In this document: in pieces, positions 1-64,000 of the stretch
Position numbering within the stretch: the stretch's first letter is position 1
How the letters are laid out: every line of letters starts with the position of its first letter
Origin: Gemmatimonadales bacterium
GTDB lineage: Bacteria > Gemmatimonadota > Gemmatimonadetes > Gemmatimonadales > GWC2-71-9
Reading direction: 5' to 3'
Assembly (NCBI GenBank): GCA_050184075.1
Contig: JBFXAS010000001.1
Span: 32,013 to 96,012, forward strand
Length of the DNA: 64,000 nt
The notes under the pieces: generated by a model
What the model was told of the DNA's origin: nothing
Seen by the model: only the letters and a program-made list of their open reading frames with translations
The model's database searches: none
Translations under genes and position numbers: made by a program

Positions 1-1
1 C

Positions 2-1183
2 GGCGCCACCGACCCCTCCGAGCCCCCGGCGCTGCTCGAGGCCCTCCCCCGCGAGCTGACCGCTGGCGAGCTCGCGGCCATCGCGGCCAACAACCAGTTC
101 GCCTTCCAGCTCCTCAACACGATCGTCGCCGACGAGCCAGAACCGAACGCCTTCGTCTCGCCACTCTCGGTGTCGATGGCCCTCGGTCTGGTGATGAACG
201 GCGCCCGGGGCGACACCCGCGACGCGATGGCGGCCACGCTGGGCTTCGGCGCCCTGCCCCAGACCCAGATCAACGAGGCCTATCGCTCGCTGATCGCGCT
301 GCTGCTCGGCCTCGACGAGCGGGTCGAGTTCAGCATCGCGAACGCGGTCTTCACCGACAAGACCTACCCCGTCGAGCCCGCCTTCCTGAGCGACGCGCGC
401 CAGTACTTCGACGCCCAGGCCCAGTCGCTCGACTTCGGCAGCTCCACGGCCCTCGCCACCATCAACCAGTGGGTGAGCGACAAGACCAAGGGCAAGATCC
501 CGACGATTCTCGATCGGATCGATCGGGCGGAGGTCCTCTTCGCCGTCAATGCGATCTACTTCAAGGGCCTCTGGCGGGAGCGGTTCGACGAGGGTGAGAC
601 CCGGACCGGCAGCTTCCACGCCGCCGGCGGCAGCAGCCAGAGCGTGCCGATGATGCGCCGGACCGAGCGGACGCCCTACTACGAGGGGACCGACCTCGAG
701 GCGGTCGACCTCTGGTACGGAGCGGGGGCGCACACCATGACGGTGATTCTGCCGTCCGATGGCACCACGGCCACCGAGCTGGCCGCCAGGCTCACGGCGG
801 CCGACTTCGCCACGATCACGGGCGGCCTGATCAACGCCGAGGTGACCCTCGAGCTGCCGCGACTCCGCCTGGAGTACAAGCGGAGCCTCCGCGACGATCT
901 CGAGACCCTCGGAATGGGGATCGCATTCGATCCCGATCGCGCCGACCTCTCGGGCATCGGCCCCAACGCGCCCTTCATCACGCGGGTGGAGCACAAGACC
1001 TTCGTGGACCTGAACGAGGAGGGGACCGAGGCCGCGGCGGCGACGGCGGTCGGCGTGGGCGTGGTCAGCGCGCCGCGCACCGTGACGCTGCGGGTGGACA
1101 AGCCGTTCCTGCTCGCCATCCGGGAGCGGCTTTCGGGCACGATCCTCTTTCTCGGGCGAATCAACGCGATCCCGGGCGCCTGA
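2..1183 (+). CDS. Serpin (serine protease inhibitor), 5'-truncated by window edge
   Basis: Frame 2 is open from the window edge. Translation ...NQFAFQLLNTIVADEPEPNAFVSPLSVSMALGLVMNGARGDT... and the C-terminal hinge/reactive loop EEGTEAAAATAVGVGVVSAPRTVTLRVDKPFLLAIRE are serpin hallmarks. Track ORF 170..1183 is only the part after an internal GTG. Confidence 0.85.
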   Translation, partial: GATDPSEPPALLEALPRELTAGELAAIAANNQFAFQLLNTIVADEPEPNAFVSPLSVSMALGLVMNGARGDTRDAMAATLGFGALPQTQINEAYRSLIALLLGLDERVEFSIANAVFTDKTYPVEPAFLSDARQYFDAQAQSLDFGSSTALATINQWVSDKTKGKIPTILDRIDRAEVLFAVNAIYFKGLWRERFDEGETRTGSFHAAGGSSQSVPMMRRTERTPYYEGTDLEAVDLWYGAGAHTMTVILPSDGTTATELAARLTAADFATITGGLINAEVTLELPRLRLEYKRSLRDDLETLGMGIAFDPDRADLSGIGPNAPFITRVEHKTFVDLNEEGTEAAAATAVGVGVVSAPRTVTLRVDKPFLLAIRERLSGTILFLGRINAIPGA

Positions 1184-1192
1184 GCGCCCGGC

Positions 1193-1456
1193 TCAGCCCT
1201 CTGAGGCGGCGCCTCGGATCCGGCTCCTGAGACGGGCCACCACGTCCGAGGGCACGTCCTCGGCCAAGGCACCTCGGAGCCGGCCTACGACCGTGCCCAT
1301 CCGGTCGCCGAAGCGCTCGCACCAGTCGCAGTCGGCAAGATGGGCGGTGATCTGCCTGGTAAGCTCCGGTGACAGCTCGCCGTCCAGGAAGTCGGACAGG
1401 TGGGTGAGGACTTCCCGACAGCGAAGCCCGGCCACCAGACGATCGAGGTCGCTCAC
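1193..1456 (-). CDS. Anti-sigma factor, zf-HC2 (ZAS) type
   Basis: 87 aa. HLADCDWC matches the H-x3-C-x2-C zinc motif of ZAS anti-sigma factors. Its ATG overlaps the stop of the upstream sigma gene (ATGA at 1453-1456). Confidence 0.75.
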   Translation of the reverse strand: MSDLDRLVAGLRCREVLTHLSDFLDGELSPELTRQITAHLADCDWCERFGDRMGTVVGRLRGALAEDVPSDVVARLRSRIRGAASEG

Positions 1457-2019
1457 GATGCCTCCTCGCGAATGGCGGCGGCGAGCCTGAGCCGACCGCG
1501 GTGCAGGCGACTTTTCATCGCCGCGAGCGTGATGCCGACCATCCCCGCCACCTCGCCCCCCGGGAGCTGCTCCACGTCGCGGAGCAGCACGACCTCGCGC
1601 TCCTCCGCCGGGAGCGAGGCCAGCGCGCGCTCGACCAGCTCGCGGTCGGCGAGTCGATCCAGCAGGGTGTCCGGACGCTCCACCGCGCCCCAGCCCGCCC
1701 GGAGCCCGAGCGCCTCGAGCGAGTCGAGCGGCTCATAGTCCAACGGCTCACCGACCCGACGCCGGCGCTGCCTCGACAGCGCGTGCCTGGCGATCGTGAG
1801 GATCCACGCCCTGGCGGATTCACTCCCTCGGAAGGAGCCCGCAGCCGCCCAGGCGGACGCGAACGCCTCCTGGAGGGCGTCCTCGGCGTCGGCCCGATCG
1901 CGAGCCAGGTGGGTGAGCAGGGAGAAGACGGACGCCTGGTGCCGGTCGACGAAGTGCTCGAACGCCGTCGCGTCGCCGTTCGCCGACCGGCCGAGCAGAG
2001 CGGCGTCCGATTCGCTCAC
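1453..2019 (-). CDS. ECF (group IV sigma-70) RNA polymerase sigma factor
   Basis: Region 2-like DAEDALQEAFASAWAAAGSF and region 4 LPAEEREVVLLRDVEQLPGGEVAGMVGITLAAMKSRLHRGR. GTG at 2019 overlaps the TGA of the upstream DUF2892 ORF (GTGA). The longer 270-aa track ORF has an R/P-rich, non-sigma N-terminus. Confidence 0.85.
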   Translation of the reverse strand: MSESDAALLGRSANGDATAFEHFVDRHQASVFSLLTHLARDRADAEDALQEAFASAWAAAGSFRGSESARAWILTIARHALSRQRRRRVGEPLDYEPLDSLEALGLRAGWGAVERPDTLLDRLADRELVERALASLPAEEREVVLLRDVEQLPGGEVAGMVGITLAAMKSRLHRGRLRLAAAIREEAS

Positions 2020-2225
2020 CGACGGGGCGTAGGACAGGTGCTGACCCCGAGCAGGGTGTAGAGCGGACAGGAGCCGAGCAGGCCCGTCACCAGCGGCACC
2101 GCGCCCAGCAGGCCCCAGAGCGTCTTGGGCCCGACGAAGACCAGGGAGAGGAGGACCAGGCCGAGCAGCACCCGGGCGGCGCGCTCGAGGCCGTGCTCGT
2201 TGCGGGGGAAGATGGAGGAGGCCAT
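2016..2225 (-). CDS. DUF2892 (YgaP-like) small membrane protein
   Basis: MASSIFPRNEHGLERAARVLLGLVLLSLVFVG...LGAVPLVTGLLGSCPLYTLLGVSTC has two hydrophobic helices in the DUF2892 pattern (recall-level). GGAG lies about 10 nt upstream of ATG 2225. An alternative ATG exists at 2249. Confidence 0.6.
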   Translation of the reverse strand: MASSIFPRNEHGLERAARVLLGLVLLSLVFVGPKTLWGLLGAVPLVTGLLGSCPLYTLLGVSTCPTPRR

Positions 2226-2388
2226 GGTAAGTGCTCCGGGCTGAGGCAAGAGAATAGTCGGTCACCCTACCGATGGAGAGCCAAGCCCCGGCCGAAAGGA
2301 TTCAGACCGCCCCCTATGGCCGACCCGGGCCACGGGATCGATATTCGGAGACCAGTCGAGCTCCGCCCCATCTCCGAGGAGATACCCG

Positions 2389-3324
2389 ATGCCGAGAACC
2401 CTGGTCCTCGCTCTGTCGCTCGTCCTGCTCGGCTGCGGCGGCGGCCAGCAGCTGGTCCCCGGCGATGGCCGGCTCCAGGTGGAGGGCGGCGAGATCTTCT
2501 ACCGGGTGGTCGGCAACGGCCCGGGCGCCCCGGTGATCACGCTCCACGGCGGCCCCGGCTACTCCAGCTACTACCTCGATCCGCTTGCCGCCCTCGGCGC
2601 GGAGCGGCCGGTGGTCCTCTACGACCAGCTCGGGTCCGGTCGGTCCGAGCACGTCATGGACACGAGTCTGTACAAGGTCGATCGCTTCGTCCGCGAGCTC
2701 GACTCGCTCAGGCGCGCGCTTCGGATCGAGCGCTTCCACCTCTACGGCCACTCCTGGGGCTCGATGCTGGCCCTCGAGTACCTCGCGACCAAGCCGAGCG
2801 GCGTCCTCTCGGTCGTCCTGGCGAGCCCGGTGATCACCTCGGACTCCTGGGCCGCCGACGGCGCCGTGTTGCTCGCGACCCTGCCCGACTCGATTCAGCA
2901 GGTCGTCGCGCTGCACGAGGCCGCCGGCACGACCGCCTCGCCCGAGTATCAGAACGCGGTGATGGCCTACATGGCGAAGTACGTCTTCGGGATGGAGGGG
3001 CCGATGCCGGCAGAGCTCGACAGTGCGGTGGCGACCTTCAATCCGCTGGTCTACGAGACGATGTGGGGGCCGAGCGAGTTCCGGCCGACGGGCACCCTCA
3101 AGACCTTCGACCGTGCCGCCACGCTCGCGGCGCTCGACCTGCCGATCCTCTTCACCGCGGGCCGGCACGACGAAGCGCGGCCGGAGACGGTCGAGCGCTT
3201 CGCGGCCACCAACCCGAGGGCCTCGGTGAAGATCTTCGAGCGGAGCGCCCACCTCACGATGCTGACCGAGCCCGAGGCCTACGTCGCGGCTCTGAACGAG
3301 TTCTTCCGGGCGCACGACCCTTGA
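2389..3324 (+). CDS. Proline iminopeptidase-family alpha/beta hydrolase, lipoprotein signal
   Basis: N-terminal LALSLVLLGCGGG lipobox, HGGPGYSS oxyanion motif and LYGHSWGSMLA nucleophile elbow. Confidence 0.8.
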   Translation: MPRTLVLALSLVLLGCGGGQQLVPGDGRLQVEGGEIFYRVVGNGPGAPVITLHGGPGYSSYYLDPLAALGAERPVVLYDQLGSGRSEHVMDTSLYKVDRFVRELDSLRRALRIERFHLYGHSWGSMLALEYLATKPSGVLSVVLASPVITSDSWAADGAVLLATLPDSIQQVVALHEAAGTTASPEYQNAVMAYMAKYVFGMEGPMPAELDSAVATFNPLVYETMWGPSEFRPTGTLKTFDRAATLAALDLPILFTAGRHDEARPETVERFAATNPRASVKIFERSAHLTMLTEPEAYVAALNEFFRAHDP

Positions 3325-3339
3325 GCCGCCGGTCGGCGC

Positions 3340-4614
3340 TCAGGCCCTGCCGGTCACCCGCCCGATGGCTTCGAGGGCGCGGTCGACGTCGGCCAGCGTG
3401 ACGGCCACGCAGGGGCTGAAACGGAGGCCGCCGGTCGGCGAGCTGATCACGCCGTGGTCGCGGTAGAGCCGCTCGTGCCATTCGGCCGCCCGCTTGGGCT
3501 CCACGTCGATGATCCGCACCGCCAGGCTCACCTCCGGACTCCGTGGCGTCACCATCGGCAGCCCGAGCGCGGCCAGGCCGTCGGCGATCCGGGCCGACAG
3601 CTCCGCGGTGCGGGCGAAGATCCGATCCGGGCCGACGGTGGCGTGGAACCCGAGGGCCGCTTCGAGCCCGGCGGTGGCCGCGTCGTCGCGCTGACCCATC
3701 GTCTCGAACCGTCGGGCCCCCACCACCGCCGGCGTCACCTCGTTGCCCCAGCCCGCGCCGACCACGCCCGGCCAGACCTCGCGGAGCCGTGACTCCCGCA
3801 CGAAGAGGAGTCCCATCTCCCGGGGGCCCATCAGCCACTTCTGGGTGCTGGCCGCGAACGAGTCAGCGCCCAGGGCGCCGAGGTCGATCCGCATCGCGGC
3901 GAAGGTCTGCGCGCCGTCGACGTGGGTGTAGATGTTCCGCGCCCGCGCCCACTGGCAGAGCTCCGCCGCGGGGATCCTGAGGCCGGAGACGTTGGAGACG
4001 TGCGAGAACCCGATCACCCGGGTGCGCGGTCCGACCGCCGAGGCGAAACGATCGAGCAGCTCCGCCGGGCTCTTGGGGTTGGCGGGCAACGAGATCCGGC
4101 GCACCGCGAATCCCATCCGGGCCGCCCTCACCTCCCAGGCGACGTTATTGGTCGGGTGGTTCTGCTCGAAGAGCAGGACCTCGTCGTCGGGACGGAGATC
4201 CAGGCCGGCCACCACGATGTTGTTGGCTTCCGAGGCGTTGCGGACGATCGCCAGCTCGTCGGGTCGGGCCCCGAGCATCGCGGAGAGGCGCTCGCGGACT
4301 CGCTCCTTGGCCTCGCCGAATCGGGCCCGACTCTGATACGAGACGTCGGCGTCGACGTGGCGGGTCGCCTGGTCGAGCGCGGCCACCACCGACTTCGGCG
4401 CCGGCGACATGTTGGCGGAGTTGAGGGAGATGGTCCGTTGGCCGGGAAGGAACTCTCCGCGGAGCCGCTCCCAGTCCGGCTCGTCGAAGCGCCCGGGCCC
4501 GCGCGGGGCGGCCGGCAGCGGAGGGCGGAGCCGGGGTAGCCCGTGCAACACGCCCGCGCCCAGGGAAGCGCCGGCCAGGCCGGCCACGAAGCCTCGTCGC
4601 GTCGTCGACGCCAT
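3340..4614 (-). CDS. Class V aminotransferase-fold PLP-dependent enzyme with twin-arginine signal
   Basis: Real start MASTTRRGFVAGLAGASLGAG (ATG at 4614, checked as 'cat' on the plus strand). Class V pattern NASEANNIV...HVDGAQ...ASTQKWLMGP, with a putative PLP lysine. The upstream 387 codons of the 811-aa track ORF are R/P/G-rich shadow sequence. Confidence 0.8.
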   Translation of the reverse strand: MASTTRRGFVAGLAGASLGAGVLHGLPRLRPPLPAAPRGPGRFDEPDWERLRGEFLPGQRTISLNSANMSPAPKSVVAALDQATRHVDADVSYQSRARFGEAKERVRERLSAMLGARPDELAIVRNASEANNIVVAGLDLRPDDEVLLFEQNHPTNNVAWEVRAARMGFAVRRISLPANPKSPAELLDRFASAVGPRTRVIGFSHVSNVSGLRIPAAELCQWARARNIYTHVDGAQTFAAMRIDLGALGADSFAASTQKWLMGPREMGLLFVRESRLREVWPGVVGAGWGNEVTPAVVGARRFETMGQRDDAATAGLEAALGFHATVGPDRIFARTAELSARIADGLAALGLPMVTPRSPEVSLAVRIIDVEPKRAAEWHERLYRDHGVISSPTGGLRFSPCVAVTLADVDRALEAIGRVTGRA

Positions 4615-4731
4615 CCGTATGCTCCTGGAGGGAAGGGCTGAAAGGTATCGCCGCTTGACATCTCCGGCGACGCGCCGCAGCATCAAGCCCTGACCAGCCG
4701 GACCCCACAACCCGAGATTCCGAGGCCGTCC

Positions 4732-5010
4732 ATGCCGAAGTTCGTCATCGAGCGCGAGTTGCCGGGTGCCCACCAGCTGTCCAGCGACGAGCTGCAGGCG
4801 ATCTCCGCCAAGTCCTGCAGCGTCTTGCGGGACCTGGGCTCCGAGATCCAGTGGATCCAGAGTTACGTCGCGACCGACAAGATCTATTGCGTCTACCGGG
4901 CGCCGTCGGAGGAGCTGATTCGGAAGCACGCCGCGCTGGGCGGCTTCCCGGCCAACCGGATCTCGGAGGTGGCCACGATCATCGATCCGACCACTGCCGA
5001 GGTCGCCTGA
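4732..5010 (+). CDS. DUF4242 family protein
   Basis: MPKFVIERELPGAHQLSSDELQAISAKSCSVLRDLGSEIQWIQSYVATDKIYCVYRAPSEE...GGFPANRISEV matches my recollection of DUF4242 proteins. A TTGACA -35-like hexamer lies at 4655-4660. Confidence 0.7.
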   Translation: MPKFVIERELPGAHQLSSDELQAISAKSCSVLRDLGSEIQWIQSYVATDKIYCVYRAPSEELIRKHAALGGFPANRISEVATIIDPTTAEVA

Positions 5011-5094
5011 GCGCTTCGCGCCCCGGTGTCGGATTCGTTCAAGGCGGGAGGCCGGCCGCCGGCTAGCTTCCCGTCGACCCGACTTCGAGGAACG

Positions 5095-5583
5095 ATGCGG
5101 CTCGTCACTCTGTCCCTCACGGCGCTCGGGCTCCTGGTCGCCGCGAGGCCCGCGGTCGGCCAGGCTCCCGCGTCCCTCGACCTCGGCCGACTCCACTGGC
5201 TCGCCGGCTGCTGGGAGCGCCGAGCCGGCGATCGCGTCATCTTGGAGATGTGGATGGCGCCGGCCGGCGGAATGATGCTCGGCGCGAGCCGCACCGTGGT
5301 CGGCGGGCGGACCCGGGACTTCGAGCAGCTCCGGATCGAGACCCGCGCCGACACCCTGATCTACACCGCGCTCCCGGCGCGGCAGCGGGAGACCAGCTTC
5401 CGCGCGACCACCCTGCCCGACTCGGGCTTCACGGTCGACAACCCCACCCACGATTTCCCCACCCGGATCAGCTACCGGCGGACCGGCCCCGACTCGCTGG
5501 TCGCCCGGATCGAAGGGCCCGGACCGTCGGGACCTCGAGGCATCGACTTCCCGATGCGCCGGGTGGCCTGCGTCCCCGAGTAG
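5095..5583 (+). CDS. Secreted DUF6265-like protein
   Basis: Start MRLVTLSLTALGLLVAARPAVGQ (signal peptide, GAGGAA SD upstream). WLAGCWE...NPTHDFPTRISY motif is a recall-level family match. Confidence 0.55.
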   Translation: MRLVTLSLTALGLLVAARPAVGQAPASLDLGRLHWLAGCWERRAGDRVILEMWMAPAGGMMLGASRTVVGGRTRDFEQLRIETRADTLIYTALPARQRETSFRATTLPDSGFTVDNPTHDFPTRISYRRTGPDSLVARIEGPGPSGPRGIDFPMRRVACVPE

Positions 5584-5808
5584 CCGGCTGGGGCCGCTCC
5601 CGTCCGACCGGGAAGTCGCCCTGGGTCTCACTGCTCTTCGGTCAATCGCTGGACCGGTCTCAAAGCCGGGGCAACGGCGCTGCTTTCGACGAGCCCTCCT
5701 GGCGTTCGCAGGTCGAAGGCTCCCGGGCAGGACCGAGGGCGGCCTGGCGCTCGGTCGACCGGCCGAGCGGGGCACGGTAGATTCTCCGCTCCCCCGATCG
5801 GGATCCCC

Positions 5809-7746
5809 ATGGCAAGAGAAACCGAGCTCACCGTACGCGGGCTCATCCTCGGCGCCGTCATCGCGGCGGTCTTCACCGCGGCCAACGTCTTTCTCGGTCT
5901 TCGCGTCGGACTGACGATCGCCTCGTCGATTCCGGCGGCCGTGATCTCGATGGGCGTGCTCCGTGCCCTGCGGACCGGCACCATCAAGGAGAACAACATC
6001 GTTCAGACGGTGGCCTCGGCGGGCGGGACGCTTTCGGCCATCATCTTCGTATTGCCCGGGCTGGTCATGGTGGGATGGTGGCAGGGGTTCCCGTTCCTCC
6101 AGACCTTCCTGGTCTGCTCCCTGGGCGGCATCCTCGGCGTGCTGTTCTCGATTCCGCTCCGCCGGGCGCTGGTGGTCAACTCCGACCTGCCCTTTCCCGA
6201 GGGCGTCGCGGCCGCCGAGGTTCTGAAGGCGGGGGCGACCGGGGACGAGGCGTCACCCGACGCGATCGAGCGGACGCGCGGCCCGATCGTGGTGCTGGTC
6301 GGGGCGCTCACGGCGGCGGCCACGCAGATCGTGAGCTTCACCGGCCTCGCCGCGTCGGGAGTCGCGCAGTTCTTCCGCCTGGGCTCGGGCGCGACCGGCG
6401 TCCACCTGGGCTACTCCCTCGCGCTCCTCGGCGCCGGCCACCTGGTCGGCATCTCCGTGGGCATGGCCATGCTGCTGGGCCTGATCATCGCCTGGGGGGT
6501 GGCGACGCCGCTGTTGAGCGCCGGCCTCCCGGGCGCGACGGCCGAGGTGGCGATGACCGTCTGGGCCACGAAGGTGCGCTTCATCGGCGCCGGCGCGATC
6601 GGCGTGGCCGCGATCTGGAGCCTGCTCAAGCTGATTCGCCCGGTCACCGCCGGAATCATCGCGACCGCCAAGGCGGGCGCGGCCGCGCGCGCTGGCCACG
6701 AGCGCGATCGCGACATTTCTCTCGGCGTGATCGTGGGGCTCTCGACCGGATGCCTGATCCTGATCGCCTGGCTGCTCCGCGACTTCATCGGCCAGGGCCC
6801 GCTCGGATCGCTCGGGTGGCCGCTCGCGCTCGGCGGCGTGTTCTTTACCCTGCTGATCGGCGCGTTCGTGGCCACGGTCGCGGGCTACATGGCGGGCCTG
6901 ATCGGCGCCTCGAACAGCCCGGTCTCGGGCATCGGGATCCTGGCGACGGTGGCCGCGGCCGTGCTGCTCGCCGTCTTCGTCCAGCCCCGGCTCGACGCCG
7001 CCGCCACGGAGTCGCTGGTGGCGTTCGCGCTTTTCGGCGTGGCCGTGGTCTTCTCGATCGCCACGATCTCCAACGACAACCTCCAGGACCTCAAGACCGG
7101 TCAGCTGGTCGGGGCCTCGCCCTGGCGCCAACAGGCCGCGCTGATCGTCGGCGTGATCGCCGGCTCGCTGGTCATTCCGCCGATCCTCGACCTCTTGAAC
7201 CACGCCTACGGCTTCCCCGGCGACCCCAACCGCGCCGCCATCGCGGCCGACCCGCTTCCGGCGCCGCAGGCCGCGCTGATCTCCACCCTCGCGCGCGGCG
7301 TGCTCAACGCGGAGCTGGACTGGGGATTGATCCGAATCGGGGCCCTGGTCGGGCTCGGTGCCATCGTCCTGGACGAGATGCTCGGCGTGCTGAAGCTGCT
7401 CAGGCTCTCGCCGCTCGCGATCGGCATCGGCATCTACCTGCCGATGGACGCGACCCAGCCCGTGATCGTCGGGGCGATGATCGGGTGGCTCTACGACCGG
7501 ACCATGCGGGCCAGGCCGAACGGCGAGATGGCCATCCGCTTCGGCGTGTTGCTCGCCTCCGGTCTGATCGTGGGCGAGAGTCTGCTCGGCGTGCTGAACG
7601 CCGGGCTGATCGTCGCGACCGGCAACGCGGCGCCGCTCGCGCTCGTGGGGCCGGAGTTCGCCGGGATGTCGCGCCTGGTCGGCGCGCTCATCTTCGTCGT
7701 GGCGGTGATCGGAACCTATCGCTGGGTGGCGCGCCAGTCGACCTGA
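5809..7746 (+). CDS. OPT family oligopeptide transporter
   Basis: 645 aa and polytopic. N-terminus ELTVRGLILGAVIAAVFTAANVFLGLRVGLTIASSIPAAVISMG is typical of the OPT superfamily. Confidence 0.85.
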   Translation: MARETELTVRGLILGAVIAAVFTAANVFLGLRVGLTIASSIPAAVISMGVLRALRTGTIKENNIVQTVASAGGTLSAIIFVLPGLVMVGWWQGFPFLQTFLVCSLGGILGVLFSIPLRRALVVNSDLPFPEGVAAAEVLKAGATGDEASPDAIERTRGPIVVLVGALTAAATQIVSFTGLAASGVAQFFRLGSGATGVHLGYSLALLGAGHLVGISVGMAMLLGLIIAWGVATPLLSAGLPGATAEVAMTVWATKVRFIGAGAIGVAAIWSLLKLIRPVTAGIIATAKAGAAARAGHERDRDISLGVIVGLSTGCLILIAWLLRDFIGQGPLGSLGWPLALGGVFFTLLIGAFVATVAGYMAGLIGASNSPVSGIGILATVAAAVLLAVFVQPRLDAAATESLVAFALFGVAVVFSIATISNDNLQDLKTGQLVGASPWRQQAALIVGVIAGSLVIPPILDLLNHAYGFPGDPNRAAIAADPLPAPQAALISTLARGVLNAELDWGLIRIGALVGLGAIVLDEMLGVLKLLRLSPLAIGIGIYLPMDATQPVIVGAMIGWLYDRTMRARPNGEMAIRFGVLLASGLIVGESLLGVLNAGLIVATGNAAPLALVGPEFAGMSRLVGALIFVVAVIGTYRWVARQST

Positions 7747-7788
7747 GGCGCGCCGCGCCGATCGCGACCGGCGAGCGGGGGCTCGGCA

Positions 7789-9003
7789 CTACTCGTAGCG
7801 GAGCGCCTCGATCGGGTCGAGCCGAGCCGCGCGGCGCGCCGGCCAGACCCCGAAGAAGAGACCGACGACCACGCTGAACAGCACGGCGAGGCCGATCGCC
7901 TCCGGGGGCACGGTCGTCGTCCAGCCGTTCAGGCTCGACAGCATCGCGGCGGCACCGACCCCGAGCGCGATCCCGGCGGCGCCGCCCACCAGGCAGAGCG
8001 TCAGCGCCTCGAGCAGGAACTGGTAGAGCACCTGGCGGCGGGTGGCGCCCAGGGCCTTTCGGACTCCGATCTCCCTGGTCCGCTCGGTGACCGACACCAG
8101 CATGATATTCATGATCCCGATCCCGCCCACGATCAAGCTCACCGTGGCGATGCCCGCGAGCAGGTAGGTGAGCGTCGCGCTCGCCTCGGCCCGCGCGGTG
8201 AGGAAGCTCGACCGATCGCGGATCCGGAAGTCGTTCTCCTGGTCCGGTCGGAGGCGGTGCTCGCGGCGGAGGATGCCCTCGATCTCGAGGATGGCGGCAT
8301 CCATCGAGTCCGGATTCGCCAGCTGCACGGTGATCCCGCTCACCCGGTCGCTGCCGAAGATCCGGAACTCGCCGGTCCGGAAGGGGATGTAGATGGTCTC
8401 GTCGGGATCCTCGCGTCCGGGCTGGTCGCCCTTGCGGTCGAGCACCCCGATCACCTCGAAGGGAATCCCGCGGATCGAGATCGACTGCCCGACCAGCTCC
8501 TCGGGCGGGACCTCGAGCTGGTCCGGCACCTCCTCGCCCACCACCGCCACGCGGCGCCGCGCCTGGTCCTCGCCGGCGGTAAAGCTCCGGCCGAGTCGGA
8601 CCGGCAGCCGATGCACGTCGACGAAGGCCGCCGTGGTGGCGGAGACTTCGAGGTTGAGGTTCTGGTTGCCGAGCTTGACCTGGAGATCGTTTTGGATCGC
8701 GGGCACCACGGCGGAGAGCCGGGTCGCGTCGCGCTCGAGGGCGTGCGCGTCGTCCGTGGTCAGATTGACCCGCTCCGCCCGGGCGACGCCCCGCCAGTAG
8801 GACTGGCCGGCCGAGATCGAGAGCAGGTCGGTGCCGAGCGCCTCGAGCTGCTCGTTCACCGCGGCCTGCGCCCCGCTGCCCAGCGCCACCATGGTGATCA
8901 CGGCGGCGACGCCGATCACGATCCCCAGCGTGGTGAGCAGCGAGCGGAGCTTGGTCGCCCGGATCGCCTCGATCGCGACCCGCAAGATCTCGAGGGTGCT
9001 CAT
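7789..9003 (-). CDS. MacB-like ABC transporter permease (FtsX/MacB periplasmic domain), no fused ATPase
   Basis: MSTLEILRVAIEAIRATKLRSLLTTLGIVIGVAAVITMVALG... and C-terminal FtsX-type helices (TREIGVRKALGATRRQV). ATG 9003 overlaps the adaptor stop (ATGA). Confidence 0.85.
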   Translation of the reverse strand: MSTLEILRVAIEAIRATKLRSLLTTLGIVIGVAAVITMVALGSGAQAAVNEQLEALGTDLLSISAGQSYWRGVARAERVNLTTDDAHALERDATRLSAVVPAIQNDLQVKLGNQNLNLEVSATTAAFVDVHRLPVRLGRSFTAGEDQARRRVAVVGEEVPDQLEVPPEELVGQSISIRGIPFEVIGVLDRKGDQPGREDPDETIYIPFRTGEFRIFGSDRVSGITVQLANPDSMDAAILEIEGILRREHRLRPDQENDFRIRDRSSFLTARAEASATLTYLLAGIATVSLIVGGIGIMNIMLVSVTERTREIGVRKALGATRRQVLYQFLLEALTLCLVGGAAGIALGVGAAAMLSSLNGWTTTVPPEAIGLAVLFSVVVGLFFGVWPARRAARLDPIEALRYE

Positions 9004-10265
9004 CGGTTGGTTCGCCCCAGCGGGCCGCCGACCCGCTCGCGCACCCACTGCTCGCGCTCCTGCTGCTCTTCGAGGAGACCCGAGGTCGGGAGAATCAGGA
9101 CACTGTCGCCCACCTCGAGCCCGGCGAGCACGGCGGTGTAGTCGAAGTCGGTGAGTCCGGCCCGCACCGCCACCGGCCGGGGCTGCCCGTTCTCCACCAC
9201 GAAGGCGACGTAGCGTCGGATCGCCGTGCCCGCCTCGCCCTCGCTCACGTCGTCGCCGCCGAGCTCGGAGACCGGCTCGCCCCCTCTCGTCCGGAAGGCG
9301 GAACCCGCCTCCTCCGAAAGGCCGAGCATCTCGAGCGCGACGGGCAGGTCCTCGAACGGACGGAGGGCCGCGTTGGGCACCGCCACCGCGTCGCCCACCT
9401 CGCCGATGTGAACCTCGACCTCGGCGTTCATTCCGGGACGGAGGAGATGCTCCTGATTCGCGATCCGGGCGAGCACCGGGAACATCGTCACGTTCTGGTC
9501 GACCACGGCCTCGGCCCCGACCCGGAGCACCTCGCCCCGAAAGGGCCGATTGGGAAAGGCGGCCACCTGGATCGTCACCGGGAGGCCGGGCTCGACCATG
9601 CCGATGTCGGTCTCGTCCACCAGCGCGCGGATCTGCACGGTGTCGAGCGTGGCCATCCGGAGCAGCACGGCGCCGCCGCCGACGTCACGGCTCGCCGAGG
9701 CGATCACCGAGCCGACCTCGACGCTCCGGCCGAGAATCACTCCATCGGACGGGGCGCGGACCTCGGTATCCTCGTAGGCGATCTTGGCGTCCTCGAGCGC
9801 GCGGCGGGCCCGAACCAGCGCCGCGTAGGCGGTGGCCCGGTTGAGCCTGGCCTGCTCGAACTCGAGCTCCGTGATGGCCTGCGACTCCCGCAGGGCGGCG
9901 GAACGCTCCAGCTGGGCTTCGGCGTTGTCGAGCTCCGCGCGCGCCACCACCGAGTCGGCCTCGGCCTGCACCACCGCGTTGCTCGGAATCCGCGGATCGA
10001 CCCGGACCAGCAGGTCGCCCTGGCGGACCGGGTCGCCCTCTTCGACCTCGACCTCGATGATCTCGCCCGAGGCCTTCGACTTGACCTCGACGGTGGTGAT
10101 CGGCTCGATCACGCCCGCGGCCACGGCGCTCACCACGATGTCGCGCCTGGTGACCTCGACCAGACGTCCCAACGAGTGCTGCTCCTCCGGCGTCCGACAG
10201 CCTGCGACGAACACACCGAGCGCCACCGCCAGGCAACCGGCAGCACGCGGAGTGATTCGGATCAT
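9000..10265 (-). CDS. Efflux periplasmic adaptor subunit (HlyD/MacA family), lipoprotein
   Basis: Start MIRITPRAAGCLAVALGVFVAGC (lipobox, GGAGAGG SD). Contains a coiled-coil hairpin (AELDNAEAQLERS...) and beta-barrel segments typical of membrane fusion proteins. Confidence 0.85.
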   Translation of the reverse strand: MIRITPRAAGCLAVALGVFVAGCRTPEEQHSLGRLVEVTRRDIVVSAVAAGVIEPITTVEVKSKASGEIIEVEVEEGDPVRQGDLLVRVDPRIPSNAVVQAEADSVVARAELDNAEAQLERSAALRESQAITELEFEQARLNRATAYAALVRARRALEDAKIAYEDTEVRAPSDGVILGRSVEVGSVIASASRDVGGGAVLLRMATLDTVQIRALVDETDIGMVEPGLPVTIQVAAFPNRPFRGEVLRVGAEAVVDQNVTMFPVLARIANQEHLLRPGMNAEVEVHIGEVGDAVAVPNAALRPFEDLPVALEMLGLSEEAGSAFRTRGGEPVSELGGDDVSEGEAGTAIRRYVAFVVENGQPRPVAVRAGLTDFDYTAVLAGLEVGDSVLILPTSGLLEEQQEREQWVRERVGGPLGRTNR

Positions 10266-10445
10266 CGGGACCTCTCCGTCGACTCCCCGGCCCGACGCCA
10301 ACCGTCGGGCTCTCCTAAGGACTGTGGCCCGTTTCCGCCGGGAGGTCAACCCGGGCCCCGCGGCGCCAGGCGGAGGCCTCCGGATCGCCCGCCATTCGCG
10401 GGGTTCGGGGCGGAGGCTCTGACCGACCCGGACTGGCCTTCGAGC

Positions 10446-12323
10446 TCACCACGCGATCCCGTAGTCCTCGCCGTTGTCGCTCGAGCCGCCCCAGAAGCTG
10501 CCCCGGACCCAATCGAAGAAGATGGCGTTGATCGGCCCCGAGGTGCTCCGCGCGAAGTCGAGCGAGTAGCCCTTCTTCCGGAGCTCGTTCCGGATCCAGT
10601 CGGGCACGTCGTCGCGAAGGGTGAGCCGGCCGGGCCGGGACTCGTGCTCGCCAAAGGAGCTCATCATCTGGTAGCTGGTGATATTGGCCGCCTCGACGGC
10701 CTCCTGCACGTTCATCTCGAACTCGACCATGTTCAGGAAGAACTGGAGCAGGTTCTGATCCTGGGTGTCGCCGCCCTGGACCGCGAAGGAGAGGAACGGC
10801 TTCCCGTCCTTGAGCGCGATCGAGGGCGTCAGTGTCACCCGCGGACGCTTGCCCGGCTCGATCACGTTGTAGGGGCCCCACGCCGGGTCCAGCACGAAGC
10901 TCTGGGCGCGCTGGCTCAGGCCCACTCCCGTCTTGCCGGCGATCACCGCCGGCACCCAGCCGCCCGAGGGCGTGATCGAGACCACCCAGCCGTTCTCGTC
11001 GGCCGCCTGGACCGAGGTGGTGCCCATCCGGAAGGTCTCGTCGAACGAGAGCGCCGAGCCCAGAGCCTGGCCATCCGTGGTGGTGGTCGGCTTGGCCGGG
11101 CGCTTGGGCGGCCAGGCGCGGAGGTAGTCGAGGAACGGGTTGCTGCCGTTCTGGAAGGGATAGGGATCGCCCGGCTTGACGTTGGGGTCGTTCTTGTCCC
11201 AGTCGATCTGCTCGTAGCGCTGCTTGGCGTAGGCCTTCGACAACAGGCCCCGGATCGGCTCCTCCGGTGGGTACGCCGGGTCGCCGTAGTAGAAATCGCG
11301 GTCGGCGAAGGCCAGGCTCATCGCCTGATAGACCGCGTGGATGTAGCGGCCGCTGTTGTAGCCCATGCTCTTGAGATCGGCATTCTCCAGGATGTTGAGC
11401 GCCTGGAGCAGCGCCGGTCCCTGCTGCCACTCGCGGAGCTTGAAGACCTCGATTCCCCGATAGCTGGTGGAGAGCGGCTCCTCGATCTTGACCGACCAGT
11501 TGGCCAGGTCCTGCCTGGTGATCAGCCCGCCCTGCTCCTGGGTGCTCCGCGCGATCTCCGCGGCGATGTCGCCCTTGTAGAAGCGGTCGTAGGCGGCGTA
11601 GATCGCCTCCTTGCGGCTCTTGCCCGACGCGAGCGCCTTCGCCTCGGCCTCGACCAGCTTGCGGAGCGTCGCGGCGAGGTCGGGCTGCTTGAAGATCTCC
11701 CCGGCCTCCGGGGCCTCCCGCTCGGCCCCGGGGTGAGTCAGAAAGAGGGCCTTCGAGTAGGGCCACTTCTTGATCTCGCCCTTCATCCGCTCGATGGAGT
11801 TCGCGGTCTGGGCCTCGATCGGATAGCCGTCGGCCAGCTCGATCGCGGGGGCCAGCACCTGGGCGAGGCTCATGCTGCCGTATTCCGCCAGGATCGTCAT
11901 CAGGCCGCCGGGCGTGCCTGGCGTCACGGCCGCGAGCGGGCCGAACTCGGGGGGATAGTCCATCCCTTTCGACTTGTAGTATTCCGCCGTCGCGCCGGTC
12001 GGCGCGACCCCCAGCGCGTTGATCCCGATGACCTTCTTGAGGCCCGGATGGTAGATCAGCGCCTGGGTCTCGCCGCCCCAGCTCAGCACGTCCCACATCG
12101 TGGCGACGGCGCCGAGCATCGCCATCGCGGCGTCGACCGCGTTGCCGCCCTGGCTGAAGATCCGGGCGCCCGCCGTGGCGCCGAGCGGCTTACCCGTGAT
12201 CGCGACCCAGTGGCGGCCGTGGAGAACCGGCTTGTTGGTCCGCTGGGCCACGCCTGAGTCGACCCCGACGGCGAGGGTGACCAGGACGAGGGCGCCTAGC
12301 GCCCGAGCGGAAAAGCGAGCCAT
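10446..12323 (-). CDS. ggt: Gamma-glutamyltransferase
   Basis: Signal peptide MARFSARALGALVLVTLAVG with a GGAGGAG SD. GATAGARIFSQGGNAVDAA and the autoprocessing/catalytic site MGTTSVQAADENGWVVSITPSGG. Confidence 0.85.
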   Translation of the reverse strand: MARFSARALGALVLVTLAVGVDSGVAQRTNKPVLHGRHWVAITGKPLGATAGARIFSQGGNAVDAAMAMLGAVATMWDVLSWGGETQALIYHPGLKKVIGINALGVAPTGATAEYYKSKGMDYPPEFGPLAAVTPGTPGGLMTILAEYGSMSLAQVLAPAIELADGYPIEAQTANSIERMKGEIKKWPYSKALFLTHPGAEREAPEAGEIFKQPDLAATLRKLVEAEAKALASGKSRKEAIYAAYDRFYKGDIAAEIARSTQEQGGLITRQDLANWSVKIEEPLSTSYRGIEVFKLREWQQGPALLQALNILENADLKSMGYNSGRYIHAVYQAMSLAFADRDFYYGDPAYPPEEPIRGLLSKAYAKQRYEQIDWDKNDPNVKPGDPYPFQNGSNPFLDYLRAWPPKRPAKPTTTTDGQALGSALSFDETFRMGTTSVQAADENGWVVSITPSGGWVPAVIAGKTGVGLSQRAQSFVLDPAWGPYNVIEPGKRPRVTLTPSIALKDGKPFLSFAVQGGDTQDQNLLQFFLNMVEFEMNVQEAVEAANITSYQMMSSFGEHESRPGRLTLRDDVPDWIRNELRKKGYSLDFARSTSGPINAIFFDWVRGSFWGGSSDNGEDYGIAW

Positions 12324-12394
12324 GGGACTCCTCCGGCTGGTGATGGGCGTGGGAATCAAGAAGATACGCTCGGCGGGCCCAACCCGCCGGCCCC

Positions 12395-13147
12395 TCAGGC
12401 GATCGCCCGCTCGACCAGCGACCAGATCGCGGCCGGATCCTCGACGTGGGCGTTGTGACCGAGACCCGGCAGGATGACCGGCTCGGGCACCAGCCGCGCC
12501 AGTTCATCGAGCCGGCTCATCGGGTCTCGCTCGCCGGCCGCGAGGGTCACCGGGGCACGCGCGGCCGAGAGCAGCGCCGGCATGTCGGGAGCGCCGACCC
12601 CGAACGCCCCGGGATCGAACGCGGTCGACCAGCCGCCCTCCCGCTCGCGCACGGCCGAGTCGCCAACCAACTCGGGCTCGAGCAGGCCGATCAGGCCAGC
12701 CACCTTGAGATAGCGCTCTGCGGCTTCGCGCCGGCGGGGATAGACGGGGTTGGCCCGCCCGGCGAGGGCGCGCACCTTGGCCAGATCCTCGTCGGACCAG
12801 GTGACCTTGATGCCGAGCCCGATCGCGGCCGACGCCGAGACGGCGAATCGCCCGCTCGCGAGGGTGAGCGCGATCACACCCCCGAGCGAGTGGCCCAAGA
12901 GGACGAGCGGCTCGTGCTTCGGCACCGCGCGCGCCACACTGGTCGCCATCGCCTCGAAGGAGTAACGCTCGAGCGGCGCGGAGCCGCCGTGACCCGGAAG
13001 GTCCGGCACCACCCAGCGCCCCGGCCAGCGCTCGGCCACGAGCGCGAGCAGCCCGTTCCAGACCTCGCCGACCGCGCCCAGGCCGTGGATCAGCACCAGC
13101 ACCGGTGCGCCGTCGCCACCCCGACGCACGCTGACCGTTTCGCTCAT
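12395..13147 (-). CDS. Alpha/beta hydrolase
   Basis: 250 aa. LVLIHGLGAVGE and LLGHSLGGVIA nucleophile elbow. ATG 13147 overlaps the P450 stop (ATGA). The rest of the 372-aa track ORF is shadow sequence. Confidence 0.75.
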   Translation of the reverse strand: MSETVSVRRGGDGAPVLVLIHGLGAVGEVWNGLLALVAERWPGRWVVPDLPGHGGSAPLERYSFEAMATSVARAVPKHEPLVLLGHSLGGVIALTLASGRFAVSASAAIGLGIKVTWSDEDLAKVRALAGRANPVYPRRREAAERYLKVAGLIGLLEPELVGDSAVREREGGWSTAFDPGAFGVGAPDMPALLSAARAPVTLAAGERDPMSRLDELARLVPEPVILPGLGHNAHVEDPAAIWSLVERAIA

Positions 13148-14475
13148 GAGTTTCCCTCCACCCGTGACCATCTGATCGGCAGCCGCTTGACTCCTCGTTG
13201 AAAGCTCGAGCGCAAGAGCGCCGGCGGGCCGTCGGGCTCGAGCCGCCCCATCGTGGCCAGCACTTCCGCGAACAGGGCCCGCATCTGCACCCGAGCCAGT
13301 TGGGCGCCGAGACAGAAGTGCGGCCCGTGCCCGAACGCGAGATGCGGGTTGGGTTGTCGTCGGACGTCGATCCGGTCCGCCTCGGTGAAGACCTGCTCGT
13401 CTCGATTCGCCGAGATGAAGGAGACCACCACCTTCTGCCCGGCGCGGATCGTGACCCCGCCGAGGGTGGTGTCGGCGGCGGCGGTTCGGCGGAAGGTCAT
13501 CACCGGCGTCCACCAGCGGAGCAGCTCTTCGATCGCGCCCGGCAGAAGCGACGGGTCCGAGCGGAGCTCCTCCTGGATCCCGGGATGCTCGAGCAGACCG
13601 ATGCAGGCGCCCGGCAGCCCGTTGCGGAGGGTCTCGTTGCCGGCCACCGCGAAGAGCCAGAACAGGTTCTCGAATTCCTCGATCGACACCCGGCCACCGT
13701 CGGCGTCGACCTGCGCGAGCAGGATCGACATCACGTCGTCACCGGGATGCCGGCGCTTCTCTTGGGCGAGGAGGTGGGCATAGACGTAGAGGTCCAGCAT
13801 GCCTTCGCGGGTGCGAGGATCGGGCAGCGCGCCGTCCGGTCCCGGCGCCGGGCGATGGCGGAGTGCTTGGCGGGCGAGGTCCGTCCCGGCCGAGAGGTCG
13901 AACTCGGCCGAGGAGGCATAGTCGGGATCCTGGAAGCCGATCACCCGGTTGGACCAGTCGAAGAGCAGCATCCGATCCTCCACCGGGACGCCAAGGATCT
14001 CGGCGAGCGTGAGCAGGGGGAGGTCGGCGGCGACGTCCTTCGCGAAGTCGACCCGGCCGGATCGCGCCTTCCCGACGACGCGCGCCACGATCGAGCGGGC
14101 GTGGGCCCGGATCCGATCCTCGAGCTGCGCCACGGCCCGCGGCGTGAACGAACGGGTGAGCAGCCCCCGGAGTCTCGAGTGATCCGGTGGGTCCATGTTG
14201 AGCATCATCCGCCTGACGAAGGTGAGCGCCTCGGGCGTCGCCGGGTCGCGGGTCTGGGTCCCGCCCAGCCAGGAGGAGAAGAGCTGCGGGCGGCTCAGCA
14301 CCGTCTGGACGTCGGCGTGCCGCAGCACCAGCCAGAAGCCCGAGCCGCCCGACCACCCGGGCGACGCCGGCTCCTCGACCCAGAGTACGGGCCGCTCCCG
14401 TCGCAGCCCGGCCAGCATCCCGAACGGAACGCCGACCTCATAGGTCGCAGGGTCGAACAGGGTCTCCACGCCCAC
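13144..14475 (-). CDS. Cytochrome P450 (CYP124/125/142-like clan by N-terminal pattern)
   Basis: Heme-thiolate loop FGHGPHFCLGAQLAR and ExxR motif IEELLRWWTP. MLNMDPPDHSRLRGLLTRSFTPRAV resembles the terminal-hydroxylase CYP clan (recall-level). Confidence 0.9.
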   Translation of the reverse strand: MGVETLFDPATYEVGVPFGMLAGLRRERPVLWVEEPASPGWSGGSGFWLVLRHADVQTVLSRPQLFSSWLGGTQTRDPATPEALTFVRRMMLNMDPPDHSRLRGLLTRSFTPRAVAQLEDRIRAHARSIVARVVGKARSGRVDFAKDVAADLPLLTLAEILGVPVEDRMLLFDWSNRVIGFQDPDYASSAEFDLSAGTDLARQALRHRPAPGPDGALPDPRTREGMLDLYVYAHLLAQEKRRHPGDDVMSILLAQVDADGGRVSIEEFENLFWLFAVAGNETLRNGLPGACIGLLEHPGIQEELRSDPSLLPGAIEELLRWWTPVMTFRRTAAADTTLGGVTIRAGQKVVVSFISANRDEQVFTEADRIDVRRQPNPHLAFGHGPHFCLGAQLARVQMRALFAEVLATMGRLEPDGPPALLRSSFQRGVKRLPIRWSRVEGNS

Positions 14476-14530
14476 GCGGCGGCTCGGACTGCAGGCTACC
14501 GGCAGGGCTGCGGCGCGCGCTGGGGCGTCG

Positions 14531-15499
14531 TCATTCGCGCTCGGTGGGCTTGGCGAGCCGTGCGGCGGCGGTCGCCATGAACGACTCCTGCGGCGGCCCG
14601 TAGACGGCCACCAGCCCCTTGATCAGATTCATCATCGCCACCGTGGTGTGGCTCTCGTCGGGAAACAGGTAGGTCGAGAGCGTGAGTCCGGGATACCCGC
14701 GCTCCCGAAGCAGCCGCTCGAGCCGGTGGACGTTGGTGACCATCCGGAAGGGCGCCCCGGCCGGATCGGATTCCTCGAGGCTCCCGACACCGAGGAAGAC
14801 CCGGGCCCGCAGATCGTGGCGGGTCTCGGTGAACCGCTTGGCCACCTCGAGCATGGCCTCGTTCCCCCACCAGAGCGACGGGCTGCCGATGATGTAACGC
14901 CCGAACGTCTCCGGCTTCGTGAAGAGGATGTAGCAGCCGAACAGCCCGCCGAGCGAGTCGCCCCAGTAGCCGCGGTCGCCGGGATCGGTCGGATAGCGCG
15001 CGTCGATGAAAGGGATCAGCTCTTGTCGGATGAATTCGAGGAACTGCGGCGCGCCACCACTCGTCCGACCCGGCGCGAGGGCGCCCGCGATCGGCACGCC
15101 GATGCCGCCGCCCGCCGCCCCGGTGTCGACGGACGGGGTCAGGTCGCGCGCCCGGATCTCGAGGGTCTGCATCAGCGAGGTGACGCCCGGATAGCCGATC
15201 CCCACGGCGATGAACCGCGGCACGTCACCGAGCATCATCATTCTGAGCGCCTCGGCGGCCATGAACTCGCCGTTGATGTCGGTCATGTAGAGCACCGGAA
15301 ACCGGGTCCGCTCACCGGGCAGCATCGGCGGGAGGAGCACCTGGATCCGGAACGAGTCACCCACCTGTTTCGAGAGCAGGGTGTGCGCCTCGATGGGGGG
15401 CACCTGGACCGCGCCCTGAGCGGAAGCCGGCGCCGGCGGGCCAAGCGCTCCGCCCAGCGCGATCGCCGCCACTACGATACCGGGCCGCAAGGCTGCCAT
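14531..15499 (-). CDS. Secreted esterase (putative-esterase / IroE-Fes-like fold)
   Basis: Signal peptide MAALRPGIVVAAIALGGALGPPAPASAQ. FPVLYMTDING... and YWGDSLGGLFG nucleophile motif. Confidence 0.65.
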   Translation of the reverse strand: MAALRPGIVVAAIALGGALGPPAPASAQGAVQVPPIEAHTLLSKQVGDSFRIQVLLPPMLPGERTRFPVLYMTDINGEFMAAEALRMMMLGDVPRFIAVGIGYPGVTSLMQTLEIRARDLTPSVDTGAAGGGIGVPIAGALAPGRTSGGAPQFLEFIRQELIPFIDARYPTDPGDRGYWGDSLGGLFGCYILFTKPETFGRYIIGSPSLWWGNEAMLEVAKRFTETRHDLRARVFLGVGSLEESDPAGAPFRMVTNVHRLERLLRERGYPGLTLSTYLFPDESHTTVAMMNLIKGLVAVYGPPQESFMATAAARLAKPTERE

Positions 15500-15613
15500 G
15501 GTGGTTCCCTCTCGTCGATTGGAATTGCGGTGTCACCAAGCGTGCGCCGCGCCGAGCCGGATGTCAATCGCGATCTCGTGAAACCTGACGCGGCCTTCTC
15601 CTGTACCTATCCA

Positions 15614-18277
15614 ATGACCATCGATCACACCGTACCACGCCGCGCTTCCCGAGCGCTCGCCGCCGCGTTCGTCCTTGGAACGATCTTGCTGTCCGTCGCC
15701 GCACCCGCCGCCGCCCAACGGGCCGGCAAGGCGGCCCGCGCGGCCCGGATCGCCGGACCGGCGCCCAGGATCGACGGAGCCCTCGACGACCAAGCCTGGC
15801 GCACCGCGACCCCGATCGACGACTTCGTCGAGAAGCTCCCGGACGAGGGAGCCGAGCCCAAGGTCCGCACCGAGATCCGGATCCTCTACGACGACGACGC
15901 CGTCTATCTCGGCGCCCGCCTCCGCCGGCCCGACCCGGAGAACATTCCGGTGCCCGTCACCCGACGGGACGCCGGCAGCAACGCCGAGCAGCTGGTGGTC
16001 TCCTTCGACACCTACTTCGACCGGCGGACGGCCTATAGCTTCTCGATCTCCTCCGGCGGGGTCCGCGGCGACTACTACCACGGCCAGGACTCGCAGTCCG
16101 ATCGCCAGTACGAATACGACCCGATCTGGCACGCCAAGGCGCGAGTCGACAGCCTCGGCTGGACGGCCGAGCTGCGAATCCCCTTCTCGCAGCTCCGCTT
16201 CGGCGCGAAGAACCAGCGCTGGGGGCTCCAGATCCAGCGGCTGATCCCCGATCGCAACATGGATCTCTACTGGATCCTGATCCCCCGGGCGCAGGACCAG
16301 TCCGGCTGGAGCTCCTTCTTCGGCGAGCTCGACGGGATCGCGGACATCGAGACCAGCCGCGGAGTCGAGGTCGTCCCCTTCGTGGCCGGCGAGCTCACCG
16401 CGGAGGGCGATCGCGACCCCCGCGATCCCTTCGATCGCTCCTTCGCCGGCCGGGCGGGCGCCGACCTCAAGGTCGGGCTCGGCAACCTGACCCTCGACGC
16501 AACCGTCAATCCGGACTTCGGGCAGGTCGAAGCCGACCCGGCCGAGGTCAACCTGACCGCCTTCGAGACCGTCTTCGAGGAGAAGCGCCCCTTCTTCATC
16601 GAGGGCAACGAGATCCTGACCGGGCGGGCCCAGAGCTTCCTGGGTCGCCCGACCTACTTCTACACCCGCCGGATCGGCGCGCCGCCGCACGCCGGCGTCG
16701 ACGGTGACTACGTCGACGCGCCGCGCAACACCACCATCCTGGGCGCCGGTAAGGTCACCGGCCGGTTGCCGTCGCGCCTCTCCGTGGGCCTGCTCGCCGC
16801 GGTCACCGCGCGCGAGCACGGGCGCGGTTACGACTCGCTGAGCGGCGTCACCACCCGGCTCCCGGTCGAGCCGACCACCGGCTACGGCGTGCTCCGCCTG
16901 CAGCAGGAGATCGGGAGCCAGCAGTCCACGGTGGGCATGGTCTTCACCTCCGTCCACCGCGGCGTGGCCGATCCCGGCGGGCTCGACCGGCTCCTCGCCC
17001 GCGACGCGCTGACCGGCGGCGTGGACTGGCGGCTCCGATTCGAGCAGGGCAAGTACGAGCTCACCGGGTGGGCCGGGTGGAGCCGGGTGAGCGGCGACGC
17101 CGAGGCGATCGACCGGGTCCAGCGCACCAGCGCCCACTATTTCCAGCGCCCCGACGCCGACTATCTCGACTACGACCCGCTCCGCACCTCGCTCGGCGGC
17201 TACACGGCCTCGGTCCGGGCCGACAAGAACGCCGGCAAGCTGACCCTCTGGGGCATCCAGGTCGGCGTCAAGTCGCCAGGCTTCGAGATCAACGACATCG
17301 GTCAGCTGGGCCGGGCCGACGTGGTCGACTTCAACGCCGACCTCCAGCTCCAGGACACCAAGCCGAACCGGGTCTTTCGCTATCTACGGGTGGGCCACAC
17401 CGTGGTCGGGCAGTGGGACTTCGGGGGCGAGCGCCAGGCGATGCGCCTTACGCACAGCACCACGGCCATCTTCCGCAACTACTGGACGGCGAGCGTCCGG
17501 GCCCAGTACTCGCGCGCGGCGCTGAGCAACACCCTCACCCGGGGCGGCCCGTACATGGCCACGCCCGAGAGCTGGCAGCTGGTCGGCTCGCTGAGCGGCA
17601 ACCAGTCGGCCCGGACAACTTGGTCCCTGCTGGGGTCGTACCTCGACGATCGGCTCGGCGGCTCCCGACTCGCGCTCAGCGCCGGCGTCACCACCCGCCC
17701 GAGCGCCCGGTGGGAGGCGTCGCTCGCGCCCGCGTACGTCCGGAGCACCACCGCGCGGCAGTTCGTCGGACGGGCCGCCGGCGGCAGCGCGGCCACGTTC
17801 GGCTCGCGCTACCTCTTCGCCTTCGTCGACCAGCGCACGATCTCCACCCAGTTCCGGCTCAACTACGCCTTCACCCCCAACCTGACGATCCAGGCCTACG
17901 CCGAGCCGTTCGCCTCGAGCGGCCGCTTCTACGACTTGGGCGAGCTGGCCGCGGCGCGCACCAGCGATCTCCGCACCTTCGGCGTCGCCGCCGGCACCAC
18001 GATCACCGAAGCCGACGGGGTTTATACCGTCACCGATGGCGACCAGAGCTTCAGCATCGCCGCGCCCGACTTCCGTTTCCTCTCGTTCCGCTCCAACCTC
18101 GTGCTCCGCTGGGAATGGCTCCCGGGCAGCACCCTGTTCGCGATCTGGCAGCAGGACCGGAGCGAAGACGTCTTCGGCGAGCACGAGATCGGCGCCCGCT
18201 CCCTCTGGGACGCGTTCCGCGCCCGAGGCGACAACTTTTTCGCGCTCAAGATGAGCTACTGGCTCAAGGCACGCTGA
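15614..18277 (+). CDS. CBM9-like domain + DUF5916 large secreted/outer-membrane-type protein
   Basis: Start MTIDHTVPRRASRALAAAFVLGTILLSVAAPAAAQ. IDGALDDQAWRTATPIDDFVEKLPDEG...ILYDDDAVYLGARL is the CBM9-like N-terminus seen in DUF5916 proteins (recall-level). The first 322 codons of the 1209-aa track ORF are antisense to the esterase gene. Confidence 0.7.
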   Translation: MTIDHTVPRRASRALAAAFVLGTILLSVAAPAAAQRAGKAARAARIAGPAPRIDGALDDQAWRTATPIDDFVEKLPDEGAEPKVRTEIRILYDDDAVYLGARLRRPDPENIPVPVTRRDAGSNAEQLVVSFDTYFDRRTAYSFSISSGGVRGDYYHGQDSQSDRQYEYDPIWHAKARVDSLGWTAELRIPFSQLRFGAKNQRWGLQIQRLIPDRNMDLYWILIPRAQDQSGWSSFFGELDGIADIETSRGVEVVPFVAGELTAEGDRDPRDPFDRSFAGRAGADLKVGLGNLTLDATVNPDFGQVEADPAEVNLTAFETVFEEKRPFFIEGNEILTGRAQSFLGRPTYFYTRRIGAPPHAGVDGDYVDAPRNTTILGAGKVTGRLPSRLSVGLLAAVTAREHGRGYDSLSGVTTRLPVEPTTGYGVLRLQQEIGSQQSTVGMVFTSVHRGVADPGGLDRLLARDALTGGVDWRLRFEQGKYELTGWAGWSRVSGDAEAIDRVQRTSAHYFQRPDADYLDYDPLRTSLGGYTASVRADKNAGKLTLWGIQVGVKSPGFEINDIGQLGRADVVDFNADLQLQDTKPNRVFRYLRVGHTVVGQWDFGGERQAMRLTHSTTAIFRNYWTASVRAQYSRAALSNTLTRGGPYMATPESWQLVGSLSGNQSARTTWSLLGSYLDDRLGGSRLALSAGVTTRPSARWEASLAPAYVRSTTARQFVGRAAGGSAATFGSRYLFAFVDQRTISTQFRLNYAFTPNLTIQAYAEPFASSGRFYDLGELAAARTSDLRTFGVAAGTTITEADGVYTVTDGDQSFSIAAPDFRFLSFRSNLVLRWEWLPGSTLFAIWQQDRSEDVFGEHEIGARSLWDAFRARGDNFFALKMSYWLKAR

Positions 18278-19065
18278 TCGGCGGCGCGAAGAGAAAGGGC
18301 GACCGACTCCACGAAGTAGCGCTTCGCCATCTCGCCGCTCGAGACCCGGCTCATCATCGGCTCGGCGCCCAGGGTCTGAAAGGCGATCGACCGGTCGGGC
18401 CAGTCCTCGTCGGACAGGCGCTCGACCTCGCGAATCGCCCAGTCGAGCCAGGCCGCCTTCCGGGCCAGGACCTCCGCGGGCTTCTGGAGCTCGCCGCGAT
18501 GGGCGCAGAAGGCCCGCTCCGGATCGAGCGCGATCACCCGCTCGACGCTGTTGAGGATGGCGTAGGGATCCTCGCCTCGATGGACCACGCAAGCCTTCAC
18601 GCCGAGGAAAAGGTCGCCCAGGAACACCACCCGCTGCTCCGGATCCCAGACCGCGAGGTGATCCGGACTGTGGCCCGGCGTGGCGATCAGCTCGAACGGA
18701 TGCTCCAGCGGAGTGGGACGGTCGGTGAGGGGCGGAGCTTCGCCCCAGACCAGCCGGCGATACCGCGCCAGTCGCAGCGTCTTGGGCATCAGGGCGACGG
18801 TCTCGTCCGAGATCGCGAGCGGCAGGCCGCGGGAGACGAGCATCGGCACATTGCCCGAATGGTCCTCGTGCCAATGGGTGACCAGGACGCCCCGGACCGG
18901 GTGGCGATCGAGATAGCGACCGAGCGCTCGGGAGGCCCGCGGGAAACCCGTGTCGATCAGGAAGCCACGGTGCACGAAGGCGCTTACCTTGGTACCGAGG
19001 AGCCGGCCGATCGCCGAGGTCATCCGCAGCTCGTCGATCGGTCCGTGCTCGATCACCTTCAGCAT
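18256..19065 (-). CDS. MBL-fold metallo-hydrolase
   Basis: 269 aa. LVTHWHEDHSGN (HxHxDH) and ATPGHSPDH. Its 3' end overlaps the convergent DUF5916 gene by 22 nt. Confidence 0.8.
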   Translation of the reverse strand: MLKVIEHGPIDELRMTSAIGRLLGTKVSAFVHRGFLIDTGFPRASRALGRYLDRHPVRGVLVTHWHEDHSGNVPMLVSRGLPLAISDETVALMPKTLRLARYRRLVWGEAPPLTDRPTPLEHPFELIATPGHSPDHLAVWDPEQRVVFLGDLFLGVKACVVHRGEDPYAILNSVERVIALDPERAFCAHRGELQKPAEVLARKAAWLDWAIREVERLSDEDWPDRSIAFQTLGAEPMMSRVSSGEMAKRYFVESVALSLRAADQRALSQ

Positions 19066-19080
19066 CCGGTGCGTACTCCC

Positions 19081-20196
19081 ATGACCTTTCCCGTCTTCGA
19101 GCTGGAGCGCTGGCAGTCGGACTGGGAACATACCGTCGAATACAATCTCGCGGACAGCTCGGTGCGGGGCGCGTCGCTCGCCGACGTGATGAGCGAAGCC
19201 CAATGGGCCGCGCTCCGGGATCTGACCCTCGGCTACCCCCAGGTCAACGGCACCGACGCCCTCCGCCACCTGATCGCCGGGCTCTACCGCAACGCGGCAC
19301 CGGCCAACGTGCTGGTGACCGTCGGTGGGGCCGAGGCCAACCAGATCGCCTGTCAGACGCTGATCGAGCCGGGCGATCACGTCTTCGTCACCGAGCCGGG
19401 GTATCGGCAGGTGCACGGCCTCGCCACCCAGGCGGGGGCCACAGTCTCGGCGCTGCGGCTCTCGGCCGAGCGCGGCTGGCGGGCCGATCTCGACCGACTG
19501 GAGCGGGAGCTCGACGGGCGGACCAAGCTGATCTACGTGGTCAATCCCAACAACCCGACGGGAACGATCCTGACCCGGGAGGAGCGGAGCCGGATCGTGC
19601 AGCTGGCCGCGAAACGCGGCGCCTGGATCCTGGCAGACGAGGTCTACGCGGGCTCCGAGCGGGACGATCGCCCCGAGACGCCGTCCTTCTGGGACGCGTA
19701 CGAGCGGGTGGTGGTGGTCAACAGCCTCTCCAAGGCCTACGGGCTGCCAGGCCTCCGGATCGGTTGGCTGGTGGCGCCGGCCTCGTTGGTGGGGCCGCTC
19801 TGGCGGCGCCACGAATACGCCGTCATCGCCGCGGCGGCGCCCTCGATGAAGCTGGCCGAAGTGGCGCTCGCCGAGCCGGTGCGCTCGACGCTCCTCGCGC
19901 GCCAGCGCCGACTCTCGGCCGAAGGGTGGGCCCTGCTCGACCACTGGCTTCGAGCCCACCCCGAGCTGGCCACGGTCGAGCCCTCGGCGGCGACCTCGAT
20001 CGCCTTCGCCCGCTACCGGCTCCCGCTCGACTCGGTGGCCGTGGCCACCGCGATCCGCGAACACGCCTCGGTGCTGGTCGCGCCGGGTGCGTATCTCGGC
20101 GCCGAAGGCCATCTCCGGATCACGCTGGGCGTCGGCCCCGACACGGTCGGTCCCGCGCTCGAGCGGATCGCCCGGGTCCTCACCTCACTCGGCTGA
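19081..20196 (+). CDS. Class I/II aminotransferase (PLP-dependent)
   Basis: Start MTFPVFELERWQ. VVNPNNPTGT and NSLSKAYGLPGLRIGW (PLP lysine motif). The upstream 671 codons of the track ORF are shadow sequence. Confidence 0.8.
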   Translation: MTFPVFELERWQSDWEHTVEYNLADSSVRGASLADVMSEAQWAALRDLTLGYPQVNGTDALRHLIAGLYRNAAPANVLVTVGGAEANQIACQTLIEPGDHVFVTEPGYRQVHGLATQAGATVSALRLSAERGWRADLDRLERELDGRTKLIYVVNPNNPTGTILTREERSRIVQLAAKRGAWILADEVYAGSERDDRPETPSFWDAYERVVVVNSLSKAYGLPGLRIGWLVAPASLVGPLWRRHEYAVIAAAAPSMKLAEVALAEPVRSTLLARQRRLSAEGWALLDHWLRAHPELATVEPSAATSIAFARYRLPLDSVAVATAIREHASVLVAPGAYLGAEGHLRITLGVGPDTVGPALERIARVLTSLG

Positions 20197-20448
20197 ATCG
20201 AACCAGGTCGGCCACTCGGCTCCGTCCCTGGACGGGCGGTCGGGCGGGCCGACCCACCGAAGCACTCTGCCGTCGATCCCGTCGCCGGTCTCGAGAATCG
20301 GCAGATAATGCCCACGGTGCGCGGAGGTCAGATGCCGGTGGCCAAGATCGGAGAGCCGAATCGGCTTGCCGACCGCGGTCCGCGGCACGATGACAATCAG
20401 GCCGCGAAGCGGCCCGTCGACGATCCGAAAGCCAGCGCGATCGGTCAT
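20185..20448 (-). CDS. Hypothetical protein (87 aa)
   Basis: MTDRAGFRIVDGPLRGLIVIVPRTAVGKPIRLSDLGH... High GC3 and a GGAGG SD 7 nt upstream of ATG 20448. No family recognised. Confidence 0.35.
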   Translation of the reverse strand: MTDRAGFRIVDGPLRGLIVIVPRTAVGKPIRLSDLGHRHLTSAHRGHYLPILETGDGIDGRVLRWVGPPDRPSRDGAEWPTWFDSAE

Positions 20449-20601
20449 CTCGGCCTCCGACTCCGAGCAGAGTTCGGCGAGGCAATCGCCCGGCGGCCTC
20501 GTCGTGGAGGGCGGGCGATGGAAGATGAAGATTAGGTAAAGGAGCCACCACATGAAAGGCCGCGCAGCAACCGCGAACCGCCGACCGCTGCCAGCCGACG
20601 C

Positions 20602-22002
20602 CTACGCAGCCAGCTTGTTGGCCGCGTTGAGGGCCGCGACCTTGTAGCACTCCGCGAGGGTCGGGTAGTTGAACACCGTGCGGAGGAAGTAGTCGAGCCC
20701 GCCGCCCAGGCCGATCACCGTCTGGCCGATGTGGAGCAGCTCGGTGGCGCCGGTGCCGATGATGTGGACCCCGAGCAGCCGGCCGTCCTTCCGGGAGAAG
20801 AGCAGCTTGAGGAGACCGTCCTCGTCGCCGAGGATCTGCCCGCGGGCGATCTCCCGATACCGCGCGATCCCCACTTCGTAGGGCTCCCTCCGCTCGGTCA
20901 GCACGTGCTCGGGCTCGCCGACCATCGAGATCTCCGGAATCGCGTAGATCCCGATCGGGAAGTGCGCGGCCATCGGGTGGGCCGCGAGTCCGAGGGCGTG
21001 ACAGGCGGCCAGACGTCCCTGCTCGCTCGAGGTGGCCGCGAGGCTCGGGTAGCCGATCACGTCGCCGGCGGCGAAGACGTGCGGCACCGAGGTCTGGAAG
21101 GCGTCGTTCACCACGAGCCGCCCGCGGTCGTCCGCCGCGAGCCCCAGCTTGTCGAGGCCGAGTCGATCGGTCGCCCCGACCCGGCCGACCGAGAAGAGCA
21201 CCATCTCCGACACGATCCGCTTGCCCGACTCGAGCGTCACGGCCACCCGCCGGGGATCGCCGTCGAGCACCTCGAGCCCGGCCACGCCCTCGCAGGGCCG
21301 GAAGGTGACCTTCTTGCGCCGCATCATGTGGATCAGCTCGTCCACCACCTCGTGGTCGAGGAACTCGAGCGGACGCTCGCGCCGGTCGATCACCGTGACC
21401 TCGACGCCCACCGCCGCGAACATCGACGCGTACTCGATCCCGATCACCCCGGCGCCGACCACCACCATGCTCTTGGGGATCCGGGTCATCCTGGCGACGT
21501 CGTCGGAGAGCAGCACCGTCTGGCCGTCGGCCGGCACGTCCGGCGGCTCCGACGGCCGGGTGCCGACCGCCACCAGGAAGGTCTCCGCGGTCACGTCGCG
21601 GCGGCCGTCCGGACCTTCGATGGTCAGGGTGTGGGGATCCTTGAAGGTTGCCGAGCCGCGCAGGATGGTGACGTCGTTCCGGCGGAGCTGATCCTCGATC
21701 ACGTTGCACTCGAGCCGCATCACCTCGCCGACCCGGTCGAGCAGCTGGCCGGCGGTGGGGCGGTACTCGATCCGGGCGAACTGGCGCCGCTCCGGATGGT
21801 CCCGGAGCGCCGTGAAGTGGAGGACGGCTTCCCGGAAGGTCTTGCTGGGAATCGTGCCGGTCTCGAGACAGGAGCCGCCGAGGGCCACCCGGCGCTCGAC
21901 GATCGCGGCCCGGCGGCCGGCCTTGGCTGCCTGCACCGCGGCCCGCTGCCCCGCGGGGCCGCTGCCGATGGCGATGAAATCGAAGTCGAAGGCGGAATCC
22001 AT
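20602..22002 (-). CDS. sthA: Soluble pyridine nucleotide transhydrogenase-like flavoprotein
   Basis: 466 aa. FIAIGSGPAGQRAAVQAAKAG FAD fold and GGSCLETGTIPSKTFREAV with a single Cys, as in SthA rather than the CxxxxC of lipoamide dehydrogenase. Confidence 0.75.
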   Translation of the reverse strand: MDSAFDFDFIAIGSGPAGQRAAVQAAKAGRRAAIVERRVALGGSCLETGTIPSKTFREAVLHFTALRDHPERRQFARIEYRPTAGQLLDRVGEVMRLECNVIEDQLRRNDVTILRGSATFKDPHTLTIEGPDGRRDVTAETFLVAVGTRPSEPPDVPADGQTVLLSDDVARMTRIPKSMVVVGAGVIGIEYASMFAAVGVEVTVIDRRERPLEFLDHEVVDELIHMMRRKKVTFRPCEGVAGLEVLDGDPRRVAVTLESGKRIVSEMVLFSVGRVGATDRLGLDKLGLAADDRGRLVVNDAFQTSVPHVFAAGDVIGYPSLAATSSEQGRLAACHALGLAAHPMAAHFPIGIYAIPEISMVGEPEHVLTERREPYEVGIARYREIARGQILGDEDGLLKLLFSRKDGRLLGVHIIGTGATELLHIGQTVIGLGGGLDYFLRTVFNYPTLAECYKVAALNAANKLAA

Positions 22003-22057
22003 GGCCTGGAGTATCGACCATGCCGAGACCGATCTTGAGGAACCGGTCGGGAAGGCG

Positions 22058-22840
22058 TCAGCGATCGCGGGTCCAGAGGAGAATCGTGCCGCAGCCCGAG
22101 CCCGTCGATTGGAAGCGGGACGGCGTCTGGGCTACGGAATAGACCTCGACGGCCTTGAGCTCGATCACGCCCCAATGGTCGAGGTCCGGAATCTGATTGG
22201 CGCCCGCCTGCTCGGGCGACTTCCGAAGGAACGGACTCGTCACCACGGCCGTCGGAGCGTAGAGCCGGGTGCCGTCGAGCCAGATCGCCATGGGGCACTC
22301 GCTGCTGCTGCGCCGGCTCATGGCCAAGGTGCGACCGTTGCGTCGCACCATTCGGATCCCCGGCGACCTCGCCCTGATCAGGTCCGAGAGCTTCCGGTGC
22401 TCGGACCGGCGGAGCAGCGCCTCGTCGAGAAAGGTCGCACCGCCGATCGCCTGCCGGCGCTCGGAGAACCCGGTGGGATCCGCCGGGGCCTCGGCCTCCG
22501 CCACCACGTCGGGGAGCCGCTGCGGGTCCGCCGTCAGGATCACCTCGAGCGAGGTCTCCCGGATCTCGAACAGCTCGACCTGAACCCGCGCCACCCGGAA
22601 GCCGATCTTGCGAAAGACCAGCTCGTGGGTGCCGAGCGGAAGCGTGAGCGCGAAGCGCCCGTCGTCGCCAGTGAGCGCGGAATCGGCCGCGCCTGGGGCT
22701 CGGACCTCGACCGCCGGCATCACCCCTCCCGCCGGATCTCGCACCGTGCCGCTCACTCTGACCTGGGCAACCACCAAGGCCGGGCAGAGCCAGCCGAGGC
22801 CGATCAGCCCTGGTAGCCCAACGGCGAGGCGAGGATTCAT
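22058..22840 (-). CDS. Secreted CarboxypepD_reg-like + plug-like domain protein
   Basis: Signal peptide. VSGTVRDPAGGVMPAVEVRAPGAADSALTGDDGRFALTLPLGTHELVFRKIGF is a carboxypeptidase-regulatory-like fold. The C-terminal part resembles a TonB-receptor plug (recall-level). Confidence 0.6.
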   Translation of the reverse strand: MNPRLAVGLPGLIGLGWLCPALVVAQVRVSGTVRDPAGGVMPAVEVRAPGAADSALTGDDGRFALTLPLGTHELVFRKIGFRVARVQVELFEIRETSLEVILTADPQRLPDVVAEAEAPADPTGFSERRQAIGGATFLDEALLRRSEHRKLSDLIRARSPGIRMVRRNGRTLAMSRRSSSECPMAIWLDGTRLYAPTAVVTSPFLRKSPEQAGANQIPDLDHWGVIELKAVEVYSVAQTPSRFQSTGSGCGTILLWTRDR

Positions 22841-23020
22841 TTTCCGGTCGGCCTTCGAGACGGACCCGTCTCAAGGTGCCAGCCGCGACTCAGGGCGGCA
22901 AGTCCGACTATCATGAGGGGGAGCCCGATCGGGTCCCTTCGTGCTCGGCGAAACGGGCCAGCGCCGGCACCGCCACCCCGGGACGGCTTCGACGTGGCCG
23001 CGGTACCTCTCGAGGCGAGG

Positions 23021-24493
23021 ATGAAGACGGAGAGCAGATCGGGGCGCTCGATCCTCGTCACCGGCGCGACGGGCTACGTCGGCGGGCGCCTGCTCGCGGC
23101 CCTGGAGCGGCGTGGCGAGTCGATCCGTTGTCTCGCGCGGAGACCGGAATATCTCCGCGCGAGAGTGGCGCCCGGAACGGAGGTTGTCGGGGGCGACGTG
23201 TCCGACCGGGACTCACTGCCCGGCGCCTTCGCCGGGGTCGACGTCGCCTACTACCTGATCCACTCGATGAGCCAGCCCGGCGGCTTCGCGGAGCAGGATC
23301 GGACCGCCGCGCGGAACTTCGCCGACGCGGCCGGCGGCGCCGGCGTTCGCCGGATCATCTACCTCGGCGGGCTCGGCCACGGTCCCAACCTCTCGCCCCA
23401 CCTCGCCAGCCGACAGGAAACCGGCGAGGGCCTCCGATCCGGCAGCGTTCCGGTCATCGAGCTCCGGAGCGGGATCGTGATCGGGTCCGGCAGCACTTCC
23501 TTCGAGCTGATCAGGTCGCTGGTGGATCGCCTCCCGCTGATGACCACGCCCCGCTGGGTCCGCACCCCGACCCAGCCGATCGCGATCGAGGACGTGATCG
23601 ACTACCTGCTCGCCGCCCTCGACCTCGAAGCCGACGAGAGCCGGATCTACGAGATCGGCGGCCGGGACGTGATCTCCTACGGCGACCTGATGCGCGAGTA
23701 CGCCCGGCAGCGGGGGCTTCGCCGCGCGATCGTTCCCGTGCCGATTCTGACGCCGGGCCTCTCCTCGCTCTGGCTCGGGCTGGTGACGCCGGTGTACGCG
23801 CGGGTGGGGCGGGCGCTGATCGACGGGCTCCGCAACTCGACCGTGGTCTTGGACGACCGCGCGTTGCGGGACTTCCCGGTCCGGCCCCGCGGCATGGGCG
23901 AGGCCATCGCCCGGGCGCTCGCCAACGAGGACGAGGAATTCGCCGCGACCCGATGGAACGACGCGCTCTCCGCCACCCGCCCCGGATGGGGCGGCACCCG
24001 GTTCGGCAATCGCCTGGTCGACTCGCGGGAGATCACCGTCGCGGCGCCCGCCCGCGCCGCGTTTGCCCCGATTCGCCGGCTCGGGGGGCGGAACGGCTGG
24101 TACCACGCGAGCTGGCTCTGGGTGATCCGAGGTTGGCTCGATCTGCTCGTGGGCGGAGCCGGTCTGCGCCGGGGCCGCCGGGACCCCGAGCAGCTCCGAC
24201 CGGGCGACACCCTCGACTGGTGGCGGGTCGAGGCCATCGAGCCCGATCGTCTGCTTCGGCTGGCGGCGGAGATGCGGGTGCCGGGCCGGGCGTGGCTCCA
24301 GTACGAGGTCGAGCCGCTGGCATCGGGCGGCTCGGTGATTCGGCAAACGGCCCTGTTCGATCCCGTCGGGCTCTTCGGGCTGCTCTACTGGTACAGCCTC
24401 TGGCCCCTCCACGGGTACGTCTTCTCCGGGCTCCTTCGCGCCATCGAGCGCCGCGCCGAAATCGAGTTCCGCTCGAGCCCCGCCGGCAGCTAG
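23021..24493 (+). CDS. NAD(P)-binding SDR-family protein with C-terminal DUF2867-like domain
   Basis: Start MKTESRSGRSILVTGATGYVGGRLL (Rossmann TGxxGxxG). The C-terminal about 170 aa matches the DUF2867 pattern (recall-level). Confidence 0.75.
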   Translation: MKTESRSGRSILVTGATGYVGGRLLAALERRGESIRCLARRPEYLRARVAPGTEVVGGDVSDRDSLPGAFAGVDVAYYLIHSMSQPGGFAEQDRTAARNFADAAGGAGVRRIIYLGGLGHGPNLSPHLASRQETGEGLRSGSVPVIELRSGIVIGSGSTSFELIRSLVDRLPLMTTPRWVRTPTQPIAIEDVIDYLLAALDLEADESRIYEIGGRDVISYGDLMREYARQRGLRRAIVPVPILTPGLSSLWLGLVTPVYARVGRALIDGLRNSTVVLDDRALRDFPVRPRGMGEAIARALANEDEEFAATRWNDALSATRPGWGGTRFGNRLVDSREITVAAPARAAFAPIRRLGGRNGWYHASWLWVIRGWLDLLVGGAGLRRGRRDPEQLRPGDTLDWWRVEAIEPDRLLRLAAEMRVPGRAWLQYEVEPLASGGSVIRQTALFDPVGLFGLLYWYSLWPLHGYVFSGLLRAIERRAEIEFRSSPAGS

Positions 24494-24514
24494 CCGGACT
24501 CGGGCCCTGCCGGA

Positions 24515-26509
24515 TCACGGCGTGGCGGCCGTCCTCGGCGCCAGATACCGATCGAACCACTCCATCATCCGTCGGTTGTAGTCGAGCACGTGATCGGGCC
24601 GCCGCACGCCGTGCCCCTCTCCCGGATAGCGCACCAGCGTGGCCTCGACCCCCTGCTTGCGAAGCGCGACGTACATCTCCTCCGCCTGGGTGATCGGCAC
24701 GTCGTGATCCTGCTCGCCGTGGAGAAAGAGCGTCGGCGTCTTCACGCCCTCGACGTGCGCCAGCGGCGACCACTGCCAGAGCAGCGGGTAGTTGTCCCAC
24801 GGCATCCCGCGGAACTCCGCTTCGATCAGGTCGGTGTAGAGCGAGGTGCCGTAGAACGAGATCAGGTTGCTCACGCTGGCGCTCGAGACGGCGGCCTTGA
24901 AGCGGTCGGTCTGGGTGATCACCCAGTTGGTCATGAAGCCGCCGTAGCTCCCACCCGTCACACCCAGTCGGGTGCTGTCGATCCACGGATTCGCGGCCAG
25001 CGCCTGGTCGAGTGCCGCCATCAGATCCTGATAGTCGCCGCCGCCCCAGTTGAGCAGCGAGCCGTCCGAAAAGGCCTGACCGTAGCCGACCGACCCGCGT
25101 GGGTTCACGTAGATGGCGGCGTAGCCGGCCGCCGCCTGGCGCTGGACCCGGTCGGAGAAGCCGAAGCCGAACGCTCCGTGCGGGCCGCCGTGGATGTTGA
25201 GGATGGCCGGATAGGTGGCGCCCGGTCGCATCCCGGCCGGTTTCATCACCCAGCCCTGCACCTGGACGCCGTCGTCGCTGGTGGCCCAGAACGACTCGGC
25301 ATCCTGGAAGTCGACCTCCGCCAGCAGCTCGGCGTGGAGGTCGGTGAGCTGCCGATCGCGCCCGCTGTTGAGGTCGCGCACGAAGAGCTCTGCCGGTCGG
25401 TCGGTCGTGCTCCGCACGAACGCCAGATAACGGCCCCGCCCGTCCACGCCGTAGCCCTGGACCTGCGCCTCGCCGATCACGGCGGGCTCCGCGTTCGGCT
25501 GCCCGATCGTCGCGCGGTAGACGCCGTTCCGCCCCTGGTCGGCCGCGGCGAAGTAGAGGTAGCGACTGCTGGGGTGCCACTCCAGCCGGGAGACCCGCCG
25601 ATCGAACGCCGGCGCCACCCGCTCGGGCGCACCGCCCTCGGCCGGAATCACGTAGGCCTTGGTGTCCTCCGCTGGGCTGTCCTTGGTGTTCTGGGTCCGC
25701 ACCCAGCCCTCGTAGGCGATCCAGCGGCCGTCAGGCGACCAGGTGGGCAGGAACTCCGCGCTCGCCGTCCGGGTCAGCTGGGTGAGCGCGCCCGAGCCCA
25801 CGTCGAGCACGAAGAGGTCGTTCGAGAAGCTGTTGTCGGGATCGGCGGAGCGGTCGCTCACGAAGGCGATCCGGCGCGAGTCCGGCGCCCACGCCACCGA
25901 GTGCTCGTCGTAGTCGCCCGGCGTGAGCAGCCGGGCCTCGCCGCCCGCGCTCGGCACCAGCCAGACGTGGGTCCGGCGGCCGTCGGTGAAGCCGGTCCGG
26001 GTCTTGAACATGATCCGGGAAAAGGCCATCACGTCGCTCGCCGGCTCGACGGCCGGAGTGGTGGCGACGTAGGCGATGGACCGCCCGTCGGGCGACCAGG
26101 CGAAATTCTTGGCCGAGCCGCGCCCGAGCCACGCGTCGGTCTGCGGCGTGGCCACCAGGAAGCGATCGCTCTTCGCGCCGAGGTCGCGAATCCAGATCCC
26201 CAGCTCGCCGTCCTTGGGCGCGAGATACGCCACCTGCTTCCCGTCGGGAGACCATGCCGGGCTCCCGCCACTCCAGCTCTGCTCCACCCGACCGCTCGGC
26301 AGCGCCGCGACCACGATCTCCGAGGCGCGCCGCACGGCCTGGTAGTCGGTCCGCGAGGTGGTGTAGAGCACCCGCGACCCATCGGGCGAGGGCGCCGGGT
26401 CGCCGATCGAAACCAGTCGCCCGAGATCCTCCTCGGCGAAGGGCCGTTTCTGCGCGGCCGCCAGGGTCGGAACGAGCAGCAGGACCAGGAGCCATCCGCG
26501 AGCAAACAT
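24515..26509 (-). CDS. S9 family serine peptidase (beta-propeller + alpha/beta hydrolase)
   Basis: Signal peptide. Repeated SPDG propeller motifs and the catalytic GVTGGSYGGFMTNW. Confidence 0.85.
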   Translation of the reverse strand: MFARGWLLVLLLVPTLAAAQKRPFAEEDLGRLVSIGDPAPSPDGSRVLYTTSRTDYQAVRRASEIVVAALPSGRVEQSWSGGSPAWSPDGKQVAYLAPKDGELGIWIRDLGAKSDRFLVATPQTDAWLGRGSAKNFAWSPDGRSIAYVATTPAVEPASDVMAFSRIMFKTRTGFTDGRRTHVWLVPSAGGEARLLTPGDYDEHSVAWAPDSRRIAFVSDRSADPDNSFSNDLFVLDVGSGALTQLTRTASAEFLPTWSPDGRWIAYEGWVRTQNTKDSPAEDTKAYVIPAEGGAPERVAPAFDRRVSRLEWHPSSRYLYFAAADQGRNGVYRATIGQPNAEPAVIGEAQVQGYGVDGRGRYLAFVRSTTDRPAELFVRDLNSGRDRQLTDLHAELLAEVDFQDAESFWATSDDGVQVQGWVMKPAGMRPGATYPAILNIHGGPHGAFGFGFSDRVQRQAAAGYAAIYVNPRGSVGYGQAFSDGSLLNWGGGDYQDLMAALDQALAANPWIDSTRLGVTGGSYGGFMTNWVITQTDRFKAAVSSASVSNLISFYGTSLYTDLIEAEFRGMPWDNYPLLWQWSPLAHVEGVKTPTLFLHGEQDHDVPITQAEEMYVALRKQGVEATLVRYPGEGHGVRRPDHVLDYNRRMMEWFDRYLAPRTAATP

Positions 26510-26545
26510 GATCTCGACCTCTCTCTCTTCGAATGGCGGCTCGGG

Positions 26546-27319
26546 TCAGCTGAGCTCGACCAGGACCGGAGCGTGGTCCGAGGGCAGCTTCCCCTTCCGC
26601 TCGTTGCGCTCGACCCACGCGCGCGTGCACCGCTGGGCGAGATCCGGCGTCACCACGATGTGATCGATTCGAAGCCCGTTGCCCTTGGGAAACGCGAGCA
26701 TCCGGTAGTCCCACCACGAGTACGGGCCCGGCCCCTCTTCATGGAGCCGGATGGTGTCGATCAGCCGCTCGCCCATGATCGCGGCGAGGGCCTTGCGGGC
26801 GTCCTCGTGGCAGAGGACCGAGCTGCGCCACTCGTCCGGCCGCGCCACGTCGCGATCCTCGGGGGCCACGTTGAAATCGCCGCAGAGCGCGAGCGGCGCC
26901 CCGTCCGCGAGCAGCGTGGGGAGATGCTCGCGAAGCCGCTCCATCCAGCCGAGCTTGTAGGCCCACTTCTCGCTGCCCACGGTCTGACCGTTGGGAAAGT
27001 ACGCCGACACCACCCGCACCCCCTCGCAGGTCGCGGCGATCAGCCTGGCCTGCGAATCGACGTCCTCGGTGTCGCCCGGGAGGCCGATCGCCAGCTCGGT
27101 CGGCTCGCTCCGGCTCAGAATGGCGACGCCGTTGTAGGTCTTCTGCCCGTGGAAGACCGCGTGGTACCCCGTCGCGCGAATCTCCTCGACCGGAAACTCC
27201 TCGTCGGGCACCTTGAGCTCCTGCAGACACGCCACGTCCGGCGCGGTCCGCTCGAGCCAGGCGAGCAGCCGGGCGAGCCGGGCCCGGATCGAGTTGACGT
27301 TCCAGGTGGCGAGGATCAT
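26546..27319 (-). CDS. xthA: Exodeoxyribonuclease III
   Basis: 257 aa. MILATWNVNSIRAR, LCGDFNVAPE, RIDHIVVTP. ATG 27319 overlaps the stop of the M61 gene (ATGA). Confidence 0.9.
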   Translation of the reverse strand: MILATWNVNSIRARLARLLAWLERTAPDVACLQELKVPDEEFPVEEIRATGYHAVFHGQKTYNGVAILSRSEPTELAIGLPGDTEDVDSQARLIAATCEGVRVVSAYFPNGQTVGSEKWAYKLGWMERLREHLPTLLADGAPLALCGDFNVAPEDRDVARPDEWRSSVLCHEDARKALAAIMGERLIDTIRLHEEGPGPYSWWDYRMLAFPKGNGLRIDHIVVTPDLAQRCTRAWVERNERKGKLPSDHAPVLVELS

Positions 27320-29163
27320 CGCCGCGCCTTGGAGCCGAGCCAGAGCGAGCGAAACGCCCGGTGCTGCCCGGTCACCGCGCGCCCGACGGCCTCGAACGGC
27401 ACGATCTCGAGCCGCGGGTCGTCCACCACCTGGAGCGTCGCTCGTCGCCGGGTGCCGCGCTGCTCGTAGACGATCTCGACCGCGGCGCCCGGACGCTGAG
27501 CCGACTTGATGGCCTGCCAGTCGGCGTCGCTCCGGAGCGTGCGGCCGCCGATCGAGATGATCCGATCGCCGCGGTCGACGCCAGCCTCGTAGAGCGGTGA
27601 TCCCTCCAGGGTCGCGCTCAGCACCTCCGCGCCGTCGGTCCCGAAGCGGAGCTGCACCAGGCCGAGGAACGCCTGGTCGGGGTTGCTCCGGCGAAGCAGG
27701 AAACCCGCGTGCTCGAGCAGCGACTCGTAGTCCACCACGTCGCGCCCGCGCACGTAGCGCGCGAAGAAATCGCTCGCAAAGCTCCGATCGCCGAGATAGT
27801 CGCCGAGGGTCCGCTCGGCGTCCGCGACCGTGTAGGGCCGGGCCACCACGTAGGGACGGTCGTTCCGCCCGAAGCGCTCCCACATCGTCTTCATGAAGCC
27901 GTCGAGTGACTTGCCCGCGAATCGGGAGCGGATCGTCAGGTCGAGACCGAGCCCGACGCCCGCGCCCCAGGTGTAATAGGAAAGAAAGGTGTTGGCCTGG
28001 TTGGTCGGGTCGACCGAGGTCGCTGCGTCGGAGAAGGCGGCGTAGAGGCTCATCCCCCGCGGACTGCGATAGCGCCGCGCGGGCGAGTGGATCACCGCGT
28101 TGACCAGCCCGCCGAGACCGCCGGCGTAGGTGGCGTCGTCGGTCAGGCCCGCCCGGCGGATCGTGAGGTCGTCGTAGTAGCTGGTGAAGCCCTCGCCCAA
28201 CCAGAGCAGGTCGCTCGGATTGGCCCGGGTGAAGTCGAAGGGCTCGAGCGACCTCGGCCGGATCCGCTCGATGTTCCAGGAGTGGAAGAACTCGTGCGAC
28301 AGGGTGCCGAGCAGCCCCATGCTGTTCCGCCGGAGATCGCCCGTGCTGGAGAGGATGGTCGAGTTGCGGTGCTCCATCCCGTCACCGCTCACCCAAGGGA
28401 GGTAGTCCGCAATGAAGGTGTAGCTGCCATGGTCGTAGGGCGCCGGCTCGCCGTAGATCGCGATCTGCTCGGCCACCACCTTCTTGGCCATCTCCGTGTA
28501 ACGGTCGAGCTCCTGGTCGGTGCCGAGATGGTGGATCGCCAGCCGGATCGTGTAGCTCCGCCCGCGGGGGGCCGGCACCGTCCAGGTGCGGAGCTCGTAG
28601 GCGCTCAGCTCGGTCGGGCTGTCCATGAAGTACTGGAGGTCCGGTGCCTTGAACGTGTACGGATCCGGCGTCTCGATCAGCTGCGTCGCCGCTCGCCAGT
28701 TGCTCGCTTCGGGAACCTCGAAGCGCACCGAGATCGGCCGACGCTCGGCCCCGCGGGCCCAGACGAACGTGGCCGGCATGTTGAGATGCGCGTGGGTCAG
28801 GTCGATGCCCGAATAGGTCCCGTCGGCCCGGTCCGCGAACAGGGTGTAGCGCACCACGATCGTGCCGTCGTGGCCGCCCACGAACCAGCGATAGGGATCC
28901 CGGACCACGGGCTCCAGCTCCCTCCCCGCGCCCGAGGTGACCCGGAGGTCGTAGACGTTCTTGGCGAACTCGTGCAGCGCGTAGCGGCCCGGCGAGGAGC
29001 GGCTCATCCAGACCTCGGCCGTGTCGCGGCCGAGCCCCGAGACGGTCATCTCCACTCTGGCCTCGTGGTGGACCGCGTTCGGGAAGGAGATCGCGTAGCG
29101 GACCGTGTCCCCCGCCTGCGAGGGGACCAGAGCGACGGCGACGGCGGCGAAAATGGTGATCAT
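27316..29163 (-). CDS. M61 glycyl-aminopeptidase-family metallopeptidase with C-terminal PDZ
   Basis: Start MITIFAAVAVALVPSQA (ATG 29163). Zinc motif LSHEFFHSWNIERIRP. PDZ-like GSPLYEAGVDRGDRIISIGG. Track ORF upstream of 29163 is antisense to ypdA. Confidence 0.8.
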   Translation of the reverse strand: MITIFAAVAVALVPSQAGDTVRYAISFPNAVHHEARVEMTVSGLGRDTAEVWMSRSSPGRYALHEFAKNVYDLRVTSGAGRELEPVVRDPYRWFVGGHDGTIVVRYTLFADRADGTYSGIDLTHAHLNMPATFVWARGAERRPISVRFEVPEASNWRAATQLIETPDPYTFKAPDLQYFMDSPTELSAYELRTWTVPAPRGRSYTIRLAIHHLGTDQELDRYTEMAKKVVAEQIAIYGEPAPYDHGSYTFIADYLPWVSGDGMEHRNSTILSSTGDLRRNSMGLLGTLSHEFFHSWNIERIRPRSLEPFDFTRANPSDLLWLGEGFTSYYDDLTIRRAGLTDDATYAGGLGGLVNAVIHSPARRYRSPRGMSLYAAFSDAATSVDPTNQANTFLSYYTWGAGVGLGLDLTIRSRFAGKSLDGFMKTMWERFGRNDRPYVVARPYTVADAERTLGDYLGDRSFASDFFARYVRGRDVVDYESLLEHAGFLLRRSNPDQAFLGLVQLRFGTDGAEVLSATLEGSPLYEAGVDRGDRIISIGGRTLRSDADWQAIKSAQRPGAAVEIVYEQRGTRRRATLQVVDDPRLEIVPFEAVGRAVTGQHRAFRSLWLGSKARR

Positions 29164-29244
29164 GGCGTCCGGAGGGGTGACGTGTCGGCACTCTAGGGTA
29201 ATCGCGCCCCGGGCCAGGACAAAGCACGCTACCTTCCACTCGCC

Positions 29245-30282
29245 ATGACCACGACCAGCGAATCCGTCCTGATCGTCGGCGCCGGCCCCATCGGCCTCGC
29301 CACCGCGATCTCCGCCAGGCGCCGGGGAATCGACCCCCTGCTGATCGACGCCGGCCCGATCGCCAGCTCGATCGTGCGCTACCCGACCGGCATGAGCTTC
29401 TTCACCACCCCAGACCGGCTGGAGATCGGCCGCCATCCGATCGTCTGCGGGGGCCCCAAGCCGACCCGCGAAGAGGCGCTGATGTACTACCGGGGCGTGG
29501 CCCGCGTCGAGGAGCTCCGGATCCGCACCTACCAACGCTTCGTGGGCGCCACCCGGGCGGCCGACGGCTTCCATTCCGAGATCGAGCGGACCCTGAGCGA
29601 GCCGACCCGCGAGACCATCGTGTCCGAGCGGCTGATCCTCGCCACCGGCTATTTCGACCACCCCAATCGGCTCAACGTCCCGGGCGAGGAGCGGCCCCAC
29701 GTCTCCCACTACTCCGCCGAGCCGCACCTGCTCGCCGGACTCGACGTGGTGATCGTGGGCGGCAAGAACTCCGCCGTGGAGCTGGCCTTGAACGCCTTTC
29801 GCGCCGGCGCCCGGGTGACGCTGGTGCACCGCCGCCCCGAGCTCAAGCCGAGCGTGAAGTACTGGCTCCGGCCGGATTTTCTGAACCGGGTCAAGGCCGG
29901 CGAGATCGCCGCGCGGTGGGAGACGGTGGTCGACGCGATCGGCCCGCGCACGGTGACGCTCCGGGACGCGGCGGGCCGGACCAGCGAATTGCCCGCCGAT
30001 CGGGTCTTCCTGCTCACCGGCTATCGCCCGGACTTCGACCTGCTCCGCTCGCTCGGCGTGGAGCTCGCCCCGGACACCGGCCGGCCCACCCACGACCCGA
30101 CCACGCTCGAGACCAACGTCCCGGGACTCTATCTCGCGGGCAGCCTCACGGCCGGACGCTTCATCTCCGAGGTCTTCATCGAGAACGGGCGTTACGACGG
30201 CGAGAAGATCTTCGGCACCCAGTCCGAGCGCGAGGGCGCGATGCGGCGATTCGGCGAGCCGGAGCGGCCGGTCGGCGAATGA
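29245..30282 (+). CDS. ypdA: YpdA-family FAD/NAD(P)-dependent (putative bacillithiol) disulfide reductase
   Basis: VLIVGAGPIGLATA, FFTTPDRLEIG, ATGYFDHPNRLNVPGE and FIENGRYDGEKI closely follow the YpdA pattern as I recall it. Confidence 0.7.
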   Translation: MTTTSESVLIVGAGPIGLATAISARRRGIDPLLIDAGPIASSIVRYPTGMSFFTTPDRLEIGRHPIVCGGPKPTREEALMYYRGVARVEELRIRTYQRFVGATRAADGFHSEIERTLSEPTRETIVSERLILATGYFDHPNRLNVPGEERPHVSHYSAEPHLLAGLDVVIVGGKNSAVELALNAFRAGARVTLVHRRPELKPSVKYWLRPDFLNRVKAGEIAARWETVVDAIGPRTVTLRDAAGRTSELPADRVFLLTGYRPDFDLLRSLGVELAPDTGRPTHDPTTLETNVPGLYLAGSLTAGRFISEVFIENGRYDGEKIFGTQSEREGAMRRFGEPERPVGE

Positions 30283-30383
30283 CCGAGGCCGGGCGCCCTG
30301 GCGCTCGCCCGGAGCAGCCGGTCGGCGGATGACCGAGGACGGGCGCCCTGGCGCTCGCCCGGAGCAGCCGGTCGGCGGATGAG
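30261..30383. repeat. 50-bp tandem repeat, about 2.5 copies, duplicating the ypdA 3' end including its stop codon
   Basis: Copy A 30261-30310 is ggagcggccggtcggcgaatgaccgaggccgggcgccctggcgctcgccc. Copy B 30311-30360 differs at 3 positions. Copy C 30361-30383 is identical to B for the first 22-23 nt. Each full copy has an inverted repeat CCGGGCG/CGCCCGG. Confidence 0.9.
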
Positions 30384-30395
30384 CCGTGCGCCGCG

Positions 30396-31925
30396 CTAGC
30401 GCTCGCTCCGCCGGAGGACCGCACCCGGCAGCGCCCCAGTGGTCGCCGCGCCGTCCCAGACCTCCCGCCCCGCGACCCAGACCCGCTTCACGCCGACCGA
30501 GACCAGGTGCGGCTCGGCCGGCGTCGCGCGGTCGCCGATCGTCGCCGGGTCGAAGAGCACCAGATCCGCGGCCTTGCCGGGCGCGAGGGTTCCACGCCGC
30601 TCGAACCCGAGATGGGCGGCGGTGCCGCCCGTCATCTTGCGGACCGCGTCCTCCAGGGTGAGCACGCCTCGCTCCCGCACGTAGCGGCCGAGCACCCGCG
30701 GGAAGGCGCCGAAGCCGCGCGGGTGGGCCCCCTCGAGCGCGCCGTCGGAGCAGATGTTGGTGTGCTCCCAGGCCATCAGTCGCTCGATGTCGGGCTCGGC
30801 CATGCTGGTCGCCACCACGCTCTCGACCACACCGGCCTCGCCGCCGAGCCGGCGCTCGTACGCCTGCGACTCGCGAATCAGACCCATCAGGGTCGCCGCC
30901 GGATCCTCGCGCCGGAGCCGGGCGATCTCGGCAACGGTCTTGCCTCGATATTCTGGATTGGCCGCGAAGTCGCCGATCAGGAGGCCTTCGGGCTTGGCCA
31001 GCTCGCGGAGGATCTTCTCCGCCTCGGCGCGATTGTCGAAGTCCCGCTTGGGAAAGAGCACCGTCAGGGTCGATTGCCAGTACGGATAGGGATAGATGTC
31101 CGCCGTCACCTCGATCCCCTCCGCGCGGGCCCGGTCGAGCACCCGGATCAGGCTGTCGGCCTGACCCCAGAGCGGCACCATCGCCAGCTTGACGTGGCTG
31201 ATCTGGACCGGGATTCCGGCCTCCCGTCCGATCGCGAGAATCTCGTCGATCGCGTCCCAGAACCAGCGGTCCTCGCTCCTGACGTGGCTGATGTAGCGAC
31301 CGCCGGCGGCCGCGGCCACCCTGGCGAGCGCGAGCACCTCGGAGCGCTCGGAGTAGATCCCCGGGTCGTACTCGAGCCCCGTCGAGAGCCCGAGCGCGCC
31401 GGCGCCGAGCTCCCGCTCCAGCAGGGCCGCCATCGAGTCCACCTCGGCCGATGTCGCGGCGCGCCGGAAGTCATCGCCCATCACCGCCCGCCGGATGCTG
31501 CCGTGACCCGCGTAGAAGGCGACGTTGACCGCGGCGCCGACCCGGGCGATCGAGTCCATCGCCGCGGCGAGCGGCATCGGGTGACCGCCGTCCTGTCCGG
31601 CCACGATGGTGGTGACGCCCTGACTCACCACGGCGAGCGCGTCGGGCGTCTCGGGGAGACCGCTCACGTGATGGCTGTGGCTGTCGATGAATCCGGGCGC
31701 CAGCACCAGCCCGCCGGCGTCGACCACCGAGTCTCCCGACGCCGGCGTCACCTCGGGACCCACCGCCACGATCGAGTCGCCGACCAGGCGGAGCGCTCCA
31801 CCGTAGCCCGGGGCACCGGTGCCGTCGACGATGGTCGCGTTCACGATGGTGAGGCCGGCCGGCGCGTCGCCCGCCGCGGCGCAGCTTGCCAGGAGCCAGA
31901 AGAGGAGGAGCCACGTCAGGCGCAT
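30396..31925 (-). CDS. N-acyl-D-amino-acid deacylase (D-aminoacylase) family amidohydrolase, secreted
   Basis: Start MRLTWLLLFWLLASCAAAG (ATG 31925). IVNATIVDGTG...PGFIDSHSHH metal-binding motif. Confidence 0.8.
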   Translation of the reverse strand: MRLTWLLLFWLLASCAAAGDAPAGLTIVNATIVDGTGAPGYGGALRLVGDSIVAVGPEVTPASGDSVVDAGGLVLAPGFIDSHSHHVSGLPETPDALAVVSQGVTTIVAGQDGGHPMPLAAAMDSIARVGAAVNVAFYAGHGSIRRAVMGDDFRRAATSAEVDSMAALLERELGAGALGLSTGLEYDPGIYSERSEVLALARVAAAAGGRYISHVRSEDRWFWDAIDEILAIGREAGIPVQISHVKLAMVPLWGQADSLIRVLDRARAEGIEVTADIYPYPYWQSTLTVLFPKRDFDNRAEAEKILRELAKPEGLLIGDFAANPEYRGKTVAEIARLRREDPAATLMGLIRESQAYERRLGGEAGVVESVVATSMAEPDIERLMAWEHTNICSDGALEGAHPRGFGAFPRVLGRYVRERGVLTLEDAVRKMTGGTAAHLGFERRGTLAPGKAADLVLFDPATIGDRATPAEPHLVSVGVKRVWVAGREVWDGAATTGALPGAVLRRSER

Positions 31926-32085
31926 CGATCGCGATCCGGATTCGGTGTCCCCGAAACTGGAGATCGACGGCGAGCCTTGGCAAGAGGGGCGACCGCGAGG
32001 TAAGAACCCGAGCACGGCACCTTCACGCCGCGCCCGCCAGCCACGATATTGCGGCCGACCCCCCACGACCACCACGAGGCGCCTC

Positions 32086-33456
32086 ATGACCCGATCGACC
32101 CTCGCCGTCGTCCTCCTCGCCTTCGCGGCGGCCGCGCGCTCGCCCGCGCTCGCCCAGGCCCGCACCGGCCAGCCCAACGTGGTGCTGATCATCACCGACG
32201 ACGTCGGCCACGGGGACATCGGGAGCTACGGCTCACCCGACATCGCCACCCCCAACATCGACGGCCTCGCCCGAGACGGGGTCCGGCTCACCGCCTTCTA
32301 CGCCAACGGCCCGCTCTGCAGCCCCACCCGGGCCGCCCTGGTTTCCGGCCGCTACCAGCAGCGCGCGGCGATCGAGCAGGCCTTCGGCCACGCCCGCTCG
32401 CCTTCCGCCGAGAAGGGGCTCCCGGCCAACGGCCGCTCGCTCCCCGCCTTGCTCAAGACCAACGGCTACGCCACCGCGCTGCTCGGCAAGTGGCACCTCG
32501 GCTACCTGCCGGAGCGGAGCCCGAATGCCCACGGGTTCGACTACTTCTTCGGCTTCAAGAGCGGTTACGTCGACTACTATCGGCACACCGACGGCAACGG
32601 GCGCCCCGACCTCTTCGAGAACGAGCGACCCACCACCGCCAGCGGGTACATGACCGACCTGATCACCGAGCGCTCGGTCTCCTTCATCCGGCGGAACGCG
32701 AGCCGCCCCTTCTTCGTCGAGATCGCCTACAACGCTGGCCACTGGCCCTACCAGCGGCCCGACCAGCCCTCGACCGCGCGGGGCAATGCCGCTCACCTGA
32801 TGCCGTACGACGACTCCACCAGCACTCGCGAGGATTATGTCGCGATGATCGAGCGGGCGGATCAAGGCATCGGCCGGATCCTCGGCACCCTCGACGAGCT
32901 CGGTCTGGCCGGCAACACCCTGGTGATCTTCACCAACGACAACGGTGGGGAGTGGCTCTCCAGCAACGCGCCGTTTTTCCACCGGAAGTGGACGCTCTGG
33001 GAAGGCGGCATCCGGGTGCCGGCCATCCTCCGCTGGCCGGGTCGGATTCCGGCGGGAACGGTCTCGAGTCAGGTAGGAATCACCATGGATCTCACCGCGA
33101 CGGTGCTCGCCGCCACCGGCACCCGCGTGCCGAGCGACGCCCGGCTCGACGGAGTGAACCTGCTACCGGTGCTGGAGGGACGCGCGCCGGAGACCGAGCG
33201 GACGCTCTTCTGGCGGACCACCGCGGGCGGCTTCCGTCAGCGCGCCGTCCGGAGCGGGGACTGGAAGCTCCTGATCGACGGCACCGCGGTCATGGTGTTC
33301 GACGTCCGGAAGGACCCGACCGAGCGCGACGATCTCGCCGCCCGGCGGCAGGACGTGGCCCACCGGCTGATGCCCCTCCTCCGCGCCTGGGAAGCCGACG
33401 TCGACGTCGACGCCAAGCGGGCCGACCCCGAGGCCGGCACCGATGGCTCGAGATGA
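32086..33456 (+). CDS. Sulfatase (arylsulfatase family)
   Basis: Signal peptide MTRSTLAVVLLAFAAAARSPALAQA. LIITDDVGHGDIGSYG and the formylglycine motif CSPTRAALVSGRY. Confidence 0.85.
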   Translation: MTRSTLAVVLLAFAAAARSPALAQARTGQPNVVLIITDDVGHGDIGSYGSPDIATPNIDGLARDGVRLTAFYANGPLCSPTRAALVSGRYQQRAAIEQAFGHARSPSAEKGLPANGRSLPALLKTNGYATALLGKWHLGYLPERSPNAHGFDYFFGFKSGYVDYYRHTDGNGRPDLFENERPTTASGYMTDLITERSVSFIRRNASRPFFVEIAYNAGHWPYQRPDQPSTARGNAAHLMPYDDSTSTREDYVAMIERADQGIGRILGTLDELGLAGNTLVIFTNDNGGEWLSSNAPFFHRKWTLWEGGIRVPAILRWPGRIPAGTVSSQVGITMDLTATVLAATGTRVPSDARLDGVNLLPVLEGRAPETERTLFWRTTAGGFRQRAVRSGDWKLLIDGTAVMVFDVRKDPTERDDLAARRQDVAHRLMPLLRAWEADVDVDAKRADPEAGTDGSR

Positions 33457-33457
33457 A

Positions 33458-33474
33458 CGCCGCCGATGGCGGCG
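33458..33474. terminator. GC-only hairpin between convergent genes (possible bidirectional terminator)
   Basis: CGCCGCC-GAT-GGCGGCG: 7-bp stem, 3-nt loop, 1 nt after the sulfatase TGA (33454-33456) and 5 nt before the convergent stop (33480-33482). No U-tract. Confidence 0.35.
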
Positions 33475-33479
33475 GGGCG

Positions 33480-34298
33480 TCACCGCCCGGCCACCCGACG
33501 CCCGAGGCTGAACTCGCCTCCCACCGCTAACTGCCTGAGTTGACGGGTGGTGGTCGAGAGCGGGTCGCTGCCCGGCCGACTGGGCGCGAAGTGATAGCGA
33601 AGGGCCCCGAACACCCGCCAGGTGCCGGTTCGGTCGCCGACCGCGACACCGACGGAGCCCGCGACACCGAGGTAGTCGTCTTCGAGGGTGCTCTCGGTGT
33701 AGTTGCACGGCTGGCCCGGATCGCAGCTCGCCAGAACCGCCGGGTGCCGCCATCCGAACCAGCCGCCACCCAGCTCGAGATAGGGACGGACCGGGCCGCG
33801 GTCGGCGTCCAATCGCGCCGCGAGGCCGACGTCGGTCAGCCGCCATCCGCCGCCAGACAGCCACTCGACCGACGGCCCGATCAGGAAGCCTCCCCGCCGA
33901 GCCCCCACCAGGACTCGCCCACCGTAGAGGGCCTGGTCGATCGAATTCCACTCAGCTCGATTGGCCGATCCCTCCACCAGGCCGTCCAGCCGGAACCGGC
34001 CGGGCTCTCGGAAGCCGGGGGTCGGATCGGGAAGAAGCGCCCCCAGCGCCGCACCCAGCGCTGCCCCACCGAGTCCTCCCAGCACAGCGCCCGGGACCGC
34101 ACCGTCGATCCACTCGCCCGAGCAGTCGGCCGCATCGCAGACGCCCTGCGCGAGCAAGGCGCCGAGGGCGCCCGTTGCCGCGGCCCCGATCGCCCCGCCC
34201 AGAACGGCGCCCGTCCGGGCCCGGGTCTGCGCGCTGGCTGGTGCCGCCGTCACCAGCATCAAGGACGCCAGCGCCAGAGCCACACCCTTTCCAGTCAT
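33480..34298 (-). CDS. Hypothetical secreted protein, glycine-zipper region + beta-rich C-terminus
   Basis: Start MTGKGVALALASLMLVTAAPASAQ. GAVLGGAIGAAATGALGALLAQG Gly/Ala zipper. C-terminal alternating pattern ends ...LAVGGEFSLGRR. No family recognised. Confidence 0.45.
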   Translation of the reverse strand: MTGKGVALALASLMLVTAAPASAQTRARTGAVLGGAIGAAATGALGALLAQGVCDAADCSGEWIDGAVPGAVLGGLGGAALGAALGALLPDPTPGFREPGRFRLDGLVEGSANRAEWNSIDQALYGGRVLVGARRGGFLIGPSVEWLSGGGWRLTDVGLAARLDADRGPVRPYLELGGGWFGWRHPAVLASCDPGQPCNYTESTLEDDYLGVAGSVGVAVGDRTGTWRVFGALRYHFAPSRPGSDPLSTTTRQLRQLAVGGEFSLGRRVAGR

Positions 34299-34446
34299 CG
34301 CGCACCCCGGTTGGAAGACGAGGGCAAGATCACTTCCCGGCGTGACTGACGCGTGACCGGCGGCCCTGTGTGAGCCAATCCTCATCGGCGCTGCACCTGG
34401 GCATCAGATCTCCCAGGCGGCGAGCCCCAGGGCTCAGCTCGGCTCC

Positions 34447-36885
34447 CTATTGCTGCCGCAGGGCCACTAGTGGGTCCACCATGGCCGCGCGCCGGGCGGG
34501 CAACAGGCTCGCGAGCACCGCGGCGACGACCAGCACCAGGGCCACGCCCGCCAGGGTGATCGGATCGCTCGGCGCGACCCCGACCAAGAGCGCCCCGAGC
34601 GGCTTCGTGGCGACGAGCGCGATGACGAGGCCGATCGCGAGCCCGACGGTCACCAGAGCCACGCTCTCCCGTACCACCACCCGAACCACCTCGCTCGCCT
34701 TCGCGCCGAGCGCCATCCGGATCCCGATCTCCCGGGTGCGCTGCGCCACCGCGAAGGCGATCACGCCGTAGAGGCCGAGCGCCGCGAGGCCGAGCCCGAG
34801 CAGCCCGAAGGCGCCCAACAGGCCGGCGGCCATCCGCGGCAGGAAGAGCGCCACGCCGAGTTGCTGGGGCATCGTCTTGGCGTCGAAGACCGGCACGTTC
34901 GCGAGGGTGGTGCGGAGCTCGCGCCGCATCAGCTCGAGCGCCGGCCCCGGCTCGCCCCGCGTCGCCGCGATCACGGAGACGATCTCCGGACGCTCCTGAC
35001 CGGCCGGGGTGTAGAGATAGGGCCGCGGCCGCTCGCCCAGGGTCCGGACCTTGGTGTCCCGCGCGACGCCCACGATCTCGACCGGGTCGCCCATTCGGAC
35101 CCGCTCGCCGACGACGTCGACCCGGCCCCAATAGGCCCGCGCCATCGCCTCGCTCACGATCGCGACCCTGGGCGCGTTGGCGTCGTCCGCCGGCTCGAAC
35201 ACCCGGCCAGCCACCAGCGGGATCCCCAACGTCCGGAAGTATTCCGGCCCGACCGCGGCGACATCGACTTCGAGCTCGTCGTCACCGTTCGGCGCGGTGT
35301 AGCCCTCGATCGCGATCCCGCGACTCATGACGGTGAAGCCGAGCGGCACCCGATCCGCGATCTCGGCTCGCTCCACGCCGGGAAGAGCGCGAACCCGCTC
35401 GAGATAGCTCCGGAGCAGCTCCCGATCGGCCTCCGGCGTCCGGCCGCCCTGCTCGAGACTCACCGTCAGGATCGCGATCCGCTCGGTCTCGAAGCCGGGC
35501 TCGATGGACTGTGCTTTCCCCAGGCTTCGAACGAAGAGACCGGCCCCGGCGAGCAGGATCACCGAGACGGCCACCTGACCGACGACCAGCAGGTTCCGGA
35601 GACTGAGACGCCGCCGCGCGCCGCCCACCCGGGCTGCTTCCGACTTGAGCGAGCGGACCAGGTCCGGGCGGGTGGCCCGGAGCGCCGGGGCGAGACCGAA
35701 CAGGACGCCCGTGACGAGCGAGAGCGCCGCCGTGAAGGCGAGCACCCGACCGTCCAGGCTCAGATCGACCGCCACCGGCACCGGGATCGGCGGTTGGAAC
35801 GCCACCAGCGCCCGCGTGATCGCCCAGGCGATCGCGAGCCCCGCGAGACCGCCGAGACCGCCGATCAGCGCGCTCTCCGTGAGCAGCTGACGGATCAGCC
35901 GGCCGCGTCCCGCGCCGATCGCCAGCCGGACCGCAACCTCCCGCTGGCGCGCGGTGGCCCGGGCGAGCAGCAGACCCGCGATGTTGCTGCAGGCGATCGC
36001 CAGCACCAGCCCCACCACCACCAGCAGGAGGGCCGCGATCGGATAGAGCACCCCGTCGATCGACGGATGGAAACGGACCCGCTCCGCCGGCACCACCAGC
36101 GCGCGCCGGCCTTCGTTGCTCTCGGGAAACTCCCGCTCCAGCCGCTGCATCACCAGGTCCACGCCGGCCTGCGCCTGATCCGCGGTGACCCCCGGCGCGA
36201 GCCGCGCGCGCACGAAGGTGCCGCGCGCGCCCCGCTCCTCGTTGCGCCGCGCGCCCGCCGGATCGATCGCGTTGGCCGAGCCGTAGGGCAGCCAGTACTG
36301 GGTCGCGAGCGCGTTGATCACCCCGCGGTACTCGGGCGGCGCCACCCCGACGATGGTGACCGGCGACCCGTTGAGCCGGACCGTCCGCCCCAGGACGTCG
36401 GGCGTGCCCCCGAGCTCGTGCTGCCAGACCTGATGCCCGACCACGGCCACGACGGCGCCGCCATCCTCCTCCTCCGGCAGGAACCCACGGCCGAGCATCG
36501 GGCTGACGCCCAGCACGTCCCAGTAGCTCGCGGATACCGCCTCGACGAACGCCACGGCGGCGCCGTCGTCGGTCTCCCGACTCGCGATCTGCGGCTCGAA
36601 CGCGGTCGTGCCCCGAAAGAGCTCGGTGCGCTCGGCGAAGGCCCGATACTCCGACCGCGAGGTGGTGACGAACTCCTCGCCCCGCGAGTCCCCGACGTAG
36701 ATGTTGACCAGCTCCTCGGGCGCCGCGTACGGCTGGGGCCGGAGCAACGCCGCGTTCACCAGCGCGAAGATCGCGGAGTTGACCCCGATGCCGAGCGCGA
36801 GGATGGTGACGGCCACCAGCGTGAAGCCCGGTGATTGGCGCAGTTGACGGAGCGCGTGGCGAACGTCCCGAACGAAACCGTCCAT
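34447..36885 (-). CDS. ADOP-family duplicated MacB-like permease
   Basis: 812 aa. RHALRQLRQSPGFTLVAVTILALGIGVNSAIFALVNA. Two FtsX-type modules (TREIGIRMALGAKASEV at the C-terminus). No adjacent ATPase or PadR. Confidence 0.85.
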   Translation of the reverse strand: MDGFVRDVRHALRQLRQSPGFTLVAVTILALGIGVNSAIFALVNAALLRPQPYAAPEELVNIYVGDSRGEEFVTTSRSEYRAFAERTELFRGTTAFEPQIASRETDDGAAVAFVEAVSASYWDVLGVSPMLGRGFLPEEEDGGAVVAVVGHQVWQHELGGTPDVLGRTVRLNGSPVTIVGVAPPEYRGVINALATQYWLPYGSANAIDPAGARRNEERGARGTFVRARLAPGVTADQAQAGVDLVMQRLEREFPESNEGRRALVVPAERVRFHPSIDGVLYPIAALLLVVVGLVLAIACSNIAGLLLARATARQREVAVRLAIGAGRGRLIRQLLTESALIGGLGGLAGLAIAWAITRALVAFQPPIPVPVAVDLSLDGRVLAFTAALSLVTGVLFGLAPALRATRPDLVRSLKSEAARVGGARRRLSLRNLLVVGQVAVSVILLAGAGLFVRSLGKAQSIEPGFETERIAILTVSLEQGGRTPEADRELLRSYLERVRALPGVERAEIADRVPLGFTVMSRGIAIEGYTAPNGDDELEVDVAAVGPEYFRTLGIPLVAGRVFEPADDANAPRVAIVSEAMARAYWGRVDVVGERVRMGDPVEIVGVARDTKVRTLGERPRPYLYTPAGQERPEIVSVIAATRGEPGPALELMRRELRTTLANVPVFDAKTMPQQLGVALFLPRMAAGLLGAFGLLGLGLAALGLYGVIAFAVAQRTREIGIRMALGAKASEVVRVVVRESVALVTVGLAIGLVIALVATKPLGALLVGVAPSDPITLAGVALVLVVAAVLASLLPARRAAMVDPLVALRQQ

Positions 36886-37176
36886 GGCGGGTTCCTTGGC
36901 GGTGGTGGCAGTGGCCTTCGACGACCGTTGGGTCTGACGACCTCACTTTGACCTGAGTTTCAGATCGAACCGTTCTTACACGTTCCTCACGGTCGGGCGC
37001 TGGTTGGCCGCGACTCCGCGGCGAACCCAGGTTCCAGCGCCCCAACGAGGGAGAGTTGCTCGACCACCCACCCGAGGCGACTTTCTGCGGCTGGGATGCC
37101 GGTGTCATCGGCCACGAGCGCTGCCCGGAGACCGGCCCGAGTACCTCGAGACCAGACTCGTTGCGACAGGTGGCCC

Positions 37177-39090
37177 ATGACTCCGAACGACCGCGATCTC
37201 GGCATGGGGCGGGCGATCACCCGCCGCGACTTCCTGAACGGCATCGCCGTCGGCGTGGGCGGGGCCATGGCCCTGCCCTGGCTCTCGAGCTGCGCCGCGC
37301 CGGCGCCCACGAGCGCCGGCTATCCGCCCGCACTCACCGGCCTCCGGGGATCGTACCCGGGCACCTTCGAGCCCTTCCACGCGGTCCGCGACGGGATCTT
37401 CTGGCAGGGCGCCGCGGCGCCGCGCTCCACCGGCGAGGAGTACGACCTGGTGATCGTCGGCGGCGGGATCTCGGGACTCTCCGCGGCGCACTACTACCGG
37501 GAGGCTCGCCCCGACGCGCGGATCCTGGTCCTGGACAACCACGACGACTTCGGCGGGCACGCCAAGCGCAACGAGTTCACCCACGAGGGCCGGACGATCG
37601 TGGGCTACGGCGGTGTCCAGTCGATCGACAGCCCCGCACCCTACAGCGCCGTCGCGCACGGTCTGCTCGACACCCTGGGAATCGACGTGGCGCGCTGGCC
37701 CACCGTGGTGGACTGGGAGATCTATCGCTCACGCGGACTGGGCGAAGGGTTCTTTTTCGATGCCGAGACCTTCGGCGCCGATCGCCTGGTGAAGGGCGGG
37801 GTCGACGAGTACGACCAGGCGCTCATCGACGCCGCGCCCTTGAGCGATCGGGTCAAGCGCGACCTCCGCCGTCTCTACACCGAGCCGTTCGATCCCCTGA
37901 AGGGCGCGACCGAGGCCGAGAAGCGTCAGCAGCTCGCCACCATGAGCTACGCCGACTTCCTCACCAAGCGGTGGCAGCTCGATCCGGGTGTGCTGCCCGT
38001 CTTCCAGACGCTGCCCCACGATCTCTTCGGCGTGGGCATCGATGCGATGCCGGCGCAGGACGGCTTCGGGCTCGGCTTCCCCGGCTTCCAGGGCATGGGC
38101 CTCGACCCGAAGGCCAAGGGCCCCGGACAGAATCGCGACGCGACCCCGGCAGACGGCCCGGCAGGCGAAGCGTTCTACTTCCATTTCCCCGACGGCAGCG
38201 CCTCGATCGCCCGCCTCCTCGTGCGACGGCTGCTGCCCGACGCCGTGCCCGGCACCAGCGCCGATGACATCGTCACTTCGCGAGTGGATTACGATCGGCT
38301 GGATCGGCCAGAGGCCGGAGTTCGAATTCGGCTCTCGAGCATCGTGGTCAAGGTCCGACACCTCGATCGCGGCGGATCGAGGGAGCGGGTCGAGGTCACC
38401 TATGTGAAGGACGGCACGATGGCCACCGTCACCGGGCGCTCGGCCGTGCTGGCCTGCTGGCACTCCACCATCCCCTACATGTGCGAGGAGCTCGACCCGA
38501 CCCAGCGAGACGCGCTGCGCTACGCGGTCAAGGTGCCGCTGGTCTACACCACCGTGCTGATCCGGAATTGGCACGCCTTCGAGCAGCTCGGCGTGAGCCA
38601 CGTGACCACCCCCGGCCTCTGGCACACCAGCCTGGGGCTCGACTTCCCGGTGAGCCTCGGCGGCTACCAGTGCGCTCGTACGCCGGACGACCCGGTGATC
38701 GTCCATCTGGACAAGGCCGCCTGCCATCCCGGCGTCCCGGTGCGCGACCAGCATCGCCTGGGCCGGGCCCAGCTGCTCGACACCTCCTACGAGACCATCG
38801 AGCGCTCGATCCGCGCCCAGATGGCCCGAGTGCTCGGCGACGGCGGCTTCGATCCGGCCGCCGACATCCTCGCGATCACCGTGAACCGCTGGTCGCACGG
38901 CTACACCTATCAGTACAACTCGCTCTTCGACCGCTTCTGGCTCGAGGGCAAGGAAACGCCCTGCGAAGTCGCTCGGCGGCCGTTCGGCCGGATCGCGATC
39001 GCCAACGCCGACGCGGGCGCCTACGCCTACACCGACGGCGCCATCGATCACGCCCACCGAGCCGTGCAGGAGCTGCTCGGGCTCGGCTAG
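37177..39090 (+). CDS. Tat-signal FAD/NAD(P)-binding amine-oxidase-fold oxidoreductase (spermidine dehydrogenase SpdH-like)
   Basis: MTPNDRDLGMGRAITRRDFLNGIAVGVGGAMALPWL (twin-arginine motif). DLVIVGGGISGLSAAHYY dinucleotide fold. Family assignment is recall-level. Confidence 0.7.
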   Translation: MTPNDRDLGMGRAITRRDFLNGIAVGVGGAMALPWLSSCAAPAPTSAGYPPALTGLRGSYPGTFEPFHAVRDGIFWQGAAAPRSTGEEYDLVIVGGGISGLSAAHYYREARPDARILVLDNHDDFGGHAKRNEFTHEGRTIVGYGGVQSIDSPAPYSAVAHGLLDTLGIDVARWPTVVDWEIYRSRGLGEGFFFDAETFGADRLVKGGVDEYDQALIDAAPLSDRVKRDLRRLYTEPFDPLKGATEAEKRQQLATMSYADFLTKRWQLDPGVLPVFQTLPHDLFGVGIDAMPAQDGFGLGFPGFQGMGLDPKAKGPGQNRDATPADGPAGEAFYFHFPDGSASIARLLVRRLLPDAVPGTSADDIVTSRVDYDRLDRPEAGVRIRLSSIVVKVRHLDRGGSRERVEVTYVKDGTMATVTGRSAVLACWHSTIPYMCEELDPTQRDALRYAVKVPLVYTTVLIRNWHAFEQLGVSHVTTPGLWHTSLGLDFPVSLGGYQCARTPDDPVIVHLDKAACHPGVPVRDQHRLGRAQLLDTSYETIERSIRAQMARVLGDGGFDPAADILAITVNRWSHGYTYQYNSLFDRFWLEGKETPCEVARRPFGRIAIANADAGAYAYTDGAIDHAHRAVQELLGLG

Positions 39091-39098
39091 TCCGGGCG

Positions 39099-39128
39099 TT
39101 GACCTCTCGTACCCTATTTGAGTACAAT
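39099..39128 (+). promoter_or_regulatory. Sigma-70-type promoter TTGACC-N18-TACAAT
   Basis: TTGACC at 39099-39104 and TACAAT at 39123-39128, within a local low-GC patch immediately after the SpdH-like stop. The predicted TSS is about 39135, only 3-4 nt before ATG 39139. Confidence 0.5.
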
Positions 39129-39146
39129 TGTACCTGATATGGGTAC
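39109..39146. promoter_or_regulatory. Nested palindromic operator overlapping the -10 box
   Basis: Perfect 12-bp palindrome GTACAATTGTAC (39122-39133), flanked symmetrically by GTACCC (39109-39114) and GGGTAC (39141-39146). All share the symmetry centre 39127/39128. Confidence 0.5.
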
Positions 39147-39789
39147 AAAGGTTGGTGATCCCCCCAGGCGGACTCGGCCCCCTGCACCGCCGACCGATCC
39201 GGCCGCGGTGCTTTTCGGGCGCACCCGCCGCGAGGTCCTCGCCCTGCTCTTCGGCCGCCCCGAACAGCGGTACTACCTGCGGGAGATCCTCCGGGCGGTC
39301 GGGTCCGGCACGGGGGCCGTTCAGCGAGAGTTGCAGCAGCTCGTTGCCGCCGGCCTGGTGTCCCGAAACCGCGAGGGCCGCCAAGTGTACTTTTCGGCGA
39401 ATCCGCGCTCGGTGATCTTCGGCGAGCTCAGGGCGATCGTCGAGAAGACGGCCGGGACGGCCGACGTGCTTCGAACCGAGTTGGCGACTGCCCTGGCTGG
39501 GGACAAGATCGTGGTCGCGTTCATCTACGGCTCGGTGGCCCGGGGAGACCAGACCGCGACGAGCGACGTAGATCTCATGGTCGTGGGAGACCTCACCTTG
39601 GCCGAGATCCTCCCGGCCATCAGGGCCGCCGAGTCGAGGTTGGGCCGCGAGGTCAACCCGTCGCTGTTTCCGGTGTCTGAGTACAAGCGAGGTTCCAAGC
39701 GAGGGAGCGCGTTCCTGAAGCGGGTGGTGGCCGGAAGCAAGCTGTTCCTCAAGGGCGACGACCGTGAGCTTGCCCGACTGGCTCGCTAA
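39139..39789 (+). CDS. Winged-helix (ArsR-like) + nucleotidyltransferase protein, MntA-like antitoxin architecture
   Basis: N-terminal wHTH LFGRTRREVLALLFGRPEQRYYLREILRAVGSGTGAVQRELQQLVAAGLVSRNREGRQVYF. NTase motif FIYGSVARGDQTATSDVDLMVVG (GS-x10-DxD). The track start TTG 39118 lies inside the promoter/operator, so ATG 39139 is preferred. Confidence 0.8.
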   Translation: MGTKVGDPPRRTRPPAPPTDPAAVLFGRTRREVLALLFGRPEQRYYLREILRAVGSGTGAVQRELQQLVAAGLVSRNREGRQVYFSANPRSVIFGELRAIVEKTAGTADVLRTELATALAGDKIVVAFIYGSVARGDQTATSDVDLMVVGDLTLAEILPAIRAAESRLGREVNPSLFPVSEYKRGSKRGSAFLKRVVAGSKLFLKGDDRELARLAR

Positions 39790-40456
39790 CGGCTGGCTGG
39801 CCCGGCACGAGCCGACTCCCGCCGAAATCGCGGACCTGCTCGCGGTGGTCGAGCGTGACCTGGCCGACGCCAAGATTCCACGCCTGAGCCCGGACTGGCG
39901 CCTCGGGATCGCATATAACGCGGGGCTGCAGCTGGCGACGCTGGCCCTGGCCGCGGCGGGCTATAGCCCCACGCGGGAACGGGCACACGAACGGGCGATT
40001 CTCTCGCTCAGGCACACGGCTGGCGTAGCGCCCCGGACCGTGGACCTGCTCGACGCGGTGCGACGGAAGCGACTCGGCTGGACCGGGCTCGCGCCGGCCG
40101 ACCTCGACCTGCGAAGCGGGCAGCTCACTCAGCCCGACCTGTTCGTGGTGCCCCTGGCGAGCGGACGCGAGCCGGGCGACTGGACCGAGTGCGGCATCCC
40201 CGTCCTGATCGCCGAGGTGCTCTCGCCCACCACCGCGCGGCACGATCGGATCACCAAGCGGCGGCGCTACCAGCGGTCCGGTGTCGCCACCTACTGGATC
40301 GTCGACCCCGACGCGCGGCTGGTGGAGATCTGGGTCCCGCGAGCCAACCAGCCCACCATCGCCGACGAGCGGCTGGACTGGCGCCCCCAGTCCGCGCTCG
40401 AGCCGCTCCGCATCGAGCTCGCTCCCTACTTCGCGGAGGTCTGGGCGGAGCCGTGA
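39764..40456 (+). CDS. Chimeric ORF: HEPN-like toxin-partner N-terminal half fused to the C-terminal half of a Uma2-family (PD-(D/E)xK) endonuclease
   Basis: GTG start overlaps the NTase gene by 26 nt. aa 1-103 (WLARHEPTPAEIADLLAVVERDLADAKI...LQLATLALAAAGY...LLDAVRRKR) has the position and pattern of the cognate partner of wHTH-NTase genes. From about aa 104, ...QPDLFVVP...PVLIAEVLSPTTARHDRITKRRRYQRSGVATYWIVDPDARLVEIW is a typical Uma2 C-terminal half. Confidence 0.6.
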   Translation: MSLPDWLANGWLARHEPTPAEIADLLAVVERDLADAKIPRLSPDWRLGIAYNAGLQLATLALAAAGYSPTRERAHERAILSLRHTAGVAPRTVDLLDAVRRKRLGWTGLAPADLDLRSGQLTQPDLFVVPLASGREPGDWTECGIPVLIAEVLSPTTARHDRITKRRRYQRSGVATYWIVDPDARLVEIWVPRANQPTIADERLDWRPQSALEPLRIELAPYFAEVWAEP

Positions 40457-40555
40457 GCGGGCGTCATCAGCATCCGTCCAGCCACCTGACCCCCCGGTTG
40501 GCGCGGGCGTGCTCCGTCTGAGCCTATCCGGTACGGCTCGGTCAGCGGCACCAGC

Positions 40556-41719
40556 TCAACGGAGTCGGGTTGTCATCTCTGCGACACCACCGGTGGGCAG
40601 CTCGGGCACCGAAGGCGCCAGTTGAATCGCACCCGGCTGAATCGCGACCTCCCAATGCCGATCCTGATCGAGTCGCAGGAGTCGGTAAACCAGACGCGGC
40701 ACTTGGACCTCGAGGATCTCGGTTGTCCCGCCCTCCCTGGCGCCCACCGCCATTCGGAGCGAATAAGTCGGCCCGTGGTCGAGGCACTCGATCAGGCTGG
40801 TGCCGAGCAGATTCAGCCGGTCGTGCCGAGGCGGCGGCCGATCCTTCCGGACCAACCGGACGTGCTCAGGCCGGATCAGCAGCGTGACCTCGGCCCCGAC
40901 ACCCAGCCTGGCCGAAAGGCTTGGCGGAATCGGAGCGGACAGTCGGTGTCCCGCCCAGGTGACGACCGCCAGACCAGCCTCAACCGATTCGACCCGGCCC
41001 CGGAGCACGTTGCGAAAGCCCAGCAGCTGCGCCGCGCGCGCCGACGCTGGCGTGGAGAACACCGCATCACGACCTCCACTCTGGATCACCCGGCCCCGAT
41101 CGTAGAGAACCAACCGATCCGCCAGCTGGAACGCCTCGGCCAGGTCGTGGGTGACCACCACCGTACTCCCCGCGTATTGGCGGAGGATGGGACCGAGATC
41201 CTCACGGAGCTGGCGGCGGAGCGGAGCATCCAGAGCCGAGAAGGGCTCGTCCAAAAGGAGCAGCGAGGGATCGGGGGCCAGCGCACGAGCCAGGGCAACA
41301 CGTTGCTGTTGCCCCCCGGAGAGCTGCTCCGGCCGCCGACCGGCCACCGCCGCCAGACCCAGCTGCTCCATCAGGTCGCCGGAGCGGCGTCGGCGATCAC
41401 CCGACCGACGACCCCGCAACCCGAACTCGACGTTGGCCCGGACCGAGAGGTGGGGAAAGAGCGCATAACCCTGGAAGACGTAGCCCACGCGCCGGGCGCG
41501 GGGTCGCAGGTCGATTCGCTGGCGATCATCGAACAGCGTCCGACCATCGTGCTCGATGCGCCCGGCATCGGGCCGACTCAACCCTGCCAGGCATTGCAGG
41601 GTGAGACTCTTGCCAGCCCCCGACGGCCCGAACAGGCACACGACTTCACCGTCGCTGCGCCAGTCGACGTCGAGGTCGAAGCCAGACGCGAACGCCTTCC
41701 GGACCGCTACGTGGAGCAT
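40556..41719 (-). CDS. modC: Molybdate ABC transporter ATP-binding protein
   Basis: Walker A GPSGAGKS, signature LSGGQQQRVALARAL, Walker B LLLDEPFSALD and a C-terminal TOBE-like domain. Last gene of the modABC order. Confidence 0.85.
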   Translation of the reverse strand: MLHVAVRKAFASGFDLDVDWRSDGEVVCLFGPSGAGKSLTLQCLAGLSRPDAGRIEHDGRTLFDDRQRIDLRPRARRVGYVFQGYALFPHLSVRANVEFGLRGRRSGDRRRRSGDLMEQLGLAAVAGRRPEQLSGGQQQRVALARALAPDPSLLLLDEPFSALDAPLRRQLREDLGPILRQYAGSTVVVTHDLAEAFQLADRLVLYDRGRVIQSGGRDAVFSTPASARAAQLLGFRNVLRGRVESVEAGLAVVTWAGHRLSAPIPPSLSARLGVGAEVTLLIRPEHVRLVRKDRPPPRHDRLNLLGTSLIECLDHGPTYSLRMAVGAREGGTTEILEVQVPRLVYRLLRLDQDRHWEVAIQPGAIQLAPSVPELPTGGVAEMTTRLR

Positions 41720-41723
41720 CGAC

Positions 41724-42377
41724 TCAGAGCCTCAGACGGGTCAGCCGGCCGACGGCAAGCACCAGCGCCCCGACCAGGCCGAGCACCACCAGCGACAGCT
41801 GATTGGCCGCGGCGAGTCGGCCTGCCTGCACGTGGTCGTAGATCGCGAGCGGAACGGTTTGGGTCAGCTGGGGGATGCTGCCCGCCACCATCAAGGTGAT
41901 GCCGAAGTCGCCCAGCGAACGACAGAAGGCGATGATCGTTCCGGCGAGCACCGATCGCCAGGCCAGCGGCAGGGTGATCGAGGCGAAGACCGACCACTCC
42001 GAGCGGCCCAGCGTCCGCGCCGCCTGCTCCAGCCGCGGATCGACCGCTTCGAGCCCCCCCTGGGCCGCCTTCACGAACAAGCCGAAGGCCCCCACCCACG
42101 CGGCGATCACGGCCGCTCGCCAGGTGAACGCGAGCTCCACCCCGATGGCATCGGCCATCCGGCCGATCGGGCCCGTGCGACCGATCAGCACCAGGAGATA
42201 GTAGCCGAGCACGGTCGGCGGCAGCACGAGCGGCATGACGACCGCCGCCTCGAGCAGCCCGCGGCCCGGGAATCGCCGGCGGGCGAGAGCCCAGGCGACC
42301 GGTAGCCCGGTCACGATGATCAGCGCGGTGGCGACACCCGCCACGCGAAGTGAGAGAACGAGCGGGTGCCAGTCCAC
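41724..42377 (-). CDS. modB: Molybdate ABC transporter permease
   Basis: 217 aa. PLVLPPTVLGYYLLVLIG and the EAA-loop region LEQAARTLGRSEWSVFASITLPLA. Confidence 0.85.
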   Translation of the reverse strand: MDWHPLVLSLRVAGVATALIIVTGLPVAWALARRRFPGRGLLEAAVVMPLVLPPTVLGYYLLVLIGRTGPIGRMADAIGVELAFTWRAAVIAAWVGAFGLFVKAAQGGLEAVDPRLEQAARTLGRSEWSVFASITLPLAWRSVLAGTIIAFCRSLGDFGITLMVAGSIPQLTQTVPLAIYDHVQAGRLAAANQLSLVVLGLVGALVLAVGRLTRLRL

Positions 42378-42379
42378 CG

Positions 42380-43087
42380 TCAGGACGGAACGACGAAGCC
42401 GAACCGCCGCAGCATCCGTTTCCCCTCCGGCCCCACCACGAACCCCAGGAACGACCGAGCCAAGGCGCGGTGTCGAGACGCGGACACGACGGCCGCGAAC
42501 TGGTCGATCGGGCGATGCAGCGCCTCGTCGATCAGGACGTGCTCGATGCCGGGAGCCCCGGCAATCGACAGGGCGATGATCGCCGCGTCCACGGCGTCCG
42601 TCTGGAGGAACTGGAGCGTCTGACGGATGTTCTCGGCGTAGACGAGCTTCTCCCGCAGCGCGGTCCAGAGGCCCTCGTGCTCCAGGGCCTGCCGGGCCGC
42701 GAGCCCGTAGGGCGCATGATCCGGGTTGGCGATCGCGATCTTCCGCACAGCCGGCCGGGCCAGGCCGCCGAGCGTCGCGAGGTCCAGGCCCGACCTGGCC
42801 CGGGTGGCCAACGCGATCCGGCCCCGGGCGTACTGGACGTGGGAGCCGGCTTCCGTGACCCCAGCCTCGCGAAGCTGGTCGATGTGGTCCGCGTTGGCGG
42901 CGAAAAAGACGTCGGCCGGCGCGCCATGCCGGATCTGGAGCGCCAGGTTCCCGGTCGACCCGAAGACCGCTCGGACCTTCGCGCCGGACCGTGACTCGAA
43001 CGCGGGGATGATCTCACCGAACGCGAACACCAGGTCGGAGGCCGCGAATACCGTGATGGTGTCGGTCGCTCGGTCGACGCTCGACAT
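42380..43087 (-). CDS. modA: Molybdate-binding periplasmic protein (start probably upstream, up to 43159)
   Basis: ITVFAASDLVFAFGEIIPAFE...VFGSTGNLALQIRHGAPADVFFAAN is ModA-like. The ATG-started product lacks a signal peptide. The in-frame upstream 24 codons encode LILRICTYPALALSALSGLGGDVG. Confidence 0.8.
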   Translation of the reverse strand: MSSVDRATDTITVFAASDLVFAFGEIIPAFESRSGAKVRAVFGSTGNLALQIRHGAPADVFFAANADHIDQLREAGVTEAGSHVQYARGRIALATRARSGLDLATLGGLARPAVRKIAIANPDHAPYGLAARQALEHEGLWTALREKLVYAENIRQTLQFLQTDAVDAAIIALSIAGAPGIEHVLIDEALHRPIDQFAAVVSASRHRALARSFLGFVVGPEGKRMLRRFGFVVPS

Positions 43088-43290
43088 CCCGACGTCGCCG
43101 CCAAGCCCGCTCAGGGCCGACAGCGCGAGTGCCGGATAGGTGCAGATTCTGAGGATCAGGGCTTCACCCCAACGAGCGATCGGTTCGACGGAGACCGTGC
43201 GTCCGCCACTGCGCCTGGCGGTGGATCATAGGGCGTCAGTCGGGCGGCGCCAGACCGGATCGGCCCGGCGCAGCGCGGGCCATCGCTCGG

Positions 43291-43647
43291 TCAGGGTACC
43301 TCGGGGACGCCGCCCGACCGGGCCCGATAGAAGCGAACCTCGGCCCGTTCCACGGTGGCCAGGCCTTCGCCGATCACCGGATCGATCAGCGCGAGGAACG
43401 CCTCGATCTTCTCGGCGACGTCCACGACCTCGACCACGATCGGGAGGTCCAGCGACAGTCGCTCGATGCGAAAGGTGTGCACCCGGCTGTGGGCGCCGAA
43501 TCCCATGATCCCGCGGAGTACCGTCGCGCCGGCGAGGCCCTGCTCCCGGGCCTTCAGCACCAGCCACTCGTAGAGTGGCTTCCCCTCATGGCGGTCGGCC
43601 TCGCCGAGAAATACCCGCAGCAGCAGCCCGTCCTTTGGCATCGTCAT
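43291..43647 (-). CDS. DUF190 protein (CrcB-associated)
   Basis: 118 aa. LLLRVFLGEADRHEGKPLYEWLVLKAREQGLAGATVLRGIMGFG. Lies directly downstream of crcB, as is usual for DUF190. Confidence 0.8.
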   Translation of the reverse strand: MTMPKDGLLLRVFLGEADRHEGKPLYEWLVLKAREQGLAGATVLRGIMGFGAHSRVHTFRIERLSLDLPIVVEVVDVAEKIEAFLALIDPVIGEGLATVERAEVRFYRARSGGVPEVP

Positions 43648-43652
43648 GGCGC

Positions 43653-44030
43653 TCACCTCCAGATCAACTGGACGGCTTGCCGGCCCGCCCAGGTCGCGGC
43701 CAGGCAGAGAAGCACTGTCCCCGCCACATTGACCACCGCCATGCCGACGGCACCGTCCTCGGCGGCGAGGATGCTCTCGTTGGAAAACGTCGAGAACGTC
43801 GTGAAACCGCCAAGCACCCCGATCACGACGAGCGCCCGGGTCGCCGGGTCCAGAAAGCCGCGGGTCTCGATCAGCTTGCCGACGACGCCAATCACCAGGC
43901 AGCCAAGGACATTGACGACCAGGGTGCCGAGCGGAAAGGCCGACCGCCGAGGCTGCGCCAGCCCCGCCAGCCAATACCGCAGGACCGAGCCGATGAAGCC
44001 ACCAAGGCCGACCATCAGCACCCGTTCCAT
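43653..44030 (-). CDS. crcB: Fluoride ion channel CrcB/Fluc
   Basis: 125 aa with 4 TM segments. GGFIGSVLRY and GGFTTFSTFSNE motifs. Confidence 0.9.
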   Translation of the reverse strand: MERVLMVGLGGFIGSVLRYWLAGLAQPRRSAFPLGTLVVNVLGCLVIGVVGKLIETRGFLDPATRALVVIGVLGGFTTFSTFSNESILAAEDGAVGMAVVNVAGTVLLCLAATWAGRQAVQLIWR

Positions 44031-44282
44031 CGACTCCTCCTGGATTCGCTATCGCGTCGCCGCACGGGAGCCGGGCCCGCCGGTCGGCACGGTGCGGGAC
44101 TCGGATCTTAGCACCCCGGAGCCGATTCTCCAGCCGGATGATCGCGGGGAGAACCGGCAGCACGCACCGCCGGCCAGACCTCCCCAGGGACCGCCAGTTT
44201 CCGCGCTCGCCGCCCTCCCGACGCGAACACTCCTTCGGCGCCGTCCGAGGCGCCCCGGAAACCCGACCCCTCCTCTTGATTC

Positions 44283-44323
44283 CCAGGAGAAAAAGTGGTA
44301 TCTCCTGAATGCCAGGAGAAAAG
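44283..44323. promoter_or_regulatory. Inverted plus direct repeat upstream of padR (candidate PadR operator)
   Basis: CAGGAGA (44284-44290) / TCTCCTG (44301-44307) inverted repeat with a 10-nt spacer. CCAGGAGAAAA occurs twice (44283-44293 and 44312-44322). Low-GC patch. Overlaps a possible TTGATT-N18-TATCTC promoter (44275-44304). Confidence 0.45.
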
Positions 44324-44384
44324 GCGGCCCCTCCGCGGCACCGGAGTGCCGCCGGGTGGACCGCCACCACGGAGCCGGAATCCG

Positions 44385-44717
44385 ATGAGCCGAGCCAAGC
44401 CAGACATGATCAAGGGGACCCTCGATCTCCTCGTCCTCCGGGTCCTCGCCAGCGAGCCGATGCACGGCTGGGGCATCTCGGAGCGGATCCAGGGCATCTC
44501 CGAGGACGCCCTCTCGGTCAACCAGGGCTCGCTCTACATCGCGCTCCATCGGCTGACCCGAGAGGGCTGGATCCGCTCCTTCTGGCGCGACACCGAGAAC
44601 AACCGCCGGGCCCGCTACTACGAGCTGACCCGCGCCGGCCGAGCCCAGCTCGCGGTCGAGACCGAGCGCTGGCAGCGGCTCTCCACCGCCGTGGCGCGGA
44701 TCCTCGAGACCGCCTGA
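44385..44717 (+). CDS. PadR family transcriptional regulator
   Basis: MSRAKPDMIKGTLDLLVLRVLASEPMHGWGISERIQ...VNQGSLYIALHRLTREGWI...RRARYYELTRAG. Standard PadR preceding an ADOP permease. Confidence 0.85.
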   Translation: MSRAKPDMIKGTLDLLVLRVLASEPMHGWGISERIQGISEDALSVNQGSLYIALHRLTREGWIRSFWRDTENNRRARYYELTRAGRAQLAVETERWQRLSTAVARILETA

Positions 44718-44731
44718 ACGGAGCCAGAGAC

Positions 44732-47446
44732 ATGCGAAGACTCTCCGAGCTGCTCTTCCGGCTCCGCGCGCTGCTCGGGATGGGAAAGATGGAGCGGGAG
44801 CTCGACGAGGAGGTCGCCTTCCACGTCGAGATGGAGACCAGGAAGTACCTCGCCCAGGGCTTCTCACCCGAGGCCGCACGGGCCCAGGCGCTCGCGGCCT
44901 TCGGTCCGGTGACCCGACAGAAGCAGACCATACGCGACGGCTGGGGCATCGGCCTGGTGCGAGACGCGCTCCACGACACCCGGCTGGCGCTTCGCCAGCT
45001 CCGCTTTTCCCCGGGCTTCACCGCCACCGTCCTGGTGACCCTCGCGCTCGGGATCGGCGCCACCACCGCGATCGCGAGCATCGCGCGCCAGGTGCTGCTC
45101 CGGAGCGCGCCGGTCGAGGAGCCCGATCGGCTGGTGGCCGTCTACACCAGCTGCCGCCGCGGCGATCTCCGCTGCACCACGTCCTACCCCGACTACCTGA
45201 GCCTCCAGTCGGGCACGACCAGCCTGACCGACCTCGCGGCCATCAGCACGATCCCGCTCAACCTGGGCACCGAGGAGACCGCCTTCCTCGCCACCGGCGA
45301 GCTGGTGACCGGTAACTACTTCTCGCTGCTCGGCGTCGCGCCGCACCTCGGCCGCCTGATCCAGCAAGGTGACGACCGGCAGGGCGGTGCCAACGCCGTC
45401 GTGGTGCTGAGCTACGACTTCTGGCGCACCGCCTTGGGCGCCGACTCGAGCGTGGTCGGCCGCACCGTGCAGCTCAACCAGGTGCCTTTCGAGGTGATCG
45501 GCATCGGGCCGCGGGGCTACGCCGGCCTCCAGCTCGCCCGCCCGCGCGACCTCTGGCTGCCGATGTTCTCCGCCACCACGCTCGGCAGCGCCGTCGGCGC
45601 CGCCGGGTCTCCCGACACCTACGAGAATCGCCGATCCCGCTGGGCCGGCCCGTTGATCGGTCGGCTGGCCGACGGTGCCGAGCTCGGGGCCGCGCAGGCG
45701 GAGCTCCGGACCATCGGTCAGAATCTCGCCGCCGAGTATCCCGAGGAGTGGGCCGCGGTGGGCGGCTCGCGCCAGGTCACCGTCGATCCGGCGGGCCGCT
45801 ACATCCTCCCGGTCGGCCGGGAGGCGGAGCTCCGCGACTTCCTCTTCCTGCTGCTCGGTACCGTGGCCTTCGCGCTGCTCCTCGCCTCGGCCAACGTCGC
45901 CAACCTGCTGCTCGCCCGGGCCACCGCGCGCGGCCGCGAGCTCGGCGTGCAGCTCGCCGTCGGCGCCAGCCGGGCCAGGCTGGTCCGCAAGCTGGTCACC
46001 GAGAGTCTGGTGCTGGGCCTCCTCGGCTCGGCCGCCGGTCTCGGCGTGGCGGCGCTGATGCTCCGTCTGCTCTCGTCCTACGAGCTGCCCGGCGGGGTCG
46101 CGATCAGCGGGCTCGGCATCACCCTCGACCGGGGCCTCCTCGCGCTCGCGATCGGGCTCGCGATCTCGACCTCGCTGCTCTTCGGGCTGGCGCCCGCGTG
46201 GCACGCCACCCGGCAGGACCTGATCGCCTCGATCAAAGGCGGCGTCAACGACGACGGCCGCGGCGTGGCCCGAGTGCGTCGCGGCCTGGTGACGGTCCAG
46301 GTGGCGCTCTGTCTCATCCTGCTGGCCGGATCGGCCGTGTTCGCCCGCACGCTCCGGAACAGTCTCCGAGCCGACCTGGGCTACCAGCCCGATCGGTCGG
46401 CCCTGCTCCGTTTCAACACCAGCCTGCTCCGCTACACGCCCGAGCAGAGCACCGCCATGCGGGCCCAGCTGCTCGAGCGGGTCCGGGCGCTGCCCGAGGT
46501 CTCCGCGGCGGCGATCGCCACCCTGACGCCGTTCCAGGGCGGCGGCTTCCAGGGCTTCTTCGCCACGATCGGCGGCTACGCCCCTGCGCCCAACGAGGAG
46601 ATCCGCTTCGACGCGGTCATGGTCACCGACGGCTACTTCGAGGCGCTCGGCATTCCGATCGTCGACGGGCGGCCGATCGCGGCCACCGACGGGCCCGACG
46701 CGCCGCCCGTCGCGGTGATCAATCGTCACGCGGCGGAGCTCTACTGGAAGGGTCGCTCCCCCGTCGGTGGAACCATCTCCTTCGGCGACCAGCTCCAGGC
46801 CACCGTCGTGGGGGTGACCGACAACCCGACCTGGCAGGCCATCGGCGAGGATCCGACACCCTTCGTCTTCCTCCCGCTCGACCAGCTGCGCGACTACGCC
46901 GCCCGCGGCTTCCTCACCCTGGCGATCCGCACCCCGGGTGACCCGGCCTCCGCCGTGCGCAGCGCGGCCGCCGCCTTTCGCGAGGTGGTGCCCGGTCTCT
47001 CGCCGAGCGTGACGGCCACCATGGAGACCCTGATCGGCGAGACCCTGATGCCGCAACGACTCGGCTCGATGCTGCTCACCTCGTTCGGCGCGCTGGCGTT
47101 GGTGCTGGCGGGAGTGGGGATCTACGGCGTGGTCGGCTACGGGGTGACCCAGCGGGCTCGGGAGATCGGGATCCGGATCGCGATCGGCGCGTCACAGGTG
47201 GGCGTGATGCGCTCCGTCTTCCTCGACATGACGGGACCGGTGCTGGTCGGCCTGGCGGTGGGAATCGGTGGCTCGCTGGCTCTGGCCAGGACGGTGGCGA
47301 GCTTCACCTACCAGGCCGACCCCGCCGACCCGCTCGCGCTCGGCCTGGTGGCCCTGGTGCTGCTCCTGATCGGCGGGGTGGCCACCCTGATCCCCGCGCG
47401 GCGCGCGGCCCGGATCGACCCGGTGCGGGTGCTCTCGATCGACTGA
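44732..47446 (+). CDS. ADOP-family duplicated MacB-like permease with N-terminal permease-prefix domain
   Basis: Start MRRLSELLFRLRALLGMGKMERELDEEVAFHVEME (GGAG SD). RLALRQLRFSPGFTATVLVTLALGIGATTAI. Two FtsX modules. Confidence 0.85.
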   Translation: MRRLSELLFRLRALLGMGKMERELDEEVAFHVEMETRKYLAQGFSPEAARAQALAAFGPVTRQKQTIRDGWGIGLVRDALHDTRLALRQLRFSPGFTATVLVTLALGIGATTAIASIARQVLLRSAPVEEPDRLVAVYTSCRRGDLRCTTSYPDYLSLQSGTTSLTDLAAISTIPLNLGTEETAFLATGELVTGNYFSLLGVAPHLGRLIQQGDDRQGGANAVVVLSYDFWRTALGADSSVVGRTVQLNQVPFEVIGIGPRGYAGLQLARPRDLWLPMFSATTLGSAVGAAGSPDTYENRRSRWAGPLIGRLADGAELGAAQAELRTIGQNLAAEYPEEWAAVGGSRQVTVDPAGRYILPVGREAELRDFLFLLLGTVAFALLLASANVANLLLARATARGRELGVQLAVGASRARLVRKLVTESLVLGLLGSAAGLGVAALMLRLLSSYELPGGVAISGLGITLDRGLLALAIGLAISTSLLFGLAPAWHATRQDLIASIKGGVNDDGRGVARVRRGLVTVQVALCLILLAGSAVFARTLRNSLRADLGYQPDRSALLRFNTSLLRYTPEQSTAMRAQLLERVRALPEVSAAAIATLTPFQGGGFQGFFATIGGYAPAPNEEIRFDAVMVTDGYFEALGIPIVDGRPIAATDGPDAPPVAVINRHAAELYWKGRSPVGGTISFGDQLQATVVGVTDNPTWQAIGEDPTPFVFLPLDQLRDYAARGFLTLAIRTPGDPASAVRSAAAAFREVVPGLSPSVTATMETLIGETLMPQRLGSMLLTSFGALALVLAGVGIYGVVGYGVTQRAREIGIRIAIGASQVGVMRSVFLDMTGPVLVGLAVGIGGSLALARTVASFTYQADPADPLALGLVALVLLLIGGVATLIPARRAARIDPVRVLSID

Positions 47447-47449
47447 CGC

Positions 47450-49285
47450 CTAACGACCGCGCGCCCGGTTGTCGAAGTAGAGCGCGCCGCCGCTCACGGT
47501 GCCGACCACCAGGTCGAGGTCCCCGTCGCCGTCGAGGTCGCCGAGCGTCGGGGCCGAGATCGGCGGCACGTCCACGCTCCAGGTCGAGTCCCGCACGAAG
47601 CGCGGCTCGGTCCGACTGCCCTCGTTCCGGTAGAGCACCACGCCCTCGCTGTCCGACCCGATCAGGAGGTCGAGGTCGCCGTCGCCGTCCAGATCGGCGA
47701 ACGCCGGCGCGCTCCGCCGCCCGACGTCGATCTCGAGGTACTGGTCGCTCACCAGCACGAAGCGCGGCTCCGTGGGGCCGCCGTCGTTCCGGTAGTAGTT
47801 GAGCGCGCCGGAGGCCTCGCCGATCAGCAGGTCCAAGTCGCCGTCGCCGTCCAGATCGCCCAGCGCCGGGGTGGTGTTGCTCCCCCGGGTGATGGTGACC
47901 AGCGCGCTGTCGACCAGGCTGAGCTTCATCGCCCGCGCGTCGCCGTCGTTCCGGAAGTAGGCCAGCTTGGCCACCCACGAGCCCAGGATCAGGTCGAGAT
48001 CGCCGTCGCCGTCCAGGTCGCCCCAGGCCGGCGCGTAGTGATAGGTGCCGGTGATGCCCAGGTCGCCCCGGAGCACGTAGCTCGGCGCGGCCCTGGTGCC
48101 GACGTTCTCGTAGCGGTAGATCCGGGCCGTCTGCGACTCGTCCGGCTCGATCTTGTTGGCGAGCAGGAGGTCCAGGTCGCCGTCGCCGTCGAGGTCGACC
48201 AGACTCGGGATGCTCTCGCTCCCCACGTCGATGGTCGGCAGGAACTGTCCGGTCCGCCGCACCCAGTTGCCGGCCGCGTCGCGAGTCAGATAGTGCAGGT
48301 TCTCGATCGTGGTCGCGATTGGATTGAACGCGCCGCCCAACACCCCGACCAGGAGATCGGGCTTTCCGTCGCCATCGAGGTCGCCGAAGGCGGGCGCGTT
48401 GTAGCCGCTGGTGAGCAGCGGGTCGTTCCGCGGGAAGCGGACCGGCTCGGTCCGGAGCGAGGGCGAGCTGCAGGAGGCGCCCGTGTTCTCGATCAGCAGG
48501 AGCCCCTGCTCGAAGAAGTCGCCCCAGAACAGATCGAGATCGCCGTCGCCGTCGTAGTCGGCGAAGGCCATCGTGTTGGCCCCGTGCATGCTCCCAAACT
48601 CGTTGTTGACGATCTCGATGTCTTCGAACCGATCGGTCAGGTGCTGGAACTTGGGCAGCGGGACGCCCTTCTCGGTCGCCTCGTAGTGGATGATGTTGCC
48701 CGTGATCCGGCCGATGAAGAGATCGATCAGCCCGTCGCAGTCGAGATCCACCGCCTGCGCGATGTTCTGCCGATCGGCGAAGATCGCCGTGCCGTCGGCC
48801 GCCCGCAGGCTGTCCCGCGCCGGCACGAAGGCCGGCGCCACCGGGGTGCCTCCCTCGTTCCGATAGGCGCGGATGTAGCTGAAGGGCCACTCGGCCAGCA
48901 GGTCGCTGTCGCCGTCGCCGTCGAAGTCCACAAACCGCGACCACTCGCCCACGTCCAGGTTGCCGAACCGGTTGGTGACGTAACGGAAGCGGGGGAATCC
49001 CTGCGACTCGCCCTCCCGGAGCAGCAGCGTCAGCCGGCCGCCGAACTCCTGCACCACCAGGTCGAGATCGCCGTCCTTGTCGAGGTCGAGGAGCTGCGGC
49101 CGCGGCACGTTGAACCCGCCGAGGAAGGCAAGATCGAGCGAACGGCCCGCCGAGTCCGCCACCGGAAAGGGCGACGGGTCATAGACGAACCCCTCCCCGA
49201 CGGACGGTGCCGGCGGGGAGGCGGTCGGACTGGGGGACGAGCAGGCGGCGAGGGCGAACAGCCCGACCAGCGCGCGCCGACTCAA
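47450..49285 (-). CDS. FG-GAP/VCBS repeat lipoprotein
   Basis: TTG at 49285 overlaps the TGA of the upstream gene (TTGA) and gives MSRRALVGLFALAACSS (lipobox). At least 8 repeats contain DxDGDGDxDL loops (DLDKDGDLDL, DFDGDGDSDL, DLDGDGDLDL...). Confidence 0.8.
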   Translation of the reverse strand: MSRRALVGLFALAACSSPSPTASPPAPSVGEGFVYDPSPFPVADSAGRSLDLAFLGGFNVPRPQLLDLDKDGDLDLVVQEFGGRLTLLLREGESQGFPRFRYVTNRFGNLDVGEWSRFVDFDGDGDSDLLAEWPFSYIRAYRNEGGTPVAPAFVPARDSLRAADGTAIFADRQNIAQAVDLDCDGLIDLFIGRITGNIIHYEATEKGVPLPKFQHLTDRFEDIEIVNNEFGSMHGANTMAFADYDGDGDLDLFWGDFFEQGLLLIENTGASCSSPSLRTEPVRFPRNDPLLTSGYNAPAFGDLDGDGKPDLLVGVLGGAFNPIATTIENLHYLTRDAAGNWVRRTGQFLPTIDVGSESIPSLVDLDGDGDLDLLLANKIEPDESQTARIYRYENVGTRAAPSYVLRGDLGITGTYHYAPAWGDLDGDGDLDLILGSWVAKLAYFRNDGDARAMKLSLVDSALVTITRGSNTTPALGDLDGDGDLDLLIGEASGALNYYRNDGGPTEPRFVLVSDQYLEIDVGRRSAPAFADLDGDGDLDLLIGSDSEGVVLYRNEGSRTEPRFVRDSTWSVDVPPISAPTLGDLDGDGDLDLVVGTVSGGALYFDNRARGR

Positions 49286-50379
49286 TGGCAGGCGGCCGGC
49301 GCGGCCGGAGGCTTCGCGGGCACCGGTGCGCCGATCCCGGCCCCGTAGTGGCCGATCGGGGTCACCGACGCCACCTGCTTCGTGGGAATGCAGATGGCCA
49401 CCAGCGTGCCGGTGCCGGTCGCCTTGTGGCCCTCGTGGTCGTGCGCGCCACCCGACTGATGCCGGTTGCTGACGTAGACGTACTGCCCGTCGGCCGAGAG
49501 CGCGACGCCATGCGGCTGACTGAAGCCCTCGCCCTGGACCGTGGTCACCTTGTCCCACGACTTGGTGTCGAGCACCGTGACCGTGTTGGCGTCGAGGTTG
49601 GTGACGAAGAGCAGCGTCCCGTCGTAGGTGAAGGTGGCCTCGAACGGGCCGCCGCCCACCTTGACGGCCCGCCAGAAGGTCGGCTTCGCGGGATTGCTCG
49701 CGTCGAAGAGCATCACGTTCCCGCTGGTCGAGGCCGTCGCCGCCAGCCAGCGCCCGTCGGGCGAGACCGAGAGCTGAGTCAGGGTGTGCGACGGTCCGGC
49801 CACGTCCACCAGCTCCGATTGGCCGTCCTCGAGCCGGATGCTCGCCAGCTGATTGACGCCCAGACTCGCGACGAAGACGTACTCGCCGCCCGGGTGGATC
49901 ACGATCCCGTGCGGCCGCGGAAAGAAGACGTCGTACTCCTCGACCAGCTTCATGCTGGAGCGCGTGATCAACCCGATCCGCATCGGCGGGTTCACCGCGC
50001 TCATCGAGCGCGCGAAGACCAGCAGGTCCTGGGTCGGATGCAGGGTCAGGAGCCCCGGCACCTCGGTATCGATCGAGCCGACCACCGTGTTGCGCCGGTC
50101 GAGCTTGAGCACCTTGCCCGCCCCGATCAGGGAGAGATACCAGTAGCTCCCGTCCGGCTCCACCTGGATATGGTGCGGCTTGGGATTGCCGCCGTACCCC
50201 ATCGCCTTGAAGTCGACCGTCTCGATCACTTTCCGCGTGGCCGCGTCGAGCACGCTGACGGTGCCGTCGTCCTGGTTGGTGACGTAGAACCGCCCGCCGC
50301 CCTGCTGCGCCGCCGCGGTCCCGGCCGTCAACGCCAGGGCGCTCGCCAGGACCGCCGCTACCACCCCTCGCTTCACCAC
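49282..50379 (-). CDS. YVTN/YncE-like beta-propeller protein, secreted
   Basis: GTG start with a GGGAGGAG SD. Signal peptide MVKRGVVAAVLASALALTAGTAAAQ. Repeated FYVTNQDDGTVSVLD / LFVTNLDANTVTVLD / VYVSNRH motifs. C-terminal His-rich SGGAHDHEGHK, ending ...AACH. Confidence 0.75.
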   Translation of the reverse strand: MVKRGVVAAVLASALALTAGTAAAQQGGGRFYVTNQDDGTVSVLDAATRKVIETVDFKAMGYGGNPKPHHIQVEPDGSYWYLSLIGAGKVLKLDRRNTVVGSIDTEVPGLLTLHPTQDLLVFARSMSAVNPPMRIGLITRSSMKLVEEYDVFFPRPHGIVIHPGGEYVFVASLGVNQLASIRLEDGQSELVDVAGPSHTLTQLSVSPDGRWLAATASTSGNVMLFDASNPAKPTFWRAVKVGGGPFEATFTYDGTLLFVTNLDANTVTVLDTKSWDKVTTVQGEGFSQPHGVALSADGQYVYVSNRHQSGGAHDHEGHKATGTGTLVAICIPTKQVASVTPIGHYGAGIGAPVPAKPPAAPAACH

Positions 50380-50395
50380 TCGACTCCTCCCTCGC

Positions 50396-52801
50396 TCACG
50401 GAATCGGCCGTTCGGGCCGGTGCCGCACCAGGAACAGCCCTTCCCGCATGCTGCTCACGATGATCGTGCCGCTCTTGAAATACGGATAGTTGCTCCAGGA
50501 GCCCGCGAAGCCCGGGATGTTCTCACCGAACGGCACGGTGTCGAGGTAGCCCACCTCGCGGAGATTCTTGGGATCGCTCACGTCGATCACCCGGAGGCCG
50601 GCCACGTAGTTCGACTGGAAGAGGTAGTTCCCCTTCACGTACATGTTGTGGTCGGTGGCCGAGGTGGCGCCCATGAACTCGCCCACCAGGACGGGCTCCT
50701 CGAGGCTCTCGACGTCCCAGACGATGGTCCGGGTCTTGGGCGTCTTGCCCGCGATCTCGTCGCCCTCGTCGTTCAGGAAGAAGTACTTGTGGTCCTCGCT
50801 CAGCCATCCCTGGTGCGCGAAGACCGTATTGGGATAGGCCGCCACCGCGATCGGCTTGGAGACCGGCTTCTCCGTCATGTCGGCGATCCCGACCGCCGTG
50901 GCCGACGCGTTGAAGCAGACCTCTTTCCCCTTGTACTTGGCGTCGGGACCGTGATAGACCACGCACTGCGAGTCGTGGGTCGAGCCGGTGCCGTTGCCGG
51001 TCGACTTGTCGGCGAAGCAGCCCGCGAACTTCGGCGCCAGCGGATCGCGGATGTCGATCATGTGCAGCGCGCCGCCGCAGGTCTCCCCGCCGCCGCTCGC
51101 GCTCACCGCGTAGGCGAACCCGGTCCCCTCGTTGATCACGATGTTGTGCGCGCTCGCGATCCCGTCGTAGTGCGCGGTCTCCTTGAAGGTGACCGGCCCG
51201 CCGGTGACGTTGAGCAGCTGCGTCAGGTCGAACACCTGCACCCCGTGCGGTCCCGCGTTGTCCGAGACGACGAAGGCGTAGTTCTTGTACGTCTTGATGT
51301 CGCGCCAGATGTTGGGGTGCGCGCCCGCGTGCAGGGGGAGCTCGCCCAGGTACCTGGGATTGCCGGGATCGGTGATCTCGACGAACGCGGTGCCGTCCAT
51401 CCGCCCGACCAGCGCGAACTCCCGACCGCTCGCCTCGTCGGTCCAGCCCCACAGGTCGTTCACCATGATCCCGCGCCCGGCACCCAGCGCCGAGGTCGGC
51501 AGGAAGGAGAGCAGGTCGACGTTTTTGCACTCGAAGCCTTCGACCTCGGTGCCGGTGCAACGATGCTCCGCCCCGGTGATGGCCGGCATGCTCTCGGGCC
51601 GATCGACGATGGTGCCCCGCGCCGCCCAGCGTCCCGCGCCGTCCCGCCCGAAGACGTAGCCCACGCCCTCGAAGAAGTCCGCGCCCGGCGCGGCCACGAT
51701 CGCGAGGTCGCCCCGGACCGCGGCCGAGGCACCGTAAGCGATCATCATCCCGACCGCGTCGACCGGCAGCTCCTGCGGCGCCGACCAGCCCGAGCCCTCG
51801 CGCCGGTAGGCATAGGTCGCGCCCTTGGCCTGGTTGAGGTACGGCGCGCCCACCAGCAGCGCGTCGCCGTCCGCCGCCACCGCCGCGCCGAAGAGACCGC
51901 TCGGCACCGGGCCCTTCACGCTCGAGACCTCACGCCACTCGCCGCCCTCGCCGCGGAACTCCACCACCGCGCCCACTCGGGCCGTGCCCGGGGCCGAGAC
52001 GAAGAGCGAGGGCCCGCTGGCGGCGAGCGCGAAGCCGAACAGCAGGGTGCTGTCGGCGCTCCCGACCAGTGTGGTCATCGCCCGCCAGTCGCCGCCGGCG
52101 CCGCCGAACAGCTGCACCGAGCCCGCCCGCGGCGGCTGCCCGCCGCCGAAGGGACCGCCGATCGGCGAGGGTCCGGGCGCGCCGATCGCGACCGTGCCGC
52201 CGACCTGGGCGATCGAGGCGCCGAAGTTGTCTCCGGCCTCACGCCCTCCGCCGATCCGGGTGGCCGTCCACGAGCCGCCGGTCTGGCGGAACGCGTAGGC
52301 CACGCCGCGGGCGGAGTCGCGACCCGGCGCCCCGACCACGATCACCCCACCACCGACCGCGATGGCGGTGCCGAACCGATCGCCCGCGCCCGCGCCAGGG
52401 GCGGCCAGCTTGGCCACCTGTCGCCAGCCCGACGCCGAGCGCTCGAACACGTACGCCGCGCCGACACCGTCGGCCGCCGCCGGAGCGCCCACCACCGCGA
52501 GATTGCCGTCGGCCGCGATCACCGACCCGAAGCCGTCGCCGAGCGCCACGTCGGACGCCGCGAAGTGGCCGGCCTCGGCCCAGGCCCCGCCCGCGCCGCG
52601 CCGGAACACCAGCACGCCGCCCGGATTGGAGGCCGGGAGCGGAAAGAGCGCGGAGCTGTTCGGCCGGCCCACCAGCAGCTCGTCGCCGGCGAAGGTGATC
52701 GCGGCGCCGAAGCCCACGAGAGGATTCGCGAGCGGTGCGGCCATCGGGGGCGGCGCCGCGGTCGCGAGGACGAGCGGAAGGACGGAGGTCAACGCCAGCA
52801 T
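50396..52801 (-). CDS. FG-GAP repeat N-terminal half + choice-of-anchor-B (LVIVD-like) beta-propeller C-terminal half
   Basis: Six units of the xFGxxhxxxGxxhhVGAP type (GFGSVIAADGNLAVVGAP, RFGTAIAVGGGVIVVGAP...). The C-terminal FECKNVDLLSFLP...NDLWGWTDEASGREFALVG...WRDIKTYKNYAFVVSD...HGVQVFDL matches choice-of-anchor-B proteins as I recall them. Confidence 0.75.
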   Translation of the reverse strand: MLALTSVLPLVLATAAPPPMAAPLANPLVGFGAAITFAGDELLVGRPNSSALFPLPASNPGGVLVFRRGAGGAWAEAGHFAASDVALGDGFGSVIAADGNLAVVGAPAAADGVGAAYVFERSASGWRQVAKLAAPGAGAGDRFGTAIAVGGGVIVVGAPGRDSARGVAYAFRQTGGSWTATRIGGGREAGDNFGASIAQVGGTVAIGAPGPSPIGGPFGGGQPPRAGSVQLFGGAGGDWRAMTTLVGSADSTLLFGFALAASGPSLFVSAPGTARVGAVVEFRGEGGEWREVSSVKGPVPSGLFGAAVAADGDALLVGAPYLNQAKGATYAYRREGSGWSAPQELPVDAVGMMIAYGASAAVRGDLAIVAAPGADFFEGVGYVFGRDGAGRWAARGTIVDRPESMPAITGAEHRCTGTEVEGFECKNVDLLSFLPTSALGAGRGIMVNDLWGWTDEASGREFALVGRMDGTAFVEITDPGNPRYLGELPLHAGAHPNIWRDIKTYKNYAFVVSDNAGPHGVQVFDLTQLLNVTGGPVTFKETAHYDGIASAHNIVINEGTGFAYAVSASGGGETCGGALHMIDIRDPLAPKFAGCFADKSTGNGTGSTHDSQCVVYHGPDAKYKGKEVCFNASATAVGIADMTEKPVSKPIAVAAYPNTVFAHQGWLSEDHKYFFLNDEGDEIAGKTPKTRTIVWDVESLEEPVLVGEFMGATSATDHNMYVKGNYLFQSNYVAGLRVIDVSDPKNLREVGYLDTVPFGENIPGFAGSWSNYPYFKSGTIIVSSMREGLFLVRHRPERPIP

Positions 52802-52925
52802 GAGAGAGAATTCACTCCGAGAAAGGGGAACTTCATTCGACGGTACGGCCCGGAAGGTGGCCGAGTTTCAGGGTTTTCGCCAGATTCCGAGCCCCTACGA
52901 TCCCCGTAACCCCCGGTGGCTTCTC

Positions 52926-55900
52926 ATGATCCGTCGCGCGCTCCCCCTCGTCGCGGTGCTCGGTCTCGTCGCGCTCTCCCCGGCCCTCGCCCAGCGCAAT
53001 CGCGCCCGGGCGGTCGAGCAGCCCGCCGCCCCCTACGTCGACCCCGCGCTCTATCAGAGCCTTCGCTTCCGTCACATCGGTCCCGAGGGCAATCGCGTCG
53101 CCTCGGTAGCGGGTGTGGCCGGCGACCCCGACGTCTACTATGCGGGCTCGGCCTCCGGCGGTATTGCCAAGAGCACCGACGGCGGAATCCACTGGACTCA
53201 AGTGTTCGACGACCAGCCGGTCTCCTCCGTCGGCGCCATCGCCGTCGCGCCCTCCGACCCCAACGTGGTCTTCGCCGGCACCGGCGAGCCCAACTTGCGG
53301 AGCAACATCTCGGTCGGCTGGGGCATGTTCAAATCGACCGACGCCGGCAAGAGCTGGCAGCGCGCCGGTCTCGAGGCCACCGGCCGGATCGGCCGGATCG
53401 CGATCCACCCGACCAACCCCGACGTGGTGCTCGCCACCGCGGTCGGCCACGGCTACGGTCCCCAGGCGGACCGGGGCGTCTACAAGACGATCGACGGCGG
53501 CAAGACCTGGAAGCAGGTCCTCTTCGTCGACCAGGACACCGGTGCCAACGACGTCGAGTTCGATCCCACCAACCCGCGGATCGTCTACGCGACCACCTGG
53601 CAGATCGTGATCTACACCTGGGGCCGGAAGAGCGGCGGACCCGGCAGCGGGATCTGGAAGAGCACCGACGGCGGCGACACCTGGACCCGGCTCACCGGAA
53701 ACGGGCTCCCGACCAAGCCGTTCGGCAAGGTCGACCTCGCGGTGGCCCAGAGCAGTCCGAATCGGATCTACGCCCTGATCGAGACCAGCGACGGCGTGCC
53801 CCTCCCCGGGGTCGAGGCCGAAGCGGGCGAGCTCTGGCGCTCCGACGACGCGGGCGCAACCTGGCAGGTGGTGAGCTACGATCGCGACCTGGCCGGCCGG
53901 ACCCAGTACTACACCCGGATGATCGTCGCGCCGGACAACGCCGACGAGGCCTACTTCCTCACCGCGAGCTGGGCCAAGACCCTCGACGGCGGCGCGACCA
54001 TCATCAACCCACCCTTCTCCGAGGTGCCGGGCGGCGACCACCACGACATCTGGATCGACCCGACCGATGCCGACCGGATGATCGTCGGCCACGACGGCGG
54101 GCTCTCGATCACCACCAACCGGGGCAAGAGCTGGCACATCGTGCAGCTGCCTAACGCCCAGCTGTACCACGTCACCGTCGACAATCGGATCCCCTACTAC
54201 GTCTACGGCAACCGCCAGGACGGCCCCTCCAGCCGCGGACCCAGCAACAGCCGGATGCAGTTCTTCTTCGGCGACGCGGGCATCCCCCGCGGCCTCTGGA
54301 GCTCGGTCGGCGGCGGCGAGAGCGGCTGGGCCACGCCCGACCCCGAGGATCCCAACCTGATCTGGTCGAGCGCCTCGGGCTTCGGCAGCGTCGGCGGCAT
54401 CGTGAGCCGCTTCGACGTCCGGACCGGGATCGCCACCTCAGTGGAGGTCTGGCCCGAGATGACCATCGGCCACTCGGCCGAGACCCTCAAGTACCGCTTC
54501 CAGTGGACCTTCCCGTTGCTGATTTCGCCGCACGACCGCAACCGGGTCTACGTCGGGAGCCAGCACGTCCACCAGACCACCGACGGCGGCCGCTCCTGGC
54601 GGGAGATCAGCCCCGACCTGACCCGGAACGACCGCTCCCGGATGGGCACCTCCGGCGGGCTCACCCCGGACAACGTGGGCGTCGAGTACGCCGGCGTCGT
54701 GTTCGCGATCGCCGAATCGCCGCTCGAGCGTGGGCTGATCTGGGCGGGCACCAACGATGGCCTGATCCAACTGACCACGAACGGCGGGCAGAGCTGGACC
54801 AACGTCACCCCGACGGTCGCGGGGATGCCGGAGTGGGGGACCGTGAGCAACATCGTCGCCTCCCGCTGGGACGCGTCGACCGCCTACGCCACGGTCGACG
54901 GCCACCAGGTGAACGATCGCACCCCCTGGGTGATCAAGACCACCGACCGTGGCGCCAGCTGGAGCCTGATCGTGGGCGGGATTCCCGAGACACCGCTCAG
55001 CTACGCCCATTGGGTCAAGGAAGACCCGATCCGCCGCGGTCTCCTCTATCTGGGCACCGAGAACGCGCTCTACGTCTCCTTCGACGACGGCGCCCGCTGG
55101 CAGCCGCTCCAGACCAACCTGCCGCACGCGCCGGTGCACGACGTCACCGTGCAGGAGCACTTCAACGACCTGGTGCTCGCCACCTACGGCCGCGGCTTCT
55201 GGATCATGGACGACGTCACCCCACTCCAGCAGCTGACCCCGGAGGTGATGGCGGCCAAGGCGCACCTCTTCCGTCCGCGCGCGGCGTATCGCTTCCGCCC
55301 GGCCGAGGCGCCGATGGCCCACTTCTACGATCCCGTGGCCGGCAGCAACCCACCCTACGGCGCCTCGCTCAACTACTGGCTCGCGGCCGAGCAGGAGGAC
55401 AGCGTCGCGATCGCCATCCTCGACGCCTCGGGAGCGGAGGTCCGCGCGCTCAAGGGGCCGGGCAAGGCCGGCATCAATCGGATCTACTGGGACCTCCTGG
55501 GCGAGCGCTCCAAGGAAGCCAGGCTGCGGAACAGCCCGCTCTACGCCCCGCAGGTTCGGGTCGAGATCGAGGGCCGCCCCTCGCCGAGCGTCGGACGGGT
55601 GAGGATGCTGGCACCGCCGGGCCGCTACACCGTCAAGCTGGCCGTGAACGGCGTGGAGCTGACCCAACAGCTCGAGGTCCGCAAAGATCCCAACACCCCC
55701 GGCTCCGATGCCGAGATCGCGACCCAGGCCCAATTCCATCGCGAGCTGACCGGCGAGCTGAACGACGTGGTCGAGATGATCAACGGCCTCGAGATCGCCC
55801 GCGCGCAATTGAAGGCCCTCGGCGCGGTGACCACCGACTCGGCGGTCAAGGGCGAGGCCGACTCGCTGGCGGCGCGGCTGGTCGCGGTCGAGGAGGACAT

Positions 55901-56177
55901 GGTGCAGCTCCGCATCACGGGCCGGGGGCAGGACCTGATCCGCTACCCGTCCATGCTGGCGGAGAAGCTGGTCTACCTGATCAACGACGTGGGCGGAACC
56001 GACCACGCGCCGACCGGGTCGCAGCGGGAGGTCGGCGCGGTCCTGCGCCAGAAAGCCCGGGAGGCCCGATCGGCCTACGATCGGGCGATGCGAGAGGACG
56101 TGGCGCGCTTCAACGCGCTGCTTCGAGACAAGGGGCTCGACGGCGTGATCGCCACGACCCCGCCCCGCACGAGCTAG
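52926..56177 (+). CDS. Sortilin/VPS10-like BNR (Asp-box) repeat beta-propeller protein, secreted
   Basis: Start MIRRALPLVAVLGLVALSPALAQ. Many S/T-x-D-x-G-x-S/T-W boxes (KSTDGGIHW, KSTDAGKSW, KTIDGGKTW, KSTDGGDTW, RSDDAGATW, TTDGGRSW, TTNGGQSW, TTDRGASW, SFDDGARW). Upstream track codons are antisense shadow. Confidence 0.8.
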   Translation: MIRRALPLVAVLGLVALSPALAQRNRARAVEQPAAPYVDPALYQSLRFRHIGPEGNRVASVAGVAGDPDVYYAGSASGGIAKSTDGGIHWTQVFDDQPVSSVGAIAVAPSDPNVVFAGTGEPNLRSNISVGWGMFKSTDAGKSWQRAGLEATGRIGRIAIHPTNPDVVLATAVGHGYGPQADRGVYKTIDGGKTWKQVLFVDQDTGANDVEFDPTNPRIVYATTWQIVIYTWGRKSGGPGSGIWKSTDGGDTWTRLTGNGLPTKPFGKVDLAVAQSSPNRIYALIETSDGVPLPGVEAEAGELWRSDDAGATWQVVSYDRDLAGRTQYYTRMIVAPDNADEAYFLTASWAKTLDGGATIINPPFSEVPGGDHHDIWIDPTDADRMIVGHDGGLSITTNRGKSWHIVQLPNAQLYHVTVDNRIPYYVYGNRQDGPSSRGPSNSRMQFFFGDAGIPRGLWSSVGGGESGWATPDPEDPNLIWSSASGFGSVGGIVSRFDVRTGIATSVEVWPEMTIGHSAETLKYRFQWTFPLLISPHDRNRVYVGSQHVHQTTDGGRSWREISPDLTRNDRSRMGTSGGLTPDNVGVEYAGVVFAIAESPLERGLIWAGTNDGLIQLTTNGGQSWTNVTPTVAGMPEWGTVSNIVASRWDASTAYATVDGHQVNDRTPWVIKTTDRGASWSLIVGGIPETPLSYAHWVKEDPIRRGLLYLGTENALYVSFDDGARWQPLQTNLPHAPVHDVTVQEHFNDLVLATYGRGFWIMDDVTPLQQLTPEVMAAKAHLFRPRAAYRFRPAEAPMAHFYDPVAGSNPPYGASLNYWLAAEQEDSVAIAILDASGAEVRALKGPGKAGINRIYWDLLGERSKEARLRNSPLYAPQVRVEIEGRPSPSVGRVRMLAPPGRYTVKLAVNGVELTQQLEVRKDPNTPGSDAEIATQAQFHRELTGELNDVVEMINGLEIARAQLKALGAVTTDSAVKGEADSLAARLVAVEEDMVQLRITGRGQDLIRYPSMLAEKLVYLINDVGGTDHAPTGSQREVGAVLRQKAREARSAYDRAMREDVARFNALLRDKGLDGVIATTPPRTS

Positions 56178-56530
56178 GAGCGGACGCGGGGGCGGGGGCG
56201 GCCGGGATCGATCAGGGGTCTGCTTTCGGGTGGCAGGAAGATCCTGAGCTGGACGGCCTGGGCGTCGTCGTCGTTGTTGCTGAAGACGGTGACGGTGACG
56301 TCGATGGCGTCGACCGGCGCCAGCGTCGCCCCCGTCGAGCCGCGGGCCCGAGGCACGGCTCGGGTCGCGGTCGCGACCCCGGATGGACTGGCTCGGCGGG
56401 CGACCGTCAGCGCCTGGATCTGGACGTCGGCCTGCGAGACCGCCTGGGCGCTCGCGAGCTGCGGGCCGGCGACGAGCAGCGTGGCGACGGTGGTGCCGAC
56501 CGAACCACCAGCGACAGAGCGCGACCTCAT
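56174..56530 (-). CDS. Small secreted protein (118 aa), beta-sandwich (CARDB/DUF11-like) guess
   Basis: MRSRSVAGGSVGTTVATLLVAGPQLASAQA signal peptide with an AAGGAAGG SD upstream of ATG 56530. ...IDVTVTVFSNNDDDAQAVQLRIFLP. Last gene of the CsgG-like operon. Not listed separately in the track because it is buried in an 818-aa shadow ORF. Confidence 0.5.
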   Translation of the reverse strand: MRSRSVAGGSVGTTVATLLVAGPQLASAQAVSQADVQIQALTVARRASPSGVATATRAVPRARGSTGATLAPVDAIDVTVTVFSNNDDDAQAVQLRIFLPPESRPLIDPGRPRPRVRS

Positions 56531-56565
56531 GACACACCTTCCTTGCGATGATGAGTGGGTCCGGC

Positions 56566-57600
56566 CTAACGTCGTTGCTCCTTGACCCGCACCACCTGAC
56601 CTCTGGCGATGCCCTGGCCGTCGACGATCCGCGCCGTGCTGTACTGCTCCAGCACCCGCTCCACGACCACGGCGCCCACCCGGGTCTCGGGCGCGCCAAG
56701 CGACTTGCCGGTCGCGGGATCCACCAACGCCTCGCCGGCCTCGAACACCTCCAGCTCCAGCCCGGGCTTCATCCCGTCGGCCAGGGCGGCGTTGAGGTAG
56801 ACCACCTCGTCGCGGACGTCGGCCACCCGGCCGCTCCAGCGGATCCGAGGCATCCCCGTGAGGATCGAGATCACCGCGTTCTGAATCGCCTGGCGGGAGG
56901 CGTGCCCGAGCGGCGTGGTCAGCTGGCCGTCGACGGAGTAGCTCTTTTCGTCCCGGATCAGATCGGCCGCGATGCCGGTCTGGCTGGCCTTGCCGGTGCC
57001 TTTGGCGGAGTAGACCACCTCGCCGGTCGACGCGTCGATCAGACGGAGGTCGATCACCACCGAGGCACTGACCCGCTCGGTCGCGACCGAGAGGCCTCGC
57101 ACGACGTTGGTGAGCGCCCCGCCGACGCTCGATTTCTCGAAGGTGAAGCCGGTGATGTCTCCCGTGATCAGCACCTGGGCGCCGAGCAAGGCGCCGGAGG
57201 CCGCTGCGGTCTCCACGGTCACCCGGCCGCCCGCGGTCAGGGCCTGTTCCTGCTCCACCTGACTCATCGCGGCTCGCTCCAGCACCGTGAATCGACCGGT
57301 CCGGATCAGCACCGAGGTCAGCATCTCGGTCAGGCCCCGGGCGAACTCGGTCGGGGGCGGGATCGCGATCGCCACTGTGGTCTGCTGCGCCTGGCCCGGT
57401 TGGGCGTAGGGCTGCGCGGCCGGCGGCACGGCCATCGGCATCTGGGTGGTCTGGATGCGGAGGGCGCTCCCCGACAGGTCCAGCACCGCCACCCGGAGCC
57501 TCGCCCCGACCTCGGCCTGGGCCGGGAGCGCCGCGGGCCGGAGCGCGAGAGCGAGCGCGCCGAGCGCCCCTGCCACCCGACCGAGCGAGCCACCAAACAT
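56566..57600 (-). CDS. CsgG-family (curli-type secretion pore-like) protein with C-terminal extension
   Basis: Signal peptide without Cys. RLRVAVLDLSG...LTEMLTSVLIRTGRFTVLERAAMSQVEQEQAL...GAQVLITGDITGF...VVIDLRLIDASTGEVVYSAKG follows the CsgG-family pattern. An extra about 90-aa beta-rich C-terminus (RVADVRDEVVYLNAALADGMKPGLELEVF...). Confidence 0.7.
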   Translation of the reverse strand: MFGGSLGRVAGALGALALALRPAALPAQAEVGARLRVAVLDLSGSALRIQTTQMPMAVPPAAQPYAQPGQAQQTTVAIAIPPPTEFARGLTEMLTSVLIRTGRFTVLERAAMSQVEQEQALTAGGRVTVETAAASGALLGAQVLITGDITGFTFEKSSVGGALTNVVRGLSVATERVSASVVIDLRLIDASTGEVVYSAKGTGKASQTGIAADLIRDEKSYSVDGQLTTPLGHASRQAIQNAVISILTGMPRIRWSGRVADVRDEVVYLNAALADGMKPGLELEVFEAGEALVDPATGKSLGAPETRVGAVVVERVLEQYSTARIVDGQGIARGQVVRVKEQRR

Positions 57601-57603
57601 TGC

Positions 57604-58527
57604 CTAACGCTCCTGCTCGGGTGCGGGCTTGGCGAGAATCTCCACCCGGGCGTCGCCGAGCTTGGGGAGCTTCCGCTCGGGATCGAGACCGGGTGGCTCG
57701 CTCCGGAGCTCCAACCGGCCCTCGATGCCGGCCATCGCGAGGTGAGCCGACAGCTTGGTGAGGCGCCGCCGGGCCATCGCGGTATCCGGCGGCGACTTGC
57801 CGTTCGACTCCGGCGGGAGGTTCAAGACAAACTCGCCGTCGAGTGACTGGAGCGCCTCGGCCAGGAAGGCGAAGCTCTCGGTGACGTCGTGCTTGAGCGC
57901 GTCGCTCGCTCCGACGAACCGAACCGCCTTGAGCTCGAGCCGGCCCTCGGAGAGGTCTTCGATCATGCTCTCGGCCGTCTGACCCTTGCCGAAGAGACCG
58001 CCGAGAGCCTTCACCCCCTTGGCCGCGACCGGGGCCGCCCCGACCGCCAAGCCGACCGGCGTCACCGCCGCCACCGCACCGATCGCCGAGGCGGCTCCGG
58101 GGGTGGTTCCTGGCACCACCTGGCCGCCGGACGCGGCCTGCGCGGCAGCTTGAGCCTGCATCGCCGCGACCATCGCCTGTTGCCCGGCGAGCGAGGAGTC
58201 CGGAACGCACGTCGGCGCCGGCGCACCGGCCGTGGAAGGCCGCTCGGCCCCTCCGAGCGCCTTCTTCACTTGCCCGACCGCAGCCGTGCCGACGGTCGCC
58301 GACCCGGCGGCCGTGGTGCCGACGGGACACTCGCCGGCGCTGAGCCGCAGCGCTCCCGTACCGAGCGCCGAGTCGACCACCGCCGCCGCGGTCTGGGCGG
58401 CGGCCGTGTCGATGGCCGTGGTCACCGCCCCCTTGAGTCGTTTGGCGAGCGTCGCCTTGGGTTGCTGCGCCGAGAGTCCCGGGACAGCCAGCGTGAGCAT
58501 CGTCAGCACCAAGCATGGAGTTGTCAT
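57604..58527 (-). CDS. Secreted Ala/Gly-rich protein with degenerate OmpA-C-like C-terminal domain
   Basis: Start MTTPCLVLTMLTLAVPGLSAQ with a GGAGGGTGAG SD. An alternative ATG at 58566 overlaps the upstream stop. About 150 aa of A/G/T/V low complexity, then EGRLELKAVRFVGASDAL...ARRRLTKLSAHLAMAGI...GDARVEIL. Confidence 0.6.
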   Translation of the reverse strand: MTTPCLVLTMLTLAVPGLSAQQPKATLAKRLKGAVTTAIDTAAAQTAAAVVDSALGTGALRLSAGECPVGTTAAGSATVGTAAVGQVKKALGGAERPSTAGAPAPTCVPDSSLAGQQAMVAAMQAQAAAQAASGGQVVPGTTPGAASAIGAVAAVTPVGLAVGAAPVAAKGVKALGGLFGKGQTAESMIEDLSEGRLELKAVRFVGASDALKHDVTESFAFLAEALQSLDGEFVLNLPPESNGKSPPDTAMARRRLTKLSAHLAMAGIEGRLELRSEPPGLDPERKLPKLGDARVEILAKPAPEQER

Positions 58528-58562
58528 CGCTCTCACCCTCCAGTGGGTTTCTTGCGGTGTCG

Positions 58563-59003
58563 TCATTCGATTCGAAGCAGCTCGATCCGGGCGTCCCCGG
58601 GCCGTACCGCCCGGATCTCCCGAGAGGCAAGCCTGGCCGCCTCGACCGGGCCGACGAGGTGGGCGGGGTTCGAGCCGGCGGCGAGCAGCGCCCGGTAGGC
58701 GGTGAAGGAGCGCCGCCGGCTCAGCACCGTGTCGGCCGGCAACGAGGGCGTCAGCTCGGCAGGCACGTAGACCGCGAACTTTCCCTGGCTACGGTTCAGA
58801 GCGCGGGCTGCCTGCTCGAGCAGGGCCTCGTACCCCTGGGCCAGGTGGTCGTCGGTTTGCCTGAAGCGGACCCGGTCCAGCACCAGCCGGCCCTCCGCCA
58901 GGCGGGTCACCATCGTCTCGATCGAAGGCAGCTGATGGGCTCGACCCCCGGTCGGAGCCACCAGTCCAACGCTCGCGATCCACGCCATCGCCCACCCGAC
59001 CAT
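58563..59003 (-). CDS. Small paralogue of the degenerate OmpA-C-like domain protein
   Basis: ATG 59003 is preceded by AGGGAGGACCG. MVGWAMAWIASVGLVAPTGG..., then EGRLVLDRVRFRQTDDHL...SRRRSFTAYRALLAAG...GDARIELL, colinear with the C-terminus of the next gene. The longer start at 59066 would leave no room for a promoter. Confidence 0.55.
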   Translation of the reverse strand: MVGWAMAWIASVGLVAPTGGRAHQLPSIETMVTRLAEGRLVLDRVRFRQTDDHLAQGYEALLEQAARALNRSQGKFAVYVPAELTPSLPADTVLSRRRSFTAYRALLAAGSNPAHLVGPVEAARLASREIRAVRPGDARIELLRIE

Positions 59004-59060
59004 CGGTCCTCCCTGCCAGGCTCGCTGGCCTCCGGCACGGCGGCTATCTTGGGTCAGCGC

Positions 59061-59102
59061 GCTCACTGCCTGATCAGGCTTCGATCATCTCCCGATCAAA
59101 CC
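59061..59102 (-). promoter_or_regulatory. TGATC direct repeats at 11-bp phase (3 exact + 1 degenerate), oriented toward the CsgG-like operon
   Basis: Minus strand: TT TGATCG GGAGA TGATCG AAGCC TGATCA GGCAG TGAGCG. T positions are 59098, 59087, 59076, 59065. Includes the perfect palindrome CCTGATCAGG (59069-59078). Confidence 0.5.
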
Positions 59103-59111
59103 CCACGCAAC

Positions 59112-61910
59112 GTGTTCAGGATCAACCTGTTCGGCGGACTGTCGGTGGCCAGGGACGGGAGCCCGGTCGAGGGCCTCCCCTCCCGCAGGGCCGCCCTCCT
59201 GGCGGCCCTGGCGATCGCCGGCCGGCGGGGCTTGAGCAGGGATCGCCTCCTCTTGTTCCTCTGGCCGGACGCGACGGAAGAGCGGGCCCGGCATTCGCTG
59301 GCCCAGTCGGTGTACAGCCTCCACAAGCTCCTCGGCCAGGAAATCGTCGAATCCGGCGCTCAAGAGCTCCGGCTGGCCGAGTCGTTGGCGGAGTCCGATC
59401 TCGCGGAGTTCTTCGAGGCTCACGCCCGGGGCGACTGGGGAACGGCGGCGGCCCTCTATCGAGGCCCGCTGCTGGACGGCTTTCTCCTTGCCGATGCCTC
59501 GGAGTTCGACACCTGGGTCAGCGCAGAGCGGGCCAGGGTCGAGGGGCTGGCCCGCGACGCCATCGAGGCGGATGCGCGCCAGGCCGACGAGTCGGGAGAC
59601 CCCCTGGCCGCTTCGCGGTGGCGACGGCTGGTCGAGCTCGACCCCCTGACCTCTCGCTACGCCATCGGCTATGCCAGGGCCCTGACCCGCTCCGCCGATC
59701 CAGGAAGCGCCGTCCGCCACCTCCGCGAGCACATCCGGTTGCTCAAGAACGAGCTCAACCTCCCTGCCCCCGCCGAGGTGTCCGCGCTGATCAGCGAGTT
59801 GACCCGGCGCGCGCAACCGGAACCGCCGCGCCGGGTAGCGGCGGAGGACCCGGGCGGGCCGGCCGAGGCCGTGGACCCGATGGCGACGCCCGCGGCGATC
59901 GCCGGCGAGGCGGAGTCCATCGCCCCCGAGCCAACCGAGCCCCGCGCGCCGCCGATCCCCACCCCCGCGCTCCCTGCCAGGACCCGGCGTTGGCTGATTC
60001 CCGCGACCCTGGTGGTCGCGGGCGCTCTCGCCGTCGGCTGGACCTGGTGGATCCGACAGCCCGCCCGGGCGGTCACCGGAGGCGCACGAGTGGTCCTCAC
60101 CGACGTCGAGAACTTGACCAGCGACTCGACCCTCGGCCGGGCAATGACCGCCGCGTTCCAGGCCGGCCTGGCGCAGGCCGGGAACTTTTCCCTCTATCCG
60201 CGGGCCCGACTCAGGGCGACACTGGCCCGAATGGGGCGTGCCATCACCGACACCACCCTCAGCGAGTCACTGGCGCGAGAGGTCGCGGCCCGCGAAGCGG
60301 GTCAGGCGGTGGTCTCGGTAGCGGTCGTGGAGGTCGGAGATCGTTTCGACCTGAGCGGACGGATCGTCGATCCCGCGAGCGGTCAGACCCTCGCGGCCCG
60401 CCGAATCGCCGTGAGCGGCCGGGCCGGTCTGCTCGACGCGGCCGGCACGCTCACCGCCTGGATCCGCCAGAAGCTGGGCGACCTCCGCTGGGACACCGGG
60501 CCGCCGCTGCCGCTGGTGACGACCAGCTCGCTGCCGGCGCTCGAGGCCGTCGGCGGCGCGTTCATTGCCTATCAGGACTTCGAGTTCGCCAAGGCTCGCG
60601 CGCTGCTCGAGCATGCCTTCGCGCTCGACACCGGGTTCGCCTGGGCCCAGGCGATGCTCGGCAACCACCACCTGCTCGTCAACAACGTGCCCGAGGCCTT
60701 GCGCTGGCTGCGCGAGGCCGATCGGCGCGCCGCGCGACTCACCGAGCCGGAGCAGCTTCAGGTCAGGACGCTGCTCGCCCGGGCCGAGGGGCGCTACGAC
60801 GCCATGGCCGACTACGCCGCCACCTTGGCCGACCGCTTTCCCTCCTCGCCCAACTGGGCGCTCTACGGAGGGGCCCTGCGGTTCGCCAACCGGGACCCGG
60901 AGGCGGTGACCGCGTTTCGGCGCGCCCTGGCGATCGACTCGAACGACCTCGATGCCTATCACGGTTTGGCGTTGGCCCAAAGGGCCGTGGGCAACTACCG
61001 GGAAGCGCTCGACGCTTTCGCGGCGATCGATCGGCGCGACTCGACCTTTCTGCTGGCGATCTTCTACAACCAGCAATGGGGCGAGACCTACGTACTCACC
61101 GGCGACTTGGCGGGTGCCGATTCGGTATTCAGGCGAATGCTGACCCGCCCTCGAAACGGAGACCGGGCCCGCGGACATCGCGCGCTGGCCTACCTCGCGC
61201 TCTACCAGGGGCGGTTTCGAGAAGCGACCCACCAGCTCCGAGCCGCGATTCAGCTCCAGGACCCCGGCAGCCTCTCCGAATACCGCGACCAGCTGCTGCT
61301 GGCGGACGTATCCCGTACCCTCGGCGACCGCCGGGTCGCGGACGCGGCGCTCGACCGGGCCCTCGCGATCTTCCACACCGCCAATATCCAGGCGGCGGCC
61401 GTGATGTTCGGCGGGCACCAGCTCGTCCGGGCCGGTCGTCTCGAGCAGGCCTCGCTCTTCCTCGACTCCCTGGCGACCCGAGCCCGGCTCCGGCCGGAGT
61501 CGGAGCAGGACCAGGCGGCCCTGGCGATCCTGCGCGGGGATCTCGCGCTCGCCCGCCGACGACCGGCGGACGCCCGCCAGGCGCTCGATCGACGCGACTT
61601 CGAGGCCTACGACGCACTCGGGTTCCAGCTCCGCGCCGAGACGTTCGAGGCCCTTGGTCCGCCCGACTCGGCCCTGGCGATGGCCCGGCTGGCCACCGAG
61701 CGTTTCCGCTTCGGCCTCGAGGTCCAGACCGACTGGCTGCGAAGCTTCGAGACCCTGGGCCGCGTGGCGGAGGCGGCCGGAGACCAGGCGACGGCCCGCG
61801 AGGCCTGGTCGAAGCTGATCGAGCTCTGGAAGAACGCCGACCCCGACCTCCCACCCCTGCTCCGGGCGCGGCAAGAGTTGGCCCGCCTTCAGGCCGAAGC
61901 CAACCGTTGA
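59112..61910 (+). CDS. Membrane-anchored SARP-type regulator: OmpR-like wHTH + BTAD, one TM helix, extracytoplasmic domain + TPR repeats
   Basis: GTG start gives MFRINLFGGLSVARDGSPVEGLPSRRAALLAALAIAGRRGLSRDRLLLFLWPD (wHTH). ...AALYRGPLLDGFLLADASEFDTWVSAERARV... (BTAD). TM helix WLIPATLVVAGALAVGWTWWI (about 59991-60053). The C-terminal about 470 aa are TPR-like (AYHGLALAQRAVGNYREALDAFAAI...). Confidence 0.8.
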   Translation: MFRINLFGGLSVARDGSPVEGLPSRRAALLAALAIAGRRGLSRDRLLLFLWPDATEERARHSLAQSVYSLHKLLGQEIVESGAQELRLAESLAESDLAEFFEAHARGDWGTAAALYRGPLLDGFLLADASEFDTWVSAERARVEGLARDAIEADARQADESGDPLAASRWRRLVELDPLTSRYAIGYARALTRSADPGSAVRHLREHIRLLKNELNLPAPAEVSALISELTRRAQPEPPRRVAAEDPGGPAEAVDPMATPAAIAGEAESIAPEPTEPRAPPIPTPALPARTRRWLIPATLVVAGALAVGWTWWIRQPARAVTGGARVVLTDVENLTSDSTLGRAMTAAFQAGLAQAGNFSLYPRARLRATLARMGRAITDTTLSESLAREVAAREAGQAVVSVAVVEVGDRFDLSGRIVDPASGQTLAARRIAVSGRAGLLDAAGTLTAWIRQKLGDLRWDTGPPLPLVTTSSLPALEAVGGAFIAYQDFEFAKARALLEHAFALDTGFAWAQAMLGNHHLLVNNVPEALRWLREADRRAARLTEPEQLQVRTLLARAEGRYDAMADYAATLADRFPSSPNWALYGGALRFANRDPEAVTAFRRALAIDSNDLDAYHGLALAQRAVGNYREALDAFAAIDRRDSTFLLAIFYNQQWGETYVLTGDLAGADSVFRRMLTRPRNGDRARGHRALAYLALYQGRFREATHQLRAAIQLQDPGSLSEYRDQLLLADVSRTLGDRRVADAALDRALAIFHTANIQAAAVMFGGHQLVRAGRLEQASLFLDSLATRARLRPESEQDQAALAILRGDLALARRRPADARQALDRRDFEAYDALGFQLRAETFEALGPPDSALAMARLATERFRFGLEVQTDWLRSFETLGRVAEAAGDQATAREAWSKLIELWKNADPDLPPLLRARQELARLQAEANR

Positions 61911-61932
61911 CCCGGTCTTCGCTTGCACCCGG

Positions 61933-61976
61933 TGATCAGGGCGTGATCCCGCGCTGACCGAGATCTGATCGGACCG
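61933..61976 (+). promoter_or_regulatory. Four TGAYC direct repeats at 11-bp phase upstream of the triple-repeat protein gene
   Basis: Plus strand: TGATCA GGGCG TGATCC CGCGC TGACCG AGATC TGATCG GACC. T positions are 61933, 61944, 61955, 61966. Lies in the 103-bp gap between the regulator stop and ATG 62014. Confidence 0.5.
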
Positions 61977-62013
61977 CCGCAGCTTGGCCCCGTCCATCGA
62001 ATGGTCAGGGTCC

Positions 62014-63774
62014 ATGACAGTCCGGCAGATACTCGCTCCCCTCGCGGTCGCCGTCAGCCTGAGCTCCGGCGGGCTGGCGGCTCAAGCCTCGCGCACCTTC
62101 AAGTTCTCGTTCACCGTGAAGCACACCGCGCCGTCCTCGCAGCAGCCCCACCCCTTGGTGTCGTTGAGTGTGGATCCCGGAAGGAAGTTGGTCGGTGGAG
62201 GCGGCTTCGCGGACTGGCGCGGAGCCGGCAGCTTGCTCGATCGCCTGCGCCCCGTCGGGCTCGCCTGGGAAGCCGGCTCGAAGGATCATGCCTTTCAGGA
62301 CCCGACGGCGCTCACCGGCTATCTGGTGCAGCTCGACGATCCGGCCAGCCTCTACGCGGTCACCGTGGTCGAAGCGGTGAGCCCCCCGAGCAGCCGTCCG
62401 ACGGTGCAGGCGGTGCTGCCCCCGGGCTTCGTCCTGACTGGCGGCGGGTGTTGGGCGGACTGGCGGTCGACCGGGGGGGCGGGCCTCCTGCTGACCGGCT
62501 CCTACCCGGACGAGGTCACCCAGCGGGCCTGGATCTGCGAGGCGAAGGACCATCTCGTCCCGAGCCCCGGGGCGCTCCGCGCCTATGTGATCGGGATGCG
62601 CGCGCTGACCGGCGCCCAGCCGGTCGTGGCCATCACCAAGGCAACCAGCGCGATCGGGGCGGCGCCGGTCGCGCGGGCGAATGTGGCCCCGTACTTCGAG
62701 GTGACCGGCGGCGGCGCCCGGGCCGAGGTGTGGCGCGGGGCCACGCTCGCGAGGTCGGGAGCCACGAACACCATGGCCGCTCCGAGCCGGACGGCCGCAC
62801 GGCTGCAAGCGGCGGCGGACAGCGGAGTCCTGCTCACCGCGTCCTTTCCCATCATGGGAACCGGAACGGCGAGAGTCGCCGTCGGTTGGGAGGCCCGCGC
62901 CAAGGATCACGGCGTCTCGAGCCCCGGAACGGTCACCGCCTACGTGATCGGGGTGAAGCTGCCGCCGCCTCCGTCGTCGTCCTCAACGCCTCCAACCGGC
63001 TCGGGCCCCGCGACCTGCGCCTGCGCGAGCACCGGGCCCTTCAGTGCGGCCGCGCCGGGATCGATCAGTGGCGGTCTCCAGGGGAGCTTCATCCACCCGA
63101 CCGACGGCGGCTTCACGGTCGCCGTTCAGTCGCTGAGCGGCGCGCCTCACCTGTCGATGACCAACGCGCAAGGTCAGTCCGTGCTCGACCTGACCGGTGT
63201 CGTGGCCTGGGGGCCGAGCCCCGATGGCCGATTCTTCGCCGTGGTGGCGTCGCCCGCCGGAACCAATGCCGGGAGTCCGATCACCGTCTATCGGGTCGCG
63301 CGGAGCACGACGCCGCTCCGCAGCGTCGTGTCCTCCCAGATCTGGCCCGACGGACGATGGGGCTGGAGCCCCGATGGCAGCGTGCTGCTGATCGAGCGCT
63401 TCGAGAATGCTCCGGTTCGCTATTCCCTGGAGTCCTACAACCTGCTCGCCGCCAATCCCACGCTGGCCGTGCTCCGAACCCAGGAGCTGTCCGCCTTCGG
63501 CCCGAGCGTCACCATGAGTCCCTGCGGTGATCGCTTGATGTACAGCCGCTGGCTCCAGCTCAACCCGCGTCAGGGCCAGCTCGATTTCTTCGCGCGGAAG
63601 GACTTCCCCTCGTCGCTCTCCGTCATCGCCGACTGGGACGGAGCCGCGGGTGCGATGAGCGCCAGCGTCGTCGCCGGCACCGGCACCAACGTCTATCTCG
63701 TCAGGCTCGCCGGAGCGAGGCTCCGGTCCAACGGGCAGACCACTTTCCCCAGTCGGCAGTGCGAAGCGCCGTGA
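62014..63774 (+). CDS. Secreted protein: three tandem copies of an unrecognised about 90-120-aa domain, P/S linker, C-terminal PD40/TolB-like beta-propeller repeats
   Basis: Signal peptide MTVRQILAPLAVAVSLSSGGLAAQA. Repeat motifs are ...GGG..(A)(D/E)(V)W...LL..S.P...W.A..KDH...P..L..Y(V/L)(I/V). PPPPSSSSTPPTGSGP linker. SPDGRFFAVVAS, WSPDGSVLLIERF and MSPCGDRLMYSRW in the C-terminal part. Confidence 0.7.
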   Translation: MTVRQILAPLAVAVSLSSGGLAAQASRTFKFSFTVKHTAPSSQQPHPLVSLSVDPGRKLVGGGGFADWRGAGSLLDRLRPVGLAWEAGSKDHAFQDPTALTGYLVQLDDPASLYAVTVVEAVSPPSSRPTVQAVLPPGFVLTGGGCWADWRSTGGAGLLLTGSYPDEVTQRAWICEAKDHLVPSPGALRAYVIGMRALTGAQPVVAITKATSAIGAAPVARANVAPYFEVTGGGARAEVWRGATLARSGATNTMAAPSRTAARLQAAADSGVLLTASFPIMGTGTARVAVGWEARAKDHGVSSPGTVTAYVIGVKLPPPPSSSSTPPTGSGPATCACASTGPFSAAAPGSISGGLQGSFIHPTDGGFTVAVQSLSGAPHLSMTNAQGQSVLDLTGVVAWGPSPDGRFFAVVASPAGTNAGSPITVYRVARSTTPLRSVVSSQIWPDGRWGWSPDGSVLLIERFENAPVRYSLESYNLLAANPTLAVLRTQELSAFGPSVTMSPCGDRLMYSRWLQLNPRQGQLDFFARKDFPSSLSVIADWDGAAGAMSASVVAGTGTNVYLVRLAGARLRSNGQTTFPSRQCEAP

Positions 63775-63783
63775 GGTGACCCG

Positions 63784-64000
63784 ATGCCACTGATCTCATT
63801 GCTCCTCCTCGGCTCGGTCGCCGCCCTGCAGGCGCCCGCCCGCGAAACGGCCGCCGGGGTCAGCTTCGCTCGGCCGCCGGAGTGGACTCGAGCCGAGCTC
63901 GCCAACGGCGCCGTGGTGCTCGCTCCGCCGGGCACCGATGCCGACAAGGGCACCGTGATGCTCGTGCCCAGCGATGCGACCGCACTCGGCGCGGCGCCGG
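63784..64000 (+). CDS. Hypothetical secreted protein, 3'-truncated by window edge
   Basis: ATG 63784 lies 9 nt after the previous stop with a GAGGTGA SD. MPLISLLLLGSVAALQAPA signal-like N-terminus. Frame is open to the window end with high GC3. Absent from the track because no stop is present. Confidence 0.45.
   Translation, partial: MPLISLLLLGSVAALQAPARETAAGVSFARPPEWTRAELANGAVVLAPPGTDADKGTVMLVPSDATALGAAP

Follow-up and report, generated by a model that had tools for sequence, protein, structure and literature searches.

Organization of the locus

The 64-kb window, which is the whole stretch of Gemmatimonadales DNA analyzed here and has a G+C content of 70.5%, carries on its plus strand the gene of a 932-residue regulator (59112..61910) and on its minus strand a divergently oriented operon that includes a CsgG-like gene. 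Both gene starts assigned by the earlier, sequence-only reading of this DNA hold. The regulator GTG at 59112 agrees with the NCBI call (P0001, 932 aa), and the ATG at 59003 of the first operon gene is preceded by the Shine-Dalgarno sequence GGGAGGA and is the start called by NCBI (P0077, 146 aa). The regulator gene of the window has no Shine-Dalgarno sequence.

The first operon gene (58563..59003, minus strand) encodes a 146-residue protein with an OmpA/MotB/Pal-like fold, as indicated by an AF2 model (pLDDT 81) and a Foldseek search that retrieved MotB, PomB, Pal and YfiB at E-values of 4e-5 to 1e-3. Only five homologs were found in a database of 5.8 billion proteins, which points to a narrow, lineage-specific family. 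The second gene (57604..58566, minus strand) encodes a 320-residue protein whose C-terminal part is homologous to the 146-residue protein and for which a family search gave no match, and the third (56566..57600, minus strand) encodes a 344-residue CsgG-family protein (Pfam CsgG, E=2.3e-30). A probable fourth gene (56174..56530, minus strand) encodes a protein of 118 residues with a signal peptide and a QADVQIQALTV motif. A search for Rfam families between positions 55000 and 64000 gave no match at E<=1.

Between the regulator gene and the operon lies a block of four direct repeat units of 11 bp, array 1 (59055..59098, minus strand), which reads toward the CsgG-like operon. Its units are TGATCGGGAGA (59098-59088), TGATCGAAGCC (59087-59077), TGATCAGGCAG (59076-59066) and TGAGCGCGCTG (59065-59055), all on the minus strand. 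The sequence-only reading had pointed to TGATC at 59098, 59087 and 59076 and to TGAGC at 59065; rereading the sequence confirmed these starts and their spacing of exactly 11 bp. The layout it gave the block, three units plus a degenerate one, is refined here to four units, the first of which starts 14 bp from the regulator GTG. The palindrome CCTGATCAGG that it had also reported (59069-59078) is indeed perfect. As a candidate dimer site, this palindrome was rejected: it is conserved in no related array and we judge it incidental.

A second array, with the units TGATCAGGGCG, TGATCCCGCGC, TGACCGAGATC and TGATCGGACCG (61933..61976, plus strand), starts 23 nt past the regulator stop codon (61910) and reads toward the next gene, with no divergent gene on its other side. 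Each of the two arrays in the window is no more than 25 nt from one end of the regulator gene. Array 2 is followed, after 3 nt, by a putative -10 hexamer, CAGCTT (61980..61985, plus strand), whose first base is 14 nt beyond that of the last unit and which would place the start of transcription near 61992. The gene downstream (62014..63774, plus strand, ATG at 62014) encodes a 586-residue protein with a signal-peptide-like N-terminus, for which we obtained no family match and no homolog among the other regulator loci.

The regulator combines a SARP domain with a predicted transmembrane sensor module

Three parts can be distinguished in the regulator: a SARP domain, one predicted transmembrane helix and a TolB-like/TPR module. 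The SARP domain comprises an OmpR-type winged helix-turn-helix (wHTH) and a BTAD (aa 1-235). The BTAD (Pfam PF03704, aa 102-230) scored 26.0 bits, above its gathering cut-off of 22.1, and Pfam matched TPRs as well. The wHTH of EmbR was matched at aa 5-77 (phmmer, E=8.9e-5), and the match to Trans_reg_C is weak (E=0.001, under the cut-off). A profile built from three sequences and compared with the PDB retrieved the SARP domain of AfsR at 2.3e-6 (positions 18-249) and EmbR at 4.8e-6.

The AF2 model of residues 1-263 (pLDDT 93.8) is in line with these assignments. A Foldseek search of the PDB with this model returned EmbR at E=1.3e-10 over 256 columns and AfsR, from transcription initiation complexes, at E=7e-10 to 7e-9 over about 250 columns. 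EmbR and AfsR are the only strong PDB matches of the model and represent the only solved SARP domains. Profile comparisons and the predicted structure agree that the N-terminus of the regulator is a SARP domain (wHTH plus BTAD).

The only hydrophobic segment of the regulator (aa 293-315, KD19 hydropathy 1.57) lies between the SARP and the TolB-like/TPR parts. The SARP domain is accordingly predicted to be tethered to the membrane, with the remaining 600 residues outside the cytoplasm. The C-terminal TolB-like/TPR region resembles TIGR04510 (E=3.7e-38, which is below the cut-off of that family). TIGR04510 is the 'peptide modification system cyclase' family, and the resemblance extends over the transmembrane, TolB-like and TPR module of the regulator. 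In addition, residues 295-932 share 56-60% identity with Ser/Thr protein kinases of related organisms (P0005-P0010), over the C-terminal two-thirds of the kinases. A sensor module of one type is thus fused to different output domains in the regulator, in kinases and in TIGR04510-like proteins. The kinase and SARP fusions of a single sensor module recall the kinase-SARP pairs AfsK-AfsR and PknH-EmbR.

The array is conserved beside regulators of the same family

Comparison loci were retrieved by protein similarity only, with the N-terminus of the regulator as the query, and not by the motif. The set consists of three contexts obtained by exact look-ups and of 62 loci, nearly all from Gemmatimonadota, that were drawn from metagenomes and GTDB genomes. 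Because the regulator served as the bait for every comparison locus, array and regulator co-occur in this set partly by construction, and the 64-kb window is the only unbiased sample for their pairing. Locus counts are not independent events either, because the loci are phylogenetically related. Synteny analysis with tblastn placed the regulator divergently from a homolog of the 146-residue protein in about 35 loci, which makes this protein the most constant divergent partner of the regulator family.

Nearly all upstream regions carry four units led by TGA(T/C), spaced at exactly 11 bp and beginning 10-13 nt from the regulator start codon, and the related arrays always read away from the regulator. 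Among 44 non-identical upstream regions, we counted 87, 56 and 30 TGA-TGA pairs at distances of 11, 22 and 33 bp, respectively; shuffles of the same regions gave about 0.5 pairs, and the opposite strand gave 1, 0 and 0 at the three distances. All four units are present in 24 of these 44 regions and at least three of the four in 32. In an alignment of 18 group-2 loci, chosen without regard to the motif, all 18 share the G of each TGA, and the spacer columns vary. When the group-1 loci, which are close relatives, are considered together with array 2, the four TGA and the A and T of the -10 hexamer are invariant. The array is kept 10-13 nt from the regulator start codon across orthologues that are 43-55% identical, and arrays are retained by paralogous regulators with different neighbours (L031, L058/59, L061, L038).

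The information content of the unit is concentrated in a strong TGAT, followed by weak preferences for C/T, G/C, G and G and by about three free positions. The phased repeats proposed by the sequence-only reading are therefore retained, whereas TGATC as the conserved word is replaced by TGA(T/C) with a weak GGG-rich tail, repeated with a period of 11 bp.

A hexamer at a fixed position downstream of the array, beginning 14 nt after the start of the last unit (+14), is conserved too. We examined it in 31 non-identical strict arrays, for the selection of which the +14 hexamer had not been used: it reads nAnnnT in 31/31 and TAnnnT in 28/31, with TACCGT, TATCCT, TAAGCT, TAAACT, TATCAT, TATGAT and others among its forms. 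These 31 arrays come from at least eight promoter contexts. The contexts include a small-protein gene (in two locus types), promoters of mid-protein/CsgG operons placed elsewhere, genes of small secreted proteins with a Q-x-D-x-x-IQ-x-LTV motif, and paralogous regulators.

The small secreted proteins bear on the probable fourth gene of the operon. Its 118-residue product has weak similarity (pairwise E=1e-5) to the small proteins encoded directly after the arrays in L058 (3418-3876, minus strand) and L059, and the Q-x-D-x-x-IQ-x-LTV motif of this product is also found in small proteins following arrays in L031, L020 and L016. Searches of Pfam and NCBIfam with the 118-residue secreted protein and its array-linked likenesses gave no family matches.

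The comparison also bears on the possibility that the repeats, made of a frequent word, arose by chance and have no function. A genome-wide scan for (TGATC-N6)x3, set against shuffled sequence, had been suggested by the sequence-only reading. Run on the window, such a scan found the pattern once, against 0.00 occurrences in 100 shuffles; the pattern is thus unique there, but the statistic is not decisive after the look-elsewhere effect, because GATC is frequent and triples of any 5-mer are common. The window contains 758 GATC sites versus 467 expected from dinucleotide-preserving shuffles, about 1.6x and with no sign of avoidance, and GATC triples are also present at other spacings. A triple of any 5-mer at a fixed spacing (6-24 bp tested) occurs about 0.8 times per spacing. 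The stricter TGA-N8 x4 is present at two sites of the window (59098-59063, minus strand; 61933-61968, plus strand), and shuffles gave 0.00. A relaxed scan that accepted at least three of the four TGA with nAnnnT at +14 recovered the same two sites only in the 64 kb, and 0 sites in 30 shuffles.

The reality of the array is settled by its sequence conservation in related loci and not by window statistics. Against a chance origin, the arrangement is kept across dozens of divergent loci in which the spacers vary, the TGA is invariant and the -10 hexamer is co-conserved, and a second copy of the array is present in the window. Chance is refuted by the peaks of TGA-TGA distances in the 44 regions together with the +14 hexamer in the 31 arrays, and we give this explanation a negligible probability. 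Comparison of the sequences thus confirms that the evenly spaced TGATC repeats are real and are part of a conserved promoter module located beside the regulator in many Gemmatimonadota.

The same arrays speak to the other interpretation offered by the sequence-only reading, in which the phased GATC sites would be targets of a methylation-dependent switch. Switches of this Dam type act in the phase variation of pap and agn43. Array 1 does contain three in-register GATC sites and array 2 three in register plus one more, and GATC is not avoided in the window. The number of in-register GATC sites, however, is not conserved: over 29 distinct arrays it is zero in five, one in 16, two in six and three in two, both of which are those of the window. 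Unit 4 is almost never GATC, the invariant element is TGA and not GATC, and in L001 the geometry is complete although only one GATC is present. The excess of GATC over expectation in the window makes its presence in an operator that prefers TGATC unremarkable, and a motif search of the 64 kb found no Dam-like ORF, which is weak evidence. We consider a methylation switch very improbable. The high GATC content of the window arrays seems to reflect that this lineage prefers TGATC to TGATT.

Promoter geometry and the regulator's own transcript

In the window, the hexamer at +14 of array 1 is CAAGAT (59046..59051, minus strand), the putative -10 element of the operon promoter. It predicts a start of operon transcription near 59039. 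The end of the array leaves no space for a normal -35 before this element; the array itself overlaps that position. The sequence-only reading had placed the repeats upstream of a promoter with room for a -10 box and a short leader; that room exists and contains the hexamer at its fixed distance, but the array covers the -35 and so does not lie upstream of a complete promoter. With the -10 located from conservation, the gap between it and the conserved core of the unit is 8, 7 or 6 bp, depending on whether the core is taken as 6, 7 or 8 bp.

A scan of the window, L054 and L012 for consensus sigma-70 promoters returned nothing in either direction, which is expected for activator-dependent promoters. 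Hairpins in the leaders between the -10 and the Shine-Dalgarno sequence were considered and rejected as a feature: their folding is no better than that of shuffled sequences in the window (z = -1.06), in L001 (-0.05) and in L002 (+0.61). An AAG(C/G)TA box was likewise dropped as the operon -10, in view of the universal TAnnnT at +14 (TACCGT in group-2 loci); the AAGSTA box lies further downstream.

The main interpretation of the sequence-only reading, a phased protein-binding operator for the CsgG-like operon, is thus supported at the sequence level by the conservation of the array beside the regulator and by a -10-like hexamer at a fixed distance. Array 1 fills the interval between the operon -10 and the regulator start codon, so the regulator transcript must start inside or beyond array 1. 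On the plus strand, TATCTT (59045..59050) overlaps the operon -10 and can be read as a candidate -10 of the regulator transcript; in the group-1 loci, TAGTTT or TAGCTT occurs where the window has TATCTT. A regulator transcript that starts from TATCTT and reads through array 1 is speculative.

Group-2 loci (L005, L009-L057; for example L054, 1958-2134, minus strand) have two further boxes, AAG(C/G)TA and CCGGCAAGCGG, between TACCGT and the start of the small gene. On the regulator strand these boxes read TTGCCG-N18-TA(G/C)CTT (TAGCTT or TACCTT), a possible regulator promoter directed through the array. The consensus promoter scan did not call TTGCCG-N18-TA(G/C)CTT.

If the regulator bound the array mainly as a repressor or roadblock, whether for the divergent operon, for its own gene or for the two together, the position of array 1, which spans the interval from the putative -10 to the regulator start and so overlaps the promoter or 5' region of the regulator, would be explained, as would the TAnnTT box on the opposite strand (TATCTT at 59045-59050 in the window; TAGCTT or TACCTT in relatives). 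A -10 that reads in the direction of the array and keeps a constant position at +14, together with the absence of a -35, is, in contrast, the hallmark of activation and not of occlusion, and array 2 has no divergent gene to repress. The SARP domains characterized so far are also activators (PMC10936776, PMC10972967). We regard a predominantly repressing role as quite unlikely; most likely, the module serves the regulator to turn on cell-envelope genes.

Comparison with characterized systems

In target promoters of SARPs, direct repeats recur at a spacing of 11 or 22 bp, and 8 bp separate the 3' repeat from the -10 (PMC10936776). In the cryoEM structures of AfsR, the contacts of every protomer are with the first 8 bp of its 11-nt repeat; the afs box extends from -40 to -19 and overlaps the -35, and the -10 (CACTGT) and -35 of afsS are weak (PMC10936776). 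The SARP dimer provides an alternative dock for sigma region 4, an arrangement termed 'sigma adaptation' (PMC10936776). The loci studied here follow the same spacing rule, with an exact 11-bp spacing of the units in arrays 1 and 2 and the peaks at 11, 22 and 33 bp across the 44 regions.

AfsR and the afs box of Streptomyces coelicolor are the closest parallel. Both systems have a SARP domain, 11-bp direct repeats on one face of the helix with about eight conserved and three free positions per unit, a proximal repeat a few bp from a weak -10, and a -35 that is overlapped or replaced; C-terminal TPRs are found in the 'large' members as well. Here, in contrast, there are four units instead of two, the leading word is TGAT, and the organisms are Gemmatimonadota and not Actinobacteria. 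The regulator has no NOD/ATPase domain and has instead a predicted transmembrane helix and an extracytoplasmic TolB-like/TPR module, and its predicted targets are envelope and secreted-protein genes rather than antibiotic clusters. The conserved core may also sit 1-2 bp nearer the -10: taken as the 8-bp TGATYGGG, it ends 6 bp from the hexamer, 1-2 bp closer than in the canonical description of SARP promoters.

Four units also exceed the two or three that are usual at SARP promoters. PimR, of the SARP-LAL type, offers a parallel with more than two phased units, each a heptamer plus spacer: its operator has three heptamers (CGGCAAG) with 4-nt spacers, and cooperative binding by the SARP domain has been described for PimR (PMC5930380). 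The operator of PimR is placed upstream of the -35 (class I-like), whereas the window array reaches to within a few bp of the -10. The paralogous regulators of L062 and L064 have two TGAT units only, 21 bp apart, followed by TATCAT at +13/+14, an arrangement that resembles the '22-bp spacing' variant of SARP promoters. A literature search for membrane-bound SARPs or for SARPs in Gemmatimonadota found nothing.

Two other groups of winged-helix activators share parts of this design. ToxR, CadC and TcpP are membrane-bound one-component wHTH activators that bind direct repeats near the promoters of envelope genes. Their layout resembles the predicted topology of the regulator: a single transmembrane helix links an OmpR-type winged helix in the cytoplasm to a sensor outside it. 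ToxR-like proteins, however, have no BTAD and have unrelated periplasmic domains, and their sequence relationship to the regulator is limited to the winged helix. With its BTAD, and with EmbR and AfsR as its best structural matches, the regulator does not fall into the ToxR/CadC family.

The PHO box of PhoB consists of tandem, head-to-tail 11-bp units (seven conserved plus four variable positions) that replace the -35 and lie about 10 bp from the -10. Response regulators of the PhoB/OmpR type thus also use tandem 11-bp units in place of the -35. The regulator differs from them in lacking a receiver domain, and the unit sequence is different. Pfam gave no match to Response_reg in the regulator, whose winged helix lies at the extreme N-terminus.

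A proposed model for envelope gene activation

On the basis of the sequence conservation, the predicted structure and the analogy with AfsR, we think it likely that the repeats are a four-unit SARP-type operator within an activator-dependent promoter, in which the bound regulator would substitute for the -35. The four 11-bp units would lie on one face of the helix, the last of them starting 14 nt before the -10, so that the array would cover the place of the -35. We infer that the binder is most likely the adjoining regulator, encoded about 10-14 bp away, and that it would act as an activator through its cytoplasmic SARP domain. By analogy with AfsR, protomers may bind head-to-tail, one per unit. 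The promoter-proximal pair would then replace the contact between sigma region 4 and the -35, and the distal pair could add cooperativity or contacts with the alpha-CTD.

For the identity of the binder there is a rival explanation, since 11-bp direct repeats that replace the -35 are common throughout the OmpR/PhoB superfamily. The operators could be real and yet be bound by another winged-helix protein, for example of the OmpR/PhoB family, encoded elsewhere, the SARP-like neighbour being merely co-regulated. The retrieval of all loci through the regulator leaves room for this explanation, part of the co-occurrence of array and SARP gene being a sampling artefact. So does L048, the closest relative (N-terminus 72% identical, from a Gemmatimonadales MAG), which has a regulator but neither an array upstream nor an OmpA-like/CsgG operon nearby (3700-4711); arrays are absent from the upstream regions of L034 and L035 too. 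Against it, the array keeps its place near the regulator start codon in the divergent orthologues and in paralogues that have other neighbours, and the only two arrays in the 64 kb both adjoin the regulator gene. We therefore consider a binder other than the adjoining regulator unlikely.

With the regulator as the binder, the copy in array 1 would drive the divergent operon, that is, the genes of the OmpA-like 146-residue protein, the 320-residue protein, the CsgG-like protein and the small secreted protein. The copy in array 2 would, in this lineage, drive the gene of the secreted 586-residue protein. Occupancy of array 1 would probably also lower the expression of the regulator itself. This autoregulation, a possibility already raised by the sequence-only reading, is inferred, like the start sites, from the layout of the promoter region and is plausible.

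A broader proposal is that Gemmatimonadota harbor a clade of membrane-tethered SARPs, which would sense the envelope through the TolB-like/TPR module, activate a local envelope regulon through the four-unit box and damp their own promoter. We hold the case for and against this proposal to be evenly balanced. If it is correct, the members of the clade would be one-component transmembrane signalling proteins, the local regulon would comprise OmpA-like proteins, a CsgG-like channel and small secreted proteins, and their TolB-like/TPR sensor would be the module that also occurs in fusion with Ser/Thr kinases and cyclase-like proteins. It would also define the first SARP operator and regulon outside Actinobacteria and would link the SARP mechanism of activation to ToxR-like membrane signalling.

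SARPs have been studied almost only as soluble activators of actinomycete antibiotic gene clusters; here, a SARP domain is fused to a predicted transmembrane, extracytoplasmic sensor module in an uncultured and poorly understood phylum. The module offers a natural test of the 'sigma adaptation' of AfsR outside Actinobacteria and with four protomers, and a handle on the control of CsgG-like systems in Gemmatimonadota. The candidate operator rule, four TGAT-led 11-bp units followed by N3 and TAnnnT, can be used to predict targets of the regulator clade in Gemmatimonadota genomes.

The position of the array also bears on gene annotation. In L001 (5973-6023) and L002 (3349-3435), the gene callers started the regulator 17 and 29 codons, respectively, upstream of the conserved GTG (VFRIN/VLRIK). 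The resulting N-terminal extensions run across the repeat array, are not conserved and probably represent mis-annotated starts; the regulator calls of L001 and L002, which had been extended over the operator, are corrected here to the conserved GTG.

Follow-up and report, generated by a model that had tools for sequence, protein, structure and literature searches.

Gene organization at the locus

Within the window, by which we mean the whole 64-kb stretch of DNA analysed (G+C content 70.5%, from a Gemmatimonadales metagenome-assembled genome), a gene for a SARP-like regulator is flanked by two short arrays of TGAYC repeats (Table 1). The array that is the subject of this study lies between the regulator gene and a gene for a secreted protein with three repeats (the triple-repeat protein). 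The other, referred to below as the sister array, separates the regulator gene from a divergent operon of three genes. Searches of Pfam and NCBIfam found no family for the first two products of this operon. The order of the operon (150-aa protein, 300-aa protein, CsgG) is kept beside orthologues of the regulator. The trio may represent an uncharacterised envelope or secretion module.

Table 1. Genes and sequence elements at the locus, with positions counted from the first nucleotide of the window.
Feature	Position	Strand	Remarks
Divergent three-gene operon	56566..59003	-	Operon at which the sister array is oriented
CsgG-like lipoprotein	57600-56566	-	Third gene of divergent operon
320-aa secreted protein	58566-57604	-	Second gene of divergent operon
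146-aa protein	59003-58563	-	First gene of divergent operon
CAAGAT, -10-like hexamer of sister array	59046..59051	-	9 nt beyond proximal unit
Sister array	59061..59098	-	TGATC 59098, TGATC 59087, TGATC 59076, TGAGC 59065 (positions of T); conserved in L055, L057, L148 and L191
932-aa SARP-like regulator	59112..61910	+	GTG start; same length as NCBI's P0001; candidate binder
Unit 1 (distal), TGATC	61933..61937	+	Predicted at about -59 to -55
Unit 2, TGATC	61944..61948	+	Predicted at about -48 to -44
Unit 3, TGACC	61955..61959	+	Predicted at about -37 to -33, the place of a -35 element
Unit 4 (proximal), TGATC	61966..61970	+	Predicted at about -26 to -22, within the spacer
CAGCTT, -10-like hexamer (nAnnnT)	61980..61985	+	9 nt past unit 4; putative -10
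586-aa secreted protein, target gene	62014..63774	+	Signal peptide, three repeats of ~95 aa, beta-rich C-terminal half

The triple-repeat protein received no match in either Pfam or NCBIfam. Its three N-terminal repeats were modelled with high confidence and have a fold like that of the V domain of PCSK9 and the APC-beta domain of apicomplexan perforin, which is consistent with the sequence homology of the protein to domains of bacterial MACPF proteins; the model of the C-terminal half is of low confidence. NCBI's version of the gene, which initiates at an internal TTG and yields 513 aa, is probably too short, orthologues and signal peptide both favouring the ATG listed in Table 1. The gene is not conserved 3' of the regulator orthologues in L055, L056 and L057. 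In L055, a stretch of 874 bp 3' of the regulator orthologue (8763-9635) is devoid of called genes.

The plus strand from 61932 to 61976 reads directly as G TGATCAGGGCG TGATCCCGCGC TGACCGAGATC TGATCGGACC. A preliminary description of this DNA had recognized four TGAYC units here in 11-bp phase, and both the reading of the sequence and pattern counts agree with it, down to the positions of the four T's (61933, 61944, 61955 and 61966). The 8-mer TGATCAGG of the first unit is part of a perfect palindrome at 59069-59078, CCTGATCAGG, as had been noted, and the distance from the end of the array to the ATG, previously put at about 40 nt, is 38 nt when counted from 61976. Pattern counts also bear out the claim that motif and phase are alike on the two sides of the regulator gene: the sequence TGAYC-N6-TGAYC-N6-TGAYC matches three times in the 64-kb window, always inside one of the two arrays, and no pair of TGAYC sites 11 bp apart is found elsewhere in the window. 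The three-unit pattern was absent from 100 dinucleotide-preserving shuffles. When periods of 6 to 24 were scanned across the window, one further chain of three TGAYC sites appeared, unrelated and with a period of 12.

From the frequency of TGAYC in the window (243 sites on the plus strand and 221 on the minus strand), 1.3e-5 chains of four and 2.6e-3 chains of three are calculated to arise by chance. A rarity-weighted test that was open to any 5-mer at periods 8-14, and hence motif-agnostic, did not mark the array as exceptional within this one window (score of 1.4e-3 versus a null median minimum of 1.1e-3), since at 70% GC chains of 5-mers rich in G and C occur often. The in-window statistics are indecisive given the post-hoc choice of the motif; weight was therefore placed on the second array and, above all, on conservation.

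In its TGAYC orientation the sister array belongs to the minus strand and points at the CsgG-like operon, not at the regulator gene. The earlier statement that the orientation of each array matches the adjacent operon stands as made for the array at 61933; for the upstream array it holds with respect to the divergent minus-strand operon. The distal end of the sister array is 13 nt from the regulator's GTG, and across four loci the corresponding gap measures 10-14 nt and includes a conserved CAA just 5' of the start codon. The plus strand over the sister hexamer reads TATCTT, which makes the strand assignment of this hexamer ambiguous; read toward the regulator, the hexamer is conserved (TATCTT, TAGTTT, TAGCTT and TACTCT, or TAnnnT), and is thus -10-like on both strands. 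The regulator's own promoter was not located, the 10-14 nt between array and start codon containing no -10-like element.

Conservation and anatomy of the repeat element

All five orthologues of the triple-repeat protein (42-71% identity) are preceded by four or five in-phase TGA units, followed after 9 nt by a hexamer of the form nAnnnT. The units and hexamers read TGATC TGATC TGACC TGAAG and CACTTT (L064); TGATC TGACC TGACC TGATA and CATCCT (L065); TGATC TGACT TGATC TGATG and AAAGTT (L066); TGATC TGACC TGACC TGATC and CAGATT (L067); and, with five units, TGATG TGATC TGATG TGATC TGAGC and CAGGTT (L068). Unit 3 is reported as TGACC or TGATC in every orthologous promoter. The distance from hexamer to ATG is 27-29 nt in the window and at its four closest orthologues (L064, L065, L066 and L067), and 64 nt in L068. 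The preliminary description had regarded the array as compatible with repeats overlapping a -35 region ahead of a short leader; the fixed offset of the hexamer and its position 27-29 nt 5' of the ATG accord with this suggestion. The gene neighbourhoods of the five orthologues are unrelated to one another and lack an adjacent regulator; the 5' neighbour, where one is called, usually lies on the opposite strand. Simple co-transcription of the target gene with the regulator, named beforehand as the result that would overturn the proposal, is argued against by these loci, in which box and hexamer precede orthologues with an opposite-strand neighbour and no regulator. Orthologues of both the triple-repeat protein and the regulator are present in the SRR326751xx sample series.

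A second line of conservation comes from the homologues of the regulator. Divergent four-unit arrays with the same offset are found beside the orthologues in L055 (55% identity; hexamer TAAACT) and L057 (49%; TAAGCT). The locus of a more distant homologue (~40%; L191), chosen before its DNA was inspected, has TGATC TGATG TGACG TGACG, 9 nt and CAAGCT, facing a divergent gene. A three-unit version with hexamer stands 5' of a lipoprotein gene at the locus of the distant homologue P0012 (L061). When metagenomes were scanned with the DNA pattern only, at least two of the ~16 high-GC, non-tandem matches listed proved to lie directly beside regulator homologues: in L148 the array starts 14 nt from the regulator GTG and faces a divergent gene for a secreted protein, and in L082 the order is regulator, array, OmpA-family gene. 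Altogether, arrays of at least three units occur beside, or within a few kb of, seven of the eight SARP-like regulator loci examined. The exception is L060 (38% homologue), whose degenerate series (TGATC, AGATT, TGGTT, TGACG), with a different hexamer spacing, was not counted. Automatic gene calls give several of these homologues wrong starts (5973 in L055, 3349 in L057, 6001 in L060 and 5001 in L191), and starts were placed by alignment at 6024, 3436, 5905 and about 4934, respectively.

Other matches from the scan deserve mention in their own right. Most of the low-GC matches listed were plain 11-mer tandem repeats and were discarded. Arrays of four TGAYC units with the same geometry precede genes for Spond_N-like secreted proteins on three lower-GC contigs (L085, L136 and L137). 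In L093 (11966-12150) and L111 (minus strand, base 835 of the reverse complement), four TGATC units are followed by a shared leader of ~90 nt, GGAGGCTCGCCGCGAT...GCTCACTCCT.CGGCAGGCTTCCTCCTCGA..., which has the appearance of a conserved structured RNA and matches no Rfam family at gathering score.

The specificity of the association was assessed in 788 kb of fetched sequence, in which the pattern TGA-N8 x4 occurs, on both strands, only at these arrays, 0.03 matches being expected. Loci of paralogues sharing the regulator's sensor module (see below) served as a negative control; no such array was found in 54 control loci (613 kb), 46 of which encode Ser/Thr kinases with this module. The earlier judgement that the arrays are hard to ascribe to chance thus finds its main support in conservation at orthologous promoters, with 0.03 chance matches expected. 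That the array should reflect only chance or base composition and serve no particular protein, or should be a cluster of GATC sites for Dam-type methylation, is scarcely credible. GATC is contained in three of the four units and is abundant in the 64-kb window (758 sites, ~4 times the ~176 calculated from base composition), but the core of the units is TGA, and units reading TGACC, TGAGC, TGAAG or TGATG keep the phase without a GATC. With GATC not a conserved element of every unit, the methylation cluster is effectively refuted. A tandem repeat or iteron array was likewise rejected: the whole units, spacers included, are not alike, and TRF reported no tandem repeat at the array.

Alignment of the arrays yields the consensus [TGAYC-N6]x4-N3-nAnnnT. 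The 11-bp phase is exact in every array examined, and the repeats are direct, not inverted. The conserved core is TGA; at position 4 of the unit, T predominates (30 of 44 units, with 9 C, 3 G and 2 A). Among the nine aligned arrays whose distal unit was not imposed by the search, that unit is TGATC in eight and TGATT in one, and it is again TGATC in L191; the proximal unit (TGAnn) is the most degenerate across arrays. Spacer columns carry ~0-0.7 bits and are not conserved. In the ten arrays whose hexamer was not imposed by the search, the hexamer begins at a distance of exactly 14 nt from the T of the last unit, and in all arrays the A at its second position and the T at its sixth are invariant at this exact offset. 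The offset amounts to 9 nt if counted from the 5-mer, to 7 nt from a 7-mer, and to 8 nt if a heptamer is taken to begin one base earlier. From its position and the invariance of A2 and T6, the hexamer is a putative -10 element. A sigma-70 scan of 58500-62500 returned no promoter.

The repeats might instead work in RNA, with read-through from the regulator gene producing a transcript on which they serve as leader, attenuator or terminator. The terminator scan found none between regulator and target, so that the region may be transcribed and read-through may add to expression of the target gene. Several observations nevertheless make an RNA-level role for the array very unlikely. The folding energy of the array region is no better than that of shuffled sequences (z = 0.08), and no Rfam family matches in the gap; the orthologous arrays lie in divergent intergenic regions without a co-oriented gene on their 5' side; and a phase of 11 bp reflects the geometry of duplex DNA.

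The SARP-like regulator and a model of activation

The assignment of the regulator to the SARP type, made in the preliminary description, is upheld by a BTAD match, a winged-helix match to EmbR and the names given by JGI to its homologues. The winged helix (approximately residues 5-77) matches EmbR (2FEZ) with E = 9e-5; Pfam's Trans_reg_C gives no match in the regulator itself but does so in its homologues P0017 and P0028. The BTAD domain (PF03704; residues 102-230; 26.0 bits against a cut-off of 22.1 bits) follows directly. Next comes one hydrophobic segment (~296-315) with RTRR on its N-terminal side, the topology being predicted from the positive-inside rule only, and beyond this predicted transmembrane helix lie a TolB/CsgG-like region and TPR repeats. 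A Response_reg domain is absent from the regulator and no kinase gene is found in the conserved neighbourhood. Across seven regulators (38-57% identity) the putative recognition helix keeps the pattern ARHxLAQxxYS without exception, in line with a shared specificity for TGAYC.

The part of the regulator from about residue 295 to 932 (59990-61910) has 56-60% identity with the C-terminal region of Ser/Thr kinases (P0005-P0010); the model TIGR04510 ("peptide modification system cyclase") matches it as well. The occurrence of this part in both kinases and regulator suggests one sensor module joined to varied output domains. A genome scan with the regulator recovered no orthologues, only paralogues with the same C-terminal sensor at about 30% identity.

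In our assessment the array is likely to be a conserved activator-dependent promoter box, and the neighbouring SARP-like protein its most probable binder. The array would constitute the upstream half of such a promoter, whose anatomy would be [TGAYC-N6] x4, 3 more nt, (C/T)AnnnT, ~28 nt and ATG. With the transcription start predicted near 61992 and a leader of about 22 nt, the four units would share a face of the helix, at roughly -59, -48, -37 and -26, and the two proximal units would fill the -35 position and the spacer of a promoter with no usable -35. The binder would be an activator of the SARP family (OmpR-type winged helix plus BTAD), anchored to the inner membrane by one transmembrane helix and equipped with a periplasmic sensor made up of the TolB-like and TPR part. 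Protomers might bind side by side, one per unit, by analogy with AfsR-RNA polymerase structures, and those nearest the promoter would touch sigma region 4 and the core enzyme, enabling RNA polymerase to use a weak -10. Through the sister array, this protein would also control the divergent CsgG-like operon. The sister array abuts the start codon of the regulator, suggesting autoregulation.

It is unlikely that the boxes, although genuine activator sites, are bound by another protein of the OmpR/PhoB family, such as a response regulator encoded elsewhere, the adjacency of the SARP-like gene then being incidental or a matter of co-regulation. Throughout the OmpR/PhoB family, direct repeats of 11 bp commonly take the place of the -35, and the binder could be another winged-helix protein. 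In L085, moreover, four TGAYC units plus hexamer (618-670) precede Spond_N genes followed by a Trans_reg_C response regulator and a histidine kinase, an arrangement from which it follows that TGAYC arrays are not exclusive to the SARP-like subfamily; similar arrays in L136 and L137 occur on contigs without a SARP-like gene. Against a different binder are the recurrence of arrays of at least three units near seven of the eight SARP-like loci, including one blind pick and two found from DNA alone, the invariance of the recognition helix among the SARP-like regulators, and the fact that no response-regulator gene is conserved in the loci of the latter.

Alternatively, the neighbouring regulator might bind the boxes as a repressor, the units being operators on a constitutive promoter, across its -35 and spacer. 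The two proximal units do cover a region that RNA polymerase must occupy, boxes in such a place could act in repression no less than in activation, and the position of the sister array, between the conserved hexamer and the regulator start codon, is typical of negative autoregulation. However, no -35-like element stands at a workable spacing: taken as a -35, unit 3 would leave, by direct reading, a spacer of 20 bp, and unit 4 one of 9 bp, and the sigma-70 scan was negative. In addition, a fixed distance to the -10 and a single orientation of the repeats are hallmarks of SARP/PhoB activation (PMC10936776). Repression thus fits the geometry less well than activation, and we regard it as quite improbable.

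A broader scheme can be proposed tentatively, as a possibility to which we would give less than even weight: Gemmatimonadota may employ a hybrid signalling device, not described before, that combines a SARP module for DNA binding and activation, a ToxR-like topology, a periplasmic sensor interchangeable with that of Ser/Thr kinases, promoters with 4-5 TGAYC boxes and a small, conserved regulon of exported proteins that it would switch on. The protein would oligomerise on the in-phase TGAYC boxes and tether the promoters to the membrane. Its regulon would comprise the operon of the CsgG-like channel and the perforin-APC-beta/PCSK9-V-like beta-prism protein, and it is conceivable that the beta-prism protein is the cargo of the CsgG-like channel.

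To our knowledge, Gemmatimonadota lack any defined binding site for a transcription factor, and no SARP has been characterised outside the cytoplasm; a search of the searchable literature on membrane-anchored SARPs or Gemmatimonadota promoters found nothing relevant. Along with a precise, conserved cis-element, the present analysis provides a candidate for its regulator and two transcription units as its targets. The box could be used for regulon prediction in any Gemmatimonadales genome, and, through the -10-like element and the length of the leader, it may afford a first view of promoter architecture in Gemmatimonadota. If true, the model would mean that activation of the AfsR type extends to a protein tethered to the membrane, and would show a familiar promoter design in a phylum where gene regulation has scarcely been studied.

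Comparison with known activator systems

Judged by sequence, the element appears to be a direct-repeat box of the SARP/OmpR type, with a new core and more units than usual, in a new phylum and beside a regulator of an uncharacterised, membrane-anchored SARP architecture. Its closest counterparts are the SARP promoters of Streptomyces (among them the AfsR-bound afs box of afsS and the heptamer repeats recognised by ActII-ORF4, DnrI and PimR). As a rule, direct repeats in SARP promoters are spaced 11 or 22 bp apart, the 3' repeat being located 8 bp from the -10 (PMC10936776), and in the AfsR complex protomers lie side by side on a box that extends over the -35 and spacer, with contacts to sigma region 4 (PMC10936776). 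Here, the direct repeats are 11 bp apart, the inferred -10 follows at ~8 bp and there is no canonical -35. In both cases the repeats lie on the same strand, their 3' member stands ~8 bp from a weak -10, and the boxes cover the -35 and spacer of promoters with no good -35; in both, too, the regulators combine an OmpR-type winged helix with BTAD and are often encoded beside their targets. The differences concern the array, which has 4-5 units with a TGAYC core instead of the 2-3 units of Streptomyces promoters; the host, a member of Gemmatimonadota and not of Actinobacteria; the targets, exported proteins in place of a biosynthetic cluster; and the regulator itself, which is predicted to be membrane-anchored with a periplasmic TolB-like/TPR sensor, while the Streptomyces SARPs are cytoplasmic.

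The predicted topology, with an N-terminal cytoplasmic winged helix, one transmembrane helix and a periplasmic sensor, is that of ToxR, CadC and TcpP. ToxR occupies DNA near the -35 as several protomers in tandem, spaced by about one turn of the helix (PMC10629549). ToxR-like proteins, however, lack the BTAD domain found in the regulator, and no sequence relationship of the regulator to them was detected beyond the fold class. Moreover, ToxR reads DNA shape at AT-rich sites, both tandem and inverted, whereas the array described here has a sharp core and a strict single orientation.

Pho boxes and other sites of the OmpR/PhoB type resemble the array in that 11-bp direct-repeat units, bound head to tail, replace the -35. 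The proteins that bind them carry a receiver and work with a partner histidine kinase, both of which are missing from the present regulator; unlike in OmpR/PhoB pairs, the signal input would come from the regulator's own periplasmic domain.
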